In this document: positions 1 to 64,000 of the stretch, one piece after another
How the letters are laid out: each line of letters starts with the position of its first letter
How positions within the stretch are numbered: the first letter of the stretch is position 1
IMG/VR virus record: IMGVR_UViG_3300013713_000001
Span: 128,001-192,000 of that record
Length of the DNA: 64,000 nucleotides
Origin: a virus
Lineage: Duplodnaviria > Caudoviricetes
Reading direction: 5' to 3' (one strand)
Notes under the pieces: model-generated
Databases searched by the model: none
Told to the model about the DNA's origin: nothing
Seen by the model: the letters and a program-made list of their open reading frames with translations, nothing else
Translations under genes and position numbers: made by a program

Positions 1-409
1 TCTGCAGGTGGGACTGGGCGTTCAGCACCAGGTTGGCCGCGCGGATCGACTGCTCGTCGCCCTTGAAGTTCTGCAGCGAGAAACCTTCCTGACCTGCGAC
101 AGCGGCGAAGTTCTGGCCGCTGGAGTTGAAGCTTTCGATGAGGTCGCTGGCGCGGCCTTTGATGTCTTGGGCCCAGGCGCTTTTGATCGCGTCGAAGTTG
201 TTCGGCTTGAAGCCGTCGAACATTTTCTTGACCTGCAGCGATTCGCTACCGCTGACCGAGCTCAGGGCGCTCTGGAATTCCTGGTAGCTTTCGCTGCCAT
301 TCACCGAGGCCAGGTTGCCGGAAGCGAGGGCCTGCTTGGCGGCGTGGAAGAGGTTCGGGGACTTGTCGACACCCGCTTTGACGCTTTTCAGTTTCAGATC
401 GTTAGCCAT
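1..409 (-). CDS. Major capsid protein, N-terminal part (runs off window start; phiKZ gp120-like)
   Basis: Not in the ORF track. Hand translation from ATG at 409 (AGGA RBS upstream) gives MANDLKLKSVKAGVDKSPNLFHAAKQALASGNLASVNGSESYQEFQSALSSVSGSESLQ...AAVAGQEGFSLQNFKGDEQSIRAANLVLNAQSHLQ. It has strong codon bias, a propeptide with three G-x-E sites, and the helicase / small gene / capsid order of phiKZ gp118-120. Confidence 0.7.
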   Translation of the reverse strand, partial: MANDLKLKSVKAGVDKSPNLFHAAKQALASGNLASVNGSESYQEFQSALSSVSGSESLQVKKMFDGFKPNNFDAIKSAWAQDIKGRASDLIESFNSSGQNFAAVAGQEGFSLQNFKGDEQSIRAANLVLNAQSHLQ

Positions 410-485
410 GATACATTCCTGTCGAGAAAGTTGTTATGCAAGTTAATGCGGTATTAAACTGCACATAAAATACTATACCGCTTTG

Positions 486-1031
486 TCAGGGGTTCTGCCG
501 GTTCACAAAGGCGTAAACGTTTGCCATGGAAAACACCCCTACAGCGGGACGTATTACCTTACCGTTATGAACTTTCAGATAACCTACTTGCTCATAAAGT
601 GTTTGCTGCAATGCCAGAGAGAGCGTACGACCTTTCAACGACTCCCATCCAGCGGTGGAAACACGGTCTTCCGGTTCGATAACCAGGAGGATCGTCTGAC
701 CCACAGAAATCGATTTGAAGTGCGTAGAGCGCAACAGGTGTTCGCGTAACGAATTACTGTCGATCTCATTGAATGCTTGCTCAACCATACCGCCGTTGTA
801 ACCGTCACCAAAGAGCGTCGTCAATTCGGGCATGTCTACACCCAGAAGTCTGGCCGCTTCTTGCTGTACAGCAATGTAAGCCGCTACCTGGTGAAACGTC
901 AACTTGTCATGGTATGAATGAATTTTGTGCAGATCCATCAGTTGGATCTTGCTGACCTGAACGGCCTCCAAGAGGTCGCTGGTCAAGAAGATTACATGGA
1001 ACGGATCTCCGTTCGGATATTTGAAGATCAT
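486..1031 (-). CDS. Hypothetical protein between helicase and capsid gene
   Basis: 181-aa ORF with GGAG-like RBS, divergent from the helicase. Confidence 0.65.
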   Translation of the reverse strand: MIFKYPNGDPFHVIFLTSDLLEAVQVSKIQLMDLHKIHSYHDKLTFHQVAAYIAVQQEAARLLGVDMPELTTLFGDGYNGGMVEQAFNEIDSNSLREHLLRSTHFKSISVGQTILLVIEPEDRVSTAGWESLKGRTLSLALQQTLYEQVGYLKVHNGKVIRPAVGVFSMANVYAFVNRQNP

Positions 1032-1057
1032 TGGTATTTTGCTCCTAGGAGTTAGGA

Positions 1058-2587
1058 ATGAACGATTTGCTGGTGTTGGTCAAAATACTGACCTCGGTGT
1101 ATCAGGCAAAAAAGCTTAAAGACAAAAACCTGACCACCGAACTAACTGAAATTCTGGAAGAACTGCCGGCACCTCCTCCCGACATTTTGACGCAAGACAA
1201 GGCGCTTCGGGAAGGGATTCGAGCCGCAATCTTCTGGACCCTCGAACAGGAGGATGGAGATCCGCTTATAAAATCTCTGTTGCAACAGCGTATCGCCGTA
1301 TTTAGCAAAGGCGATGACACAATCAAGAAGGTTGTGGCTGATGGCATGGAAGACTTTGAATCGGAAGAAATGGTTCGTCGGTTGATCTTTAGACAGATCA
1401 AGGACATTCGTAAGAACGCTCAGGAAGAAGCCTTCCAGAAGAAGTTCCGTCAAAAGATCCGTGACTTTGCGTACAAAGATCTCCACGAGATGAAACGTGA
1501 AGACTGGGGTGCTTTGCTGGACCTTATCCAAGAAAGGGTTAACGACTCGTTTAACGAACGTCAATCCGAAGTAGTGGTGTCGGTCAACACCAATGACCCA
1601 GCGAGCATGTTGGCGGTCATCGAATTGGCCAAGCGGGAGAAGAGTCCCGAAGGTATCTTGATCAGTCCGCTCCAAGGTCTGAACATTGCAATGTACCCTG
1701 ACGGTGGGTTTAACCGTAACAAGACGTACATGATCGAAGCCCTGACCAACCGGGGTAAGTCATTGACCATGGGTCATCTCCTGTGGGGTATTGCGAAGTA
1801 CAACAAGCCGTTCCTTCGTGACCCTTCGAAGATCCCTACTATCTGCTTCGACTCATCGGAAGACACGATGGGCTTGGTACTCGAGCGGATGTACAAGCTG
1901 AGCTGTGCAGCGTCGTTGGACATGGACGCTAACTTCTTGAGCGATGATTCGATCTCTATTGCTGATGAGATCGCCAAGTCGTTTAAAGAGAACGGTTGGT
2001 TCCTCGTCATCAACCAGATCGAATCGAACAAAGAGGACATGAACCGCTTGATGGATCGTGTTCGTACCTTGGAGCTCAAAGGTCACGAGATTATCCTCTA
2101 CGGTTACGACTACCTGGCCTTGATGAACTACGACAAGATCCCAGGCGACAGCAAGTCTGACAAACTGCAGTTGTTGTACCGTCGTGTTCGTTCGTTCATG
2201 ATCAACCGCGGTATCTGCTTCATCACTCCTCACCAGCTTAACCCGGATGCTAAGCGTTCGTTGAAAGAGATGGATGACGAGAGTGAGGTGTACTTCATTC
2301 GTGAGACCGCTGGACAGTCGATGACTGAAACGTCGACAAAGATCACTAACGAAGTGGATTGTGTATTGGGGATTCACGTAGCTCGCGGTCAGCAAGCCAG
2401 CTACTGGTGCTGCATGCTTGGGAAGATGCGGGGTGAAGGTGCCCCTCCACCTGATCGGTTCTTCTTCTACAAGCTTGATCCGAAGTTTGGGTTACTCCAT
2501 GACATTATGGGCAAACCCATGTTCCGACGCAGCCTGCAACAACGCATTACCGAACGTGGCTTAGAGAACGACTCCGACATGATGTAA
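1058..2587 (+). CDS. DnaB-like replicative helicase
   Basis: Walker A ALTNRGKS, conserved Glu (SSED), Walker B-like YDYL, HQLN motif, K-x-R finger (GKMRG). Confidence 0.88.
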   Translation: MNDLLVLVKILTSVYQAKKLKDKNLTTELTEILEELPAPPPDILTQDKALREGIRAAIFWTLEQEDGDPLIKSLLQQRIAVFSKGDDTIKKVVADGMEDFESEEMVRRLIFRQIKDIRKNAQEEAFQKKFRQKIRDFAYKDLHEMKREDWGALLDLIQERVNDSFNERQSEVVVSVNTNDPASMLAVIELAKREKSPEGILISPLQGLNIAMYPDGGFNRNKTYMIEALTNRGKSLTMGHLLWGIAKYNKPFLRDPSKIPTICFDSSEDTMGLVLERMYKLSCAASLDMDANFLSDDSISIADEIAKSFKENGWFLVINQIESNKEDMNRLMDRVRTLELKGHEIILYGYDYLALMNYDKIPGDSKSDKLQLLYRRVRSFMINRGICFITPHQLNPDAKRSLKEMDDESEVYFIRETAGQSMTETSTKITNEVDCVLGIHVARGQQASYWCCMLGKMRGEGAPPPDRFFFYKLDPKFGLLHDIMGKPMFRRSLQQRITERGLENDSDMM

Positions 2588-2613
2588 TCGAAGAAAAAAG
2601 AAACATAGTTTAG

Positions 2614-2644
2614 TACCCTACCAGCCCTGAGGGCTGGTAGGGTA
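2614..2644. terminator. Bidirectional terminator hairpin
   Basis: TACCCTACCAGCCC-TGA-GGGCTGGTAGGGTA between convergent genes. Confidence 0.8.
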
Positions 2645-2656
2645 ACTATGTCTGCT

Positions 2657-3205
2657 TTAGAGCTTTATCCCGTAGGACTCACGGACCATTGCGTCATAGG
2701 TGGCCATCGCCAGAGCTACATCGCCTTTAGTGATCCACTGGAGCTGAGCCATACAAGCTTCTTTCTCCCACGGTTGAGTCAGGTAGCCCTGTATCTCGAT
2801 CTTGTGGTATTCACCTTCCCAACGCATCTCCATGAATGCGATCGATTCCATACGACCGTCCCATACCTGCTTAACGTGCGTCATCTCGTGAATCAGCGTG
2901 CCGATGTTCATGAACTCTTCACAGATTCCTTCATGGTCCTTGTATTGACCTTTCATGTTCTCCGGGTAGATTACCACGGACAGCGGGTCCTCTTTGTTGT
3001 AGCTGACCTTCAGGGTCTCCAAGTCCAGGTGAGAAACAAACGCTTGAACCGGCGCATTGTCAATCTCAGGGAAGTCCCCTTTCTTGGCAAAGACGATATG
3101 CAAGGTTTTCCCCGGGTAACGTCTTTCAACATTGAAGACGTATTGCAGGCCATGATTACCAAACACGTTGCAGAAAGTTTCAACAGTGCCATTAATGAAT
3201 TGCAT
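2657..3205 (-). CDS. Putative zincin metallopeptidase
   Basis: HEMTHVKQ (HExxH) plus downstream PWEKEA; early-promoter motifs upstream. Confidence 0.65.
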   Translation of the reverse strand: MQFINGTVETFCNVFGNHGLQYVFNVERRYPGKTLHIVFAKKGDFPEIDNAPVQAFVSHLDLETLKVSYNKEDPLSVVIYPENMKGQYKDHEGICEEFMNIGTLIHEMTHVKQVWDGRMESIAFMEMRWEGEYHKIEIQGYLTQPWEKEACMAQLQWITKGDVALAMATYDAMVRESYGIKL

Positions 3206-3344
3206 GATAGATTCCTTAAGGACAAATGAGATATAGGCTAGAACGCGCTGTAAGGCGCATTGTGCCGTTTAACTGGATAACACCAAGCTTTGTGTGTCTG
3301 AGAAACTAAACGTCTCAGAAACGTTATCTGTTGCTTTACTACAC

Positions 3345-3365
3345 GGATAATGTAGGTTTGAAAAA
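3345..3365 (-). promoter_or_regulatory. Putative early (virion RNAP) promoter
   Basis: Minus strand TTTTTCAAACCTACATTATCC matches the motif at 46431, 51471, 60014 and 61714; a weaker copy lies at 3226-3243. Confidence 0.6.
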
Positions 3366-3382
3366 CGGCAAACCTTAAGTAT

Positions 3383-3417
3383 AACCTCCTCCTAGCCGTT
3401 GGGCTAGGAGGAGGGTT
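3383..3417 (-). terminator. Terminator hairpin
   Basis: CCTCCTCCTAGCC-GTTG-GGCTAGGAGGAGG downstream of ORF 3462-4346. Confidence 0.75.
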
Positions 3418-3461
3418 CAACGGTTGGGAGTACTACTATAATCGTTACAGTAATTTTTTAC

Positions 3462-4346
3462 TTATTTTCCAATTGGCACGTCAGTCCCGAAATCCAGGTC
3501 GATCGATGCGCCTTCCGGCGTGATGTAATGACAGATCGAATTACCACCTTTAGCCGTAGTAACCACGAGCAACGAACCGTTCGATTGAAGGGTTACCGTA
3601 TGTTGGCCAAATCGGTTACCGTTGCCAAAGTGAATAGAACCACTAGCACCCTCCTTACCCTGGGCCCCAAAGGTGAAGAAGTTTTTGCGTTCTTCTTCGG
3701 TCGCTTTGGAAGTCGATAGCACAAATTTCAAAATGGCCATCAGGAGCCCTTTGGTCGGCTCAGACAGTTTGTGCAAGTGAGTCAGCTCAACCACACTGTC
3801 TTCGTGCAGTGGTCCTGAGAGTGCATTCAGTAACCCACCCAAGAAGTCGAAATTACTGGCTGCGACCGAGATTCTTTTACGGTAGGCCAAGCCGTTCTTC
3901 TCGAACCACCCACGGGACCGGAGTGCCTCCTCAATAGCGTCTCCAAACGCCTGCTGGTTTTCTTTGGAGAGGATCTCCATGGTCTCGAAGCCAATGCTGA
4001 CGTCCTTAGGCTTCACGCACTCCTTGATCCCCCGCAGCTCGTCCAAGATCTCCTTAAGGAGGTTTGGGGTATGCTCCTTAATGGGGTCCATCTCAGTACG
4101 GCTTAGCCCTACAGGGGCTTTGTCCGGAATACTAGGACCTTGGCATGCCTTGGTGAATGCCTCTCGTAGGCCATTGGTATTGGGGTTGGTTAATAGGGCC
4201 TGGGTCACCTTGGCTAACTCATCCAGGTTAACCACCACATGAACCCCGAATACCCCCTGCCGTTGCAGCTGGAAGTTCAAAAGAATAGCTTCATGTTCAG
4301 TCGAAACATAAAGAGTATTTACGTCTTGGGCCATTTTCTTCTTCAC
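3462..4346 (-). CDS. Hypothetical protein
   Basis: 294-aa ORF bounded by hairpins; no recognisable motif. Confidence 0.7.
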   Translation of the reverse strand: MKKKMAQDVNTLYVSTEHEAILLNFQLQRQGVFGVHVVVNLDELAKVTQALLTNPNTNGLREAFTKACQGPSIPDKAPVGLSRTEMDPIKEHTPNLLKEILDELRGIKECVKPKDVSIGFETMEILSKENQQAFGDAIEEALRSRGWFEKNGLAYRKRISVAASNFDFLGGLLNALSGPLHEDSVVELTHLHKLSEPTKGLLMAILKFVLSTSKATEEERKNFFTFGAQGKEGASGSIHFGNGNRFGQHTVTLQSNGSLLVVTTAKGGNSICHYITPEGASIDLDFGTDVPIGK

Positions 4347-4423
4347 TTTTTCTGGTTTATGGGTTTGCTAACAATAAAAAGAACCCTGGGTTTAAAAATA
4401 AAGATCAAAAGCATAGAAGGAAG

Positions 4424-4449
4424 GGGTACTAGCCTAACGGCTAGTACCC
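4424..4449 (-). terminator. Terminator hairpin
   Basis: GGGTACTAGCC-TAAC-GGCTAGTACCC after the structural operon. Confidence 0.75.
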
Positions 4450-4529
4450 TATTATTTATAGAAAATAATCCCCTTTCCCCAGCCAACTACCTAGAACCGT
4501 ATAGTAACAGCACGCTACTTAAAAGTTAC

Positions 4530-5870
4530 TTACGTCACTTCTACGATCTGGTTGTTCAGGAACAGAGACAGTGCAGTGCTCTGCCTAAACTTCAGGTCCT
4601 TTGGTGTTTGCTGGTCTCGGTTATGCTCCGTGCGTGCACCGATAAGCGTTCCCTCCTTGTAGGACAGTACGTCCCCGGTCATGTAGAAGAACCTGACCGG
4701 CATTCCTGGCTCAAGCTTGCTGTGGTCCGAGTTCATCCACTGAATGGTCTCAAGCGTCCCTTCACTGAAAGCATTTTCAGACAAGTGCTTGGCAAGGTTG
4801 TTTGTGGGCTGGTCAGTAAACGGTGACATCTCCTCACCACTGGCCCGTTGCGAGGTAGCGTACTCGCTCACGGTGTCAGCACGGGTACTCAGGTGAATGC
4901 CCTTGTTATAGTGCGACCCTGTTTCACCCATGATGGCATCGGGGCTGATGATCCGTTTACCAGTGCCCTTGTTCTGCTTGACGATATCCCGTCCATCGAT
5001 GTGCTTGGCATTCCCTGTGGAGAGAATGGTCGTTACCTTTCCTTCCGTGAAGTGGGTCACCTCCAGGGTAGGAAAGACGTCGGACGGCAAGCGGTAGATA
5101 TTTAAGACCTTACGGGCGGTCTCATAACGGTTCATCTTGAACAAGGGGAAGATATACCACATGCCCTTGCGGTAATACATCCCGAACCCTTTCGAGTAGA
5201 AGCCGAACTGATCATTGTTCTGCAGCCAGTCCCCAAGGTCCTTTAGGGGGACCGGTGGCGAGATGTCAATGATCGGGTAGATCTTCTGATTGTCCACCAG
5301 AGGCTCGATATCGACACCCTTCCAGGCATCCTGCCCAATAAGGTTCAGCTGCTTACCGTACTTGATCAGCTGGAACAGCAATGCGTCCTGCACCGTTTCC
5401 ATCAGGTGCTTGTCGGAGATGATCACGTTCTTCAACAAAGCATAGCCAGGCTCCATCATCTGGAACTGGACTTCAATGAGGTTCAGGTGGTCCTTTGCTT
5501 CCATGTTGGCAAGCTTGACACTGTTGCTTTCCATCTGGGGGTTAGCGTCCCCCATTGGAATCGCACGGTAACGTTGGGTCACCTGAGTCAATCCTTGTCG
5601 TTCGGTGACCTCAATAAACAGATTATCCTTATTTTTCAATACCTTATTCATGTACACGCCGGGTTGGATCTGCCCTCGGATGCGCAAGTCATCGGAGCGG
5701 TTCAGGGCGTACATGCTAAACCGTGACATCCCCCCAGGCATCAGCAGCTCGAACTGCCCATTGTCTGGGGTAATGATCATGGCGGTTAAGGTAGACATCG
5801 AGTAGGTCTGGTAGGTGTTAACCTTTCGCGCAAACTCGATGATGTTAGCTAACGCGCGAGGCATCTCCAT
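4530..5870 (-). CDS. Virion structural protein, probable baseplate hub-like (phiKZ gp101-like)
   Basis: 446 aa, beta-rich, ends the structural operon; C-terminal LEPGMPVRF resembles hub proteins; synteny. Confidence 0.45.
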   Translation of the reverse strand: MEMPRALANIIEFARKVNTYQTYSMSTLTAMIITPDNGQFELLMPGGMSRFSMYALNRSDDLRIRGQIQPGVYMNKVLKNKDNLFIEVTERQGLTQVTQRYRAIPMGDANPQMESNSVKLANMEAKDHLNLIEVQFQMMEPGYALLKNVIISDKHLMETVQDALLFQLIKYGKQLNLIGQDAWKGVDIEPLVDNQKIYPIIDISPPVPLKDLGDWLQNNDQFGFYSKGFGMYYRKGMWYIFPLFKMNRYETARKVLNIYRLPSDVFPTLEVTHFTEGKVTTILSTGNAKHIDGRDIVKQNKGTGKRIISPDAIMGETGSHYNKGIHLSTRADTVSEYATSQRASGEEMSPFTDQPTNNLAKHLSENAFSEGTLETIQWMNSDHSKLEPGMPVRFFYMTGDVLSYKEGTLIGARTEHNRDQQTPKDLKFRQSTALSLFLNNQIVEVT

Positions 5871-6604
5871 CAGCTGTTACCCCTAAAGGACCAGTCTGGC
5901 AGTGAGGTTTCTACTTGAGGGCTAAACAAACCATCACTGATAGCCTCACTCGGAGTAAGCGAGTTCAGCATGGAGAGGTCTTCCTGGGTCACGGTAGAGC
6001 GTCCAGTATCGATACCCAGTCCTTCCAGGTAGCTGATAAAGTCCAGGTCGTCCTTTTTGTCCATTTCCAAGGAGGTCATGCCAAACAGGGCAGCCAGGCT
6101 CATGAAGCTGTCCTCGACGTGTTTCGCCTGTTCTTCCTTTGTAAGGAACGTGTCGCAGACCTTTAGGTATTGCTTGATCTTTTTGTACTCCGGGTAGAGG
6201 CAGTACGCCAAGCTCTCAATGTCCCGAAGTTCATCCAGCGGCGGTGGGCGGAATTCAGTGGCGTTTGTCACCAGTTCCACCCACAGCCGGATGTAACTTT
6301 GCGCTGCCTCAAAGATCTCGACAATGTGATCGTTGGGCCGAGAGAACCCTAGGTCTCGTTCCTTTGCCAGATTCGGGAGAATCTTGACGATCCGATGACA
6401 CTCCATCTGGACCTCTTGATACTCCTCGTAACGGGTGGGGTCCCCAATGACATCGTCGCGGGTAAAGATTTCGCGATTACGGAGTTCCTCAACTGTCATC
6501 ATCATGGCCGGCGTAACCCGCACAGGGTAGAGGCGGTTGTTCAGGATGTTGTACAGTCTGAAGATCTCTTCCCTTATGTAGTTATACCGTTTAAGGTCGA
6601 GCAT
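5870..6604 (-). CDS. Conserved jumbo-phage hypothetical protein
   Basis: 244-aa ORF translationally coupled to neighbours. Confidence 0.7.
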   Translation of the reverse strand: MLDLKRYNYIREEIFRLYNILNNRLYPVRVTPAMMMTVEELRNREIFTRDDVIGDPTRYEEYQEVQMECHRIVKILPNLAKERDLGFSRPNDHIVEIFEAAQSYIRLWVELVTNATEFRPPPLDELRDIESLAYCLYPEYKKIKQYLKVCDTFLTKEEQAKHVEDSFMSLAALFGMTSLEMDKKDDLDFISYLEGLGIDTGRSTVTQEDLSMLNSLTPSEAISDGLFSPQVETSLPDWSFRGNS

Positions 6605-7909
6605 TTAGAAAGATCCTTGAATTTTCCGAGAGAACTCGATCAAGCGCAGGAGGATGGCTCCGTGGTAGAGGCGTTCCATCGGCGTCAAGTCGAAATAGCC
6701 GCTAACGTACTTCAGTAAACGTTCATGGTCGATCTGCTGGTCTCGGTAGGAGCTGTAGACCAGTCCTTCGAATTCACCTTCAGGGTGTCCCTTATAGAAA
6801 CCCTCAGAGAACATGTAGGAGATGTCTTGCTCTGGACTAGGACGAACAACCGGATACCCCGAGAGGATGTTGATCGACGGGTAGGTCTTAAAGTCTTCAG
6901 GGTTCGTGGTGACAAACCAACGGATGCGACTCGACCGCAGGTTGCCGTAGAGTCGGGTGGCTTCTAGGCGGTTCACATCAATAATCTTTGCCTGACGCTT
7001 ACACAGCGGCAAGATGTTCATGTCACAGCGCAAGAGGAACGTCCAGATGTTGATCGGGCCATAGCGGTTCTTTTCCAGTCCACCGTATTGCAGGGAGAAC
7101 TGGTTGATGACCGGGTACGTCCTTCGCAGGTCTGGGGTGATCATTGCGGTCAGGAAGTTTACCAGGTAGGGGTCGTAGATCTTTTCGCTCTTTCCTGGGA
7201 TCCCTTCAGGCCGATCATAGACAATCGTGTTCTCTGGGTTCCAGAAGAACTCCGAGAGGATGTATTCCACAATCGTCGACTTCCAACCAAACAGGGTCTT
7301 GGCAGTTTTCTCCAGCTCCGAACTGATAAGGGTCTTGCCACCGTGCAATGCAGAGTCCCGGTAGTAGACCCGCCGCTTGACCACACGAGACTCTAACAGG
7401 ACGTCCAACCGCTCGCTCATGATCTGCAGGAAAGCGAACTGGAACTCGTAGACCTTGTTTGCGGTTACCTCACGGATCTCTGGTTGTTCAGTGATCGCGA
7501 AGAGTCCAGCGTTACCATCGCCAATGTCGATAACAAAGACATCGTGCAGGATAGGCGGTTCGTCAAGGATGACCCGAGCGGTAAACTTCTTTTCCGACTC
7601 ACCGGTCTGAGGGTTGAAGCTAAACGAGCCGTTACCGTCGTTCAACAACAGTGGCAGGTTTTCAATCCGCACGTAGGGTTGGTACGTTCCTACCCCATCA
7701 GGTGTAAACGACTTTGGTTCCTCTTGAGCATTGAGAAACTGCCGGTAGTACAAGGCAACCCGTGGAGTACCACTGTCCTGGGAGAGCAACGCACGTTCCG
7801 GCTGGTAGGTGCTCTGGACGATCGAGTGTCGGTAGTTGTCGCTAAAGATCTTTGGTGCTTCTGGAGCCGGCGGTGTTTTCTCACCCAGCGGCTTAATAGA
7901 CCATGCCAT
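6605..7909 (-). CDS. Putative virion structural protein
   Basis: 434-aa ORF in the structural operon; synteny with the phiKZ gp98-100 region. Confidence 0.55.
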   Translation of the reverse strand: MAWSIKPLGEKTPPAPEAPKIFSDNYRHSIVQSTYQPERALLSQDSGTPRVALYYRQFLNAQEEPKSFTPDGVGTYQPYVRIENLPLLLNDGNGSFSFNPQTGESEKKFTARVILDEPPILHDVFVIDIGDGNAGLFAITEQPEIREVTANKVYEFQFAFLQIMSERLDVLLESRVVKRRVYYRDSALHGGKTLISSELEKTAKTLFGWKSTIVEYILSEFFWNPENTIVYDRPEGIPGKSEKIYDPYLVNFLTAMITPDLRRTYPVINQFSLQYGGLEKNRYGPINIWTFLLRCDMNILPLCKRQAKIIDVNRLEATRLYGNLRSSRIRWFVTTNPEDFKTYPSINILSGYPVVRPSPEQDISYMFSEGFYKGHPEGEFEGLVYSSYRDQQIDHERLLKYVSGYFDLTPMERLYHGAILLRLIEFSRKIQGSF

Positions 7910-7914
7910 GATGT

Positions 7915-9420
7915 TTATCCTCTAACGTTGTGGGCCACGATACCAAACAGTCCCTGGTAGATATTGAAGCGGAAGCCCACCCGCCCGTGTCCAAGATCGA
8001 TGTTGTGGAGGATCGTAGGGATATTGGCCATCCACGGTTTTGGGAACTTGTTAAAGTCGATCCAGTTAAAGATCGTTCGGATCACCCCCCAGTACCCGTC
8101 ATCATCGTCACCTACGTCGTCCCACAGTTGTTTACTGTAGTCCCGAATGGCGTAGTCAATATTCACCACGAGGTGGTAGGTCAACTTTAACTTGGGGCGT
8201 TTCAACAGTGTTACCGTACCGTCTTCATCCATCTTCAAGAACTTCGAAGGAACAAGCTGGTTTCCTTCAAACAGTTGGAACAGGAACGGGGTCTCGTGGT
8301 GACGGAAGGCCACTTCATGTCGGCGCTTGATGTAATTCACTGCACCAGGTCGCCACTTGAACTCAGGCAACTCAAAGACGTTACCAAGCACCTGGGTCTC
8401 CTCATCCTGCAACGCCAGCTGAGCCTGCACCACCGGCTGGATCCACCACTGGTAGGGCGCGGTCCAAGGGTCGTGTGCGGGCAGCTTTAGGAAGTACGGA
8501 CTCTGTACAAAGTCCATCGGCGGGTTGATCTCTCGACCCGAGGTGATCTCAGGACCGGAGGCGACTCCGGCGTACTTCGTAAAACCATCTTGAGGACGGG
8601 GGATATAGCCTTCAGGAATTTGTTCCTGGTAGACGTTTAGCGGGTAGTCGATTTCCCAACCCGCAAACTGGTTGAAAAAGAAGGTGTAACTGAACTCAAC
8701 TTCGAACTGCCCATACGACTGGCCTTTCTGGACCTTCGCGACAAACGGATCAGTAAAGCTAATCCCGATGTTGTTTGGGCGTAGAGGTACCACGATTTGC
8801 GGAAGCTCGCCTGCAACGTTTGTGATCTCGACAAAGTTGAACTGGGCGTACTGACCAAACCAGTCCTGAAACCCAGGGAGGTCAGGTTCGTTGCGTTTCA
8901 ACATGTCATACAGGGTTTCAATGAAACGAATGACCCCCTTGTTGAACAGCATGTGCACCGTAGGGGTAAAGTTGAAGTCCACCACCTGGTTCTTACGCTG
9001 ACGGTTGATCTTTGTTACAAATGCCTTTGCAGAGGCTTCGGTGTTGAAACGAGAGACCACCTTTACCCGAATCTGTTTGCCTTCAAAGGAAGGACAGATA
9101 ATCAGGGGAAGTTCCTTGTTCAGGAATACTGGGCGCTCAGTCATCTCTCGACGCAGGTCCCAGAACTCGCTGTCCTCAACATCGGCAGAGATAAAGATCT
9201 TGTTGCGGAACGTACCGTCTGTGTAACGGTCAGCTCCCATACCGTCACCTTGGTTAGTCCCGATCAACTTCACAACGTCAGCTTGACCGTTGAAATAGAT
9301 GTTCGTAGCCGAGCGCAGTCCATAGAAATCCAACACTGCAATCATCGAATCGTAAATAGCGGGACGAAGAAAGCTGTCGTAGTTCTCTTCGGCCGGCACA
9401 GTTGTGTGTAACATAACCAC
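7915..9420 (-). CDS. Putative virion structural protein
   Basis: 501-aa ORF with AAGGA RBS, aromatic/beta-rich, in the structural block. Confidence 0.55.
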   Translation of the reverse strand: MVMLHTTVPAEENYDSFLRPAIYDSMIAVLDFYGLRSATNIYFNGQADVVKLIGTNQGDGMGADRYTDGTFRNKIFISADVEDSEFWDLRREMTERPVFLNKELPLIICPSFEGKQIRVKVVSRFNTEASAKAFVTKINRQRKNQVVDFNFTPTVHMLFNKGVIRFIETLYDMLKRNEPDLPGFQDWFGQYAQFNFVEITNVAGELPQIVVPLRPNNIGISFTDPFVAKVQKGQSYGQFEVEFSYTFFFNQFAGWEIDYPLNVYQEQIPEGYIPRPQDGFTKYAGVASGPEITSGREINPPMDFVQSPYFLKLPAHDPWTAPYQWWIQPVVQAQLALQDEETQVLGNVFELPEFKWRPGAVNYIKRRHEVAFRHHETPFLFQLFEGNQLVPSKFLKMDEDGTVTLLKRPKLKLTYHLVVNIDYAIRDYSKQLWDDVGDDDDGYWGVIRTIFNWIDFNKFPKPWMANIPTILHNIDLGHGRVGFRFNIYQGLFGIVAHNVRG

Positions 9421-9429
9421 TCCTTAACT

Positions 9430-9458
9430 CAACGACGGAGGGGATACCTCCGCCGTTG
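9430..9458. terminator. Hairpin, possible terminator or processing site
   Basis: CAACGACGGAGG-GGATA-CCTCCGCCGTTG, imperfect stem in the intergenic gap. Confidence 0.5.
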
Positions 9459-9465
9459 GGTATGG

Positions 9466-10170
9466 CTAACGGTCGGTCGGTTCGCTGGTGTCATCCTTAT
9501 CCACGGTAAACCGGATAAGGAAATTACCTTTACCCTTGACACTCAACACGGCGACGTTTGTAAACATGTCCGTGAAGGTGAGCTGGACTTTGCAACCAGA
9601 CAGCTCTTTGGCACTGAGCGTTTTGTTCCCGTAGCTTTCCAGGTAAGCCACGATCTCGTCTGCTGCTTTCTGTGTAAGATTCCCTTTGGCTGTAAACAGC
9701 GAAGCCTCGGAGACGAACACCTTTTGACTGAGCAGCAGTTGGACACGGGCAGTATCCAGGGGAACACGGACAGGGTCTTTGCAACGCTTGGTGACCTTGT
9801 GGACCATGACGATCACAGACCCGCTCCACACATAGCTCGAAGGGGGGACTTCAACGGTCAGGATCTCCGGAGCCGGTTCATCACTGGCCACGTAGTCGAT
9901 CCCCCTGACCCAGTACAGGCCATAGTTATCGCTGAGCTTTTGAAGAACATCCGAAACCGTTGCTTCCTTTGGAACCCGAAGGTCCACACGGGAGGCTTTC
10001 AGTCGACCCCCCAGATCAGCTTTGGGAATTTCGATCTGTTCTTCTTTGCCATCAACTAGCGTCGCCAGGACAAAGGAGCCTGCACTTCCCTGTTCTACCC
10101 CAACAATCTCGGTTGCTCCGGGTATCTGAGCGAGCAGGGTATTGATAAGACTAGGGTGCAAGAGCTTCAT
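9466..10170 (-). CDS. Putative virion (decoration-type) protein
   Basis: 234 aa; S-x-V-W-x-G-x-V motif is echoed in ORF 11561-12052. Confidence 0.5.
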   Translation of the reverse strand: MKLLHPSLINTLLAQIPGATEIVGVEQGSAGSFVLATLVDGKEEQIEIPKADLGGRLKASRVDLRVPKEATVSDVLQKLSDNYGLYWVRGIDYVASDEPAPEILTVEVPPSSYVWSGSVIVMVHKVTKRCKDPVRVPLDTARVQLLLSQKVFVSEASLFTAKGNLTQKAADEIVAYLESYGNKTLSAKELSGCKVQLTFTDMFTNVAVLSVKGKGNFLIRFTVDKDDTSEPTDR

Positions 10171-11564
10171 TTCTTGTCCTCTTCCTTACTTGCCGGTTCC
10201 TTACTCACAAAGATGTGAGGGGTGATCCCGCGAATAGCCCGACGGATACCCTTCGTGACCTTGCTGTGACCTTGGGCCTTTTTCTTGACACTTGCTACCG
10301 TTTCCTTGGCCTTCGAGATCTTTTCGTTGATCAGTGCCTTGGCAGCAGCGGCGCCGTCTTTATTGCTGTCGTCACCGCTAACGCTTTCAGCGCTTTTCTT
10401 CAGATCCGCCAATGCCGTTTCAGCCGCTTTCTTTTCGGTATCGATGGATTTGGTCAACTCGCTGTTAGTTCCCAGCAGGCCCAGCAGGCCGTCGATCACC
10501 CCACCAGCTGAACCGGGACCTTCCAGCCGTGCCACGATCTTGCTCATGGCGCCAGAGGGATCCAGCTTACTGGCCATTGCCGTAATGCCTGCTTTGGCCT
10601 TGTCGTTGATCGCCGCTGCTTTGTCCTTCATCGACTGGATAGCTTTCTTGTTGTCATCCGCATCGTTAGTGATGTTTGTGTCCTGCTCATCCTCATCACT
10701 TTCGAAAAGCTTCAGGACGTTTTCCCAGGTTTCCTGAGCTGCCTTGTAAGCCACTTTGCCAAGGTTCTTCACCGCGTCGAAAACAGGACCTTCACTGCCC
10801 GAGATGTTTTCAACCACCATCCCGTTGGCCCGTGTTACCCCTTCAAAGTAGAAGAAGTCCGGGGTGTTTTCTTTCCCCCCAAGATAGTCTTCGATGCCTT
10901 GCAGCATTTTCAACGAGTGGTCTGCTGTACAACCGCACTTGCACGCGTCAGTACCGCCACACTCAATGCCAGCTACATCGAAGTCGAGTGGATTGACCTC
11001 GTTGTAGTCAAGGGGTGCAAACTCTTCTATCCCAGCAAGCATGCCAAAGCGAGCCGTGCTGAAAACGTCCACAAGAGTCAAGACACTGTCCAGGTATTCC
11101 AACAGTGCGCTATCGGCTTTGTAGCGTTCATCCGAGTGGTCAGGTACCTCGTCGCCGTCCAGCGCCTCATAGGGATCCAGAACACGACGTGCCTGTGCAA
11201 TGAGCTCATCCGCCCCATTGCGGTTGTCGGCGGTACCCTGCAGGTTGCCGTAACGGATAATTGCCAGGGAGACCTCACGACGACTTGGGAACACCCCTTT
11301 GGCGATCTCGGCACTGAGGCTCGACAGGTACTTCGAGAGCGGTTCATTCGTGGCCATCTCACCACCATCAAAGTACTCGAAGTGGTCACCAATGATGTTG
11401 ACCGTCTCGTTCAGTTGCCTGACAAGGGTTTCACGGTCAATGGCGGGAATCCCCAGGTCTTCGAAGTACTTCAACAGGTGAGCGTTGTCGTCCTTGCAAA
11501 AGGAGGTCTTGCCAAGGCTGTTGATCAGTAGTCCCAGAAGACCGAGTTTTTGATAGATGTTCAT
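10167..11564 (-). CDS. Inner-head / ejection protein with G-x-E propeptide
   Basis: AGIEE, AGIEC, QGIED and SGSEG sites followed by a helical Lys/Ala-rich region. Confidence 0.6.
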   Translation of the reverse strand: MNIYQKLGLLGLLINSLGKTSFCKDDNAHLLKYFEDLGIPAIDRETLVRQLNETVNIIGDHFEYFDGGEMATNEPLSKYLSSLSAEIAKGVFPSRREVSLAIIRYGNLQGTADNRNGADELIAQARRVLDPYEALDGDEVPDHSDERYKADSALLEYLDSVLTLVDVFSTARFGMLAGIEEFAPLDYNEVNPLDFDVAGIECGGTDACKCGCTADHSLKMLQGIEDYLGGKENTPDFFYFEGVTRANGMVVENISGSEGPVFDAVKNLGKVAYKAAQETWENVLKLFESDEDEQDTNITNDADDNKKAIQSMKDKAAAINDKAKAGITAMASKLDPSGAMSKIVARLEGPGSAGGVIDGLLGLLGTNSELTKSIDTEKKAAETALADLKKSAESVSGDDSNKDGAAAAKALINEKISKAKETVASVKKKAQGHSKVTKGIRRAIRGITPHIFVSKEPASKEEDKK

Positions 11565-12052
11565 ACTGTCTCCTGCACTTGAATAGAAACTGTCCCTTTA
11601 AAGACAGGGGAGTAACGAGCGTCAACATGAAGCCAGCCGTCCGTACTCGAAAGTTCTACGTCACCGCGGGGCAATGCGCCCAGGCCAATGAACTGCGTCC
11701 ACAGGTGGAACTGGTTTGTCTGCTCGTCAGCGTCGGTGACAACAGTTTCAACAACGACAGGTTCCCCGGTGACCAGATCGGTTTCCAGGGTACCGAGGAC
11801 TTCAACAGCGGCGGATGGTGTCCAGTCCTGGCGTTTGATCCCAACAATCGACTGCGGGATCCCCTCAAACAACTCGTTGAGGGAAATACGCTGGAACATA
11901 AAGGACTCTTTAGGAGGCCCGGAGATCACGTATTTGAAGAGATCTTCGTTGACGGCTACCACGTTACCAAACTTGGGATTAAAGCTTCCACAGGAGATAC
12001 TGGAAAGCCCTGCCGCTATCAAAGAGGGAAGTGTTACCAGATTAAGCTGCAT
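11561..12052 (-). CDS. Putative virion (decoration-type) protein
   Basis: 163 aa; FQRISLNELF...SPVFKGTVSI pattern. Confidence 0.5.
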   Translation of the reverse strand: MQLNLVTLPSLIAAGLSSISCGSFNPKFGNVVAVNEDLFKYVISGPPKESFMFQRISLNELFEGIPQSIVGIKRQDWTPSAAVEVLGTLETDLVTGEPVVVETVVTDADEQTNQFHLWTQFIGLGALPRGDVELSSTDGWLHVDARYSPVFKGTVSIQVQETV

Positions 12053-12064
12053 GAGGGCAACTCC

Positions 12065-13108
12065 TTAGTGAATGGCAACCACACAGAGGTCAGTAATGGT
12101 AACCAGGGCACGGTACAAGACGTTTTCGAACAGTCGGATATCGTCCATGGCGTTACGGACCACCGAGGTAAAGAGCTTGCGCACAGGAGCACTGGCTTCT
12201 TTGCTGGTGGACAAGACGCTCAAGGTATCGATCATGACCTTCTCAAGCTTTTGCACATCAACCGTCAGAGCTTTCAGCTGGACGAGGTTAGCCTTGCTGT
12301 CCTTACGGATACCTTCCACCGCGGTTTGAGTTGTGGTGAACTTAGGACCCCGGAAGTCCTTGCGGGTATTCGCGCTGGGGTGGTACTGGATCTTTGTCGG
12401 ACCGAAACGGAAATCGTCAGTGGTGATAAACGTTCCCTTATCCCGACCTGAAGTCCCAAAGATCTTTCTGACCTTGCCGTAGAACTCGACGATACCATCA
12501 CCCACCTTGATGGGTCCGCCGGCTTTCGCTTGACGTTCCATCGAGTTCAGCAAATCCGTCAGGTCTTTGATGTAGGTCCCTACGTTGGTAATACCTTTGC
12601 TGACACGGCGGTTGGTTTCAGCAACCCAGCCCAGATCAGCAACCGGCTTACCAGGTCGCGGGTAGATGAAAAAGGTGCTTTGTGGGTATTCGTGTTCACC
12701 CGGCTTGACACCTTTGTCTTTCAGATGGATGTCGATCGATACCAGCTTGTGGTCGATCTTCTTTTCTTTTGCCGAGAAGAAGCTCCAGATCCACTTGAAG
12801 AAGTCACGGACCATCTGGATAACTTTCTTCACACCATCCTTGGCCATGTCCAGCAAACCTTCGCTACCGGAGACCTGGCTCAACGAGGTAGCGACGGCCG
12901 CTTTCGAGTGAAGGATGTAGTTGTAGAAGCGTTCGGTCCCACTGACTCGATCGTTTTCGTCCGAGAGTTTCGTGAGGGTATCCTGTTCTTCAATAACGTC
13001 GAATTCTTCCTTATCCTGATCCGAGATATCTTTCAGGGTAGGGGACACAACGTACCGTAAAGGCGTAGCACTTGGCTGAGTCATGGAGGTTACCTGTTGA
13101 GTAGGCAA
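12065..13108 (-). CDS. Inner-head protein (paralog family)
   Basis: SGTE and SGSE sites, then GLLDMAKDGVKKVIQMVRDFFKWIWSFF; real start is probably ATG at 13084. Confidence 0.65.
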   Translation of the reverse strand: MPTQQVTSMTQPSATPLRYVVSPTLKDISDQDKEEFDVIEEQDTLTKLSDENDRVSGTERFYNYILHSKAAVATSLSQVSGSEGLLDMAKDGVKKVIQMVRDFFKWIWSFFSAKEKKIDHKLVSIDIHLKDKGVKPGEHEYPQSTFFIYPRPGKPVADLGWVAETNRRVSKGITNVGTYIKDLTDLLNSMERQAKAGGPIKVGDGIVEFYGKVRKIFGTSGRDKGTFITTDDFRFGPTKIQYHPSANTRKDFRGPKFTTTQTAVEGIRKDSKANLVQLKALTVDVQKLEKVMIDTLSVLSTSKEASAPVRKLFTSVVRNAMDDIRLFENVLYRALVTITDLCVVAIH

Positions 13109-13149
13109 TTAGTACATAGCATCAAAATGCAAATAGAAAGAACACTCAA

Positions 13150-13177
13150 CCTACCTGCCGGCGAACCGGCAGGTAGG
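13150..13177 (-). terminator. Terminator hairpin with UUCG loop (minus strand)
   Basis: CCTACCTGCCGG-CGAA-CCGGCAGGTAGG. Confidence 0.8.
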
Positions 13178-13203
13178 CTAAGGTTCAACGTACGGCTACT
13201 GGA

Positions 13204-14541
13204 TCAGAAGTGCGCGCGAACAGCGCCCAGGATCTGGTTGGCCAGGTAGATGTACAGACGGTCGACGGACGAGGTCAGCGAGGACGCCGAGACGTAGATC
13301 GCTTTGCACAGGTCGATGGCCTTCTTCGCGCTTTCGCGCTTGGCGTTGTCGGTGCCGTGGTCGTTCTTGATCTGAACGCTCAGGGTGCCGACCACACGGT
13401 CACGCTCGGCTTTGGAGAACTTGGCAGCGACTTTGCTAGCACGCAGTTCGCCGACGTAGTCGTGAACGCCCTTCAGGGTGCTTTCCAGCTGAGCCTTGGA
13501 AGCCTTGATCTCGGTGTCGCCCTTGGTGAACTTGCTGGCGTCGTCGGTCTTGCCGAAGGACAGCTTCACGGAGCGAGCAGCCGATACCGCTTCTGCTTCG
13601 GTCTCGAACTTCTCGTTGAAGGCCGCGAAGATGCGGAAGCCGGCGTGAACCATCAGCACGGTGGTCTTGTCCGAGGTCTGGGAGACGTTCGGCTTGCCAG
13701 CGGCTTTGGCGACTTCTTTGATGTCGTCGGTGACCTTCTTGTAGGCCGAGCGGAAGCTGGCCATGTCGATGCCGTCCAGCTTCTTGCTCAGGTCCATGAA
13801 GGCTGGCAGGGAGCTGGAGACCAGGTCGAACACACCGGCGTGCAGAATGCCGTCGATGCCTTTCAGGCCGGCGTTGGCGTAGTCGCAGCCGATGTTCCAG
13901 GAGCCCAGCTTGACACGGGACTTCGGTTCCTTGGCGGAGATGGTCGCGCTGAGGGTCTTGGCTTGACGCTCGAGGCCGTCGGCGGTGGACTTCAGACCAA
14001 CGAAGAAGTTGATCATGCTGTTGAAGATGCCCTTGATGAACTCGATCACCTTCGAGGCGCCTTGCTTCAGGGTGTCCATGAAGCCTTCTTGGCCGGCGAC
14101 TGCGAACAGCTGGGCAGTGGCACGGTCGTTCAGGCTTTCGGCGCCGCAGCGGTTGAAGTCACGGCCGCCCAGGGCGACGTTCAGCTTGGCGCAGCGGTTG
14201 TAGCGATCGGCGAAGGCAACGCCGTTGAACGGGGTGGCACCCGAGATCATGGATTCGACACCGGCGACTTCTTCGGCCAGTTCTTCCAGCAGTTCTTCGT
14301 GGCTTTCCAGCACGGCGACGGCTTGTTCGGTCGCTTGAGCAGCCTGCTCGACGACGACTTGGGCTTCGGCGGTATCAGCGCGCGCTTCTTCGACAGCGGC
14401 TTCCAGATCGCCACCGGCGCCGAGGTTGGAGTTGTTGTCGTCACCGACGTTGTTCTCGCCACCGGTATCACCGCCTTGCAGGCTTTCGATACCAGAGACC
14501 ATGGACAGGTATTCCAGATGGGAACGGGACATTGAGTGCAT
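13204..14541 (-). CDS. Abundant inner-body / head protein (phiKZ gp93/gp95-type family)
   Basis: Acidic propeptide with SGIE, AGVE, CGAE and AGQE sites, then GFMDTLKQGASKVIEFIKGIFNSMINFF; very strong codon bias. Confidence 0.7.
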   Translation of the reverse strand: MHSMSRSHLEYLSMVSGIESLQGGDTGGENNVGDDNNSNLGAGGDLEAAVEEARADTAEAQVVVEQAAQATEQAVAVLESHEELLEELAEEVAGVESMISGATPFNGVAFADRYNRCAKLNVALGGRDFNRCGAESLNDRATAQLFAVAGQEGFMDTLKQGASKVIEFIKGIFNSMINFFVGLKSTADGLERQAKTLSATISAKEPKSRVKLGSWNIGCDYANAGLKGIDGILHAGVFDLVSSSLPAFMDLSKKLDGIDMASFRSAYKKVTDDIKEVAKAAGKPNVSQTSDKTTVLMVHAGFRIFAAFNEKFETEAEAVSAARSVKLSFGKTDDASKFTKGDTEIKASKAQLESTLKGVHDYVGELRASKVAAKFSKAERDRVVGTLSVQIKNDHGTDNAKRESAKKAIDLCKAIYVSASSLTSSVDRLYIYLANQILGAVRAHF

Positions 14542-14580
14542 CCTTTTTCGTTAACGAAAGATAGGGTTGTTTATAAACAA

Positions 14581-15588
14581 TTACGCGAATACCCCAAGTA
14601 CACCATGAATGTACTTGTCGACGTAGCCGACAACACGTGGGGTGAATCCGCTATAAAATGCGAGAGCCCCTTGGTTACCGCTCATGAGCTTTTCACACTC
14701 ACCAAGGATCGTCTTACTTACTTTGTCCAACTGGCTGAGGTTGCCATCGACACCCTTTACCATATCAGCCCACGACTTGATGAAAGCCGTGTAGCCGTCA
14801 TAGGATTCCTTAACCTTCAAATGGAGGTCGTTAACCTTATCCAGTTTGTTGAGGATGTCGGAGATTTCACTCTTCGACAAGGTCAAGGTTTTAGCCTCTC
14901 CTGAAGAAGCATCACCACCCATAGAGTACTTAGGCGAACCTTCATTACTGAAGATAAAGACACGGCCTCCAGGGAGTACCGGCGATTTGACAGCCTTACC
15001 CATAGCTGTACCCAGTTTGAACTCAGGGTACTTCAACCCCTCGAACTCCTCGATAACTGCATGGATCTGTTCTGCCTTTTGGGCCGACTTCAACTTCTTC
15101 AGGGTAACGAGCTCTTTGTCGAGGAAGTTCATGACCTCCTTGTCGTGAGCCACCCAGGCCTCAAGGGTCTTTACCAGGGTTTCCATGTCAGAGAGGATAT
15201 GGCTTGCATCGCCACCCGCTGTGATCAAGGCAACCTTTGGTGCAGTGATCTTGAGTTCCTTATCAGCCACCTTGGCGATGTCGCGCTCGATGTTCTTGAT
15301 AAGCGAGCCATTCTCAGAGAATGACCGGCTGAGCTGGTTGCCAGCTGCAGTGAAGCCCTTCAGCGCGATGTCGAGGGTCTTGCCGCCAACCCACTTACCC
15401 GCACTGAAGAGACCGCGGCCAACCGCACCCATGGCACCAATAGCATTGTTGCGAACGTTCTGGAAATCCTCGGTACCTGCCACAGAGGACAAGCAACTGC
15501 CCATCCTCATCAAATGGTCAGTCGACTGAGAGAGTTCCAGGTGTTGCTCAAGGCAAACCGCCAATTGAGTCTTGTTACCTGAACTCAT
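14581..15588 (-). CDS. Inner-head protein
   Basis: AGTE site near the N-terminus; LPGGR motif; lies in the head-protein cluster. Confidence 0.6.
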   Translation of the reverse strand: MSSGNKTQLAVCLEQHLELSQSTDHLMRMGSCLSSVAGTEDFQNVRNNAIGAMGAVGRGLFSAGKWVGGKTLDIALKGFTAAGNQLSRSFSENGSLIKNIERDIAKVADKELKITAPKVALITAGGDASHILSDMETLVKTLEAWVAHDKEVMNFLDKELVTLKKLKSAQKAEQIHAVIEEFEGLKYPEFKLGTAMGKAVKSPVLPGGRVFIFSNEGSPKYSMGGDASSGEAKTLTLSKSEISDILNKLDKVNDLHLKVKESYDGYTAFIKSWADMVKGVDGNLSQLDKVSKTILGECEKLMSGNQGALAFYSGFTPRVVGYVDKYIHGVLGVFA

Positions 15589-15599
15589 AACCGCCTCCC

Positions 15600-16904
15600 T
15601 TATTCAGCATTGACCTGGATCGAATTGTCGCAGATCTGGATCAAACCGTTGATGATAAGGGTCAGGTAGTTGGCAACCGTTACCCGGATGGAGAGCAGTT
15701 CCATCTGGTTATGGCGGACCAGGGCACTGAACCACTTGGCGATGTAGAGACGGGTGGTCTCGTCGATGTCGGCGTCAACGATACCTTTGATGATGTCGTT
15801 GTAGTCGGCGTCTGCCAACTTGAACTTCTCGCCTTTCTCGAACATGCTCGTCCAGTCTTTCAGCAGACCGCGAAGCGCCTTGACGATCGCTTTGATCTCA
15901 CGGCTGGAGAGCGCCTTGATTTCGGTACCCACCTGATCAACCACCACCGGAGCACTGTTCTCGAACGCAGTGCGGTCGTTCTTGACGTGGAGGTCGACGT
16001 ACTCAGCGAGCATGTCGAGGGTCTCACAGGTCTTTGGTGGGTTCTTCAAACGGGTGTCGAAGAAGTACGCACCGCCCATGAGCTCAACCGACTGCTTCGC
16101 CGAAACCAGTACACTTTCGTGCGCTTTGTTCGGGTAGCTGCACTCCTTGAAAGGAATGTTCGGAATGCTCATCGGCATCATCCGCAGACGCTCCATGGCA
16201 CCTTCCTGGCTCAACGACGTGAAGCCACCGAAGTAGCTCATCAACGCCTGCAGGGTCTGCTTGTTGTTCAGGTAGTAGCCGCCGCTGAGCGCCGAGATCG
16301 TCCCGCTGAGCTTGTTCAGGTTACCCGTCCAGTCAGCGTTTACCTTGCCGTTCACCTTGAACAGGTTGAACAGACGATGCTCGAGAATGAACGAGTTCGT
16401 GCTCATGAAGTCCGGGTAGCTGGTAACCTTTTGCTCCAGCAGATCCAGGGCCTTGTTCAGGTCGTCTTCGGATTGGGTAAAGATCACCCAGGCATCACGG
16501 AAGGAACTGCTGATTTGAACGGCCACATCACGCGACGCCTTGAAGAAGTCGGTGAGGAAGTTCTCGCAACCGGCGTAACGGGTGAGCAGGAAGTTCTTTG
16601 GTAGCAGGGTGTGACCGAGTGCTTCAGCGCCTTGTACTTCAGCAAAGCCAGTTTCCAGCGGAATCGTGACACCGGCACGGTTCAGGCGGTCATCGACCAT
16701 TTCCACGAGTGCTGGGGTGACCTCGTACGGCTCGACGCTTTCCAGAAGCTTCTGGGCTTCGAGGACGCGGTCAGCCGAACTGTCGAGTGCGGTCTGGACT
16801 TCGTTCAGGTGAATGGAGCTGCGCAGTGCATCGAAAAGTTCTACCGACTTAGCGGTATTGATCGCTGCCATTTGAGCAGCCAGCGAATCGTTGGAATTAT
16901 CCAT
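15600..16904 (-). CDS. Inner-head protein (phiKZ gp92-like)
   Basis: QGAE and AGCE sites and ELMGG motif; start placed at ATG 16904 (MDNSND), overlapping the upstream stop; the ORF track gives 16958. Confidence 0.6.
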   Translation of the reverse strand: MDNSNDSLAAQMAAINTAKSVELFDALRSSIHLNEVQTALDSSADRVLEAQKLLESVEPYEVTPALVEMVDDRLNRAGVTIPLETGFAEVQGAEALGHTLLPKNFLLTRYAGCENFLTDFFKASRDVAVQISSSFRDAWVIFTQSEDDLNKALDLLEQKVTSYPDFMSTNSFILEHRLFNLFKVNGKVNADWTGNLNKLSGTISALSGGYYLNNKQTLQALMSYFGGFTSLSQEGAMERLRMMPMSIPNIPFKECSYPNKAHESVLVSAKQSVELMGGAYFFDTRLKNPPKTCETLDMLAEYVDLHVKNDRTAFENSAPVVVDQVGTEIKALSSREIKAIVKALRGLLKDWTSMFEKGEKFKLADADYNDIIKGIVDADIDETTRLYIAKWFSALVRHNQMELLSIRVTVANYLTLIINGLIQICDNSIQVNAE

Positions 16905-17409
16905 AGTAGCTACCACCACCGAAGAGTTGAAGGAAACGAATAACTTGAGCCGGACCAATACCCGCCATCAGGTTGAAGAGGTCCATGTCATGAACCACAT
17001 AACCGTCTTCCAGCAAGGACAGGTTACCTGACGTGCGCTTCTGAGGAGAGTACGTAGCTGCTCGGTTCTTGACCGCTGCCTTAGCCTTGTTCTCTTCGAA
17101 GTTGATGCAGGTAACCAGGGGAACCGCACTGATCTTGCCGTTAAGGAAATGAACCACGTCTTTGACAAGCGTCGACAGGGGACCAGAACCACCGTAGTAG
17201 TTGGCCTCCATGAACTGACGGAAACTCCCACCCATCAGTCGCTTGGCTTCGCGCATGGTTTCGATGGAGAGATCCCCTTCGATTACCAGCGCAAAGTCCA
17301 AGACCCCATCACGGCGCATGAGGGCAAAGTTCTTGAAAATGTTGTCCAGGTCGGTGTCGCTCAACTGGTCACTTACAAAGCCGTTACCAAACTGACGATA
17401 ATTAGCCAT
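16897..17409 (-). CDS. Hypothetical virion-associated protein
   Basis: 170 aa, coupled to both neighbours. Confidence 0.65.
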   Translation of the reverse strand: MANYRQFGNGFVSDQLSDTDLDNIFKNFALMRRDGVLDFALVIEGDLSIETMREAKRLMGGSFRQFMEANYYGGSGPLSTLVKDVVHFLNGKISAVPLVTCINFEENKAKAAVKNRAATYSPQKRTSGNLSLLEDGYVVHDMDLFNLMAGIGPAQVIRFLQLFGGGSYYG

Positions 17410-18292
17410 GAGCGCTCCGGTACATGTTGTCGATCTCGGCGATCCGCGCGGTCCCTTTGAGGATGCGGTCCTGGTAGTCTTCGATGCGCTCGTCGAGCTC
17501 AGCGTCGTTCGTACCGTTCTTCTGGTTCACCGCCTGGCTGATCTTCATCGCGAAGCGTTCGTTGGCCAGACGGATCTGCTCGATCTCGTTGACGTGGTTC
17601 TTCATGCGGTTCAGCTTCCACCAGTACCGCGGGTTGAAGTGATGCACGCCGAGGCTTTGCGAGGTCAGCAGGGTGCGCATCCCGCTGCCTTCCATGACCC
17701 CGATAGACGATTCAGTCACGTCCACTTCCGGGATGTTGTTCAGGTCGGCGAGAATCGCCTTGTGACCCTTCATCAGCCAGACGAAGGTACCTTTGTAGTA
17801 CTCGAGGGTCTGGGTGAGGAAACGCAGGTCGAGCTTGGTGGCCGTGTTGTCGACGTGCTGGTTGGCCTTGTTGTTGAGGCTGATGAGCACGTCATACACG
17901 ATACTCGTGTACTTCAGCCAATGGTCGATCTGTTCGATCGAGATGAGGATGTTGGCTTGACGCAGGTTCAGCAACTTGCCGTCCCACACGCTGTCCTTGT
18001 CCTTGGCGATCAGACGCTCCAGCTCAGTCGACAGCGCCACAACGGTTTGCAGGGCTGACTCGATGCACTTGGTGAGACCAACCCCACGCAGGCCGTTGTC
18101 GTTCAGGCCCGAGACGATGCTCTTGGTAACCGCCCACTGAGCGATCTGGGTGTCGAGGGTGATCTTGTTCGTCTGCATACGCTCCAGGTTACCCAGGAGG
18201 TCCGACGCTGTGACTTGAAGTACTGTGACGAGTTGCGACAGTTCGCTTTTCTTGAACGTTTGAACGTTCCCAACGTATTCCGTGATTTTCAT
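17402..18292 (-). CDS. Head structural protein (phiKZ gp90-like)
   Basis: 296-aa helical / coiled-coil protein, high codon bias, synteny. Confidence 0.55.
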   Translation of the reverse strand: MKITEYVGNVQTFKKSELSQLVTVLQVTASDLLGNLERMQTNKITLDTQIAQWAVTKSIVSGLNDNGLRGVGLTKCIESALQTVVALSTELERLIAKDKDSVWDGKLLNLRQANILISIEQIDHWLKYTSIVYDVLISLNNKANQHVDNTATKLDLRFLTQTLEYYKGTFVWLMKGHKAILADLNNIPEVDVTESSIGVMEGSGMRTLLTSQSLGVHHFNPRYWWKLNRMKNHVNEIEQIRLANERFAMKISQAVNQKNGTNDAELDERIEDYQDRILKGTARIAEIDNMYRSAHG

Positions 18293-19410
18293 CAGATGCC
18301 CCCGTTGAGCAGTTTGACCAGACCTTCGAGGCTGTTGACAGCCGGTTCTTTCTTCGTCTTGATTGCCAGGTCACGACGTGCGTAGATCTCAGGCATCATT
18401 TGACCGTTGGTGTAGAAGGTGAAGATACCGCTACCTTCGTTGACGACAACGATGGTGTTGGCCTTGACCGTTTTGAAGATGTCCTTACGGCTGGAAGGAT
18501 TGGAGAAGCTCTTGCCGATGTTCAGCTCGATCTGTTGCTTCTCGTCTTCGTCGATGATGAACGTGTTCGCCATGGTGTTCAGGCTGATCACACCGGTGCG
18601 GATGGCTTCGACCTTGTTGCGGACGTCACGGGCCTGGGCCTCGGTGTAGTACCGCGTGTCGTCGTTGCGCATGGCCCTGAAGCGATCGCGGATGATGTCT
18701 TCACCGTCGAACCACTCAGGGTTGGTGATCTCACCGTTGTTCTTCATGATCCAACGCATTTTGTAGCCGTCTTCGATCTTGGCCACGCCAAAGGTGTTTT
18801 CCAGCGAATCGGTGGAGGCCGGAACGATGATCTGACGGAAGGTCAGTGGCAGGTCAACCGACGCACCGTCCTTACCAAACACGGTGGCGTTGACCACGCG
18901 ACCAATGGACAGCGGAACGTATTCCTGCAGCTCCTGGACCGTCTTGCCGTTGACCGTGAAGGAGCCTTCACCAGCCTTGGGGCGAGCAGGGTCGATGTTG
19001 CCCGACGCGTAGGACTCGATGCCCGCAATCATCGACTGCAGACCGGCACGGTTCGGGTTAACGCGACCGAGGTAGGTGGAGATGTTCACACCAATCTGCT
19101 CGGCGTTGCGAATGGCGAAGTGGGAAAGGGTTGCGACGATGTCACGGATGTTGATAACCGTGATCAGATCAGCCATGTATTCCTGGTGGAGAAGGTTACC
19201 CTGAACAACAACCATCGGGGACAGCAAGGTACGGCGAGCATTCTGCCCGATCGAGGTGGTAGAAACCACATCGTATGTCTGTCTCAGCGTGTCGGCAACG
19301 TTGGTGGCGCCAGCGATGTCTTTATTGTCTGGATACAACTTTTTCATGATATCCAAAAAGAAAGAACCGACGTTCAGGATATCTCCAACCATGTGGTTTT
19401 GCGCTTTCAT
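18292..19410 (-). CDS. Head structural protein (phiKZ gp89-like)
   Basis: 372 aa, AGIES site, LSIGRVVN motif, high codon bias, synteny. Confidence 0.55.
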   Translation of the reverse strand: MKAQNHMVGDILNVGSFFLDIMKKLYPDNKDIAGATNVADTLRQTYDVVSTTSIGQNARRTLLSPMVVVQGNLLHQEYMADLITVINIRDIVATLSHFAIRNAEQIGVNISTYLGRVNPNRAGLQSMIAGIESYASGNIDPARPKAGEGSFTVNGKTVQELQEYVPLSIGRVVNATVFGKDGASVDLPLTFRQIIVPASTDSLENTFGVAKIEDGYKMRWIMKNNGEITNPEWFDGEDIIRDRFRAMRNDDTRYYTEAQARDVRNKVEAIRTGVISLNTMANTFIIDEDEKQQIELNIGKSFSNPSSRKDIFKTVKANTIVVVNEGSGIFTFYTNGQMMPEIYARRDLAIKTKKEPAVNSLEGLVKLLNGGI

Positions 19411-19429
19411 GGGTCTTCACCTTTAATCA

Positions 19430-20515
19430 TTGGGTATTGAAATGGCTGATGAAACGAATGATTCCCAGGATTTCTTCAATAAGACCCCCGGGTTGAATGC
19501 ACCTGGGGAACAACTAAACGACAGCAACTACCGCGAATGGCTGAATACTGTCCTTTCCGAAAATGGCGGACCTGGGTACGATTCTGCTTTATTGAACAGT
19601 TTGAGGGGTATTCGGGTTCTTGGTCCTGGCCACGCAATGGCAGGCATCCCCGATGACAACATAGGATTAATGTTCTGTACCCGGCCCTCTTTAAACCTGT
19701 CGGATGCGAATGTCCAGCTGCACAGCCAACTGGTCAATTTGATCAATCCTCGACCGAATTCTCCAGCAGCTTACATCAAGGGAATGCTCGACCCAAAGTG
19801 GGGCTCAGCCAACAGCGGATTGAACAGTATCTACGATCCGTTGACCCCTTGGATACCAGCACTGACAAACTACCTAAAGGTCAGTTCGGGGTTTCCTGAC
19901 TTGAGTTTAGGGACCGGCAAAAGCACCTCTGGTTTCCGGGGCGAAGTCTACGCCTACGTCGAAGGTATCCTGAAGGTCAACTACGACTACGAGATCCATC
20001 AGAGCTTTTACAACGTGAAGCCGGGGATTATCCCTGCGCTGTTTAACACCTGGGTTCACTACATTGAAGCAGTGACCCTAGGTGACGAAGGGATGGAGCC
20101 GTACTGGAAAGCCCTGGCCGGGAACTACTACGACTTTACCTGTCGTATCTACCACTTGATCATGAACAAAAACATGCGCAACATCGAGTGGATTTTTTGT
20201 ACGGGTGGGGGTTGGCCGACAACCTTCCCATCAGGAGCCTATAGCACAATCGACCGGACCCAGAACAGTCTTCGTGGACAGGGTCAGGATGAGTTTGAAG
20301 TGACGTTTACCTGCCAAGGTTTCCGCTTCAACAACATCTCGATTGCAAAGGCGTTTAACGACAACACCTTGTACCGCAACCCCAACATGCATCCACAGGT
20401 CAGGGATCGGTACTACCGCAAGCTTTCGTTCAGGGAATACATGGCCTCCAGCTTTGGGATGTATCCTTGGATCAACCTACAGACTATGGAACTGGAATAC
20501 TGGGGAAGTCGATGA
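19430..20515 (+). CDS. Virion structural protein, tail-tube / baseplate-like (phiKZ gp88-like)
   Basis: FCTRPSLNL, YDFTCRIY and F-x-V-T-F-x-C motifs resemble tube-fold proteins; probable start ATG 19442. Confidence 0.5.
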   Translation: MGIEMADETNDSQDFFNKTPGLNAPGEQLNDSNYREWLNTVLSENGGPGYDSALLNSLRGIRVLGPGHAMAGIPDDNIGLMFCTRPSLNLSDANVQLHSQLVNLINPRPNSPAAYIKGMLDPKWGSANSGLNSIYDPLTPWIPALTNYLKVSSGFPDLSLGTGKSTSGFRGEVYAYVEGILKVNYDYEIHQSFYNVKPGIIPALFNTWVHYIEAVTLGDEGMEPYWKALAGNYYDFTCRIYHLIMNKNMRNIEWIFCTGGGWPTTFPSGAYSTIDRTQNSLRGQGQDEFEVTFTCQGFRFNNISIAKAFNDNTLYRNPNMHPQVRDRYYRKLSFREYMASSFGMYPWINLQTMELEYWGSR

Positions 20516-23442
20516 ACCTTACTCAAGAAGAATTGGAACGGTTGGCCGCTAACCCGATGCGGGGCATCAACCTCGTGGTTAACGGGATTGAGGATACCTA
20601 CTTCAACGGCCAGAAACAGATCAACAGCAAAGCCCACCCTGCGGTGTTGGCTATCAGCTTGATCCTTGGGACCACGAACAGTTTCTTTAACCGCTTGGCA
20701 GATGCGACGAGTGAGCTCCATCCAAAGCACGCTCGCAACATGAACCAGCTAAGCCGTAACACCAGCAGCCAGGAACTTTACGGCCTGTACGCTGATCCTG
20801 CGAACAGCATGCTGCTCTTTGCGCTCTCACTGGAAACCTTTAAAGGTCTGGCCCGTGATCGGGTAGAACAACAGGGCAACCTGTCGGTGACCTACAAAGA
20901 GATGCTGATTCCGAAAGACACGATCATCCCAATCAATGGTTATGACTTTGCCATCATGAACGGGATCAAGATCATGTATAACGAGCGCAGCGGCTGGAAC
21001 GTGATCTACGATGCGGACACGAACAACCCGCTCCGTGAGATCACGACAAACCTGCTGCGTTACGAGTTCAAGCTTGCTAATGATGTCGAATACCTGATGG
21101 TCTACATCCCTGTGTTGCAGATGAGCTGCAAGGGTATCGAGAACATTACCTCGAACTCGGCGTCGGGGTGCTCTGGTTCGTACAACTACACGGACCACCT
21201 GTACGGCATCCGAGCCTTCCTTGTTACAAGCACAGGAATGAAGGAGATTGAGGTCAGCTACAACCGGGCAGTGTTTGATCCACTGCGAGTAACTCTGGCC
21301 TGTGATCTGGACACCGTTAACAAGCGGGTGGACTACGAGATCCCTGACGTCTACATCGCCAACGGCCTGGGTGTTGGCAGTGTTCGGATCTACACCTACA
21401 CCACCAAGGGTGCCCTGGTAAAGGACCTGATGGACATCTCGGCGGGTTCGATTGTTCCGAACTACCAGGATTACCGTTACGGGATGGGAAACCTGAACGA
21501 ATACTCTGCGCCACTGCGCAATGCCAGTAATGTGGTGTGGCAAGCCGCTGAGGGGGTTCGAGGGGGTCGTAACCCTACATCGTTTATCGAGATGAAGCAG
21601 CGGGTCATTGACGGTCGGCAGATCCGTACGTTACCGATCACTGAAAAGAACGTGGAAGGGATCGCACTGAACAATGGTTACGGCTCGGTTCTGGTGATCG
21701 ACTACGTGACCGGTCGACAGTACGCGCTGAGCGGGGAACTGCCTTACCAGTCGAACAAAGACTTCCTCGCACCGATGAGCTGTTACGTCGGAAGTCACCT
21801 GTCGTCGATTGAAGACATGCTTGGCAGTGGGGTGGCCAAAGACAACGGCGATCGCATCACGATCCCAAACAACGTACTCTTTGACATCTCTAACCCTACG
21901 TCGCAATTGGTCAACAGCTACAACAAGTCACGCTATCTCCAGATGACTCCAGAGCAGAAGGTGGACTTGTTGGGAAACACCACCCTTGTCTACACACCGT
22001 TCTATTACGTTGTGGATGTGACCGACAACCAGGCTTCGCTGCGAACCTACAACCTGGACACTCCAACGGTTAACGTCCAGCGTTATATACGTAACAACCC
22101 AGCGTTGGGCCTTGGGGTGGGTGTGGGCAGTTTGGCTATTGAACATCGGGAAGACGGTTACACCATCTACCTGACCACAAAGTCGGACAATGCCTACAAG
22201 CAGCTCATCAACGAGCAGTTGGGCATCCAGTTGTCGATCACCCCACCCGAAACCAGTCAGACTGCGAACCTTGCGGGTAAACTTGTCTCGGTCACCGGTG
22301 ACGGTGAACGTAACTGGGAGTTCTACCTCGACAGCCGTTTCGATGTGGACTTGAACGACCTCATCTACTTCAACAGCTTTAACCAGTTCGGGTCGAAGCA
22401 GGATCAGGTTCGTTGCTCGCTCAGTACCGAGTTGACCTTTATCTTCTGTGTTGAAGGTGACCAGGACAGCACGCAGTCGTTGCTTGATCCCAAGATTGAC
22501 GAAAGTCTCTTCCGCGAGGAAATGGTAGGGATCCTTGAAACGACGTACAGCGTGACCTTTGGTAAACGTCTGGCAAACATGTACAGCCGTATTCGTCCCC
22601 TGATTGGTGAAGCCCAGTACAAGCGCTATGACGTGGATGTTCCGGCTACCTATGACACCACGAAGTACAAGCGTGTCAACGGTGAGGTCGTCTTTGACAG
22701 CAAAGGTAAAGCGGTGGTCGAGTACCGGGCTGGCGACATCATCTACGAGAAAGATGGAGTCACCCCTACCTTGAAGTACCGGGCGGGTATCGATATCGTG
22801 ATGGAGAACGGTAAGCCTGTTGAGTTGGAGCCGCGTAAGAAGAAGTACCATTGGGACTTTGTGGCCTTTGATGGTAACTACTTCTTCAGCAAGGATGATT
22901 ACGATCTGGAGTTTGCACGGGACACGAAGCGTTACTTTGCGGAGACCATTACCGGTGACATGGAACGACTGTCGGCTGAAACCCTTGACCTGACTAAGTT
23001 GTTCTTCCAACCGAAAAGCAAACTTGGTTTCCAACGGGTGGTGATCAACAGCAACTATGAAGGGGTGCTGCGTCAAGACCTCTCCTTTGTTGTGACGTAT
23101 TACCTCAGTGAATCTGGGATGCGTAACCAGGCCCTGAAAACAGCCTTGGCAGCCAGTGACCCTAAACAACTGAACTTGGGCTTACTGAACAAGACTACAA
23201 TCTCTACGGAGATGCTGACAAAGCAGGTCAGTTCGGCGAACACGAGCGAAGAAGTGATTGCTGTAAAACTCAGTGCTGTTTCCGGAGACAGTACCGTTGA
23301 CGTCATCAGTAACTTGGATGACCTGACGGGGTTCAGTATCCGTAAGCGTCTCGAGTTGAGCAGTGATGGGTTGCTGGGGATCAAGGAGTCGGTTGAAACG
23401 ATCTTTATGCCTCACGATGTACGCATGCGCGCAACCGTTTAA
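20467..23442 (+). CDS. Large baseplate wedge-like structural protein (phiKZ gp87-like)
   Basis: About 976-991 aa; YTTKG and GGRN...E..QR motifs resemble gp6/BaseplateJ wedge proteins; probable start 20512 (ATGA overlap). Confidence 0.55.
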   Translation: MDQPTDYGTGILGKSMNLTQEELERLAANPMRGINLVVNGIEDTYFNGQKQINSKAHPAVLAISLILGTTNSFFNRLADATSELHPKHARNMNQLSRNTSSQELYGLYADPANSMLLFALSLETFKGLARDRVEQQGNLSVTYKEMLIPKDTIIPINGYDFAIMNGIKIMYNERSGWNVIYDADTNNPLREITTNLLRYEFKLANDVEYLMVYIPVLQMSCKGIENITSNSASGCSGSYNYTDHLYGIRAFLVTSTGMKEIEVSYNRAVFDPLRVTLACDLDTVNKRVDYEIPDVYIANGLGVGSVRIYTYTTKGALVKDLMDISAGSIVPNYQDYRYGMGNLNEYSAPLRNASNVVWQAAEGVRGGRNPTSFIEMKQRVIDGRQIRTLPITEKNVEGIALNNGYGSVLVIDYVTGRQYALSGELPYQSNKDFLAPMSCYVGSHLSSIEDMLGSGVAKDNGDRITIPNNVLFDISNPTSQLVNSYNKSRYLQMTPEQKVDLLGNTTLVYTPFYYVVDVTDNQASLRTYNLDTPTVNVQRYIRNNPALGLGVGVGSLAIEHREDGYTIYLTTKSDNAYKQLINEQLGIQLSITPPETSQTANLAGKLVSVTGDGERNWEFYLDSRFDVDLNDLIYFNSFNQFGSKQDQVRCSLSTELTFIFCVEGDQDSTQSLLDPKIDESLFREEMVGILETTYSVTFGKRLANMYSRIRPLIGEAQYKRYDVDVPATYDTTKYKRVNGEVVFDSKGKAVVEYRAGDIIYEKDGVTPTLKYRAGIDIVMENGKPVELEPRKKKYHWDFVAFDGNYFFSKDDYDLEFARDTKRYFAETITGDMERLSAETLDLTKLFFQPKSKLGFQRVVINSNYEGVLRQDLSFVVTYYLSESGMRNQALKTALAASDPKQLNLGLLNKTTISTEMLTKQVSSANTSEEVIAVKLSAVSGDSTVDVISNLDDLTGFSIRKRLELSSDGLLGIKESVETIFMPHDVRMRATV

Positions 23443-23450
23443 ACGTTAGC

Positions 23451-23485
23451 CTACCCTACCCAGCCCGCAAGGCTGGGTAGGGTAG
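23451..23485. terminator. Bidirectional terminator hairpin
   Basis: CTACCCTACCCAGCC-CGCAA-GGCTGGGTAGGGTAG between convergent genes. Confidence 0.8.
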
Positions 23486-23495
23486 TTACTGACGC

Positions 23496-24206
23496 TTATG
23501 CAGGCTCGAAGTCGTCGAGGTAATCCGAGAACAGGCCAACCAGCTGGACCATTCCAACCAGTTGACTGGCCTTGTAGTTCACGAAGCCCAGACGCATGTC
23601 ACTGTTGTTGAGGGAATCCAGCAGCGACTCCTTCAACTTGGCTTGTGACTTACGAATAAACTCACCGTAGTCCACGAGCAACAGGTAGTCACCGTTTTCC
23701 ACACTTACGCTTTCTTCGGTGACGTCTTTCCACGACTTGATCTGACCTTTCTGCAGCGCTTCCGAGTCAGGGTACCAGAACAGGTCACGGACGTAATCAG
23801 CAAAGCGCGCAGGCTCCTTACGGAACGCATTGTACTTCTCGATTGCTTCCGGGTCGTTCAGGCCCATATCGTTGATCTGCTTATAGATCGTTGTTACCTT
23901 TTCGATGATTTCCGGAAACGCCTTCTCGAAGAACTCGAGCGTTTGTGGAATCGACATCAGCATCGACACCTTGCCGGTGAACGGGGTGTTGAGGATGACG
24001 TTACCGTTACGCTCGGGAAACTCGGTGGAGAGTTCCGTCTTGATCCGCATCGCCTCGGCAGGGGTCCAGAGGTTGTCGACGATCTCGTAAGCCACCGAGA
24101 TAGGACAGCTCTTTTGCAGGCGCTCCATAATCCCGTCACTGACAGACTTGAGGTCTTGGAGTTCCTTGAGTGCGTTGGCTTTGAACTGACGAATTTCAGG
24201 AGTCAT
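23496..24206 (-). CDS. Hypothetical protein
   Basis: 236-aa ORF coupled to the upstream gene. Confidence 0.7.
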   Translation of the reverse strand: MTPEIRQFKANALKELQDLKSVSDGIMERLQKSCPISVAYEIVDNLWTPAEAMRIKTELSTEFPERNGNVILNTPFTGKVSMLMSIPQTLEFFEKAFPEIIEKVTTIYKQINDMGLNDPEAIEKYNAFRKEPARFADYVRDLFWYPDSEALQKGQIKSWKDVTEESVSVENGDYLLLVDYGEFIRKSQAKLKESLLDSLNNSDMRLGFVNYKASQLVGMVQLVGLFSDYLDDFEPA

Positions 24207-25720
24207 ATCGTCCTACCCATCCCAGTGTCTTTAACGAAGTTGTTGTACACCGACTTCAGGTTACCGATGTCCTTGTCAAGGATCTCCTTCGAGGTGACCC
24301 CAAACTTCTCCATAAAGGTCTTGGCGTCCGCATCGTCGATAAACTCGAACTGTACGGTCGGAGACCCGTCGGGAGCCATCATCGGGTTAGCCCCGTGAGC
24401 CGCTGCCTCGAGGTTCAGCTTGCGCAGGGTTTCGAGGTCGTCGAGCAGAGCATGGTAGAACCACAGATGACCGCGGACATGCCAGCGCACGAGGTTGTCG
24501 ATCTGACGACCCACAAGGGAGAGCTGACGGGTCACCACCTGGCAGAACTGGGTGTAGTTGCGCACCGCTACTGCAACTGCCTGGTATTCCGCCACAAGGG
24601 TAGGTGCACCGTAGTGATCACCGATGGCCTTTACCTTGTCCGCATCCGACTTCTCGATAGCGGTACCGAGTTGACGGAAGTTGATCCCCGACATGTCAAC
24701 GGTGTTGTCCGAGATCGTAGCCGCTCGTGCGTTCAGGCCCTGAATACTCGTCATGAGATCGGCAACGTTGCTCTTGCTTAGCTGGACGCTGTGCTGGACA
24801 ACCACGGTATCCAGTTCCTTACGCACCTTCGCAAAGCCATTGGTCAGCTCGTCATTGCTAAAGCTCACCTTGTACAGCTTCGACAAGAGGTCTGCCACCA
24901 GCGGAACAACGCTCGAGGCGGTAACCGAGGTGGTAGCTTCCGCGCATTCCTTCAGGATACGAATCACTTCAGGAGACGACGTCCAGTTCAAGGTTTCGTT
25001 GTTCGCCCGGCGTACACGGGTCTTCTGGAACTCCTCGCCGATTGCCTTCTTGAGGTTGGCAAATGCACGGACGGCTTTGTTCGAAGACTTCGTCAGTTCA
25101 CCAATGGTCTGTTGGAACAACGGCAAGGCCAGGCCGAGTCCCTCAATGGCTTCCTTGTCCGTTTCGAACTTGGTCTTCATTACCGAGAGTTGACCCAGAC
25201 GATCCACACCGTTTGGTAACTTGCCGATGAAGTGTTCCAGTCGGTAATCTTTCCCCGGGAACCCAAGACCATTGAGGACCTGTTCGAACTCGGTCTTCAG
25301 GTTGTCGAGCTTGCTATCAACCACCTTTTCGATCCGCTCGCTCTTACGGAATCCAAAGATCCCTTTGACTGTACTGGCCACCCAATCAATGGCCATGCGG
25401 ATGTACTTGATGATGTTCTCGATAAAGGTCTGGAAACCTTCATAGACCGTGGCAAAGAAACCTTCCGCACCAAGGACGGCGTTGCGCTCAGACGGGTACG
25501 AGTCCATTTGGGTATAGGACTCGACCCCGAGAACGGCAGCCAGCTTGCGATCGAGACGGTTGAGGGAGAGCGACTCCAGGCCTTGCACCATATGGTCGGC
25601 TTTACCCTGCTCGGTTTCAACGTAGAGCTCGTCGAGGTCTACCAGCTGACCGCTTTCCCCAGGTTGCCACTGGTTGACCGGATCGCTCTTTTGCAGGTAC
25701 GCGCTCAGTGGACTACTCAT
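24203..25720 (-). CDS. Inner-head protein (paralog family)
   Basis: QGLE, LGVE and LGAE sites, then GFFATVYEGFQTFIENIIKYIRMAIDWV. Confidence 0.65.
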   Translation of the reverse strand: MSSPLSAYLQKSDPVNQWQPGESGQLVDLDELYVETEQGKADHMVQGLESLSLNRLDRKLAAVLGVESYTQMDSYPSERNAVLGAEGFFATVYEGFQTFIENIIKYIRMAIDWVASTVKGIFGFRKSERIEKVVDSKLDNLKTEFEQVLNGLGFPGKDYRLEHFIGKLPNGVDRLGQLSVMKTKFETDKEAIEGLGLALPLFQQTIGELTKSSNKAVRAFANLKKAIGEEFQKTRVRRANNETLNWTSSPEVIRILKECAEATTSVTASSVVPLVADLLSKLYKVSFSNDELTNGFAKVRKELDTVVVQHSVQLSKSNVADLMTSIQGLNARAATISDNTVDMSGINFRQLGTAIEKSDADKVKAIGDHYGAPTLVAEYQAVAVAVRNYTQFCQVVTRQLSLVGRQIDNLVRWHVRGHLWFYHALLDDLETLRKLNLEAAAHGANPMMAPDGSPTVQFEFIDDADAKTFMEKFGVTSKEILDKDIGNLKSVYNNFVKDTGMGRTI

Positions 25721-26156
25721 GGTGAGCCACCACTTCTTTGTAGAGGTAGTTCAGAAGCACGCTGAACAGTTCGTTGTCCGTGGCAACAAACTTCGCATGC
25801 ACTACCTGGCCCTCGGTGTCGTGGGTCTCGACATCGAAGACGAGTTCGTAGGTACTTGCCGGCGACACCACGCCGCTGTTCGACAGCTCCTTATGGAGGG
25901 TGGCCAGGCGGCTACGGGCCGACTCGAAGATGAAGCGAGCGTTGATCGGGAACACCGAGTTCCAGGTGTCCATCTGTTCCCAGATGGTCTCTTCGGTGAC
26001 CGTCGAGAAATGGAAGGTGTTGTTGATCTTGCAGTTGTACATCACCAGCGCGCGGATGAAGGCTTCTTGCACGGCCGTGGTCTGCTTGGCATTGCAGGTA
26101 ACCCCCTGATCACCCAGGAAGCTGATGTAGTCGACAACGTGTTTGAGATGGGACAT
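25713..26156 (-). CDS. Hypothetical protein
   Basis: 147-aa ORF in the operon. Confidence 0.65.
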   Translation of the reverse strand: MSHLKHVVDYISFLGDQGVTCNAKQTTAVQEAFIRALVMYNCKINNTFHFSTVTEETIWEQMDTWNSVFPINARFIFESARSRLATLHKELSNSGVVSPASTYELVFDVETHDTEGQVVHAKFVATDNELFSVLLNYLYKEVVAHHE

Positions 26157-26160
26157 GAGG

Positions 26161-27534
26161 TTACACTCCTTTCAGGCGTTCAGCCAAAACAGTCATTTCG
26201 TTGTTGTTGAGGGCTTGGGTAAAATGCTCGATCTCACGGAACTTGAAGTCGCTCCCAGAGAAGACCCAGCCCATGGCGCGATAGACAAAGGTGTTCTCGT
26301 ACCACTTGTGGCTACTTTCCAGAATCTTCAGCATCTCGGCAACGTCATTGACCAGTTTGCTGCGTTCTGTCGCAGGGAGACCTTTGCACTCCTTGATCTT
26401 GGCGATCATCTGCCGAACGGCATCTTCCATGCGGCGGATGTCTGAGTTGTACACCCCCGAGAAAGCAGGACTGAAGTAGTACATGAGCGAGGTGATGGCT
26501 CCTGCCGCTACCATTGCACCGAGCAGGAGGGGCAGGCTGACAGCAGTCCCGGTCAACCAGACAGGAATCATGACGACGTACCCGGCATAGAGTCCAGCCA
26601 TGCAGCTCACTGCAATATTGCTCAGGAAGCTGGAAACAACGCCGTGAGTGGTGAGAACACCGATAGCCGCTACCATGGCCTTACCGCAACCCATGCGGAT
26701 CGCGTACATGTCTGCCACGACCTCAGAGGTCATCTCGGGAACCCCTACCGAGAGTGCACGCTGGCTGTTACGCTGAGCGGTCATCTTTGTGTAGTACATG
26801 AGGAAGGATTCATCGTTGGCCTGCTTGGCGAACTCCATGAGCTCGTCAGCCTTTGGTGTCTTCAACCCCAGCAAGGTCGCAGCGTCTTTCAGAACCACCA
26901 CACGTTCTTCATCACGACGGCAGTTGCGGTAGGCCGCGATGGAAGCCTGGGCCACCACGTTGTCCTGGAAGCAGGTCAGCATCATCATGCAACCCGAGAA
27001 GGCATGCCCGAGCTCATGGGTAATACCTGCCGCCAACAATTCCTCGGGGGTGGTGTTCCAACGCTTGGTGGCACTCTCCCCAAAGTAGTCGGTGATCCTT
27101 ACGTTAATGCCAAGCTCGAGCGGTATCGTCTTGAACGATCCACCGACACGTCCGGTGCTGTAGTTGACCGAACCCTTAAAGATCTTGTCTTTGTTCTGAG
27201 CGAACCAACGGTAAATAGTCGTTTCGGTACTGTCGAGCCAATACTCTACACCCTTACTGTTCAGCACATGACCTGGAGCGAAGTAACCTGTGTCCATGTA
27301 CAGGTTGCCATCTTCCATGAAATTCACGTTGATGTTTTCAAAACCCGTGTAATCTTTGATGACTTTAAGAAGAGGATCCAGAACGGTTTTCTGCAATACG
27401 GGAGTCTTGGTCGCGTAACTCATGTGCTCCTTGATAACGCTGACCAATGTTACGTAAAAGCTGTCGTTCTGGAACTGCATAAACTCCAAACCAGCTACTT
27501 GCTCCTTTTGAACAAGAAAGTTCATGTCAATCAT
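26161..27534 (-). CDS. Putative membrane-associated zinc metallopeptidase, virion head protein
   Basis: HELGH, downstream EVVADMYA (M48-like third ligand), hydrophobic segments around aa 285-355, N-terminal AGLE site. Confidence 0.6.
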   Translation of the reverse strand: MIDMNFLVQKEQVAGLEFMQFQNDSFYVTLVSVIKEHMSYATKTPVLQKTVLDPLLKVIKDYTGFENINVNFMEDGNLYMDTGYFAPGHVLNSKGVEYWLDSTETTIYRWFAQNKDKIFKGSVNYSTGRVGGSFKTIPLELGINVRITDYFGESATKRWNTTPEELLAAGITHELGHAFSGCMMMLTCFQDNVVAQASIAAYRNCRRDEERVVVLKDAATLLGLKTPKADELMEFAKQANDESFLMYYTKMTAQRNSQRALSVGVPEMTSEVVADMYAIRMGCGKAMVAAIGVLTTHGVVSSFLSNIAVSCMAGLYAGYVVMIPVWLTGTAVSLPLLLGAMVAAGAITSLMYYFSPAFSGVYNSDIRRMEDAVRQMIAKIKECKGLPATERSKLVNDVAEMLKILESSHKWYENTFVYRAMGWVFSGSDFKFREIEHFTQALNNNEMTVLAERLKGV

Positions 27535-27613
27535 GAAGACGCTCCAGAGTAAAAAGTGACTCAGATTGCTATTAATATAGCGTCCAAGTAGGCATAAAAT
27601 GCGGAACTAGGAA

Positions 27614-29467
27614 ATGACTCAAAGCACTGCAGCACTCTTATATCCGGTTACTGAAAACACATCGCCTATCATTGCCAAGGTCTGTAAAAACGCCACGTAT
27701 TCGATGAGCAAGTTGGGTAAAGAAGACCTGACCGCTGTTAAGATCACCAATATTCATGAAGACCAGACCCGCAGTGATTCGTTTATTGCCATCAAGAACT
27801 ACAAGCAACCTGTTTGGTTAGTTAAACCCGAGCGTCGGTTATTCGAACAACATAAAGACTACATTGAGATGTCGGCGGTTCGGGAGTACCGTCTTCCTCG
27901 GTGTCAGATCCCGTTCATGGTCAAGAAGCAGCTCTTTGGTGCACTTGATCACGGAGCGAAGATACAGGACATTGTTAACAACCAATATGTCTTTGGTTTG
28001 GACCAGACACCACCGGTCCACATCAAGTACGCCTTCTTCAAGAAGTACGGGGAGTACCAGGAAAAGGAACCGTACTCGGTCGCCTCGTTTGACGTTGAAG
28101 CCGACATGGAATGGGAAGACGACGCCACCCGTCCAATGATCATGGCCGCATTGACCATGAAGGACAAAGCGTACTTTGCAGGGGTCCGTAAGTTCTACAA
28201 GGAGGAGAACGGTCGTCAACCGAGTGATGAAGAAATCATTCGTCGACTAAAAGAGTCAGAAGACAAGTACCTTGCAAAACACAAGGTCGAGCGTAATGCT
28301 CACAACATTGTGTATGAGCTCTTTGATACACCGGGTCAGGTTGCGAAAGCCATGCTTGACATGTTCCACCACTGGGGACCTGACTGGGTCACGAGCTGGA
28401 ACGCCGAGTACGACATGAAAGCCATGGAACGGGCGCTGGATGCAGAGGGGTACAACCTTGATGACGTCTACTGCGACCCAAGTATTCCTCAGGAGTTTCG
28501 TTTCTACAAGCTTGACCTCGGTCGGACTCACAAGATCAAGGAGGACGGTAGCAGCAGTCCGTTGGACCCTCAAGAGAAGTGGCCGACGGTGCGCTGTATG
28601 GCCAAGTGGAAGTGGGTTGACTACATGTCCTTCTTCTGCATTAAGCGTCAGCCTGTCGACGGCAAGCAGCCTGACACGTCTCTGGAAGGTTGTGCTAAGG
28701 CAGTAGGGGTAAGCGGTAAGCTCTACACTGAAGAGGGTGCTCACCTGCTCCCAGGAACACCTCAGTGGCACCGTTACATGCAGAAGAAGTATCCCTACTT
28801 GTACTCCAGTTATTGCATCTGTGACAACTGGGTTATTGAGTACATTAACGATAAGACAAATGACTTGACCCTGTCGTTGGGGATGTTGTTGAAGTATTCG
28901 GAGTTCTTTAACTATGCATCGCAGCCTAAGGTTATCTCGGACACGATCAGCTTTGTAGCCCGGGATAATGGCTTTGCATGGGGCAGTACTCCTCGTAAGC
29001 GGGATACCAGCTTTACTGAGCAGATGCAGAGCCTTAAGAACTGGATTGCGCTCCTCGACACTGAGAAGAACGCAACCGTGGGTTATACACTCTTTGAAGG
29101 GCTCTCTGACGTGTACAGTCAGGGTCGGCGGATGAACGACGACATTGACGTAGAGGGCGCGTATCCTCACGGTGGTTTAGCAGGTAACGTTAGTAACCGC
29201 ACCACCCAGTTGGAAACTCTCCAGATCCAGGGTGCTGATGCTAACAAGTTCAGGGAGATTGGTGTTAACTTTGCCAGCAGCGCAGAGGCCAACGCTATTG
29301 GACTGTGTCACTCACTGTTCAACTTCCCGGAAGCCGATAAACTGAAAGAGACCTTTGAACGTATCCTGAAAGAGCAGGGTAAAGAAGAACTGCTGCAAGA
29401 GATCCAATCCGGCAAGAAACCTCGTAAGACCTTTAGCAACAAAGAGTTCTTTAACGAAGCTGCTTAA
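27614..29467 (+). CDS. DNA polymerase B, 3'-5' exonuclease plus motif-A subunit (phiKZ gp82-like)
   Basis: ExoI FDVEAD, ExoII SWNAEYDM, ExoIII YCICDN, palm motif A-like DIDVEGAYP. Confidence 0.8.
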   Translation: MTQSTAALLYPVTENTSPIIAKVCKNATYSMSKLGKEDLTAVKITNIHEDQTRSDSFIAIKNYKQPVWLVKPERRLFEQHKDYIEMSAVREYRLPRCQIPFMVKKQLFGALDHGAKIQDIVNNQYVFGLDQTPPVHIKYAFFKKYGEYQEKEPYSVASFDVEADMEWEDDATRPMIMAALTMKDKAYFAGVRKFYKEENGRQPSDEEIIRRLKESEDKYLAKHKVERNAHNIVYELFDTPGQVAKAMLDMFHHWGPDWVTSWNAEYDMKAMERALDAEGYNLDDVYCDPSIPQEFRFYKLDLGRTHKIKEDGSSSPLDPQEKWPTVRCMAKWKWVDYMSFFCIKRQPVDGKQPDTSLEGCAKAVGVSGKLYTEEGAHLLPGTPQWHRYMQKKYPYLYSSYCICDNWVIEYINDKTNDLTLSLGMLLKYSEFFNYASQPKVISDTISFVARDNGFAWGSTPRKRDTSFTEQMQSLKNWIALLDTEKNATVGYTLFEGLSDVYSQGRRMNDDIDVEGAYPHGGLAGNVSNRTTQLETLQIQGADANKFREIGVNFASSAEANAIGLCHSLFNFPEADKLKETFERILKEQGKEELLQEIQSGKKPRKTFSNKEFFNEAA

Positions 29468-29475
29468 CAGCCATA

Positions 29476-29510
29476 ACCCCTACCCCAGCCCGCAAGGCTG
29501 GGGTAGGGGT
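29476..29510. terminator. Bidirectional terminator hairpin
   Basis: ACCCCTACCCCAGCC-CGCAA-GGCTGGGGTAGGGGT, nearly identical to the 23451 hairpin. Confidence 0.8.
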
Positions 29511-29523
29511 ACAGGTTTGCTAC

Positions 29524-30561
29524 TTAGTAGCCAAAGGCTTTGTTACCAGCTTTCAACAGCGATTTGCACGCAGCGATCAGTTCTTTGCTGACCCGGGCCA
29601 GGGCGCCGATGCAGGTAAGGCCGTGTTTCAATGGCGGGATACCTTTCTTGGCTTCCGCATCGTCACCGGACTCGATCTGCTTCAGTGCTTTATCCAGATG
29701 CCCTTTGAGCGCTACGAGGTCCTTGTAGCTGTCCTCGGTCATGTCGAGGTTCTGGTTGACCAAGGTGTAGCAGTCCTTCATGTCGGCTACCGAGCCGCTG
29801 TCTTTCGCGTTACGGAACCGAGAAGCCAACGTATCGACTTCAGCACGGAAACGCTTGGCGTCCGAGGCCAGAGCTTGGTGGAGCTCGTCACCTGGATGAC
29901 TCTGCGAAGCTTCCAGAATGGTGCCGTAGGCGCGCGACATCAGTTCCAGGTGCTTGGTAACGTCACCGAGCTTCTTCTTGAAGGTGTTTTGCGAACGCTT
30001 GTTCAGCTTGGGCAGTTCGCGCCCGATCATCAGAACGGCTTTCTTCTTCTCGGGCTGGCTGGCCTTCATGGCTTCGTCAGCTTCTTTCAGGATCTGATCG
30101 AGAGCGGACTTGTTCACGTCGGGTTCATGGGTCAGCGCCAGGGCCACTTTGCGCAGGTTCGTCAGCGCTTTAGTGGTTTCCTGTTCGGTGCTACCACCGG
30201 TTTCGATGACCTTCAGAACTTCAGCAGCTTCTTTCACTTCTTCCTTCGCTTCGGTGAGCAGCTTGGGCGCGTCACGCTTGAGGAAGAAGTCCCAGATCGA
30301 GGTGAACATCTTCTTGATGTAGGCAATGGCGGCCTTGAAACCATCACCGACCTTACCCATGAAGCCTTCCTGACCGACTTGGTTACGACGAACGTAACCG
30401 TTGGCAACCAGCACCGAGCCGAGGTACACCTGGGCAGAGGTCAGGCTTTCGGTCCCCGCAACCTGGTTCAGGGAATCGCTCATCCCGTCCAGGATTTCAC
30501 TGACGTGCTCCGGCTCAGGAATCCCCGTGTCCAGATCGTCTTCGAACATTTCTTCATTCAT
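29524..30561 (-). CDS. Inner-head protein (paralog family)
   Basis: Acidic leader, AGTESLTSAQVYL, VGQE then GFMGKVGDGFKAAIAYIKKMFTSIWDFF. Confidence 0.7.
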   Translation of the reverse strand: MNEEMFEDDLDTGIPEPEHVSEILDGMSDSLNQVAGTESLTSAQVYLGSVLVANGYVRRNQVGQEGFMGKVGDGFKAAIAYIKKMFTSIWDFFLKRDAPKLLTEAKEEVKEAAEVLKVIETGGSTEQETTKALTNLRKVALALTHEPDVNKSALDQILKEADEAMKASQPEKKKAVLMIGRELPKLNKRSQNTFKKKLGDVTKHLELMSRAYGTILEASQSHPGDELHQALASDAKRFRAEVDTLASRFRNAKDSGSVADMKDCYTLVNQNLDMTEDSYKDLVALKGHLDKALKQIESGDDAEAKKGIPPLKHGLTCIGALARVSKELIAACKSLLKAGNKAFGY

Positions 30562-30573
30562 CGCGAGGGTTCC

Positions 30574-31581
30574 TTAGATACCGTAGACTTTGCCGACAGA
30601 CGTGCTGACCGACTTCATGTGGGTGAGGGTGCGCTTCAGGAGGCCCGAATAACGCGCGGCGGATTTCACGAACAGCTGGAGGGCCTTGAGGTTTTCCTCG
30701 CCGGCTTTCTTCTGCTCGTCGCTGGCCGAACCGTTGCCGTCGAGCTTCGACAGGTTGTCGATCATACCCTGGACGCGGGATTCGGTGGCGCCGGAGGCTT
30801 CGAGTGCACGGTCGATGATCTTCACGTGGTCTTTCAGCGAACCGAGGGTCGCTTCAGCCGCCTTGATGTCAGCCAGTTCGCGAATGCCTTTCAGGGTGTT
30901 GATGAGGGACTGGGTGCCCGACACGCCACCTTTGACACCGGAGGCCCAGGCCACGTAGGTGCTGTCGCCGCTTTTCTTGGCTTCGGTTTCGACCTCAGCA
31001 GCGAGCTTCACTTCGCCTTCCAGCGACTCGACGAGTTGAGCGATCTTCACGACCATCGCCTTTTGAGCTTTGTCGTTCGACTTACCCACTTCTTTCGAGA
31101 GGGTGGTCAGTTCTGCCAGGCTGGTGGCATCGCTGATCTTCTGGACGAGTTCTTTCGACTCGCTGGCCGCGCGCTTCAGACCTGCCTTGACCTTTTCAGG
31201 TTCCTGCAGTTCTTTCACGGTTTCGGTGATGCTGGCAGCGACCGCCTTGCTTTCTTCAGGACCCTGCTTCTTGAAGAAGAAGCCCCAGATGCTCTTGAAC
31301 ATCTTCTTGATGTACTCGATCGCCTTGCTGGCGCCGGCCTTGACGTTGCTGAAGAAGCTCTCAGCACCGGAAACCGATTCAGCGTAGCTCAGGCCACCCG
31401 AAGCGCTCAGCACGCCGTGCAGGTAGATCTGGGCGGTGGTGAGGCTTTCGGTACCGGCGATGGCGTTGACAGTGTCGCTCAGGGCAGTGAAGACCAGGCC
31501 AACGTGACCGGTTTCGGGTGCCACGAACTCTTCGTTGTCGTCGAGGATGATGTCGTCTTGCATTGCGTTTTCCTGACTCAT
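30574..31581 (-). CDS. Inner-head protein (paralog of 29524-30561)
   Basis: AGTESLTTAQIYL, SGAE then SFFSNVKAGASKAIEYIKKMFKSIWGFF. Confidence 0.7.
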   Translation of the reverse strand: MSQENAMQDDIILDDNEEFVAPETGHVGLVFTALSDTVNAIAGTESLTTAQIYLHGVLSASGGLSYAESVSGAESFFSNVKAGASKAIEYIKKMFKSIWGFFFKKQGPEESKAVAASITETVKELQEPEKVKAGLKRAASESKELVQKISDATSLAELTTLSKEVGKSNDKAQKAMVVKIAQLVESLEGEVKLAAEVETEAKKSGDSTYVAWASGVKGGVSGTQSLINTLKGIRELADIKAAEATLGSLKDHVKIIDRALEASGATESRVQGMIDNLSKLDGNGSASDEQKKAGEENLKALQLFVKSAARYSGLLKRTLTHMKSVSTSVGKVYGI

Positions 31582-31591
31582 GGTCTTTTCC

Positions 31592-32212
31592 TTACGTGTT
31601 CTGGAGATTGTGGAAATAGGTGGAGATGTTGACGCCGCCCTTCTCGCTGAAGTTCGACACGAAAAGGTTGACGTCGATCAAACTGTCCAACTTGTAACGG
31701 ATGTTCCAGTTCAAGGCGACGCGAGTCAGGAAGGAGATATAGACGGTGTACTTACGAACCTTCTCCTTGTCGTACGATTCCGACAGCCCGCCCATGTGCC
31801 GCAGCAGCTTGCCAGAGCGAATGGCTTCGGCATTGGCGCGCAGTTGGGTCAGCAGGTAGTCGGTAAAGACCACGTACTTCTCGAAGTCCAGTTCGAGACT
31901 TGCCAGAACGGTGTTGATGAAACCACCTTGTTCGTTGGCGCGTTCCTCGCGGTCAGCCAGACCTTTGTCACCTACAGTAAACTCCAGGTGCTGGGCGATG
32001 CGAGCGACGAGTACATCGGTAACCTCGTTGCCGTTGATCTTCAGCATGCGCGAGATCCCGATGCTTTCAGGGATCACCGTGCCTGGCAGGCTGGTGCGGT
32101 TGACTTCGGCAGGGGCAGTATCAACCACCTCTACCGCCGGGCTTTCAGTGCCCAGCGTTTGAACTTCAGGAGCATCGTACTCGATCTCCTCTTTAGTGTC
32201 TTTCTTGCTCAT
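31592..32212 (-). CDS. Hypothetical protein, possibly virion head
   Basis: 206 aa, acidic N-terminus with LGTES, TTTTATG late-type motif upstream. Confidence 0.6.
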   Translation of the reverse strand: MSKKDTKEEIEYDAPEVQTLGTESPAVEVVDTAPAEVNRTSLPGTVIPESIGISRMLKINGNEVTDVLVARIAQHLEFTVGDKGLADREERANEQGGFINTVLASLELDFEKYVVFTDYLLTQLRANAEAIRSGKLLRHMGGLSESYDKEKVRKYTVYISFLTRVALNWNIRYKLDSLIDVNLFVSNFSEKGGVNISTYFHNLQNT

Positions 32213-32270
32213 GAAAGGGGCCCCTTTCTGAATGAAAAAATAAAGGTACTACTTAGGTGTTCACCATAAA

Positions 32271-32307
32271 ATACCTAGACCCCTCCCTTTCGGAAGAGGT
32301 CTAGTAT
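32271..32307 (-). terminator. Terminator hairpin
   Basis: CTAGACC...GGTCTAG imperfect stem followed on the minus strand by GTATTTTATG. Confidence 0.6.
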
Positions 32308-32317
32308 ATTTGTTACA

Positions 32318-32887
32318 TCAAAGTGCCTTACCCGCCAGTTCAGCGCTTGCTGCTCGGAGGACTTCCGTGAGATGGGGATCCTCAGGGGGCATATTTGGAT
32401 TAGAGGTGTCTTTCAACCGATTGGACTTTAGCCGTTCAGCTTCTTTACGTTTCTCTTCATCCCACTTAGCACGATCGGCTTTACCTTTCGCACTTCCCTT
32501 AAGGATTTTCTTTACTAGGAACATGGGTGTGTTCAAGTATTCCGTCAACGTCATGAACTCATGGAGACGATGGAAATGGAATTCCTCCATAATCACCTCC
32601 ATGGCCCAGGGATGACGAAACTCGTTTTCACCCTCGTAGTAGAGTGCACCTTGGCCAGGCCTCAAGCGCTTGACGTCGATGTACCCCATCTTCAGGTCGT
32701 AGAGCAGGTCTCTGTTAAAGGCAAGCTGTTCTTCCGTGAACAGGCTTTCGTCGATCTTTCCTACGTTTGCAAATGCTTGCCGATACTGATCGTTGGGAAA
32801 AACCGGACCACCGATTACGAGCGGGCTTCGAGCTCGACCCGCTGCTTGGTTTCCGCCATCCGAACCAACATGAACTGGGTATGGGTA
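32318..32887 (-). CDS. Probable -1 frameshift extension of the 571-aa protein (ORF track calls only 32318-32689)
   Basis: Frame is stop-free for 66 codons upstream of ATG 32689, back to the T7 run at 32887-32893; that ATG has no obvious RBS. Confidence 0.6.
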   Translation of the reverse strand, partial: YPYPVHVGSDGGNQAAGRARSPLVIGGPVFPNDQYRQAFANVGKIDESLFTEEQLAFNRDLLYDLKMGYIDVKRLRPGQGALYYEGENEFRHPWAMEVIMEEFHFHRLHEFMTLTEYLNTPMFLVKKILKGSAKGKADRAKWDEEKRKEAERLKSNRLKDTSNPNMPPEDPHLTEVLRAASAELAGKAL

Positions 32888-34530
32888 AAAAAAGTCATGA
32901 ACATGTCGATCGGGGTGTACCCCAGGTTGCGAGCATGGCCATTGACCTCATCCGCGCCCTTCTTGCATTTCGGGCAAGGGGTATTGCGCAGACCGATGAA
33001 GGTACGCGTCATGTACGGTCCAGCGGTGTACACGAAGCGGGTCAGCTGGTTGTCCAGGTAGCTGTCCTTCAGCGCGCCGCGCAGGCCCTTGTTGAACTCG
33101 AGCTGGTCTGATTCACGGCGCTTGATCACAACCGGCGGTTCATCGCTCCCTGGCTGCGGCATCAGCGAGTACTCGGTGACCCAGTGCAGGAATTCGCAAC
33201 CACCGACACCCTTGAGAATCACAGCGATCTGGGCCTCGAGGGCTTCCTGGTCGGTGATGTTGTTTCGGGCGTTGGCGATCTGAGGATCCACCTGGGTGAC
33301 CATGTAGTCCAGCGCAGCAAACGCTTCCGCCAACGAGGTGTTGCCAACGGTCAGACGGACCGACTGGTTGGCATTGTAGATGTAGTTCTCTTCCACCCCG
33401 TACTTGGACTTCTCGATGAACTCGAGTACCTGCGCCATGCTGTAGCGTGCAGTACCGTTAAAGATGTTGCCAAGGATGGCCATCTCTTCATCGGTGTGGG
33501 CACTTGGGCGATGGCGGACGAGCAGCGCCGGGTTGATCTTCTCGTAGGAGCTCCAGTCACAGGACGGCGAGAAGCAACGCAGGTCCATGTTGGCTTCGTC
33601 GTCTTCGAACGAGGCCAGCAGTGCAGCCAGGATAACTTCCATGTCCCGGAAGCGGATAACCTGAGCCAGGTCGCGGAAGTCCGCGATGCCATCGATGCTG
33701 CAGTTGGTGATGTACGGAACCATCCAGTTCCACACCGCGCGGTAACCTGCAATCGTGGACAGGACCAGCGAGTTGCCACCGACGGTACGAACGTAACCAC
33801 GAATGGTCGCGTTGATCTCGTTGATGAGCATTGCAGCGTCAGTCTTGTGACCCCGGGCCAGCTGGAACTTGCAGAAGCTGTTGCGCAGGTTGATCGCGTA
33901 CAGGTACGGACTGGAGTTACCCCGCGAAGCAGCGCGTTCCATTTGCTCCGATAGGCTGTTCGGGCGAGCGGTGGCGCTCGGGATGAGTCCGGTGATGTCA
34001 GGCATGACAATAGAGTCAGAGGCCTTGTACACGTTACGGGCTTCTTCCCGCATCATCCTTGTCTTAACCATGATGGGGTCAGACGTGTTCTGGAGGAAGC
34101 GGTACATGTCCGCGGCTTTGATCTCCATGTCGTCGTACGAGACACCAGGGAACTTCTGGTCGCAGTACTGGTGCCATTCGGCCAGGGTCGCATTGACCAT
34201 GCTCTTGTGGATCTGACCTTTACGGGCGACTTCACGGATGCTGCTGAGCGACACCCAGATCGACACCAGCTCCTGGACTGCATCGTAGTCCGCTTTGCTG
34301 TTCCCGAGGTAGATCGGGGTAAACCCTTGACGCCGGCTCTCGTCGGTGTCTTCTGCCTGGCCTTTCGATTCAGGCAGGGAATCTACCTGTTTCTTCAACG
34401 GTGTGTTTTCTGGTGTGTGGGTGTCGGTGTACCCGAACGGCTTTGGTGGCTGTGGAATCGCCTCGCTCACCGCGTTGGCCAGAGGAGAATGTTCTGCTGG
34501 ATTGTTTACGGTTGGATCATCAGACATCAT
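32815..34530 (-). CDS. Conserved CxxC protein, candidate tail / baseplate assembly chaperone (phiKZ gp77-like)
   Basis: 571 aa with CFSPSC and CPKC knuckles; FF codons near the C-terminus sit on a slippery T7 run. Confidence 0.55.
   Translation of the reverse strand: MMSDDPTVNNPAEHSPLANAVSEAIPQPPKPFGYTDTHTPENTPLKKQVDSLPESKGQAEDTDESRRQGFTPIYLGNSKADYDAVQELVSIWVSLSSIREVARKGQIHKSMVNATLAEWHQYCDQKFPGVSYDDMEIKAADMYRFLQNTSDPIMVKTRMMREEARNVYKASDSIVMPDITGLIPSATARPNSLSEQMERAASRGNSSPYLYAINLRNSFCKFQLARGHKTDAAMLINEINATIRGYVRTVGGNSLVLSTIAGYRAVWNWMVPYITNCSIDGIADFRDLAQVIRFRDMEVILAALLASFEDDEANMDLRCFSPSCDWSSYEKINPALLVRHRPSAHTDEEMAILGNIFNGTARYSMAQVLEFIEKSKYGVEENYIYNANQSVRLTVGNTSLAEAFAALDYMVTQVDPQIANARNNITDQEALEAQIAVILKGVGGCEFLHWVTEYSLMPQPGSDEPPVVIKRRESDQLEFNKGLRGALKDSYLDNQLTRFVYTAGPYMTRTFIGLRNTPCPKCKKGADEVNGHARNLGYTPIDMFMTFFTHTQFMLVRMAETKQRVELEARS
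32887..32893 (-). promoter_or_regulatory. Candidate programmed -1 ribosomal frameshift site (T TTT TTT)
   Basis: X XXY YYZ heptamer in the correct phase (ACT TTT TTT ACC); downstream stem-loops at 32846-32868 and 32820-32843. Confidence 0.65.
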
Positions 34531-35381
34531 TGCGCGTCCTTGTTACGTTCTTCGGTAATAGGGTCTTGCGGAATGTCCTTTACCGGTTCCACCTCAGGGA
34601 AGTCATCCGGTACCAGGTTTTCGGTGTCCGCTGGGGGAACCACTTCACCCGCTTCGTTCTCGTCGAGCAGGGTCTGGGTCATCAGGACCATCTCAGCGAT
34701 CTCTTTTGCCGAGACGCCTTCGGTGGTGACGTACAGAGGACCAACCTTCTTGATCCGTTCCTCGTGCAGCTGACGGCTGTACTCGAGTACTGGCATGCCC
34801 GACGGGAGGTGCTCGGTAACGTAGCGGTTGATCTCGTGCTCTTTCTTCTTGAGCATTTCGTAGGTGGGCATGTGGTAGATGATCATCAGATCACGCATGA
34901 CGTCGACCATGTCCATGACGAGCTCGACGTAGTCTTCCGGCAGCTTTTGCGCCTGGTCGAGCATGATGATGGCGTCGACGTTTTCCACGAAGCGCACGAT
35001 GGAACGCTCGTAGACCTCGATCGTCATCGCATTTTCAGGGGTGATCTGGAAGCGACCTTCGTCTTCGGCGAGGATGGTGTAGATCGCGATGCCGCCATGG
35101 AGCTTGATGACCTGCTCCATGGTTTCCTGGATACCGCGGAGGAAGTCGACACGGTTGATACCGATTTCCGGAACTTCGCCCTTGGCCAGCTTCGATTTGA
35201 TCTTCGTGGCACCTGACTTCACATCGTTGATGAGGTCATAGACGCTGGCGTTCTTGTCGTAGAAGCCACGGCTGGCACCTTGACTCGAGGTCGACTGGTT
35301 GGCAGCCTTTACACGGGCCTTGGCCTTGCTCTTGGAACGGGCGATCTTTTTGGCTTTCATGGTTTGTTGTTTGGTGGCCAT
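34527..35381 (-). CDS. Hypothetical protein with basic N-terminus and acidic C-terminus
   Basis: 284 aa, high codon bias. Confidence 0.7.
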   Translation of the reverse strand: MATKQQTMKAKKIARSKSKAKARVKAANQSTSSQGASRGFYDKNASVYDLINDVKSGATKIKSKLAKGEVPEIGINRVDFLRGIQETMEQVIKLHGGIAIYTILAEDEGRFQITPENAMTIEVYERSIVRFVENVDAIIMLDQAQKLPEDYVELVMDMVDVMRDLMIIYHMPTYEMLKKKEHEINRYVTEHLPSGMPVLEYSRQLHEERIKKVGPLYVTTEGVSAKEIAEMVLMTQTLLDENEAGEVVPPADTENLVPDDFPEVEPVKDIPQDPITEERNKDAQ

Positions 35382-35420
35382 GATGCTATAGCTTCCTTGA
35401 ATTGAACAGAGGGTTAATCG

Positions 35421-36329
35421 ATGCTTATCGATGTCGAAGAAACAGTCAACTTGAATGAAGAGGGTAATCTCGCAGACAACATGGTCGGTGGAATGTGGAT
35501 TACCTTTCGCAGCGCTATCCCGCCCTTACAGGCTACAGTATTGGATAATGCGTTTAATTTAATTATCCTCTCGGATGAAGACTCGGTAGTTCCTCACCAG
35601 ATCGCTGACGTTCTCGCCAACACTGACTTGGAATTGTCTGTTAAGAAGCAAACCGTCTACGTATTGCTAACAGTCAATATAATTAGCCTGCTGACCGAAA
35701 TGGGGATTTCCCTTAATCAAGATGTAGCAGGCGAAGAATACATCAAGGACCTGGCAAAGCTCCTGGACTTCTTCTTGAGTCTGCAAGAGTACGAAGACCT
35801 CATCGGTCTCAAGTCTCTTTTAGAATGCATGGACATTCCACCGGTGAACCGTCTCCTGCGTGCGATGGAAATGTACTGGGGTGAGGATGAAGACCTGTCG
35901 GTATTCGAAGTTCTTCTTGTGGACGTCTCCGAAGTGACGTTGAAGGCCATTAAGGACACCCTGTTTAGTCCTGAAGAGATGGCGAACACTCCAGATAACA
36001 TTGTTAACCGGGTAATGGATAACAAGGCGTTTATGGAAGGGACTCGGGCGTACGAACACTTGATCAACAACGGTCAAGCGGGAGGTGGGATGCCAACCTA
36101 CCTGAACTTCTTTAAACCCTACCTGGAAGAACTCCTGGAATCAGGTAAGTCAGAGGACTTGCTGGTCTTTGCGAAAGAAGTGGTTGCTTTCTACCTCATC
36201 TCCGACATTAACGACCACTGGCTGAAAGAAAAGGCCACCGAGTATCTCTATTCGGTTATTGAAGACATTACAGCGATTACACGTTTCGAGCAAATGATCG
36301 AGGGGGTGGTTATCCGTGAACAAGCTTGA
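35421..36329 (+). CDS. Conserved acidic hypothetical protein (phiKZ gp79-like position)
   Basis: 302 aa, GAGGG RBS, immediately upstream of the virion RNAP subunit. Confidence 0.65.
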   Translation: MLIDVEETVNLNEEGNLADNMVGGMWITFRSAIPPLQATVLDNAFNLIILSDEDSVVPHQIADVLANTDLELSVKKQTVYVLLTVNIISLLTEMGISLNQDVAGEEYIKDLAKLLDFFLSLQEYEDLIGLKSLLECMDIPPVNRLLRAMEMYWGEDEDLSVFEVLLVDVSEVTLKAIKDTLFSPEEMANTPDNIVNRVMDNKAFMEGTRAYEHLINNGQAGGGMPTYLNFFKPYLEELLESGKSEDLLVFAKEVVAFYLISDINDHWLKEKATEYLYSVIEDITAITRFEQMIEGVVIREQA

Positions 36330-37620
36330 ATACCTCAAACACTTTATCGACAACGACGGTTACGACAACAAGGGCAGTATCCAGTCGCTGATTACCATTC
36401 AGTTCGAGGACCCGGACTCGTCTGAACTGTTCAAGCAGGAGCCCTGTGCTGTCTACATTGAAAAGGGCCAGCACTGGACGTTGATCGATGGCCAACCAGT
36501 CCGTGTCGAGGGGGGTGACGTTAATGAACCCCTCTTCTACATGGACGAATTGCTTGAGCTACCGGGTGATTTCCATCCGTTGCTGAAAGGCAAACCGATC
36601 AAGACTACCTTTGGCCTGTTCCTGTTTAACACCATCCTTATCTGGGAGCCCTTTAAAGGAACCGTTGACTACGTTAACCGTGAGTTCACCAAAGGGTTCT
36701 TTGAAGACCTCTTCCGCGAGATCATGGTGGACAACCCGAAACCTGGGGAGTCGGTTCCGGCAGGCAAGGCGTCTGTAGACGAGTGCCTCATGTTTACCCA
36801 TAACTGTAACTTCCTGGAAGGTTTGGGAAGTCACTACATCAAACCGGGTGGACTCGATGCACTGACGGTTGATCGTGAGGTCTTGGAACTCCGTGACCGT
36901 CTCTTTAAAGAGCACGAGCACGAACTTGACGACCCAGTAGTCTTTACCAACATCATTGACCAGGTTGTAGCCCTGGACATGAAGAAGATGTTGGAAGGTC
37001 CGAGCAAGAAGTTCTTTATCAACAAGAAGTTTATCGACAACAGTCGTAAGCGGATGTTTATTGCGTTTGGTATTGAACCGAACGATACTGGGACGGGCTG
37101 GGTTGCCCTGAAGCAATCGCTGGCTGAAGGCTGGGATCCGCAGTACCTCTCGGCTTACATCAATACCGCTGTGGCAGGCTCGTACAGCCGTTCCATGGCG
37201 ACGGGTGAAGGTGGTTCTCAGGTTAAGGAAACCCTGCGTCTGATCGGTCGTGCAGTTGTCTCGATGACCACCCCTGATTGCGGTTCTCCTTCGACTGAAA
37301 CTGTACTGATCGCGAAGTCCAATAAGAAGTACTGGATTGGCGTCTACGCGGTGATTGGCAAGAAGGTTACCCTTATCACCAAGGACAACGTGGATAGTCT
37401 TGTAGGGAAGCCTACGGAGGTTAGAACGAGTAATCGTTGCGTCCTTCCAGACGGCGAGTACTGCCAGACCTGTTGTGGTATTGGTCTCGGTGCTTATGGG
37501 GAACGACTGAGCTCTGAGATTGTGTTGATCCCGACTCGCATGATGCTGGCCCGTATGAAAGCGGCTCACGTTGCGGGATCTAAGACTTCCGTGCTTGATC
37601 TCGATATCGCTCTCAAATAA
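36316..37620 (+). CDS. Virion RNA polymerase beta'-like subunit (phiKZ gp80-like)
   Basis: Bridge-helix-like RSMATGEGGSQVKETLR, DCGS, Zn cysteines (RC...YCQTCCG), trigger-loop-like MLARMKAAH. Confidence 0.8.
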   Translation: MNKLEYLKHFIDNDGYDNKGSIQSLITIQFEDPDSSELFKQEPCAVYIEKGQHWTLIDGQPVRVEGGDVNEPLFYMDELLELPGDFHPLLKGKPIKTTFGLFLFNTILIWEPFKGTVDYVNREFTKGFFEDLFREIMVDNPKPGESVPAGKASVDECLMFTHNCNFLEGLGSHYIKPGGLDALTVDREVLELRDRLFKEHEHELDDPVVFTNIIDQVVALDMKKMLEGPSKKFFINKKFIDNSRKRMFIAFGIEPNDTGTGWVALKQSLAEGWDPQYLSAYINTAVAGSYSRSMATGEGGSQVKETLRLIGRAVVSMTTPDCGSPSTETVLIAKSNKKYWIGVYAVIGKKVTLITKDNVDSLVGKPTEVRTSNRCVLPDGEYCQTCCGIGLGAYGERLSSEIVLIPTRMMLARMKAAHVAGSKTSVLDLDIALK

Positions 37621-37637
37621 AAAAAAAACAGTCAACA

Positions 37638-37665
37638 GCCCTCCCTACCGTCTGGTAGGGAGGGT
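37638..37665. terminator. Bidirectional terminator hairpin
   Basis: GCCCTCCCTACC-GTCT-GGTAGGGAGGGT with an A-tract at about 37619-37628. Confidence 0.8.
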
Positions 37666-37670
37666 TAGTC

Positions 37671-38645
37671 TTATGACTCGGTCTCTAGTAACTCATACTT
37701 CCAGGTGTGACCCTTATGACTAGCGGTTCTTCCGGCGATCATGTTCCCGATAGCTTCTGGATTGAATCCTAGCTCCTTGCACTTCTTCTTCCCAATGAAG
37801 GTAACTGTTTCTCCTGTAAGGATATTAGTTCCAACAGTTCGATATTTAGCGATAGGGCAAGTTTCTTGGATATCCTTAAGAATATCATCAGGAATCGTCT
37901 TTGGAAGGACAGACTGTTCTTCTTCTGTCGCAAACGACCACTTACAGTTCCCATGTGACTTGAGAATGCCGTTAGCCGCGTTACTAGTTGCTGCCTGATC
38001 AAACCCATAAAGCTCTAAGTGATAACCTCCAAAAACTACAAATTCGTAACCAATGTAGTCCCCTCTAATAATCCTGCCCTTTAGAGGTTTAGTCTTAGGG
38101 TGGTTCTTACCAGAAACTTTTAACCCGGTTCTATAGGCATGTACTTCGTTTTCTGATTTGGTAGACCACTCTAAATCCAAGTAATTGTTTTTGCTCTTAT
38201 CTCCCTTGGTATGGTTTACCTCCAAATCCTTTGGGTGCAGCCCCATTCGATCGTGATGCTCCTTTAGGGGAATGAAAGCACAGGCTACCATGCGATGGAC
38301 AACCATATTCTTTTGCTCCCCATCCATTCCAACAACGATCTGAAGATAGCCGCTTTGGTTGAGCGTGGGGGTTACAAGCTTACCTATCCTTTTTGAGTAA
38401 ATGTTGCCCTTGTTAGATATGAACCATCCGAAGGGCTGGATCGCGGCTTGACCGAGCTTATTTTTGGTCCGGAGTTCATGTTGGTAGTAAACTACGGGGA
38501 GGAATACTTCGTACTCGGGGTCTAACTTCAATCGTTCATCGAGACGTTGTTTAACCAACCCTAGGTTAAAGGGGAAGGAAGTCAGCCTATAGGCTTCCAA
38601 TGACTCAGGGGTGTTGAACAAATCGTCAATGAAAAGCAGGTTCAT
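37671..38645 (-). CDS. HNH homing endonuclease (I-HmuI / HNH_3-like), free-standing
   Basis: ISNKGNIYS, GYLQI, VHRMVACAFIP, VNHTKGDKSKNNYLDLEWSTKSENEVHA, two C-terminal NUMOD1-like repeats; AT-rich relative to flanks. Confidence 0.88.
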   Translation of the reverse strand: MNLLFIDDLFNTPESLEAYRLTSFPFNLGLVKQRLDERLKLDPEYEVFLPVVYYQHELRTKNKLGQAAIQPFGWFISNKGNIYSKRIGKLVTPTLNQSGYLQIVVGMDGEQKNMVVHRMVACAFIPLKEHHDRMGLHPKDLEVNHTKGDKSKNNYLDLEWSTKSENEVHAYRTGLKVSGKNHPKTKPLKGRIIRGDYIGYEFVVFGGYHLELYGFDQAATSNAANGILKSHGNCKWSFATEEEQSVLPKTIPDDILKDIQETCPIAKYRTVGTNILTGETVTFIGKKKCKELGFNPEAIGNMIAGRTASHKGHTWKYELLETES

Positions 38646-38663
38646 AAGCTAACTCTTGCTGGG

Positions 38664-38921
38664 TTACCGGTTTTTAGGACAATAGGGAAATACGGATTTA
38701 ACCACGTCACAGACCAGCTCAGTGTCATGTTCCTTTCCCAGTACGGCAGAGACGGGGAATTCTCCCAGTAGGGTTACCAGTGGATTAGCCGTCTTAGTAG
38801 CGGTGTGCTCGACGCGTTCTCTCCGTTCTTTGATCAGACTATCTCTTCTCTTCTGTTCACGCTCACGAAGGACAATAGCCCCCTTAGGACTAACACCGTG
38901 CTTAGATTTCTTCTTCTTCAT
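38664..38921 (-). CDS. Small basic hypothetical protein
   Basis: 85 aa, GGAG RBS, upstream of the HNH gene. Confidence 0.5.
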   Translation of the reverse strand: MKKKKSKHGVSPKGAIVLREREQKRRDSLIKERRERVEHTATKTANPLVTLLGEFPVSAVLGKEHDTELVCDVVKSVFPYCPKNR

Positions 38922-38944
38922 AAAACTCCAATAGAGACCTATTA

Positions 38945-38974
38945 CCCTCCTAGCCCTTGACGGGGCTAGGAGGG
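38945..38974 (-). terminator. Terminator hairpin
   Basis: CCCTCCTAGCCCT-TGAC-GGGGCTAGGAGGG. Confidence 0.75.
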
Positions 38975-38993
38975 CATTAAGAAGGACAACGGG

Positions 38994-39656
38994 TTACTTG
39001 ACCGGCCAGGCGTTGCGAACGTTTTGCTGGAGCCGTTCGACGTAGGCTTCGCGCGACAGAGGATCGAGGTGCTTGAGGTACGCTTGGTGGGCTTGTACTT
39101 CGCTCGCTTCTTCGTCCGACATCGGTGGAACTTCTTCAGCGATGATGTTGCGCGCCGACTCGATGAGGCGGTTGGCACTGTCTTGCTCGACCAGGGGACT
39201 GAGGCTGAGGGTAGCCACGTTGCCGAGGTGGTTGCCCTTGACATTGACGCCGGTAGAGAACTTCGGATCAGTCACGAGCTTGTGGAACAGCAGGACTTCA
39301 CCGACTTTGTTCGCGAAGGTGATCGACGACAGGGCGAGGACGAGCTTGTCGGAGATGAACTGGTACTTGTCTTCGACGTCGTAGTCTTCGGCAGTCGTGT
39401 CCACGCCGGCTTCTTTGTCGACCTGTTCCATGACATCGAGAACGCTACGGATAGCGCTATCCATGTCCAGTTCGGGGTCGTTCATGTGGTAGTAGTCGTC
39501 GCCACTTGCTTCGATCATGGCGTCCGGGTTGTTGATCATCTCCTTGCCCGCCAGGGTAATGGCTTCGAGAAGAATGAAGTCCACCAGATGGGGGTTGATG
39601 TCCGCGTACAGTTCTTCGCGGGTATCCGGGTCCAGCTTAACGATAATGAACTCCAC
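38994..39656 (-). CDS. Acidic hypothetical protein
   Basis: 220 aa, high codon bias. Confidence 0.7.
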   Translation of the reverse strand: MEFIIVKLDPDTREELYADINPHLVDFILLEAITLAGKEMINNPDAMIEASGDDYYHMNDPELDMDSAIRSVLDVMEQVDKEAGVDTTAEDYDVEDKYQFISDKLVLALSSITFANKVGEVLLFHKLVTDPKFSTGVNVKGNHLGNVATLSLSPLVEQDSANRLIESARNIIAEEVPPMSDEEASEVQAHQAYLKHLDPLSREAYVERLQQNVRNAWPVK

Positions 39657-39657
39657 T

Positions 39658-40059
39658 TTAAACCTCGACAGTCAGCATGATGGCATGTTCAGTGGCGGAA
39701 CGCAGTTCCCACTTATGGCCTTGGTAGGGTTTGAGAGCAAAGAAATCTTCTTTGAACAAAGGATCCAGCTCAATACGATCGTAGAGGCTGTTCAGCTCCA
39801 TCGCCTCGGACTCGAAGTAATCGCGCTGCAACACCTCGGTATCGTAGAAAGGTGGTACCTTAATATGCTTCTGGAGTAACTCGGTCCGCATCTGCTTGAA
39901 GTCGAGGTTGTCCATGAAGGCACGGATCTTTTCAACCACCATGATCCTGAGGATAAAGGTCTTATCTGAGTTTTCCGTTGGCGAACCTGGAAGTCGGATG
40001 ATAAGGACCTTTACATTGGTTTTCGTTTCGGGGTCATAACGTTGAGTACCCATCAGCAT
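39658..40059 (-). CDS. Hypothetical protein
   Basis: 133 aa in the operon. Confidence 0.6.
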   Translation of the reverse strand: MLMGTQRYDPETKTNVKVLIIRLPGSPTENSDKTFILRIMVVEKIRAFMDNLDFKQMRTELLQKHIKVPPFYDTEVLQRDYFESEAMELNSLYDRIELDPLFKEDFFALKPYQGHKWELRSATEHAIMLTVEV

Positions 40060-40505
40060 TTAACTCCTTTGATAGAAAGCACCATGAAACCAGGGAGGTT
40101 ACGCACTACATCCCACCGCTCAATGCTGTAATTAGTGGCGATATTGTCCAGCACTGTTCGGTTGGCCTCCATGATCCCCTCGATCGATTCGAAGATTTCA
40201 AGCTCGTAGCCGAGGCGTGAGTCACCTGGGTTGGCTAACACGGCCCAGTACTCGTCTTCGCTTGAGGTAATGGCCGGCAACCCGTTCTTGTCGAACAGGT
40301 GGTCTTCCACAAAAGCTTCAACAAACTCTGGCTCGTGCCACTGCAATTCCTCAGTGCCCAAAGTAAAGGCACTTTTCTCGGACTTGCTAAAGCGAAAGAA
40401 ATCATCCAAACATTTAATCACGCCAATCTCACCGAGTGCACTGTTCGTGCCATTGCACTCGGTTCTTAACACTACCAGGAATTCACTGGTCAAATTAGGT
40501 AGCAT
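40053..40505 (-). CDS. Hypothetical protein
   Basis: 150 aa in the operon. Confidence 0.6.
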   Translation of the reverse strand: MLPNLTSEFLVVLRTECNGTNSALGEIGVIKCLDDFFRFSKSEKSAFTLGTEELQWHEPEFVEAFVEDHLFDKNGLPAITSSEDEYWAVLANPGDSRLGYELEIFESIEGIMEANRTVLDNIATNYSIERWDVVRNLPGFMVLSIKGVKC

Positions 40506-40540
40506 GTTAGATCACCCACAAAAAGAGGAAACGCTCCAGA

Positions 40541-42067
40541 TTACTCCAGAGCGCAGTCCAGGTTCATCCGCTTGAACGACTTGGACTTGGCCGCAAAAGC
40601 AGTTTTACGTTTGTCCATACACGCCAGGTGTTTATCAATGTCTACGCAGACCCCAAAGATGAAGGCAGGAGTAATCCTCCCATCAAACAGCTTGAGCAGT
40701 TCACGCAGACGACCGATCATCTGACGGTTGGTTTGTGTTGAAAACACCGTATGGCTACAGAATACACGTACCAGTCCCGGAATGTCTTTACCGGTACCGC
40801 AGCTACCCTGCGTCGTGAAGAGTATTTCGTGCTTCTTGTACTTCTCCTTGTCCTTCTCTTCACTGGCCAGGAACGTTTCCATATCCCATCCTGGATATTT
40901 CTTAAGGAAACGTTTTTGCATCTCTTTGCACATCTGCTTACGAGAGAAGAAGAACAGGGCTTTCGTTCCCTCCTCCCGGATTGGGACGTACCACTCTTCA
41001 AACGCCTTGTACCAGAGTTCAAAGAAGAAATCAGTCAATTCCTTCGAGGCGAGAATGCTTTCCTCAAAGACCTTGTCATCATAGGCCCCATAACGCTCCC
41101 ACTTGACCTTGTGCTTGCGCAGGTTGATCTTGTAGAGGTAGGCTATGGTGTCGATGTAATGTTGCGCATTCGCTTCCCTGAGGCGTGTAGCGACTGGATA
41201 CAGCCACTCGTAGACCCGGTTAACAAAGGCATCATCTGATCTCAGTGTGGCAGACAAGACGTAGGTCATCTTCAGGTTGCCGTACATCAGTGAAGAGAAC
41301 ACTTGGTGGATAGCCTCGTGACCTTCTTCAATAATGCGGGTACCTGGTCGAATCGCTCTAAAGACGTCATCCAAGTCCAGTGGCTCTGGGATCTCCTTCT
41401 TCCGGAGGAAGGGTTCAATCCGAGACATGGGCAGGATCACGATCTTTGGGTTCACCGTGCCGTTGTTAAAGGCATCGACCAACTTTGGCAAGGGGTGTTC
41501 CCACACTAACAAATCACCAGGTTCCAGCTTAAGGAACTTGTTGAGCTCCCCTCGCCAGATGGGGATGTACCGCGGGGCCATGGTGATCACGGTACGATAG
41601 CCACGTTTAGCCATCGCATAGATCGACATGTAACCCTTACCACCCCCTGTGTTATCGTTGTTGATCTTCAGGTAGCCATCAGTCAACATGTAATCTGTCC
41701 ACTCAACCTGGTTAGGCCGGGGGACATCGAAACCGTCCTGGAAGGTAAAGTCTACCTTAACAGGTTCAATGATGGGTTCTTCAACAATGGTCATACGACC
41801 ACGGTCATAACCTCGGTAAACAGCAAACTCCAAGAACTGGTTCAACAGACTTGAAGAGAAACGGTACTCGGTCTTGTCGTGGTTAGAACGGGCAAAGACA
41901 TGATCAATGACACGTTCCATCTGACGGGTCTGGCCGTTAGGACGCATTCCCATCTGGTACATGTGAATCCGGCAAAACGGTTTTATAACGTTTGTAACAA
42001 ATTCCGGATGGTAATCAAAGATCCTTAGGTAGTGATACCCTTTACTAATCGTGACTGTCTTACGCAT
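40541..42067 (-). CDS. SF2 (UvsW/Rad25-like) helicase (phiKZ gp75-like)
   Basis: Q motif PRPNQ, Walker A TGGGKG, IEEGH, LSAT, GTGKDIPGL, QMIGRLR. Confidence 0.85.
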   Translation of the reverse strand: MRKTVTISKGYHYLRIFDYHPEFVTNVIKPFCRIHMYQMGMRPNGQTRQMERVIDHVFARSNHDKTEYRFSSSLLNQFLEFAVYRGYDRGRMTIVEEPIIEPVKVDFTFQDGFDVPRPNQVEWTDYMLTDGYLKINNDNTGGGKGYMSIYAMAKRGYRTVITMAPRYIPIWRGELNKFLKLEPGDLLVWEHPLPKLVDAFNNGTVNPKIVILPMSRIEPFLRKKEIPEPLDLDDVFRAIRPGTRIIEEGHEAIHQVFSSLMYGNLKMTYVLSATLRSDDAFVNRVYEWLYPVATRLREANAQHYIDTIAYLYKINLRKHKVKWERYGAYDDKVFEESILASKELTDFFFELWYKAFEEWYVPIREEGTKALFFFSRKQMCKEMQKRFLKKYPGWDMETFLASEEKDKEKYKKHEILFTTQGSCGTGKDIPGLVRVFCSHTVFSTQTNRQMIGRLRELLKLFDGRITPAFIFGVCVDIDKHLACMDKRKTAFAAKSKSFKRMNLDCALE

Positions 42068-42143
42068 AACGACCTCTTAAGTCGGTGGGAGGAGCCCCCT
42101 TTCGAGAGCTCCATCCGGTTTAAGCAGCCGCTAAACTGAAAGG

Positions 42144-44159
42144 TTATCCAACACCTAGACTAAAGAAACTTTCCAACGGGCTACCTTGACGGTTGACCAT
42201 ACGGAAGGTTTTCATCTTGTTCAGCACGTTCTGCTGTCGCTCGTAGATCATCAGGTGACCAATACCACGGCCCACTACGCACTCCTCAAAGCTCGAGAAG
42301 TACTTGGGTACATCGCCGGGTGGAATGGAAGCGTCGATACCGCCTGGAGTTGCTGTCAAACAGCAGTACAACATGACCTCCGGGTGCACGATGTTGATCC
42401 CCTTGATCTCTTGCGCGATAAGTGACCAGTACTCGGTCAGTACCTCGCCAAAGACCTTTGGTGTAACCACCTGATTTTTCCACGTGGAGTTACGCTTGCT
42501 AAAGGTGATGAAACTCTCTACACGAGCACGGTGAGCATCCAAGTCTTCGCGGATGAACGGAAGGCTAAACACAGGCTCCAGTACATTCCAGTGACTCAGG
42601 TCGATCTTGATATGCTTCTTCCCAAGGGTATCCCAGCCGTGTTCCAACACATACCGGAGGAATTCCAAAGAGAACCGTGCTTTACGAGAGGAGATCGATG
42701 TATGGGCAGCGTGTTGCTGGATCGTTTTACCGCCCATCATGATATCTTCAACCGCATAACGGAAGGTCACTTCAGCAAAGTAAGGCAGCTTCTCCAGACT
42801 CACGGCGCTCAGATCACCCAAGGAACGGATGTCCGATAGGACGTTAACAATGTCTGCTCCCAAGACCATGTCACAACCAGGTTCGATGACCTCGGGATTC
42901 AAGAAGATCTCATCGCCATTACTGGAGATGATATTCGTGTCCCGCTTGTGCGGAACGAACTGCCGTGTGATCGCATTCCTGATGAAGTGTTTAGTGGAGA
43001 GCATCCCCTGACCCATTGGGTTACAGATAGAGGTAGCCGACCACATACCCACGTTAGCAATCTTGTCCATCATCTGGTTAAACGGGATCGACGTTGCCAT
43101 CATCCCGTAACATGTTCCACAAGGAACCCCGCTATCACGAGAGTTACAGAACGCAATCGAACGAACGTAGACCGTTTCCCCTACCTTGATATCCCAGACA
43201 TTCTCGTTGTCAATGAGCTCGAGGTTACCTGCTGGCATCTCACGCCATTTACCTCTGAGGCCCATGGCCACGTTCATGTTGGCGATCTTGATAGGAACAC
43301 AGATCCTTGTTCCACAATCCCAACCGAATTGCATGCCACGCACAACTGCGGTCAAGATATGGGTCTTGCGGTGGAATAACTCTGAATCCTTCAACGCTTT
43401 ACCGTTGTTGGTCAGGGCTTTACCCGAGGCGTTTTTCTCACCCAGGGAGTCCGCCAGGTTGGTGATGCCGTGTGCATAAGGTACCGACACAGCGTTAGGG
43501 TGAATCGTGTTGTTCAAGCTAAACACGCCACCCCGCATCACAGACAACTGATACGCCTGGTTGACACTCACGCCACCGGTCCTGGCAAGCATCGCCATGA
43601 CGTTATGGTCAAGACTCTCGGCCGACTTGATGTGGGCGTTAAACTTCTCTTCGCCTTCATCAATCGAGATCTTCTTGTTGAGGATCTCGTCACGGATCTC
43701 CATGACCCCTTCATCCGCCATGAGGTCACCGACGGATTCAGCCGAGGCCGACAACGAGGAACCTTCGCCCATTACTACAGACTGGTTATGTAACTTATTT
43801 TGCCAGATGTGAATCAGACGCTTGATGTCATCGATCTCCTTGAGGTTCCTAATCCCAGGGAGCAGCTTCGCCAGCATGTAGTTGATAGGGATCGCCTGGA
43901 CGTCATCGTCGTAGGTAATCATCTTGCCTTTGTTGGCTTCTACCTTATTCGACGGGATCAGCTCCTTGACCGAATAAGGGATGTGGTCATAGTGACGGTG
44001 AATGATCAACCCCAACCAGGTCAACATCAGGACGTAGGTGTCAGAATCAACACTTACGCCCTCATCGTCGGTCACCGTTACCGGGCAGCGGTAGCCTCGC
44101 CAACGCAGCATCACTTCTTCAGGCAGATTGGCCCATTCGCGAAGACTGACCTGCATCAT
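42144..44159 (-). CDS. Non-virion RNA polymerase beta' C-terminal subunit (phiKZ gp74-like)
   Basis: Bridge helix ALKDSELFHRK, DCGT, RSIAFC...CGTCYG Zn site, trigger-loop-like QGMLSTKH. Confidence 0.85.
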   Translation of the reverse strand: MMQVSLREWANLPEEVMLRWRGYRCPVTVTDDEGVSVDSDTYVLMLTWLGLIIHRHYDHIPYSVKELIPSNKVEANKGKMITYDDDVQAIPINYMLAKLLPGIRNLKEIDDIKRLIHIWQNKLHNQSVVMGEGSSLSASAESVGDLMADEGVMEIRDEILNKKISIDEGEEKFNAHIKSAESLDHNVMAMLARTGGVSVNQAYQLSVMRGGVFSLNNTIHPNAVSVPYAHGITNLADSLGEKNASGKALTNNGKALKDSELFHRKTHILTAVVRGMQFGWDCGTRICVPIKIANMNVAMGLRGKWREMPAGNLELIDNENVWDIKVGETVYVRSIAFCNSRDSGVPCGTCYGMMATSIPFNQMMDKIANVGMWSATSICNPMGQGMLSTKHFIRNAITRQFVPHKRDTNIISSNGDEIFLNPEVIEPGCDMVLGADIVNVLSDIRSLGDLSAVSLEKLPYFAEVTFRYAVEDIMMGGKTIQQHAAHTSISSRKARFSLEFLRYVLEHGWDTLGKKHIKIDLSHWNVLEPVFSLPFIREDLDAHRARVESFITFSKRNSTWKNQVVTPKVFGEVLTEYWSLIAQEIKGINIVHPEVMLYCCLTATPGGIDASIPPGDVPKYFSSFEECVVGRGIGHLMIYERQQNVLNKMKTFRMVNRQGSPLESFFSLGVG

Positions 44160-46411
44160 GAAGGAGTGTCCTCAGGTTGATTCTTTTTAAGTTCGGCTTC
44201 CTTGGCACTCAGCTCAGACAGGAGACCACCCAATCGGCTCTCATTGTAGCCTTGGAGATGTTCGTAGCTGACACGGTCACTCGGTCGTTCATGCCGCAAC
44301 GATAGCCCCGAGTCTTTCATCATGCTGACGGACATGTTCAATGCGCGGTTATTCACATATTCCTCCGGCTTAATAATCTGAGGGATATTCAATGGGTCGT
44401 TAGCCCTTACCCAGCGTCGAACTGCACTGATGCGGTTCTCAGGCGAATACGCAAGCGACAACAGTTTCACCACCTCTTGACCACCCGACTGACTGGTTAC
44501 CCAGCGACCCTCGGTCTCGGCGGTGTTCTTGTTGTTCTTGTCGTTCATCGGCAACCCATAACGGTCCGAGTCACTCATCTTCGCCGCCATACCAAAGAGG
44601 TTAGACTTTGGCATGCACTGCGCACTCATGTCGCTACCGAACTTATCCAAGAGGATGAGGTCCTGCACGCTGATCATGATGGGGTTGGCTGTCTCTTGCA
44701 GTTCACCCAAGGAGTTGACCCAGGTTGCTTTCTGGGGCTGGTACTTGTAACGCTCGCGTAGCTTGTTAATAAGGTTGACGCCAAACAACTTCGAGTTACT
44801 GAGAACGTGGATGGAAATGTTCTTCTTGCTGACGTTGTCAATGTACTCGATCATGTCCTCTTCTTCCTCAGTCGCCAATTTAAACATCTCGGCGAACTCA
44901 GGGAAGCCCTGATCAAAGTACTCCATCAACTTCCGGTGTGCCGTGCGATAGTCGCCTTGCTTGCGCAGGTGCTGCACTTCACGGTGGATGTGCATGGTCA
45001 GGAAGTTGATACTCAACTCCAGCAACAATGCGTAGATCTGACGACGGAAGGCCGGAATGTTGTTAAGGATCACCTCGGCAGTTGTTCCATCCGCATAACG
45101 CGGTGCGTGGCTATCCGGAATGATCTGAATGACCACACCCTTGTCACCGTTCAACCCTGACAGTTTCCACTTGACCCGACCGGTCATGCGCTGCTTGAGT
45201 TCAATGGTGACGTTCCAGTCCTTGTACTTCTCCCGCTTGATCGAACGATACAGTGGGTTGGTGCGACCGGAGCGATTGGTGTAGTTACCGTAGGCTTCAC
45301 GGATAAAGGTGTTGAGCTTGTGGGTCATGGCAATCTTGCCGTCACGACTCAAGCGAACCTTACCTTCGTACCACTGCAGGACCGCGTTCCACATCTCGTT
45401 ACGCCGACGCTCGTAACGGTCCAGCATCTGGTTGTGACGCTGGGGGATGTAGGTGGTGTTGCGGTTGTTGGCTTTGTTCTTGCTCCGATCCGAGTCCACA
45501 TGAACCGCTTTAACTTCACAGTCCCGTGGCGCATAGAGCAAGTGATCGTAGGTGGGGTCAGGTTCACGCAAGGCCTTCTTGGTAAGACTGACCAGTGCGT
45601 TCTCCTTGATCCGTTTCCGGAAGCCCATCACGATACCGTCTGAACGAATCGGTTCACCTGGTGCTGGGAAGGGGGATGGGTTCTCATCGGTGCCGTACAG
45701 CATCAATGGAATGTACTCGTCTTCGTTCCAGTTGAAGGCGCGGGTGTGTTTAAACATGCACGCACATCGCTCAGCAAACGACTCGGTGATAACGATGCCG
45801 TCCTCTTCCGTCCGGTGGTCGGAATAAGCGGCTACCCGTGTCGGCATGGAGAAGCGCCAGATGCCGTCTTCGTCGATCCGTGGGCTCTGGGCAAAGATAG
45901 TGCCTTTCGGCAACCAAGCGCCTTGCTTAAGCTTGCGCAGGACGTCTTTGTCATAGACGTACTCCCAGCCCACGCTTGTGTTCTGGGTGTGGTAGGTGGG
46001 AAGTTCGAGAAGGTCGTACGCGTTCTTCTCATCGTTCTTGTAAATGATGTAGGTCGGTTGCCAATCGTCGCTGTTCTTTTCCGAATCCAAGCTCTGGATG
46101 TAGAAGAGTTCCTCAACGATCATGTTGCTGGGAGCGACCACCTTGCGTGATGTCTTGCCGTACTTCCGTTCGTTACCACTCATGAGCCAACGAACATCCG
46201 CACCTTCGGTCGGTACAGACTTGGGAATCATGTTACCGGCCATGTACATACGACCAGCCGAGCTGCACATGGGGAAAACAATCAAGTTACTACTAACACC
46301 AATCAGCGCTGGGTGCAGTTGGTTCTCACCGCATTCGTACTTGTAACGAACACCATCTGCAATACCCGTTAAGTTAAATTCGAACTCATTCATTAAAGAC
46401 CTCTTAGACAT
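44156..46411 (-). CDS. Non-virion RNA polymerase beta C-terminal subunit (phiKZ gp71-73-like)
   Basis: SSAGRMYM, TEEDGIVITESFA, KLSGLNGDKGVV, EVILN; probable start ATG 46393 (GAGG RBS). Confidence 0.88.
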   Translation of the reverse strand: MSKRSLMNEFEFNLTGIADGVRYKYECGENQLHPALIGVSSNLIVFPMCSSAGRMYMAGNMIPKSVPTEGADVRWLMSGNERKYGKTSRKVVAPSNMIVEELFYIQSLDSEKNSDDWQPTYIIYKNDEKNAYDLLELPTYHTQNTSVGWEYVYDKDVLRKLKQGAWLPKGTIFAQSPRIDEDGIWRFSMPTRVAAYSDHRTEEDGIVITESFAERCACMFKHTRAFNWNEDEYIPLMLYGTDENPSPFPAPGEPIRSDGIVMGFRKRIKENALVSLTKKALREPDPTYDHLLYAPRDCEVKAVHVDSDRSKNKANNRNTTYIPQRHNQMLDRYERRRNEMWNAVLQWYEGKVRLSRDGKIAMTHKLNTFIREAYGNYTNRSGRTNPLYRSIKREKYKDWNVTIELKQRMTGRVKWKLSGLNGDKGVVIQIIPDSHAPRYADGTTAEVILNNIPAFRRQIYALLLELSINFLTMHIHREVQHLRKQGDYRTAHRKLMEYFDQGFPEFAEMFKLATEEEEDMIEYIDNVSKKNISIHVLSNSKLFGVNLINKLRERYKYQPQKATWVNSLGELQETANPIMISVQDLILLDKFGSDMSAQCMPKSNLFGMAAKMSDSDRYGLPMNDKNNKNTAETEGRWVTSQSGGQEVVKLLSLAYSPENRISAVRRWVRANDPLNIPQIIKPEEYVNNRALNMSVSMMKDSGLSLRHERPSDRVSYEHLQGYNESRLGGLLSELSAKEAELKKNQPEDTPS

Positions 46412-46430
46412 CAGGGTATAGGTTCAGAAA

Positions 46431-46447
46431 GATAATATAGGTTTAAA
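46431..46447 (-). promoter_or_regulatory. Putative early promoter
   Basis: Minus strand TTTAAACCTATATTATC just upstream of the nvRNAP beta gene. Confidence 0.7.
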
Positions 46448-46475
46448 TTATCTTGACCCTACTGAAAGGTTACTT

Positions 46476-46805
46476 ATGCCCATTGCCAACAATGACTTTA
46501 GCAACGGTAAGGACGTCTTCTATACCGAACGATACAAAACACTGGTTCGTTCGGAGCTGGAGTTGATTCGCAAGGAGGCTTCGTATTTTCCCAACGTGAT
46601 TCCCGCTGTACAGCAAGCGTACAAGAATGACTTCTATCGCTTGTTGCGTTCGTTGGGGGTTCCTTCCTATCTGTGGTGGACAACCGCCTACATCAATGGA
46701 ATTACTGATCCCTTTGAAGACATCAGTGGCTTGACCCTGATCTACCAGGTAAGCGAAGATGCATTAAACGCGCGCATTGCACGTAATAATACATCCAGAG
46801 CATAA
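46476..46805 (+). CDS. Small protein, possible LysM / T4 gp53-like baseplate component
   Basis: 109 aa; YLWWTTAYINGITDPF resembles the gp53/LysM W-x5-N-x-I-x-DP pattern. Confidence 0.5.
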   Translation: MPIANNDFSNGKDVFYTERYKTLVRSELELIRKEASYFPNVIPAVQQAYKNDFYRLLRSLGVPSYLWWTTAYINGITDPFEDISGLTLIYQVSEDALNARIARNNTSRA

Positions 46806-46828
46806 AAATAGTGGGAAAGGACAAAAAA

Positions 46829-46863
46829 TAATAACCAGCAGGGTCGCCCCCTGCTGGTTATTA
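46829..46863. terminator. Bidirectional terminator hairpin
   Basis: TAATAACCAGCAGGG-TCGCC-CCCTGCTGGTTATTA between convergent genes. Confidence 0.8.
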
Positions 46864-46873
46864 ATGCTACCTG

Positions 46874-48394
46874 TTAACCCCAGGAAGGGCTGTTACCAAA
46901 ACCGCTGTTGCCACCGTTGTCCAAGTTCGTCACGCTTGGGGTCCCGGTTGGCATGACCGGAGTTGGCATCATCTGCTGGAGCTGGGACGGATGGATGATC
47001 TGGCCGTTAGGCAGCTGGATCAGTCCGTTAGGCAGCTGGATCGGCTGACCGCCCATGCCCATCATCCCGTTCATGCCACCCATGCCGGCCATGTTCCCCA
47101 TGCCGCCAAAGCCCATGTTCATGCCACCGTACATGGCTGCACCGGCGTTCGGGTTAGGGGTTTGACGTTCGAGGAACGAACCCTGGCGAGTACAGATGTA
47201 CATGACCGGCAGGTTCGTGAGGGTATCGATCCCGTAGTGAGTGACGCGGCCCTGGTGGAAGTTGCACTCGTAACGGGTCAGGCGGTCCGTATGGAGTACT
47301 TGTGGTGGTGGGGTGATAACAAAGCCGGTGTTCGGATCGATGTTCTGACCCGACGGCTGAGTCGACGACCCCGGTGCGGCGTGCGACGGCGCCTGATGGA
47401 CGTTGCTGCTCACCGACATCAACCCAGCGAAGTCCTGACGACCAGCCGCCTGGTGGATCGTTTCGTCGTGGGTGTTGTGGGTGTTGTAGTCCATCTTTGG
47501 AACCTGCTTGTACCACTCGGGCAGGTTTTCCAGATCTTCGGTCCAGTTCAGGTTGACCGGGTAGATGCCCGCTTTCGCGAACTCGCTCCGGAAGGTGCTC
47601 TGGATCTTGTTGATCTGCTCGGCCACGTCGGCGTAGCAGTTGAGGTACGAGATCAGACGTGCAGCGATCGGACTGTTCGCTTCATGCACATGGTCGTCAG
47701 GTGACAGCACGGCTGGGACGATGTACTGGAACAGGTGGATAGCCAACTTGACCGCGGCGCGGGAGACGCTGTGGTTGTTGATCTCGATCTGCTGGTTGTC
47801 GGTCTTGCCTTCGGTACGGGCGATACGGCGAACCAGTTCGTTATAGAACGGGAACTCCGGCTTCGTCGTGTAGTAGACCTTGTCGCCCGAGGTCTTCGAC
47901 AGCTTGCCGCTGGACTTGTTCGTCTTGAAGTGCACGAAGCGGTTGTCCAGGCCGTTCTCTTCGACTTCCACATGCAGCCGACCGAAGAGGTCTTGGACTT
48001 CGCGAATGACCGGACCCTTGGCGCCCTTGAGGGGTTCCAGTAGATCCAGAACGCGCTGGCTCCAGGAGTTCTTTGGCTTGTTGCCGGCGACTGGAAAGAG
48101 GACCGGTGGGATCGAACGGAAGGCGTTCAGCAGGCGCAGGGAGGTTACCTTGCGGACCACTTTGAACACTTCGGTTTCTTTCGAGGTGATGTCTTCGCAC
48201 GCAGGGTGGAAGAAGACCTTGCCGACTGCCACTTCGTCGAGCACGTCAGTCGTTGGCAGGTAGAGGTTCATCCCGTCGATGGTGATCGGGTATTCTTTCC
48301 CGTCGAGGTCCAGCAGGATCTTGCCGTCCGTCTTGACGACCGTGTTCCAGGACATGAGCATGTCCTTGTACAGCTTGTTCAGTTCATTCATCAC
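46874..48394 (-). CDS. Conserved nucleus-block protein (phiKZ gp70-like) with low-complexity C-terminus
   Basis: 506 aa, FFHPACED motif, directly downstream of the PicA-like gene; G/M/N/Q/P-rich tail. Confidence 0.65.
   Translation of the reverse strand: MMNELNKLYKDMLMSWNTVVKTDGKILLDLDGKEYPITIDGMNLYLPTTDVLDEVAVGKVFFHPACEDITSKETEVFKVVRKVTSLRLLNAFRSIPPVLFPVAGNKPKNSWSQRVLDLLEPLKGAKGPVIREVQDLFGRLHVEVEENGLDNRFVHFKTNKSSGKLSKTSGDKVYYTTKPEFPFYNELVRRIARTEGKTDNQQIEINNHSVSRAAVKLAIHLFQYIVPAVLSPDDHVHEANSPIAARLISYLNCYADVAEQINKIQSTFRSEFAKAGIYPVNLNWTEDLENLPEWYKQVPKMDYNTHNTHDETIHQAAGRQDFAGLMSVSSNVHQAPSHAAPGSSTQPSGQNIDPNTGFVITPPPQVLHTDRLTRYECNFHQGRVTHYGIDTLTNLPVMYICTRQGSFLERQTPNPNAGAAMYGGMNMGFGGMGNMAGMGGMNGMMGMGGQPIQLPNGLIQLPNGQIIHPSQLQQMMPTPVMPTGTPSVTNLDNGGNSGFGNSPSWG
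47004..47041. repeat. Direct repeat (17 bp x2, 21-bp period) encoding IQLPNG twice
   Basis: CCGTTAGGCAGCTGGAT at 47004-47020 and 47025-47041. Confidence 0.85.
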
Positions 48395-48402
48395 TGATCA
48401 CC

Positions 48403-49851
48403 TTAGAAGTATTCTTTGATGTTACTCAGGTAGTTCTTCGATTCCGACAGACCGATTTCAGTCCCGGAGATCAGAGAACTCGAGTGGTTGATGTAGTAGG
48501 TGGCGTTGCTAAAGGTTTTGCTGTTGTTGTAATCCGTGCCGAACGAGATCGTGACACGGGTTTCACCAAACATGTGGCATTCCATATGCAGGTTGATAAG
48601 GGTACGCAGGTGAGCGTAGGGACCGGTGTACTTGGCGAAGAATGCATCGGTGAACTGGCGGTTAAAGGTTTCTACCCGCCCGTGCAGGTTGAGGTCGTTG
48701 TCCAGCACCGACATGGACTGTGCCGGAGAGAACGCTACACCACCACCGCCTTCATCGCCGCTGACGCCGTCGAAGTCAGTAGGGTTGTTGGTGCAGCTGA
48801 AGTTGTACGACATCAAGCCGCAGGAGAGCAGCAGGTGGACACACATCATCGCTGCTTCGGAGGCAATGATCTCGTGCTGGTTAACACGGCCATAGTCCTG
48901 GGTCAGCAGCTGGGTATCGTCAGCCGCAAACTTGCTGACATCCATGTTGTCCAGGTTCAGGACGTCGATGAAGTTTGGCCAGACTTCCACCATCTCGTCA
49001 ACCGACCACCCACGGAATGTGCCAAGGCTATGAACGCTCAGTACACTCATCATTGTCTGCATGAAGGGGTTGTCGTGAGGAGAGATCTCGTTAAGGGTGG
49101 CGGTGGTCATGTACTCACCAATCGCCCACGCCAGATTGCCATCGTTCCCAGAGGCATGATCAGCGGTTGTTACAGCCAACTTCAGCAGCTCTTTCGAGTA
49201 GTGCGTTGGGTTCAGGTTCTGGGTCTTCGACATGAGCAACTGATTGGTCAAGTCGGAGTTCGCCACCCCACAATAGTTTTGTGAAGTCCCGTCACCGTCA
49301 GTTACCGCGTAACCCAGTGCAGCACTCGCTACGTCATAAGGACGCACTGCGGCCATGTCCTTCTTACCGAAGGGGTCACCCAGGAGGAACTGATGGGTAC
49401 TGTCAACGACTTGCTTGGTCGTTGGGTAACCCTGGCCGTCATGCGACTGCGTCGTGAGCGTGCTCCAGCAGCGTACCGGTTGCAATCGCGTGGCACCGTC
49501 AAGGCCGTTCTCAGCGTTGCTATTACCGCCCACGAGGAAGCACACCACCGACATGTCTGAGCTCTCAGTGGCGTTCGAGTGGACCTGGAACTTCAGCAGG
49601 CAGATCCCTCGGCGCATGTTCATCCCTTCTTCGACGGAGACGAACCCTTGAGGCTGAGCGCAGAGCTGACCGGAACCCATGGCAACGTCGTGCAGGGTCT
49701 TCGGAAGGATCCCGCCGGATTCTTGCTCATGACGGAGTCGGTCGATCTCCAGGTTGTCCAGGCTCAGTGTGGTGTGGCGGTGAACGTGGTGGTGCTGACT
49801 CGTGCCAATACCAAAGAAAGCCTGTTGCAGTACAGTTGTGATCTCAGCCAT
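48403..49851 (-). CDS. picA: Phage-nucleus protein import factor PicA/Imp1-like (phiKZ gp69-like)
   Basis: 482 aa, between the gp68-like and gp70-like genes; VRPYDV and HMFGETRVTISF motifs; the call rests mainly on synteny and size. Confidence 0.6.
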   Translation of the reverse strand: MAEITTVLQQAFFGIGTSQHHHVHRHTTLSLDNLEIDRLRHEQESGGILPKTLHDVAMGSGQLCAQPQGFVSVEEGMNMRRGICLLKFQVHSNATESSDMSVVCFLVGGNSNAENGLDGATRLQPVRCWSTLTTQSHDGQGYPTTKQVVDSTHQFLLGDPFGKKDMAAVRPYDVASAALGYAVTDGDGTSQNYCGVANSDLTNQLLMSKTQNLNPTHYSKELLKLAVTTADHASGNDGNLAWAIGEYMTTATLNEISPHDNPFMQTMMSVLSVHSLGTFRGWSVDEMVEVWPNFIDVLNLDNMDVSKFAADDTQLLTQDYGRVNQHEIIASEAAMMCVHLLLSCGLMSYNFSCTNNPTDFDGVSGDEGGGGVAFSPAQSMSVLDNDLNLHGRVETFNRQFTDAFFAKYTGPYAHLRTLINLHMECHMFGETRVTISFGTDYNNSKTFSNATYYINHSSSLISGTEIGLSESKNYLSNIKEYF

Positions 49852-49881
49852 TGTTACTCTCCATCATCTATCAAAAATAGT

Positions 49882-51447
49882 TTATTCGCTGATTTGCCTA
49901 ACCAAGCGCATAAACTCGTCACGTATTTTGGGTTCAATCTCAAGTTCAAACAAGGCACCACGTTCTACACGATCGTAGATCTCACGCTCGTTCAGAACAC
50001 CGTATTCCAGGTTGGACTTCCACTGACCCGCTGCCAAACCTTCGAGGAAATCAGTAGCGTCTTCAATAGCCTCGTTAAAGGAACGACCTTCATCGTTTCT
50101 ACTTTGGACGTCACAGATGCTTTCCAGGTAATCTTTGTCAACCGAGGTCAACTTCAAAACATCCGCAATCGAGCGCATGCCATTAGGGTCGTGAATTGCA
50201 CCCACCAGCGAAGGGAGGTATTCGTAACCCCATTCCGCCAACCGAACCTGTGCCAATGCAATAGCTGCCATCAGCTGAGTATAATTGGCTGCCCAGTAAA
50301 TCATGATTGAGATGTCACCCTTAAAGACCATTTGCAGGAGCTTAAGGTTGTGGGGTGCCAGCTCGAATTCCCAGTTAGGGGGAATGTTATCAAAGATCTT
50401 TTCAACCAGTTCAGGCTGCTTGATACCAAGTGCCATGCAAGGAACCGTGAATCGATCAGTGTGTCGCTCCCGATCCATTTCATCCATCAGTCCCATCGAG
50501 AAGAACTCAGCTTCAACTTCTTCGTCAGTGGACTTAACCGCTTCCTTTGCCTGGTAACGTTCGTACAGCGAGCGCTTCTCTTCCTCGCCTTCGTAACCAT
50601 CGTCCTTCTTGCGCCACTTGCTGCCGCTGGACTCGTGTTGGCGTACCGCCGCGTTGATCGCAGTGGCGAGGTTCTTGCCTTCCTCCGTTTCCGGAATGAT
50701 GGCACAGCAGAGACGACTGAAGACCATGTTGTACAACACATGTTCTACAAAGTACTCCATGCTGCCCACGCCGTCTACTTTAAGCGGCTCACCACGCTTC
50801 TTAAAGGAGAAGTCCACGTAAAGCAGCAGCTTGCGCCAGCCGTCGGTATTGACAATGTGCGGATTGTTCTTGATCAGGTCCCCACAGACGAACTCTGCAA
50901 AGTTCATGCTCATGAACCCGGCGTAGCGGTAGGTCAGAGAGAAGATGATCGGGTAGATGGTTCGGATCAGCAAGGTCATCTTCACAATGCTGACGTAGTG
51001 GTCTTCGGTAATGGTGGTCTGCTCAGGGTAATACCCTTTGCTCGCCGCCTGGTTCAGTTCAGGTGGGATCACCAGGTGCCGGGAGTTATGGATAAAGTCC
51101 ATGAACCGAGCCGGCTGGATATAGTCAAGGATTGCATCAGTGATCGGTTTGACCTCTGGCAACTCTTTCTTATAATCCCGGTAGGTGGGGTTCTCGCAGA
51201 TACGGTGTGCACGCTCGTACAGCTTGAACAACTCCAAACGTTCCTCGGAGGTGTAGTACCGCTCAACGTAGTCGTTGAACGCATCGAACAATTTGCCCTC
51301 TTGCGCTTTGATATTGCCCTTGTTTGACTTCTCCAGCTTGATGGAGTTGTCGCCAGTGAACCGTAGGGAGTGATCGTTGAGGGCTACAACGATAGCCTTC
51401 ATCCCTTTCATGGATTTTCGAATAACTTCAATCGTTAACATCAGCAA
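49882..51447 (-). CDS. Non-virion RNAP sigma-like specificity subunit (phiKZ gp68-like)
   Basis: 521-aa helical protein, YPEQTTITEDHY and EKRSLYERYQAKE motifs, early promoter upstream, synteny. Confidence 0.65.
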   Translation of the reverse strand: MLMLTIEVIRKSMKGMKAIVVALNDHSLRFTGDNSIKLEKSNKGNIKAQEGKLFDAFNDYVERYYTSEERLELFKLYERAHRICENPTYRDYKKELPEVKPITDAILDYIQPARFMDFIHNSRHLVIPPELNQAASKGYYPEQTTITEDHYVSIVKMTLLIRTIYPIIFSLTYRYAGFMSMNFAEFVCGDLIKNNPHIVNTDGWRKLLLYVDFSFKKRGEPLKVDGVGSMEYFVEHVLYNMVFSRLCCAIIPETEEGKNLATAINAAVRQHESSGSKWRKKDDGYEGEEEKRSLYERYQAKEAVKSTDEEVEAEFFSMGLMDEMDRERHTDRFTVPCMALGIKQPELVEKIFDNIPPNWEFELAPHNLKLLQMVFKGDISIMIYWAANYTQLMAAIALAQVRLAEWGYEYLPSLVGAIHDPNGMRSIADVLKLTSVDKDYLESICDVQSRNDEGRSFNEAIEDATDFLEGLAAGQWKSNLEYGVLNEREIYDRVERGALFELEIEPKIRDEFMRLVRQISE

Positions 51448-51470
51448 CTCCAGGGATTACCTAACACACT

Positions 51471-51491
51471 GGTAATATAGGTTTGAGAAAA
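51471..51491 (-). promoter_or_regulatory. Putative early promoter
   Basis: Minus strand TTTTCTCAAACCTATATTACC contains the phiKZ early core TATATTAC. Confidence 0.75.
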
Positions 51492-51509
51492 TCTACCAAA
51501 TGCAAAAAG

Positions 51510-51539
51510 AGGGGGAGGGAGGTCGCCCTCCCTCCCTTT
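51510..51539 (-). terminator. Terminator hairpin
   Basis: GGGGAGGGAGG-TCGC-CCTCCCTCCCT with a T-tract on the minus strand. Confidence 0.75.
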
Positions 51540-51554
51540 ATCTTTTCTCGAGGC

Positions 51555-52244
51555 TTAGAAGTCAGCGTCGTCGTCGTACGAGGAGTCGAAGTCGCTGTTG
51601 CTGTTGTTGCTACGGCCCGGAGACTTCTGAGCGAAAGCGCCTTCTTTCGGAGCAGGCGGCTCGTACATGTCGCGCTCCATGGTGTTCACCGGCTCTTGGT
51701 GCCACTTGACCCAGGCGCGAGCGGCCCAGCGGGACAGGGTACCGTGGTCTTCGACCTTTTGACCTTCGGCGTTCTTCATGTACAGCACGGTGTCGTTTGC
51801 GCCGCGGAAGACGATCTTCGCCGAGTACTCGCCCTTGCGGTAGGTCACGCTGATCACGCCGTCTTTCGAACGGTCGATGGTGAACATCGCTTTGACGATC
51901 GGGTTGTCGGAGATCTTGCTCTGACCGCCGGACTTGATGAAGTCCTTTTTGCGGATGACCATCTGGCGGCTTTCGAAGCCAGCGTCCATGCACGCTTCGA
52001 GGATGCCTTCCATCAGTGCGTTACGGTCGGACCAGTTCATCTCGACTTCACGATGGTTCGACTTCGAGTTCGGGTCGTAGATGCCATCGTTGATTTTCAT
52101 CACGATCTTGCCGTTCGACTTCTGCTGGATGATCCAGGTCGCCGGGTACTTCCCGCCTTGGACCGGATCAATGGTCGAGGCTTGTGGTTGTTTCCAGTCA
52201 TCGAAAATGGTCTTGCGGCGGGCGTTGCTGTTCGGCTGGGACAT
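51555..52244 (-). CDS. chmC: ChmC-like nucleic-acid-binding protein (phiKZ gp67-like)
   Basis: 229 aa, beta-rich core, disordered tail ending DSSYDDDADF, high codon bias, adjacent to the gp68-like gene. Confidence 0.55.
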   Translation of the reverse strand: MSQPNSNARRKTIFDDWKQPQASTIDPVQGGKYPATWIIQQKSNGKIVMKINDGIYDPNSKSNHREVEMNWSDRNALMEGILEACMDAGFESRQMVIRKKDFIKSGGQSKISDNPIVKAMFTIDRSKDGVISVTYRKGEYSAKIVFRGANDTVLYMKNAEGQKVEDHGTLSRWAARAWVKWHQEPVNTMERDMYEPPAPKEGAFAQKSPGRSNNSNSDFDSSYDDDADF

Positions 52245-52290
52245 GGGGATTTCCTTAATTCGTTACATGAAGATGGGATCAGTAGTATTA

Positions 52291-53085
52291 TTAAAGCATT
52301 TTCAGTAAGGCTGCTTTATCAATACCATCTGGGAGCATGTTGATGTTCAATCGGCAACGACTCGCCGTGGTAGCAGGTGTCCAGTTAGAATCTTTAGCCA
52401 GCTTCTTAACGAGCTCCTTAATCCCTTTCGATGAAGACATGAAGTCAGTCGACTTATCCCCAAAGACCTGAATGGTAAGCTTGTTAAAGGGCAGGAAGTA
52501 CAACTCTTTTCCGCCCGTGAGTTTGGTGTACCACTGGGTATACGGTTTAAGCTTCCCTGTGTAGGATTCCATCAGCGTAAGGCGGGCCACATGGTCATGG
52601 ACGGCTAAGTCTACAACGCGGTGGGTCATCGCCACGCCTCGTCCCTTAAAGGACGGCATCCCTACATCGGTACGCTCAATAAGCTTCTGGTACTTATCAT
52701 AGATAAGATCAGCCGCCTTGCTTGAAATCTTGTCGTAACTCTTTTGCAGTTCGGTCTCGGGAACTTTTAGATCAGCCAGCGGAAACTTAAACTTTAACGA
52801 AAAGTACGACGGAAAATAAACAATCAACTTTAACGGCTTGGTCTTACGAACTTCTTCCAACCACCGACTCATCATTTTCAAGTCAGCAATGGTATCGTCC
52901 ATAAGTTGCTGAGCGGTCAGTGCAGTACGTTCTTCTTTTGTCTCGTACGCGTCATGGGCATTACGAATAAGCGTCAGCAGATTGAAAAGAATCACGTCTG
53001 ACGCTCGGATCTGTGCTGCCGCTTCGGGTTGTTCGATGGCGAGGGACGTGCCAATGCTCATCCCCAATGCACCTAGGTTTCTCAT
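52291..53085 (-). CDS. Conserved jumbo-phage core protein (phiKZ gp66-like)
   Basis: SIGTSLAIE, NLLTLIRN, ESYTGKLK...WYTKL...LPFN...QVFGD; coupled to SbcD. Confidence 0.6.
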   Translation of the reverse strand: MRNLGALGMSIGTSLAIEQPEAAAQIRASDVILFNLLTLIRNAHDAYETKEERTALTAQQLMDDTIADLKMMSRWLEEVRKTKPLKLIVYFPSYFSLKFKFPLADLKVPETELQKSYDKISSKAADLIYDKYQKLIERTDVGMPSFKGRGVAMTHRVVDLAVHDHVARLTLMESYTGKLKPYTQWYTKLTGGKELYFLPFNKLTIQVFGDKSTDFMSSSKGIKELVKKLAKDSNWTPATTASRCRLNINMLPDGIDKAALLKML

Positions 53086-54200
53086 TTAATAAACTCTCCA
53101 AGAACCGCCAATGCATCAGCCATGTCAATTCCTTTATCTGCGAAATCGCTGGCTGCTTCTTTAGCGAGTAAGGTGGAGATGTTATCTTTGGTAATCGATA
53201 CTCCACAGTACGTGCTTTCTGAATACACCTCTTCTTCTACCAACTCTTCTTCGGCCTTGATGTTCTTGGCCTTGAAGCCGTACTGGGTAAACTCCTTTTC
53301 AAAGATCTTGATCACCGGAGTGACAATATCAGCAGGACCACCCTTGACTCGGATCTGCGAGAATGGGGGAAGTTTCTTGCTGTTGATAAACTCACGCAGT
53401 TGCTTAACAAGGGCTTCCGTTGAAATGTCCTCAGTCACCGTCAGGGTCACATAAGGAAGGGCTCGCTTGTTTTCCCAAAAGGTGACATTGTACGTTTCCT
53501 TCTTCTTATCAAGGTCAATGATGTAGGCACCCTTTGGATGTTCCTCGCCATGACTGATCCGGTCAAACGACCCCATGCAGTGACGTTTGCCAACAATGCC
53601 GGGGGTGTGGATGTGACCGGAAAGAATAATGTACGTACAGATGGATTCCCACCGCGACTGATCGTGTGTGGTGTGTCGCATCTTTGTCGGTAACTGATCA
53701 TGAAAGGCTTGGTGGAACAGTACAATGTCCACCTTGTCAAGCTTGTTGGCCTTTAACACATCCAGCGCCGCTTCCCAGATATCATTCGGCGTCATGGCCT
53801 TCAGGTTATCTGGAATGCAAAGAATCGTTAAGTCATCCAGCTCAGGATAACGTTGGACTTGAATCGTGTCGACGTAACGGAAGTCAAACCCGGTTGGAGC
53901 AACGGTGACCAGGTGACGTGGTTGCCCCCATTCATGGTAAAAGGTCCCTTCCAAATAGAGCACCGCAGTGTTACGTGCGTTGCAATAATCAGTAAACTCC
54001 TTAAACCACTCCTTGACCTTAAACAGGTCAGGGTTAGGGGACTCAACCAGCTTATCCATCAAGTCTCCGCCAAAGAGTACGAGATCAACATTTGCGAGGT
54101 CGTTATCTTTGTAGAAGAATTGTGACAAATTGCCCAACACATGGTGAGTCGGAGTTGTCTGGTGCAACGTGTGATGGTCAGAACTTGCCAGAATACGCAT
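53082..54200 (-). CDS. sbcD: SbcD/Mre11-like metallophosphoesterase nuclease
   Basis: SDHH, GGDLMD, EGTFYHE, FHQ, SGHIH and GSFDR motifs. Confidence 0.85.
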   Translation of the reverse strand: MRILASSDHHTLHQTTPTHHVLGNLSQFFYKDNDLANVDLVLFGGDLMDKLVESPNPDLFKVKEWFKEFTDYCNARNTAVLYLEGTFYHEWGQPRHLVTVAPTGFDFRYVDTIQVQRYPELDDLTILCIPDNLKAMTPNDIWEAALDVLKANKLDKVDIVLFHQAFHDQLPTKMRHTTHDQSRWESICTYIILSGHIHTPGIVGKRHCMGSFDRISHGEEHPKGAYIIDLDKKKETYNVTFWENKRALPYVTLTVTEDISTEALVKQLREFINSKKLPPFSQIRVKGGPADIVTPVIKIFEKEFTQYGFKAKNIKAEEELVEEEVYSESTYCGVSITKDNISTLLAKEAASDFADKGIDMADALAVLGEFIK

Positions 54201-54224
54201 CGGTAATCCCCTATCCCTAATTGC

Positions 54225-55067
54225 TTAACACTCGAAAGGTGAATCCGGAGCAGTTGGTGCCTTAGATTGTACCTGCTGTGTTTCTTTATTGATCGCGGTC
54301 GCCGAGGTCTCACCGCCGTCGGTGATAACGTCGACACCTTCCTTGCCTTCCATGTTGAAGTTGCCCAGGCTCAGTTCGGAGAGGAACTTGTACTCGTCCT
54401 TTGTAACCTGCCGACCCTTGTGGTCACGGGAGAGGATCATTCGGGCACGGTTGAGGTCTTCGATCTCGGTCTTTTGACCACGACGAAGGACGTCACGGAT
54501 GTAGTAGACGCCGCGCTCTACTTCAGGCTCGATGTCATACTTGGCAAAGAACTCTGGCTTAACCAGATCGCTCATGCTCATCGGTTTGGCTTCAAGGCCG
54601 ATGCGCTCGTCCATCAGCGTGTTGGCAATGGACAGGTTGGCGTTGATATCGTTTTTCTTCGACGCATCTTCGCTGTTGGCGTGCATCATCCCTGCCACCA
54701 GACGAAGTTTCTCACGGTCTTCTTTCGTGAGGTTAACGGTGGTCAGCGGAGGGATCACCATGACAGGATCGTAGGCGCCAGTTTCCTCGTTCTTTGCAAC
54801 GATGAGGACTGCGCGTGTACCGCCGTAGGAGAAGCTGAACCACTCGCCCTGGTTGAAGTAGTTCACACCCAGGCCGTTACCCACCGCAAAGGCGAGCATC
54901 CATTTACGGACGAACTCCTCTTCCTTCATGACGTGGGCGATGTTGTAGGGGAGGTTCTCGTCACCTTTGTTCCCCATCATCAGTCGACCGTCGTAGTCAG
55001 TGACCGTGATGTCACGTGCCCAGCCCAGGTCGTTTTCGATGATCTGGTCGCGTTCCCGTTTGTTCAT
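54225..55067 (-). CDS. Conserved hypothetical protein
   Basis: 280 aa in the operon. Confidence 0.7.
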   Translation of the reverse strand: MNKRERDQIIENDLGWARDITVTDYDGRLMMGNKGDENLPYNIAHVMKEEEFVRKWMLAFAVGNGLGVNYFNQGEWFSFSYGGTRAVLIVAKNEETGAYDPVMVIPPLTTVNLTKEDREKLRLVAGMMHANSEDASKKNDINANLSIANTLMDERIGLEAKPMSMSDLVKPEFFAKYDIEPEVERGVYYIRDVLRRGQKTEIEDLNRARMILSRDHKGRQVTKDEYKFLSELSLGNFNMEGKEGVDVITDGGETSATAINKETQQVQSKAPTAPDSPFEC

Positions 55068-55471
55068 CGTTTCAGTCTCTCGTTGGTAAGTACTTTGTAT
55101 TGCTCGCCAGTCACCAGAATGGTTTCTGCCAAGTCGTAATCAGAGCCATCGACCACAACCTTACCGGTCAAAATTAGCCTGTAATTGTTTGCCTGCCCAG
55201 TGATATTTTGCTTGATCACCTCGATCAGGACTTCGTCAAACTGTTCCTTCATGTACTCAAGAAACTGGGTCTTAAGGTTTTCCCTCAACCGCTCAGGTGT
55301 CTCACCGTACTTCTGCCAGAGGCCGTAGAAGTTCGGGACATTGCTGATGAGCTTGTCCTGGTTTTCACGTGCTGCAAAGAAGTAGGTAGTATGGAGAGCG
55401 ATTGCGTTTAACGGTGACTCTGTTTCCCAGCCATAGCGGGTGTCCATCGTGCCAATGCAGAACCGACCCAT
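55064..55471 (-). CDS. Conserved hypothetical protein
   Basis: 135 aa, GAGG RBS. Confidence 0.7.
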   Translation of the reverse strand: MGRFCIGTMDTRYGWETESPLNAIALHTTYFFAARENQDKLISNVPNFYGLWQKYGETPERLRENLKTQFLEYMKEQFDEVLIEVIKQNITGQANNYRLILTGKVVVDGSDYDLAETILVTGEQYKVLTNERLKR

Positions 55472-55531
55472 TATCTTGTCCTCAATAAAAAAGAAACCCT
55501 CTATAAGAAAGTAAAAAAAAAAAGAAGTGAA

Positions 55532-55557
55532 CGGGTGAGGGGTCTCCCCCTCACCTG
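55532..55557 (-). terminator. Terminator hairpin
   Basis: CGGGTGAGGGG-TCTC-CCCCTCACCTG with a long T-tract on the minus strand. Confidence 0.75.
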
Positions 55558-55569
55558 TCCTTTCAAAGG

Positions 55570-56194
55570 TTACTCTTCTGTTTTGTCACGGAACTGCAGA
55601 CGGCGCTCACCTGCACTCGACGTGATGTCGAACTCAGTGGTCGCGATGTGGTGGTTACTGGCAGCGTGGGTCTTGTGCGCATAGACCTTGTCACGGTAGC
55701 TGTACTTGCCAGCTACCGAGTCACTGTAAGACGTCCGTCGGAGGTGGTTAACCTCGTCTTCACGGGTAAGGTTGACAACGCCGTCAAACATGCGTCGCCA
55801 GATCAAGTTGTCTTCACCGATCCCCTTACAGAAGTGACTGAACTCACCACCATAGCCTTCGATCTCCCCGTCCAGGTACAGCTGCTGGACGAGTGGGTTG
55901 GCCATGATGATATCACGCATGTAGCCTTCAGCTTGTTGCTGTGCATTCAGACTACCCAGGTACCCTATCGAATAACGGCTAACGTACTCACCATCTTCTT
56001 TGTTCAGGAGTCGCTTACCCATTTCCCACGCACGGGAGTTGAGGAAGTTGTCAAATGACTCCATGTTCTTTGCAGCTTGATCACCCAACCAACCACCAAA
56101 CCGACCCAAGGCCTGGTTAGCACGGTTCAGGTAATCGGCGTAGCGGTTAATGGAATTCTCGGTATGACTGCCCGAGATTGAAAAGCTAAACGCG

Positions 56195-56208
<14 letters not shown>
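55570..56208 (-). CDS. Conserved nucleus-block protein (possibly phiKZ gp59/Imp3-like)
   Basis: 212 aa overlapping the end of beta'-N; IMANP...LY...IEGY motif; assignment by synteny only. Confidence 0.5.
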
Positions 56209-57850
<1,642 letters not shown>

Positions 57851-57883
57851 AAAGCTAACTCCTGAAATTTAAAAAGAAGAATA

Positions 57884-57912
57884 GGGGTTAGGGGACCGAA
57901 GCCCCCTAACCC
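57884..57912 (-). terminator. Terminator hairpin after chimallin
   Basis: GGGTTAGGGG-ACCGAAGC-CCCCTAACCC followed by a T-rich tract on the minus strand. Confidence 0.75.
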
Positions 57913-57934
57913 ACTAATCAATTACTGCTACCGC

Positions 57935-59935
57935 TTAGCCCCAGATGCCGCCGTTGCCGAAGCCACCCAGCAGGTTCATGCCATTGGAGGTGCCCACCGA
58001 GGTAACGGTTTGCAGACCAGCCATCGGCATGAATGCCATGTTGTTCGGACGCATCGACGCGTAGGTGTTGGCCACGGTCAGAGTACCCATCTCCGACAGT
58101 GCCTTGCCGATGACGGCCATCAGGTGCGGATCCCAGACGCAGGAGAAGCCGAAGTTGTTGACGTGCAGATGACCATCGAACAGACTGGTGCTCATCTCGA
58201 TCTTCAGCTTCTGGCAGCGCGAACGCACTTCCTCGTTGGTGGTGCCGTAGAGGATGCTCAGGTAGTTCATGGACTGCTGGAGACCAGCCTTGCCCTTGTG
58301 CGTACCCAGGTACATCTCGTCGACTTCCAGGGTGTTCAGCTCGCGACCTTGTGGGTTCTTCGCGAGACCGTTCACCGCGATCATCTTCGTGCGGTGCAGC
58401 GCGACGTCGCCTGGTTTCCAGCCCTTGCCGCTGGCCACGTTCTCGGCAACGATCTCCGAGAAACGGCCGTTGGACATGGAGTCCATTACCGCGATCATGG
58501 CTTGTACCGCCGACTGACGGTTGGCCAGAACAGGATCCGACAGAACTTCCAGGTGTTTGTTCACCGGGGAGTCGAGGCCGCCGAGGATCACGTTGCTGCG
58601 GAACAGAGCATTCGGCGAGATGTTCTGGTGCATCCACTTGTTGACGGCTTCGGTGTCCAGGATGGTCTTGTCGTCCATCTGAGGACGGGCACCGGAGTAG
58701 ACCTGGGCGATCAGCTGCTCGATGCGAGGTTCGAACGCGCTCAGGTTACCACGCGAACCGACGTTGGCACGACGCAGGGGTTCTGCGAAGATGTAGTCGG
58801 TGTTGGTGCACATCAGAGCGAACAGCGAGTAGTAGTACGGGTGCAGGCCGTTGTTGAAGTTCATCATCTCTTCGGCGATTGCCGAGTCGAGGGTGATGAC
58901 CGGATGCAGCGGACGGTAGCCGTTCGCGTACATGCCGCCGTTGATACCCAGGAAGGCCTGGATGGCATCGGCTTGACCGCCGGCTTGCGAGATGGCTGCG
59001 ATGTTCTGCATGTGCATCTGGTAGCTGATGGCCGACAGTTGCACGGTCGCCAGCGCCCGCACGATCCCTTTCGAGTTCGGGTTGTTGTTGTTGCCGTTGT
59101 TGTTGTTCGGGTTGTTGGTGGTCGAGATCACCAGTTCCATGTTCGACGCCATGAGGGTGCCGGCCTTGGAGACCTTGTTCTCGACAGCGGTAACCCGAGC
59201 TTCGGCCCAGCCGTCTTTGCCGTACGGCGCGCTTGGATCCTTGAACGCGGAAGGCAGACGAGCTTTGCGCTTCGGCATCTCGGAGCAGATCTTGACGAAC
59301 ACCGCAGTTTCCCACTGCCCTTTCAGGTAGTTGGCGATGCGCTGCGGACGCTCTTTCAGATCGCCGGCCTGGGAGTGTTGCAGCATTTCCAGGTCTTCGG
59401 TCATCAGGTTGATGATTTCCGGCTCGCCCTTCATGCCGTTCTGCTCGAGCAGCTGCTTGAAGTGCTTGCGCAGGTTGTCGACCAGCTCGTTGGTGAAGTA
59501 GTTGGTCGGGGTCAGCAGGACCGAGGTCTTGTGCGGCATGCCCATCGGTTGCAGGACCTGGACGGTCTCGGTGGCGATGGCGTTGTCCTTGTTCGAGAAC
59601 AGGACGAGCATGACCCAGACGCTGTCACCGACGAAACGGTGCAGAACCAGGCCGGGCAGGGTGGAGCTGATGACCGGCGAAACTTTGTCGACGGTTGGGA
59701 TGATCGCGCGCTGGGCCGGCTGGATGGTCGACTCGCCCATGGCGGTATAGCCCTTCTTGAGCAGCTCCAGGACTTCGTCGACTTCGGGGAGCTGACGGTT
59801 GTCGGAGGACATCGAAGGGGTGTGGAAGAGGTCGTTGAGCAGGTTCAGTTCCAGAGCGTGCCCATCGTTGTTGTCCCAACCACCAGCGTTGTTGCCTTTG
59901 CGGTTACTTTGAACGGCCATAATGTAGAACTCCAT
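57935..59935 (-). CDS. chmA: Chimallin, phage nuclear shell protein (phiKZ gp54-like)
   Basis: About 660 aa, extreme codon bias, own early promoter, directly upstream of nvRNAP beta'-N and near the DNA polymerase (conserved Chimalliviridae order), Gly-rich flexible C-terminus; probable start ATG 59920 (GGAG RBS). Confidence 0.8.
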   Translation of the reverse strand: MEFYIMAVQSNRKGNNAGGWDNNDGHALELNLLNDLFHTPSMSSDNRQLPEVDEVLELLKKGYTAMGESTIQPAQRAIIPTVDKVSPVISSTLPGLVLHRFVGDSVWVMLVLFSNKDNAIATETVQVLQPMGMPHKTSVLLTPTNYFTNELVDNLRKHFKQLLEQNGMKGEPEIINLMTEDLEMLQHSQAGDLKERPQRIANYLKGQWETAVFVKICSEMPKRKARLPSAFKDPSAPYGKDGWAEARVTAVENKVSKAGTLMASNMELVISTTNNPNNNNGNNNNPNSKGIVRALATVQLSAISYQMHMQNIAAISQAGGQADAIQAFLGINGGMYANGYRPLHPVITLDSAIAEEMMNFNNGLHPYYYSLFALMCTNTDYIFAEPLRRANVGSRGNLSAFEPRIEQLIAQVYSGARPQMDDKTILDTEAVNKWMHQNISPNALFRSNVILGGLDSPVNKHLEVLSDPVLANRQSAVQAMIAVMDSMSNGRFSEIVAENVASGKGWKPGDVALHRTKMIAVNGLAKNPQGRELNTLEVDEMYLGTHKGKAGLQQSMNYLSILYGTTNEEVRSRCQKLKIEMSTSLFDGHLHVNNFGFSCVWDPHLMAVIGKALSEMGTLTVANTYASMRPNNMAFMPMAGLQTVTSVGTSNGMNLLGGFGNGGIWG

Positions 59936-60013
59936 CTTTTCTTAAGAAAGGTTATTTCGCTAGCGGAATCGCCAAGTGTATGCCTACACACATTTCTATC
60001 CACGATTCAGACT

Positions 60014-60031
60014 AGTAATATAGACCTGAAA
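60014..60031 (-). promoter_or_regulatory. Putative early promoter of chimallin
   Basis: Minus strand TTTCAGGTCTATATTACT with the TATATTAC core. Confidence 0.75.
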
Positions 60032-60191
60032 TTATTTAGATACTTTAACTTTCCCTTACAAACCGGCTGGAATGCTATAGCAGCTTTGAATCTCAAGCCC
60101 AAATTTACTAAACGCACTCTGGACTCTCCAGGATTTCGCCCGGAATAATAGTGTGTGTATAGAATAGAACGACACATGGAAATAACCAGTT

Positions 60192-61298
60192 ATGAGAACC
60201 TTATCGTTTCCTGTATCCCACGCTATCTACCCACTACTCCGCTTTCCTGAAATAGGAAACATGCGTCGTCAAACCGACTTCAATCGGGACGCCTTTCTCA
60301 AGTGGACCGCCAATCAACCGTTTAACGTTGAGAACGATCACATCCTGGTAGGGCTCCTTCACCAGCTCAGTATCGACAAAGACTGGGACTTGAAGTACGT
60401 GGTCGAGTACACACGGCTACGCGCATACTCATTATGCACTCAGTTCAAGATTACCTCCATCAACCGAGTGGGTCAGGCCATCAGTGACGGGTTCTACCGA
60501 GATAATACCCGAGAGCACTGGTGCCTTATCGAAAACACCAAGGACTACGTCGAAAGCGACTTGAACTTGGACAAGCTAAGACCACTGGTTCCCTTGTGCT
60601 CCACGATCACCAAACACGGCTACCTGCACAACGTCTCCAAGCCGGTCAACTACATCCGGTCCTCGATTGGCGACCTGGCAGTGATTGGTGTAGATCTCGT
60701 AGAGTTGGCAGTAGGATGGTGGGCTTATCAAAAACTTAATCGTGAACGCGACACAGGCCCTGGAGCGTACGTTGCTCAGTACCCCATGGTACATGCCCAA
60801 TTGATGCATAATCAGCTGAGCATCATTAACGTGTTGTATGAGCACGTTATTAATGGTGTCCCCTGTGAAGAATTAGTGGAAACTGAAAACGTAGTGTTTA
60901 CGACCGCTAACGACCGTCGTTTCTACGTGGAGCTTGTTCAGCACCTGGTCTCCTTTTATGGGAACCGTCGGCTGGTTAACTTCGAACACTTCCTAAAGGC
61001 CATTGTCAGCATTTACTCGGAACCCTACTTCAACTACGTCAGGGCAGGAAACAACGCGGTCTTTGTTCAGACCATGTGGGCGTGGGAACCGGCTATCCTG
61101 AAACTCCTGGCGATCTACCTGACCTTTTGCAACAAAGGTGGTTATAAGGCAGGGGATGTCAACACCATGATTGCCTTGACTCACCGCCAGCGCGTACAGA
61201 ACATTGGTCGGGTTCCTGAAGCCTACTTCAAGGGTTGGTTCTTTGAATTGGCTGAATTGGTCTTTGAACTGAACAAAGAAAACCTTGGCAAAAAATAA
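60192..61298 (+). CDS. Conserved protein, probably virion-associated (phiKZ gp52-like)
   Basis: 368 aa, divergent from chimallin; VENDHILVGLL and AVIGVDLVEL motifs; synteny. Confidence 0.55.
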   Translation: MRTLSFPVSHAIYPLLRFPEIGNMRRQTDFNRDAFLKWTANQPFNVENDHILVGLLHQLSIDKDWDLKYVVEYTRLRAYSLCTQFKITSINRVGQAISDGFYRDNTREHWCLIENTKDYVESDLNLDKLRPLVPLCSTITKHGYLHNVSKPVNYIRSSIGDLAVIGVDLVELAVGWWAYQKLNRERDTGPGAYVAQYPMVHAQLMHNQLSIINVLYEHVINGVPCEELVETENVVFTTANDRRFYVELVQHLVSFYGNRRLVNFEHFLKAIVSIYSEPYFNYVRAGNNAVFVQTMWAWEPAILKLLAIYLTFCNKGGYKAGDVNTMIALTHRQRVQNIGRVPEAYFKGWFFELAELVFELNKENLGKK

Positions 61299-61310
61299 AG
61301 TGCATAAATA

Positions 61311-61338
61311 GGGAGAGTGGGCGCGAGCCCACTCTCCT
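61311..61338. terminator. Bidirectional terminator hairpin
   Basis: GGAGAGTGGGC-GCGA-GCCCACTCTCC between convergent genes. Confidence 0.8.
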
Positions 61339-61343
61339 GTAAG

Positions 61344-61691
61344 TTAGTTAAAGGTTTCTTCTAGCCACGCCCATTTCTCTTTCATGGCGTCTCGCAACGC
61401 CTTGGCTTCCAAGAGAAGTGCTTCCCGTTGGTTCAGATTGACTTGGACCGCCACTTTTGCGCGGTTCCGTTCCTCTGAGCCAAGGTAAGCCAAGCCCATC
61501 GACATAGCGGTTTCATGATCGGCCCGGGTGAGTTCTTCAAACAACCGGCTGAGGTTATCCACCTCTTCGATGATTTCACCATGCCGCACCTTAAGATCCT
61601 TACCGTCCATTGCAATCTGTTCGATAAAGTGGGAACGAACGTCAGGACGAATAAAAGCAACTTTAGCCATAACAACCTCCAAGGGTAACAA
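61344..61691 (-). CDS. Small early coiled-coil protein
   Basis: Probable start MAKVAF (GGAGG RBS); early promoter upstream. Confidence 0.65.
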   Translation of the reverse strand: MLPLEVVMAKVAFIRPDVRSHFIEQIAMDGKDLKVRHGEIIEEVDNLSRLFEELTRADHETAMSMGLAYLGSEERNRAKVAVQVNLNQREALLLEAKALRDAMKEKWAWLEETFN

Positions 61692-61713
61692 GATAGTGAG
61701 TCTTAGCTACCCT

Positions 61714-61732
61714 GGTGATATAGGTCTAAAAA
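61714..61732 (-). promoter_or_regulatory. Putative early promoter
   Basis: Minus strand TTTTTAGACCTATATCACC. Confidence 0.6.
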
Positions 61733-61735
61733 GGA

Positions 61736-62083
61736 TTACAGATCAACGAGGGCTGCTTCGATGAAGTCCGCGGACACCGCAACCTTTACCGAGGTCGCAT
61801 CGGTCTCCTCAAGGAGTTCTTTCAGGCGCATGATGTCATCGATATCCTCGACCCAGTACGACGTCGTCTCACCGTCGAACCAGACTTCCACCCAGACGTG
61901 TTTGAGGATGTTCATCTCCGGCCGAGTACGCAGCTGGATCCAGGGACCGTCAAGGAGGTCTTTGTCTTCTTCAAGACCCACCACAAGCCCCGTAGGGCGG
62001 TGGATGTAGATCGCACCAATACCGTCACGCTGGCAGGCGCCGTTGAACACAGTGACGGTTTCGCGTTTGTTAAACTCACTCAT
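61736..62083 (-). CDS. Small hypothetical protein (paralog of 62076-62411)
   Basis: 115 aa; YIHRPTGL...KHVWVEV. Confidence 0.7.
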   Translation of the reverse strand: MSEFNKRETVTVFNGACQRDGIGAIYIHRPTGLVVGLEEDKDLLDGPWIQLRTRPEMNILKHVWVEVWFDGETTSYWVEDIDDIMRLKELLEETDATSVKVAVSADFIEAALVDL

Positions 62084-62411
62084 TGCCTTTCACCTCAAAT
62101 ATCGACTTGCTCAGTTCTTTGGAAATCATGGTCGAGCCGTTACCCGTGATCTCACTAACCAGTTCCAGTAACTTAGGAATGTCTTCCAATCGTTCGGTGT
62201 GGTAGTTAGCGGGTAGTCCGTTGGTGTAAGCTTCTACCCATGCGTGCTTGGCTACCATCAGTCGAGCCCCGAGAGGGTGACGAGTGAAAACGCTCTCATC
62301 AGCTCCTCCCAGGTCGTCACTGTTGGTAAACTTCAGCCCGGTCGGCACATGAGTGTACACTGTGCAAGGCCCAGAGTCCTGGGTTTCATTGCGGCTGAAT
62401 CCAGTCATCAA
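62076..62411 (-). CDS. Small hypothetical protein (paralog of 61736-62083)
   Basis: 111 aa; YTHVPTGL...KHAWVEA. Confidence 0.7.
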   Translation of the reverse strand: MMTGFSRNETQDSGPCTVYTHVPTGLKFTNSDDLGGADESVFTRHPLGARLMVAKHAWVEAYTNGLPANYHTERLEDIPKLLELVSEITGNGSTMISKELSKSIFEVKGNE

Positions 62412-64000
62412 TGCTCGTCCGATACCAAACGGGTGGTTTTGGAGTTCAGGATAAAGAGCCCGAACGATTCAAGGATAGCATACACCGATTTCAAGTTCTG
62501 TTGGATCACCTGCCGAATGTCTACAAACGGCAAAAACTCTTTCGGGATACCGCCGATCGCTTCAATCATGTCAGTTGGAACATAGAGCGAGGTCAAGCTG
62601 TCACGGTCTTGGAAGAAAGAAGTCGCCATTGCCTTGAAGTTTTCGTCTTCCAGGCTGTCAATGAAAGCAGCCATCTTCTTCTTGCCGTCCAGCTGGAGGT
62701 TGACCTTGTACGCCTTGTAAGGAAGCTGAGGCGGTTCACCGTATTTCGGTGCCAAGAGGTCGCTCCACATTTTGTGGTAGTAGTAGATGCTCGATTCCGG
62801 ACTGGTGTACACCGATTCGTGCTTGATGTTGTCCTTCCGCAACCACAGCCAACCACCACTGCTGATATTGTCGATCAATGCTCGTTCAATGTCAGCCACC
62901 TCTTTCAGCAGGTGCGCTGCAGACAGCTTCTGCTTGTTGTACAGCGTATCCAATGCCTGACGCATGACCTTCTTCGTAAAGTTACGGACCAGCTCCGCAA
63001 TCTTCACGCCTTTCAAGTGAACCCCTTTCATTTCCAACTTAGCTGCATCGTGCATCACCCCTTCACACATCAGCTCAAGCATGAAGTAGTGCTTCGACAT
63101 GTTGGTCGTGAAGTACGAAGTATACAGGAACTCGTTCTTCATGTGGAGACGGTGCTGGAACTTTGTCGCCACGTTCATGTTGATACTAAGCTTAGCGTGC
63201 TGATCCACTGCAATGCAACGGATGAAGTAGGTCAACACACCGTTGAACTTAATCTCGGTGTCTTCATCCTTCGCGAACTTGTCAATGATCATGTCGACAC
63301 TGTAGATCACCGAGTCGGTGTCCGAGGTCATCACACTTTCACGAACAATCTCTTTGACGTCGTAGATCCCAGTCGGCGGAATCCGAGAACGGAAGAATGC
63401 CTTAATGAACTTCGACCATTTGGTTTCCAGACCTACATGGTATTCGTTCAGGTGGTTCATTGCCAGCTTGCTAGGGTTCTTACCGAGCTTGGTCAAGCAG
63501 AGGATCTTGTAGTCTCCGTTGCTTGGCTTAAGGAAATCGTCCTCGTTGGCCCCTTCCGGGATCTCTGGAACCGCACACCACTCGTTAAAGAACTGCGTCA
63601 TGAGTTTTGGGTTCGTGGTGTAGAGACCGCGAATGTCCATTACACACAACAGAATGGTCCGCTCAAGGCCACTCAACAGCGACACAAAGTCGTGGATCTT
63701 TTGCAGCTTGGTCTTGCTGCTGAAGTAGTAGTTAGCGCAACGACGAACCATATCCATCACTTGCTCAACACTGGCGTACTTCATGTTGTTCTCTTTGATC
63801 ACTTCCTCGATAAGGGCGTGGTCAGAGAACTGCAACTGGGCCAGGAAACCTTCAATGGTCTTGTTGTAACTCAACAGCAACCGGTTACCGGTGATCAGAC
63901 GTTCGTTGATCAGGTTGGCGGTCGACGTCAAGGAGCGGCAGATGCTCGTCAGGGTAGTGTGTCCTGAGTGGTTAAACAGCGGAGTACCCGAAGACGACAT
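62408..64000 (-). CDS. Family-B DNA polymerase catalytic subunit, C-terminal part (phiKZ gp50-like; 5' end outside the window)
   Basis: Motif C MTSDTDS, MKNEF, SKHY, EMKGVHLK; HTTLTSICR is a motif-B downstream helix. Confidence 0.88.
   Translation of the reverse strand: MSSSGTPLFNHSGHTTLTSICRSLTSTANLINERLITGNRLLLSYNKTIEGFLAQLQFSDHALIEEVIKENNMKYASVEQVMDMVRRCANYYFSSKTKLQKIHDFVSLLSGLERTILLCVMDIRGLYTTNPKLMTQFFNEWCAVPEIPEGANEDDFLKPSNGDYKILCLTKLGKNPSKLAMNHLNEYHVGLETKWSKFIKAFFRSRIPPTGIYDVKEIVRESVMTSDTDSVIYSVDMIIDKFAKDEDTEIKFNGVLTYFIRCIAVDQHAKLSINMNVATKFQHRLHMKNEFLYTSYFTTNMSKHYFMLELMCEGVMHDAAKLEMKGVHLKGVKIAELVRNFTKKVMRQALDTLYNKQKLSAAHLLKEVADIERALIDNISSGGWLWLRKDNIKHESVYTSPESSIYYYHKMWSDLLAPKYGEPPQLPYKAYKVNLQLDGKKKMAAFIDSLEDENFKAMATSFFQDRDSLTSLYVPTDMIEAIGGIPKEFLPFVDIRQVIQQNLKSVYAILESFGLFILNSKTTRLVSDEH

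Follow-up and report, generated by a model that had tools for sequence, protein, structure and literature searches.

A probable programmed −1 frameshift, conserved among nucleus-forming jumbo phages, in the core gene cg18

Introduction

Are the 571-aa gene and the 123-aa open reading frame (ORF) that follows it in this phage genome two genes, or two parts of one gene that is read through a change of frame? The window, that is, the whole stretch of 64,000 nucleotides analysed, comes from an uncultured, EL-like, nucleus-forming giant phage whose protein identity to EL is only about 43%, and a megablast search of the phage collection gave no match to the locus. The original prediction held that a programmed −1 frameshift near the 3' end of the larger gene yields a short and a long protein, a claim that the comparative evidence strongly supports. 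Based on the sequences compared, we consider it highly probable that the locus is a programmed −1 ribosomal frameshift and that the two annotated frames form one recoded gene. The features of the locus are compiled in Table 1.

Table 1. Features of the locus, with positions counted from the first nucleotide of the window.
Feature	Position	Strand	Remarks
Upstream gene, same operon, 284 aa	34527..35381	−	PHROG 28183; positional counterpart of EL gp46 and phiKZ gp78
0-frame gene, 571 aa (P0001)	32815..34530	−	Ortholog of phiKZ gp77 and EL gp47; cg18; PHROG 4585
TGA closing the −1 frame	32948..32950	−	20 codons 5' of the shift site
Slippery heptamer T_TTT_TTT (ACT TTT TTT)	32887..32893	−	X_XXY_YYZ phase; at the invariant Phe547-Phe548
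Dual-coding overlap, 0 frame	32815..32886	−	Last 23 residues of the short form and TAA
Dual-coding overlap, −1 frame	32815..32886	−	YPYPV...RSPL, start of the extension
"Intergenic" bridge, −1 frame open, without start codon	32690..32814	−	Coding-type substitution periodicity; tblastn continuity
123-aa ORF	32318..32689	−	PHROG 19747; C-terminal part of the 189-residue −1 extension
Intrinsic-terminator-like hairpin, strong	32275..32304	−	13-bp stem, then T-rich tail; directly 3' of the extension stop

Results

The slip site and the two frames

Near its 3' end the 571-aa gene reads ATG ACT TTT TTT ACC, in which the run of seven T's forms the predicted heptamer in canonical phase. The TGA that shuts the −1 frame upstream sets the upstream limit for the position of the shift. 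From position 32887 no stop interrupts the −1 frame for 189 codons, as far as the TGA at 32320-32318; its first ATG, GTG or TTG is the ATG at 32689 that opens the annotated 123-aa ORF, the preceding 66 codons contain none, and no Shine-Dalgarno (SD)-like core was found within 18 nt of this ATG. The original prediction had described the heptamer, the upstream closure about 20 codons away, the stretch of 66 codons without a start and the small ORF lacking a ribosome-binding site in these same terms, and all four descriptions were confirmed. The frames also bear out the predicted product sizes, a short form of 571 aa (about 64 kDa) and a long form of 548 + 189 = 737 aa (about 82 kDa), whose trans-frame junction would read MTFF followed by YPYPVHVG, with the junction peptide ...MTFFYPYPVHVGSDGGNQAAGR; in phiKZ the junction would follow STFF. 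Among the other 19 Phe codons of the 571-aa gene there are 3 TTT, and T is the last base of only 15% of its codons.

The stop of the upstream 284-aa gene overlaps the start of the 571-aa gene, and between the 571-aa and 123-aa ORFs there is only a weak, 5-bp terminator-like site (32824-32808).

The 571-aa protein matches PHROG 4585 with an E-value of 1.3e-97, and phiKZ gp77 matches the same profile at 1e-197; phiKZ gp077 is listed as cg18 in the supplement of Prichard et al. (2023). The order of upstream, large and small gene is conserved with the phiKZ gp77 locus, and the neighbours, PHROGs of unknown function and the virion RNAP beta subunit, are the same in EL, RisingSun, phiKZ and phiEaH2. 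By its profile match and this conserved synteny, the gene is the Chimalliviridae core gene cg18, of the phiKZ gp77 family, and relatives of the large protein occur in 270 phage records of the collection. Residues D296, C319, C324, C519 and C522 are invariant; cg18 is probably a non-virion core protein with a conserved four-Cys site, probably for zinc. SPN3US gp238 was rejected as an ortholog, being a tail protein that adjoins the tape measure gp239.

Conservation of the site among orthologs

When 46 orthologous loci were read, with identities spanning 18-76%, the heptamer and the open −1 frame upstream of the annotated small gene proved to be conserved in all of them, as the prediction required of the family. 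The set includes EL, RisingSun, phiKZ (gp77/gp76.4), RAY, PCH45, Asesino, LucasX and FLC8, together with Vibrio, Aeromonas and Klebsiella phages, and covers the hosts Pseudomonas, Erwinia, Vibrio, Aeromonas, Klebsiella, Shewanella, Serratia, Xanthomonas, Burkholderia and Salmonella. At this invariant Phe-Phe every locus carries NNT TTT TTY; the 0 frame then stops 11-45 codons past the site (mostly 21-27), and the −1 frame stays open for 154-190 codons and ends together with the annotated small gene.

Since the FF dipeptide is itself invariant, part of the conservation of the T run reflects protein constraint. Outside the site, Phe is less often encoded by TTT in the orthologous genes (0-10 of their 17-26 Phe codons), and 15-46% of all codons there are of the NNT type. 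Set against the codon usage of each gene, the site has a joint probability of about 1e-10.4 in the 10 lineages that tblastn or a PHROG profile found without bias, and of about 1e-27 when 21 lineages are included. By this reckoning, protein sequence and codon usage do not suffice to explain how well the site is conserved.

The run of T's could also be read as a homopolymer miscall in a continuous 737-codon gene, or the locus as a recent pseudogene, given that homopolymers are error-prone and that the window derives from a metagenome assembly. However, independent assemblies at 69-78% identity carry the same seven T's and the same 570-571-aa product, the frame layout is the same in every relative, including the finished isolates EL, phiKZ, RisingSun and PCH45, and the 0-frame stop is conserved downstream. 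In-frame fused long forms were found neither in 15 close homologs nor in the best 150 of 952 family representatives; a 686-aa phiEaH2 protein considered as such a fusion has an N-terminal extension instead and the same frameshift layout. A sequencing error or gene decay is effectively refuted by these observations.

The bridge and the start of the small ORF

Counted by −1 codon position, the bridge has substitution rates of 0.37/0.25/0.56 and the annotated small ORF has rates of 0.30/0.24/0.56. For EL, RisingSun, Miami, FishSpeaker and Vibrio phages, tblastn with the 189-aa −1 product gives alignments that start at residue 1 and continue through the bridge. Judged by this periodicity and continuity, the supposedly intergenic bridge changes in the manner of a coding sequence read in the −1 frame.

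These results bear on the possibility that the locus holds two separate genes, the small ORF having its own start or being translated by termination-reinitiation, with the T run representing merely Phe-Phe codons. The locus is called as two genes, both "hypothetical", in 23 of the 23 GenBank records with annotation that were read; PHIKZ076.4 was annotated in phiKZ from RNA-seq; the annotated genes are separated by only about 20 nt in PCH45 and LucasX; and in RAY and FLC8, which are partial exceptions, the −1 frame is open further upstream and contains an in-frame TTG or GTG, the RAY annotation placing the start of gp266 inside gp267. In a published phiKZ RNA-seq table, moreover, the value for PHIKZ076.4 is about 5 times that for PHIKZ077, which could point to a 3' RNA that is either distinct or longer-lived, and hence to a degree of expression of the small ORF on its own; in a published phiKZ MS table, the counts for gp77 are only 0-2. 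Two separate genes would nevertheless leave unexplained the coding signature of the bridge, the continuous homology from the slip site and the bias in codon choice at the site itself. Most lineages lack a start codon over 27-85 codons: none of 20 lineages has an ATG, GTG or TTG in the −1 frame from the upstream stop to at least 27 codons past the site, and the first one, at codon 66 here and codon 85 in phiKZ, is without an SD in both cases. Among the lineages compared, neither a conserved start position nor an SD for the small ORF was found, and its annotated ATG is an internal Met of a conserved D-x-N-M-G-Y motif that is not Met in several lineages. We therefore regard two independent genes as a very improbable description of the locus.

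RNA signals and the nature of the shift

The original prediction placed two stem-loops 3' of the site. Both can be drawn (TTGGTT/AACCAA at 32868-32846 and AGCGGG/CCCGCT at 32843-32820), but they are not conserved, and the 100 nt downstream of the site fold no better than shuffles (z = −0.12). Minimum free energy z-scores across orthologs are mostly not significant, RNAalifold on 19 orthologs, which covered local, pseudoknot-free pairing, gave no conserved base pairs, and an upstream SD-like stimulator was not found at the site. In E. coli, U_UUU_UUU by itself induces modest shifting (PMC5009743), from which it follows that the efficiency of shifting may be low.

The lack of a detected stimulator in these folds, together with the homopolymeric character of the site (seven T's here and eight in RAY, FLC8 and LucasX), would also suit transcriptional slippage, the main rival reading, in which a fraction of the mRNAs gain an additional U as the RNA polymerase of the phage or host copies the T run, so that the two ORFs come to lie in one frame and the same long protein results. 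In E. coli genes, U7 is rarer than expected whichever of the three frames it lies in, a shortage that the authors of that study partly link to transcriptional slippage (PMC4066793). Several lineages, however, have only six T's, short for productive slippage: those of Vibrio and Aeromonas phages and of N1M2 carry T_TTT_TTC (AAT, AGT or GGT followed by TTT TTC). Because the length of the run varies from 6 to 8 among lineages while the X_XXY_YYZ phase never changes, we infer that the shift is ribosomal, and we hold slippage by a polymerase to be unlikely.

In the ribosomal frameshift that we propose, most ribosomes would read ACU UUU UUU in the 0 frame and stop 23 codons further on, giving the 571-aa protein, while a minority would slip back by one base, with the two Phe-tRNAs positioned on U_UUU_UUU, and continue with UAC CCA UAC CCA. 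The resulting 737-aa form would keep the first 548 residues in common with the short one, and the predicted C-terminal helix of the short form would be exchanged for a Pro-rich linker (YPYP...RSPL) followed by a mostly helical domain of about 160 residues.

The short form, too, appears to be a real product, as indicated by three properties of its C-terminus. The length of the 0-frame tail is conserved and the tail ends in the motif E-A-L-S; the C-terminal helix, residues 543-570, is predicted by AlphaFold with a pLDDT of 84-92 (mean of the model, 85.7); and the substitution rates in the overlap, 0.30/0.21/0.21, indicate dual-frame constraint. An AF2 model of the extension alone has a pLDDT of 62, with Foldseek matches in BFVD to orthologs only; the extension gave no usable match in the ESM Atlas, and its hhalign comparison with gp51 was noise.

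Discussion

Comparison with known frameshifted genes

A literature search for frameshifting in phiKZ-like phages or Chimalliviridae found no paper, in keeping with the statement in the original prediction that the event is not described for the group, and a review of recoding (PMC5009743) mentions neither phiKZ, jumbo phages nor the baseplate.

The layout is most readily compared with systems known from other genomes. Gene 10A/10B of phage T7 is a long gene with a −1 frameshift close to its 3' end. As proposed for our locus, a U-rich heptamer that lies only a few codons short of the 0-frame stop is the place of the shift in this full-length gene, which yields a major short and a minor C-terminally extended form that have almost the whole protein in common. 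The T7 product, however, is the major capsid protein and its extension has about 50 residues, whereas here we have an apparently non-virion core protein with a predicted extension of 189 residues that is annotated as a separate gene. The tau and gamma forms of E. coli dnaX likewise arise from a conserved bacterial-type −1 shift on a homopolymeric heptamer, in a set ratio (PMC5009743), but the heptamer of dnaX is A_AAA_AAG and is assisted by an SD on its 5' side and a hairpin on its 3' side; neither stimulator was found here. The dnaX shift also leads to early termination, so that its shifted product is the shorter one, opposite to what is predicted here.

The original prediction likened the pair to the tail-assembly chaperones (TACs) of lambda (G/GT) and P2 (E/E+E'). 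These chaperones, reviewed in PMC5009743, have in common with the reading proposed for our locus a conserved −1 shift, a shared N-terminal part and an extra domain in the long form, and P2 also uses a T-rich run. TACs, however, are proteins of about 100-150 aa that match TAC families and are encoded between the tail tube and tape measure genes. The protein studied here has 571 aa and other neighbours, and no Pfam TAC family was matched at E ≤ 10 in 27 members. Nor did a Pfam scan of the protein, 27 orthologs and 10 distant family members match any family, and the family profile (HMM) matched none of the PDB sequences. A chaperone of the lambda or P2 type is contradicted by these results. Antisense knock-downs of PHIKZ077 were scored "tox" by Gerovac et al. 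(2025) and are uninformative.

Possible relationship with T4 gp26 and gp51

The broader suggestion of an assembly chaperone comparable to T4 gp26/gp51 fared better in part: weak signals come from folds, profiles and a CPxC motif, while no test of membership is significant. Foldseek gave matches to at least 12 BFVD models that are named as a baseplate hub subunit, assembly protein or chaperone (E-values of 3e-3 to 0.3; TM 0.42-0.58 on the target), a cluster matched in the ESM Atlas (score 0.89) has the gp26/gp51 family PF12322 (T4_baseplate) in 22% of its members, and in one GenBank record an ortholog is named after GP26_BPT4. With default settings, hhalign against the gp26/gp51 family gave 26% and 3.6%, which are not significant; with the relaxed threshold -mact 0.05, residues ~462-556 aligned with residues 14-116 of gp51 over 84 columns at a probability of 78%, with decoys scoring 11-15. 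With HMMER, PF12322, which gives 178-216 bits for T4 gp26 and gp51, matched nothing in the protein, the 27 orthologs, the genome of the source phage or phiKZ. A gp51 profile (HMM) searched against the PDB sequences had no match, and no solved structure of gp26 or gp51 is available for comparison.

Both families have a CPxC(G/K)K motif and a second Cys pair, and the cg18 protein appears to be non-virion, as is gp51, but it is more than twice as long. Gene 26 of T4 also makes two products, 26 and 26', the second of them by internal initiation and not by frameshifting. We tentatively entertain, as a best guess that falls short of even odds, that cg18 acts as a morphogenetic assembly factor distantly related to gp26/gp51; the extension would then equip the long form with an additional domain for binding. 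The two matching segments lie in swapped order, which would imply a circular permutation if the relationship is real. A more specific scheme, in which cg18 is a circularly permuted, enlarged relative of gp26/gp51 that follows the logic of lambda G/GT, with an abundant short form and a rare, tethering long form, is speculative and rather unlikely. Were it true, it would represent a second, independent case in tail morphogenesis of stoichiometry set by frameshifting, universal in nucleus-forming jumbo phages, with the 189-residue extension tethering the factor to a structural partner.

Significance for nucleus-forming jumbo phages

The nucleus-forming jumbo phages (Chimalliviridae) have about 68 core genes, cg18 among them. 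If the link with gp26/gp51 holds, it would provide a first functional handle, baseplate-hub assembly, on this core gene, and would extend the principle of the frameshifted assembly factor past the tape-measure chaperones. A conserved frameshift corrects the annotation of the locus, from which a phantom small gene without its own start disappears, and the same signal is unannotated in every relative examined, the model phage phiKZ included. The predicted long protein, of 737 aa here and about 687 aa in phiKZ, where the short form has 533 aa, would be missed by proteomics against current databases. As host ribosomes translate the mRNAs of chimalliviruses on the outside of the phage nucleus, a core function of these phages would rely on recoding by the ribosomes of the host.

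Candidate slip site and reading frames

The original prediction of a T heptamer in canonical phase, of a TGA closing the -1 frame about 20 codons upstream, and of 66 start-less codons leading into a 123-aa open reading frame (ORF) whose ATG has no ribosome binding site is borne out by the window sequence. The -1 frame contains no ATG, GTG or TTG for 66 codons past the site, and no Shine-Dalgarno-like core was found before the ATG of the small ORF at the window locus. The predicted products also have the sizes first proposed, 571 aa (short form) and 737 aa (548+189, long form). The 189 residues read in the -1 frame are called here the extension, and the stretch between the two annotated ORFs (32690-32814) the bridge.

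Features of the candidate frameshift locus in the window
Feature	Position	Strand	Basis
Large gene, 571 codons	32815-34530	minus	ORF reading of sequence
Slippery heptamer, seven T's within ATG ACT TTT TTT ACC, near gene 3' end	32893-32887	minus	X_XXY_YYZ phase
TGA closing -1 frame, 20 codons upstream of slip site	32950-32948	minus
-1 frame open for 189 codons	from 32887 to TGA 32320-32318	minus
First possible start in -1 frame (ATG), opens 123-aa ORF	32689	minus	start-codon scan
13-bp terminator hairpin, 3' of the extension's stop	32304-32275
Weak 5-bp terminator-like site, sole one between both ORFs	32824-32808

Conservation of the signal and codon choice

We examined 46 loci from cultured phages (EL, RisingSun, FishSpeaker, Aphrodite1, PDCC-1, Miami, N1M2, PS2, phiKZ, phiEaH2, PCH45, pPa_SNUABM_DT01, LucasX, RAY, FLC8, Asesino and Salmonella phage 1252), 27 IMG/VR contigs and the window itself. 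The EL-like Pseudomonas phage vB_PQ1 (L014) was excluded from every count because its record looks like an error-rich assembly; its ortholog and neighbours are split into many short ORFs, with 12 CDS in 4.5 kb.

Both elements on which the original prediction depended, the slippery heptamer and an open -1 frame ahead of the small ORF, are conserved throughout this set. All 46 loci carry NNT TTT TTT or NNT TTT TTC at an invariant Phe-Phe (columns F547/F548 of family alignment A1), and at every one the -1 frame stays open for 154-190 codons, closing with the stop codon of the annotated small gene (PHIKZ076.4 in phiKZ). The 0-frame stop follows 21-27 codons past the site in most loci, the exceptions being phiKZ (11), pPa_SNUABM_DT01 (16), LucasX and RAY (17) and PCH45 (45). 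IMG/VR loci L018-L040 were found by an FF-containing peptide pattern, so they are biased for the dipeptide only and not for codon choice, preceding base or -1 ORF; loci found by tblastn or PHROG are free of FF bias. Burkholderia phage FLC8 (L052, locus 913-2439) retains the slippery run, as T8, together with a -1 ORF of 170 codons; the otherwise invariant CPxC just upstream of the shift site seems absent from its ortholog, whose C-terminal region, ...TSVNEYEDTLSGDKW..., is Cys-free.

Phe-Phe can also be encoded as TTC TTC, and the preceding codon is free to end in a base other than T. The orthologs write Phe as TTT less often than as TTC (TTT is 3 of the 19 other Phe codons in the window gene, 0-2 of 21-26 in several relatives), and only 15-46% of codons end in T across the orthologous genes. 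Multiplying each gene's own codon frequencies gives a joint probability of the site of ~10^-10.4 over ten unbiased lineages and ~10^-27 over 21 lineages less than 60% identical in the extension. Independence of the lineages is incomplete, but their synonymous sites, at 18-45% protein identity, are saturated.

Coding of the bridge and start of the small ORF

By tblastn, the 189-aa product aligned from query residue 1, unbroken over the 3' end of the large gene, the gap and the small gene, in EL, RisingSun, Miami, FishSpeaker and Vibrio phages (26-35% identity). The multiple alignment shows motifs conserved from residue 1 of the extension (Y-P-x-P, R-S-P-L, then D-x-N-M-G-Y and E-N-x-F-x-H-P-W-S). 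Among closer relatives, taken in six groups, the substitution rates by -1 frame codon position (1/2/3) were 0.37/0.25/0.56 in the bridge and 0.30/0.24/0.56 in the annotated small ORF, which share a wobble-dominated pattern; the two-frame overlap gave 0.30/0.21/0.21, as would be expected if both frames are constrained.

None of 20 lineages surveyed has an ATG, GTG or TTG in the -1 frame from its upstream stop, which lies 6-24 codons ahead of the site, to at least 27 codons past it. RAY and FLC8 depart from this pattern: in them the frame is open for 48-65 codons upstream and contains TTG or GTG. The first -1 start codon appears at codons 64-85 in the window, its 75% relatives, locus L019 and phiKZ. 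The annotated start Met of the small ORF lies inside a conserved motif, and several lineages have Phe, Tyr or Arg in its place. In Erwinia phage RAY (L051), gp266 (2517-3065) is annotated from an upstream -1-frame TTG inside gp267 (1033-2652), with a 136-nt overlap, an annotation that implicitly treats the -1 frame as coding well ahead of the usual start.

Independent expression of the small ORF has to be weighed in phiKZ (NC_004629, locus L017; PHIKZ076.4 71442-71684, PHIKZ077 71903-73504). The first-sample RNA-seq values are 1402 for gp78, 1289 for gp77 and 7995 for gp76.4 (units not established), and the three move in parallel between samples; the PHIKZ076.4 value is ~5x those of PHIKZ077 and PHIKZ078, and the convergent gene PHIKZ076.3 is higher still (supplement, Gerovac et al. 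2025). The phiKZ transcript is therefore more abundant in its 3' part, and the excess could reflect a terminator-proximal fragment that is stable, a separate RNA or an extra promoter. This leaves room for independent expression to some degree, which nevertheless cannot account for the conserved start-less bridge. A conserved recoding event that joins the two ORFs, as first proposed, is very likely. No mention of a frameshift at the cg18/phiKZ gp77 locus was found in the literature searched, in agreement with the claim that it is undescribed for phiKZ-like phages.

Mechanism

Slippage of the polymerase at the T run would also join the two frames. The run is T6 in the Vibrio and Aeromonas phages and N1M2, T7 in most lineages and T8 in RAY, FLC8 and LucasX, yet the phase never varies, which favours a ribosomal shift over transcriptional slippage. 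Ribosomal -1 frameshifting is the probable mechanism, judged from sequence comparison; in its simplest reading, two tRNA-Phe would slip in tandem on U_UUU_UUY.

Neither downstream folding nor RNAalifold revealed a stimulator. In most lineages the 100 nt that follow the site show no more folding stability than shuffled sequence (z = -0.12 in the window), and RNAalifold on 19 sequences found no conserved base pair downstream of the site; the two stem-loops originally pointed out are present in the window but are not conserved in relatives. Downstream conservation is of primary sequence, in two blocks around the 0-frame stop (TTTTTTTAYCCNNNNCCAGYT and GAAGCCCTCTC), and can be explained by dual coding. 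In the GAAGCCCTCTC block (32815-32830 in the window, aligned with 18 relatives in alignment A6), nucleotides are nearly invariant at 30-45% protein identity, which dual coding (E-A-L-S / R-S-P-L) may explain; an RNA-level role is possible. Relative to A_AAA_AAG, U_UUU_UUU is reported to shift far less readily in E. coli (PMC5009743), and we therefore expect the long form to be the minor product.

Family and protein products

The window belongs to a 229-kb IMG/VR virus record. The closest cultured relative of the 571-aa protein is Pseudomonas phage EL gp47 (42.6% identity), and remoter matches come from Erwinia, Shewanella, Vibrio, Klebsiella and Aeromonas jumbo phages. The protein falls in PHROG 4585 and the small ORF in PHROG 19747, both without known function. 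The PHROG 4585 profile finds gp77 in the phiKZ genome (E 1e-197), which is the Chimalliviridae core gene cg18, a "hypothetical protein" (supplement, Prichard et al. 2023). The family has 952 representatives at E <= 1e-3; relatives are present in 270 phage records, and the 25 listed are all large-genome phages of 212-310 kb. Downstream of the locus, PHROG 21850 is matched by the N-terminal halves of two adjacent minus-strand genes (29524-30561, 345 aa; 30574-31581, 335 aa), which therefore form a tandem paralog pair.

The AlphaFold2 model of the short form (27-sequence alignment) is confident (mean pLDDT 85.7, pTM 0.85), and its residues 543-570, comprising FF and the entire 0-frame tail, form a single C-terminal helix. 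The extension modelled alone is poor (pLDDT 62), with its first 26 residues disordered and residues 96-155 confidently helical. In these models, the frameshift would therefore replace the terminal helix by a Pro-rich linker and an additional helical domain. D296, C319, C324, C519 and C522 are invariant family-wide, and this CxxxxC ... CPxC arrangement suggests a four-Cys metal site.

Possible function

The original prediction likened the protein to tail assembly chaperones; the G/GT type is ruled out by size, genomic position and the absence of a TAC family match, and what survives of the assembly-chaperone idea is a lead towards a baseplate-hub assembly factor. No solved relative emerged: searching by Foldseek in PDB, by VIA-align and by sequence gave nothing informative. 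Orthologs aside, the Foldseek hits in BFVD include at least 12 models whose names are baseplate hub subunit, hub assembly protein or chaperone (E 3e-3 to 0.3, target-normalised TM 0.42-0.58). T4 gp26 and gp51 are both covered by Pfam PF12322 (T4_baseplate), a family with invariant CPxC and CC motifs, of which CPxC also occurs in the cg18 protein. An ESM Atlas cluster listed at score 0.89 has PF12322 in 22% of its members, and the ortholog in one GenBank record takes its name from GP26_BPT4.

The profile comparison with gp26/gp51 proposed at the outset gave a mixed result. HMMER found no PF12322 match and default hhalign aligned the CPxC motif alone; at a relaxed threshold residues ~462-556 matched gp51 14-116 (probability 78%, score 38.5) and residues 209-387 matched gp51 102-245 (probability 7%, score 25), with reversed-template decoys scoring 11-15. 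The order of these segments is swapped between the two proteins, which would imply a circular permutation if the homology is real. We regard the relation to gp26/gp51 as a lead rather than as membership.

The phiKZ record gives gp77 no "structural" note, which its neighbours gp79-81 have, and the paper on the virion structure of Goslar makes no mention of gp81, the counterpart there; both points fit a non-virion factor. A baseplate-hub-type assembly factor is a lead for the role of cg18, which we hold to be possible but less likely than not. In phage T4 (L044), gene 26 is annotated with two products, 26 (1303-1929) and the C-terminal 26' (1303-1590); this PF12322 paralog, weakly resembling the cg18 protein, represents another route to two proteins from one hub-assembly gene.

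Follow-up and report, generated by a model that had tools for sequence, protein, structure and literature searches.

One gene in a stretch of 64,000 nucleotides (positions 128,001 to 192,000 of the IMG/VR virus record IMGVR_UViG_3300013713_000001; hereafter the window), whose product ends in a tail resembling that of chimallin itself, bears on the question of how the chimallin lattice of the phage nucleus holds the accessory proteins that serve import, mRNA export and capsid docking. The virus record behind the window, that of an uncultured, nucleus-forming giant phage, is 229 kb, and its nearest cultured relative is Pseudomonas phage EL, with only about 50% protein identity. The initial annotation had suggested that this gp70-like protein tethers to the nuclear shell by imitating the chimallin tail, or that both tails bind a common partner. 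A gp70 tail that copies the connectors of chimallin is a concrete and cheaply testable hypothesis for the core, shell-associated gp70/gp64 family.

The gp70-like gene within the chimallivirus gene block

The gp70-like gene (46874 to 48394, minus strand) is an ORF of 506 aa matching PHROG 3520, a family of unknown function, with an E value of 1e-91. It belongs to a minus-strand chimallivirus block with the order chimallin, RNAP-beta-like gene, several genes, PicA/Imp1-like gene, gp70-like gene and two nvRNAP subunit genes. The gene for the PicA/Imp1-like import factor (48403 to 49851, minus strand; PHROG 3141, E 7e-64) lies directly upstream of gp70, in agreement with the neighbourhood given by the initial annotation. 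Its product has 50% identity to EL gp34, and the annotation of ΦPA3 gp063 ties the PicA/Imp1 gene to ΦKZ gp069. The synteny is held in all relatives: the slot of gp70 between the PicA/Imp1 and nvRNAP beta genes is found in the window, and the order PicA-gp70-nvRNAP is also present in EL, Joad, FishSpeaker, ΦPA3, Miami, CF8, D6, Xoo-sp14, ΦKZ, RAY and SPN3US. A small convergent ORF of 109 aa on the plus strand (46476 to 46805; PHROG 3455, unknown function) separates gp70 from the nvRNAP beta gene, and an opposite-strand ORF in a comparable place was seen in most relatives examined.

When the window protein was used as the tblastn query, 155 phage records were matched, including EL (52% identity, E 1e-158), ΦPA3 gp064 (2e-7) and the ΦKZ-type proteins (6e-4). 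The ΦPA3 record equates gp064 with 201φ2-1 gp126, ΦKZ gp070 and EL gp035. With ΦPA3 gp64 as the query, the family was found in 263 phage records, and it is therefore a core gene of this virus family. Membership of the window protein is given by homology of the N-terminal domain of about 300 residues, and its distant homologs align over residues ~5-310 only. In ΦPA3, ChmA/RecA proximity labelling identified gp64, which localises to the nuclear shell and co-purifies with ChmB (Enustun et al. 2023, PMC10643120). Within the gp70/gp64 family, shell localisation has been shown for ΦPA3 gp64 only; ΦKZ gp70 is classed as a nuclear protein, not a shell protein, and is absent from the Imp1 pull-down. 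The gene encodes the EL-type representative of the gp70/ΦPA3-gp64 family; this shell protein is part of the chimallivirus core and has a folded N-terminal domain. The shell association of the family is already known and fits the family data, and the proposal of a new component of the phage nucleus has to be withdrawn, since the list of shell proteins already includes ΦPA3 gp64. As for the tail, no description of mimicry, or of a function of gp64/gp70, was found in the literature, including reviews of late 2025 and mid-2026 and the PicA and Imp papers; the gp64/gp70 protein itself is unmentioned in these reviews and in the PicA paper.

The window protein shares with ΦPA3 gp64, ΦKZ gp70 and 201φ2-1 gp126 the homologous N-terminal domain, the same gene position and a long disordered C-terminal region. 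However, its identity to the ΦKZ and ΦPA3 proteins is only ~21% over ~300 residues, and these proteins end in Leu-Leu or Leu-Ile and have tails unlike those of their own chimallins, whereas the window protein has a tail resembling the C-terminal docking segments (CTS1 and CTS2) of chimallin and an extra small beta domain. Another accessory shell-associated protein is ChmB (ΦPA3 gp2), a minor component within the ChmA lattice; it is comparable to gp64 in this respect but is unrelated to gp70 and has no reported tail mimicry.

Domain organisation of the gp70-like protein

In the AF2 model, the protein begins with an alpha/beta domain (residues 1-300; 47495 to 48394, minus strand; pLDDT mostly 80-97), which is the conserved core of the family. 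A disordered linker (residues 302-361) leads to a small four-stranded beta domain (residues 362-416; 47147 to 47311, minus strand; pLDDT 71-83), followed by a Gly/Met-rich disordered tract (residues 417-451; 47042 to 47146, minus strand; pLDDT <50) that varies in close relatives, and the protein closes with the disordered C-terminal tail (residues 471-506). In the spacer before the tail there is a tandem seven-residue repeat of Leu-Pro-Asn-Gly type (residues ~454-467; about 46994 to 47035, minus strand), where the pLDDT is near 60.

No match was obtained for the protein in Pfam, and a sequence search of PDB returned spurious weak matches only. Using the model, Foldseek found nothing in PDB at E≤0.001, and the wide structure search with VIA gave generic matches for the domains with a best Z of 5.7; for the small beta domain these were beta-meander or WD-blade-like folds with Z≤5.6. 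The fold matches in BFVD are uncharacterised jumbo-phage homologs only. Taken together, Pfam, PDB, Foldseek, VIA and BFVD detected no relatives of the folded domains outside jumbo phages. The label 'DNA ligase' carried by the homolog in PDCC-1 is unsupported by these domain searches. In the IMG/VR contig 3300015261_000001 (about 230.6 kb), a separate ORF of 222 aa matches the small beta domain alone (profile positions 342-416), and therefore a related phage has this domain in a second protein as well.

Likeness of the tail to the docking segments of chimallin

The chimallin (ChmA) gene of the window (57935 to 59935, minus strand) encodes 666 aa and matches PHROG 4795 'nuclear shell protein' with an E value of 2e-96. 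A single-sequence phmmer search of the window chimallin against PDB gave no match, and a profile of 21 chimallin sequences was needed, which matched PDB 8fne at 5e-156 and 8igg/7sqq at 1e-94. In the AF2 monomer, residues 47-623 form a confident core and residues 624-666 have pLDDT <50. In the chimallin of 201φ2-1, CTS1 comprises residues 590-611 and CTS2 the last ten residues; both dock onto neighbouring protomers, self-assembly needs both, and deletion of the CTS abolishes self-assembly in vitro (Laughlin et al. 2022). By profile alignment to residues 590-611 of 201φ2-1, the CTS1-equivalent segment of the window chimallin lies at residues ~632-651 (57983 to 58042, minus strand; pLDDT <50). 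The CTS2 equivalent, mapped by its terminal position, is residues 657-666 (57938 to 57967, minus strand), which are invariant in the clade of the window virus. The window chimallin is homologous to the solved chimallins of ΦPA3 and 201φ2-1, including the C-terminal domain, and has the flexible extension that bears CTS1 and CTS2.

The tail of gp70 resembles exactly these elements. Residues 481-489 (46928 to 46954, minus strand) align with chimallin residues 636-645 in the core of CTS1; a short Asn/Gly spacer follows, and the last ten residues (497-506; 46877 to 46906, minus strand), with Trp-Gly at the very end, align with residues 657-666, that is, with CTS2. The initial annotation had described both tails by one pattern of spaced motifs closing with GFGN-x3-WG and had stated that chimallin lattices assemble through docking C-terminal segments. 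Both statements hold, the second agreeing with the published CTS1 and CTS2 onto which the likeness maps: gp70 and chimallin are the sole ORFs fitting the full pattern among 5,472 ORFs of four chimallivirus genomes, and the end GFGN-x3-WG occurs in these two ORFs only, in the whole genome of the window virus and likewise in the four genomes. The 32-residue chimallin tail had been quoted correctly, and its range (57935-58030) is one codon short, which is trivial. Two more ORFs of the genome end in Trp-Gly, giving four in total; they encode 327 and 297 aa (stop-side positions 117294 and 199445 of the full genome, outside the window) and are otherwise unlike the chimallin tail.

The local BLOSUM62 score of the last 32 residues of gp70 against those of chimallin is 60. 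When both tails were shuffled with their composition kept, the score was 29.6±5.9 (p≈1.5e-4, z≈5), and shuffling of the gp70 tail alone gave p≈0.002. When the chimallin tail was compared with 829 ORF tails of the genome, gp70 scored 60, the next best 35 and the background 16.4±4.3; against 2,404 pooled ORF tails, the z value of the gp70-chimallin pair is 9.7. Gly/Asn composition as the sole cause, which the initial annotation had named as a possible undoing of its idea, is ruled out for the window pair by the shuffle controls, and the genome-wide ranking of tails agrees. A weak match to the chimallin tail (score 25-35, third or fourth in the genome) is shown by an ORF of 170 aa at 16897 to 17409 on the minus strand, which is Gly-rich and then ends in Tyr-Tyr-Gly.

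At the DNA level the two 3' ends are dissimilar. Among 14 identical aligned residues, the same codon is used in 4, two of which are Met and Trp, and the glycine codons differ systematically (GGT in the gene of one tail and GGC in that of the other). Since synonymous codons differ almost everywhere, the likeness is kept at the protein level, and this rules out recent DNA copying from one 3' end to the other as well as gene conversion.

Conservation in the clade of the window virus

Both tails are kept almost unchanged in four IMG/VR metagenomic contigs with 81-87% identity. The segment of gp70 resembling the CTS1 core (residues 481-489) is invariant across four clade members except for residue 485. 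Relative to the window, the gp70 tails of the relatives differ within 28 codons by 8-10 synonymous and 5-6 non-synonymous changes, the latter mostly located in the spacer between the two motifs, and likewise in the chimallin tail. This synonymous excess indicates purifying selection on the disordered tail. The tail pairs of all five genomes have z values of 8-10 and shuffle p values of 0.001-0.002. In the closest outgroup (52% chimallin identity), both gp70 and chimallin have an aromatic-Gly end and the other motif blocks are missing, so the full mimicry arose inside the window clade, on an older type of terminus. The concern raised initially, that the likeness might be absent in relatives, is therefore half justified: it is kept in the five-genome clade and missing from most other lineages. 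An order-specific likeness of the gp70 tail to the CTS1 core and CTS2 of its own chimallin, ending at the C-terminus, was found in the window clade only.

These data bear on the reading that the likeness arose by historical accident and has no part in docking. It would be either an old segmental copy or a convergence by drift of Gly/Asn/Ser-rich, low-complexity disordered tails, retained in a single clade for properties such as solubility or use as a linker, not for chimallin binding. The restriction to one clade fits such an origin, as do the many lineages with compositional similarity only (shuffle p>0.1) and the fast evolution of disordered tails; moreover, the likeness was found by eye on one genome, hence a selection effect. 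Nevertheless, the match depends on residue order (z≈5 relative to shuffled tails and z≈10 relative to the ORF tails of the genome), three separate motif blocks occur in the same order on both tails and end exactly at the C-terminus, purifying selection acts on the tail while synonymous sites are saturated, and the gp70 family is shell-associated. We consider an accident of this kind doubtful, and the same holds for retention of the tail for solubility or linker properties.

Tails of gp70 and chimallin in other chimalliviruses

Tail pairs of gp70 and chimallin from about 40 further lineages were scored with 2,404 real ORF tails and shuffled tails as references. Pseudomonas phage vB_PQ1 (PQ516283.1) was excluded from all tests; in this EL-like phage, the chimallin, gp70 and RNAP genes are split into short CDSs and there are many 'CRISPR' repeat_region features, so that it looks like a frameshift-ridden assembly. 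The pair of KpXa_1 gave z 7.3 with a shuffle p of 0.014, and a weak order-specific signal (p 0.01-0.04 at one tail length) was present in 26424_14, 11223_2, 28676_5, pTD1 and Xoo-sp14. The high z values of LucasX and Xoo-sp14 are accounted for by composition. In ΦKZ, ΦPA3, Viktualia, OBP, Moabite, Miami, USC-1 and RAY, tail scoring revealed no resemblance of the gp70 tail to the tail of the own chimallin, and in the Vibrio phages the likeness is nil or compositional only. Ranked against its own chimallin tail, the gp70 tail is 2nd among 757 ORF tails in Xoo-sp14, 61st in Moabite and 93rd in OBP.

The initial annotation had proposed to look for co-variation of the two C-termini across Chimalliviridae, which was not borne out. 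Unrestricted permutation of partners gave p values down to 5e-5, mostly because of the composition class that differs between groups. Within groups, the p values were 0.002-0.12 when the window clade was included and 0.015-0.35 when it was left out. In the EL-like group, similarity to the own partner exceeded that to other partners (p≈0.005-0.007); when EL-like gp70 tails were aligned with chimallin tails by hhalign after removal of the window clade, no alignment was obtained, and 24 of 200 column shuffles scored equally well. Fine-scale covariation of the two tails across the family is unsupported, being marginal within groups once the window clade is removed. The likeness is neither conserved nor co-varying with chimallin across the family, and only the terminal aromatic is broadly shared: at least one of the last two residues is aromatic in 25 of 31 gp70 lineages and likewise in 25 of 31 chimallins (81%) vs 16% of 1,400 background ORFs. 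In the gp70 proteins of ΦKZ type, the last two residues are aliphatic instead.

Within a lineage, the C-terminal tails of gp70 and chimallin are both disordered and share a compositional class, which is Gly/Asn/Ser-rich in most lineages and Arg/Gly/Asp-rich in Xoo-sp14, KpXa_1, LucasX and PCH45; in OBP-like phages both proteins end in Tyr. Such a pattern would be expected if the two tails served a common third partner or a local environment instead of each other's sites. Candidates are a factor recognising flexible tails that close with an aromatic, a function of both tails at the corner pores of the lattice, or a weak multivalent, condensate-like interaction at the shell surface. In favour of this explanation, the tail type tracks between gp70 and chimallin across deep lineages without identity of motifs, terminal aromatics are enriched in both families, and the PicA homolog of Xoo-sp14 bears the same Asp/Arg-rich type of tail. 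On the other side, no such partner is known, ΦKZ gp70 was not recovered with Imp1, and in the window clade the tail matches, motif by motif, segments that are known to bind chimallin itself. We therefore regard a common partner as unlikely, and each of the named candidates likewise.

Possible roles of the gp70 tail at the shell

The explanation we favour is that the gp70 tail of this clade uses the CTS acceptor sites of chimallin to attach gp70 to the shell; we consider it quite possible, though short of probable. The tail imitates, at the protein level, the CTS1 core and the terminal CTS2, by which chimallin protomers dock onto one another, and would fill the CTS1 and/or CTS2 acceptor sites of chimallin protomers. 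Occupied sites could tether gp70 to the shell beside the PicA import machinery. Free acceptor sites might exist at lattice edges, defects or growth sites, or where chimallin tails are displaced, and a local capping or loosening of the lattice could follow. That the tail binds chimallin, and that the lattice is affected in any way, is our inference, suggested by the data.

Docking at CTS sites is partly supported by the unique order-dependent match, its mapping onto CTS1 and CTS2, the disorder of both tails, the conservation in the clade and the shell-associated family. Like the CTS1 and CTS2 of chimallin (PDB 7sqq, 8igg and 8fne), the gp70 tail is disordered after a folded core, has the same order of motifs and ends in an aromatic segment. 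It differs in that it belongs to another protein, lacks the N-terminal half of CTS1, has a spacer of 8 residues vs 12 in chimallin, and has a putative docking role. With the shorter spacer, the tail may not reach two acceptor sites in the manner of chimallin. Against docking stand the confinement of the likeness essentially to the window clade, the marginal covariation without this clade, the empty hhalign result and the listing of ΦKZ gp70 as nuclear. Furthermore, in ΦPA3 the shell is reached by a gp64 whose tail is unlike that of ChmA, and shell association in this phage therefore does not require mimicry. A single run of complex prediction with the chimallin core (residues 40-621) and the gp70 tail (residues 465-506) gave a score of 0.01, with the partner disordered, and weighs neither for nor against docking. 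As a mechanism of attachment, tail mimicry appears to be undescribed and seems plausible, but it is not general at the level of sequence.

The same tail evidence would also fit a competitive regulator, which by filling CTS sites would prevent contacts between chimallin protomers and thereby restrict or remodel the growth of the lattice, or open gaps for import and export complexes. The loss of in vitro self-assembly upon CTS deletion and the adjacency of the gp70 and PicA genes are in line with such a function; however, most lineages do without the mimicry despite needing the same lattice dynamics, and we judge regulation of this kind very unlikely.

In a broader form of the docking proposal, imitation of the docking tails of chimallin would be a general means of inserting accessory proteins into the lattice of the phage nucleus, which we rate as fairly unlikely. 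The flexible tail of the gp70 family, whose end bears an aromatic or hydrophobic anchor (81% of lineages), would then, in the majority of chimalliviruses, bind ChmA at its CTS2 acceptor site, and the window clade would be the most legible form, to which a CTS1-like element has been added. If true, this would provide a first rule for the recruitment of minor components to the phage nucleus and a handle for the design of shell-targeting probes; if false, the family-wide tail type would still suggest that the C-termini of shell proteins are subject to a shared constraint.

Similar tails were also noticed beyond gp70 and chimallin. Asp/Arg-rich tails are found on chimallin, gp70 and the PicA homolog (ORF ending near 211058) of Xanthomonas phage Xoo-sp14, and those of gp70 and PicA rank 2nd and 4th, respectively, among the 757 ORF tails compared with that of chimallin. 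A tail class may thus be common to several shell proteins. In OBP, the chimallin tail is matched best, itself excepted, by that of an ORF of 717 aa starting near 34126, ~11 kb upstream of chimallin, which has a Gly/Tyr-rich tail ending in Ser-Ser-Tyr, and the gp70 tail of this phage is unremarkable.
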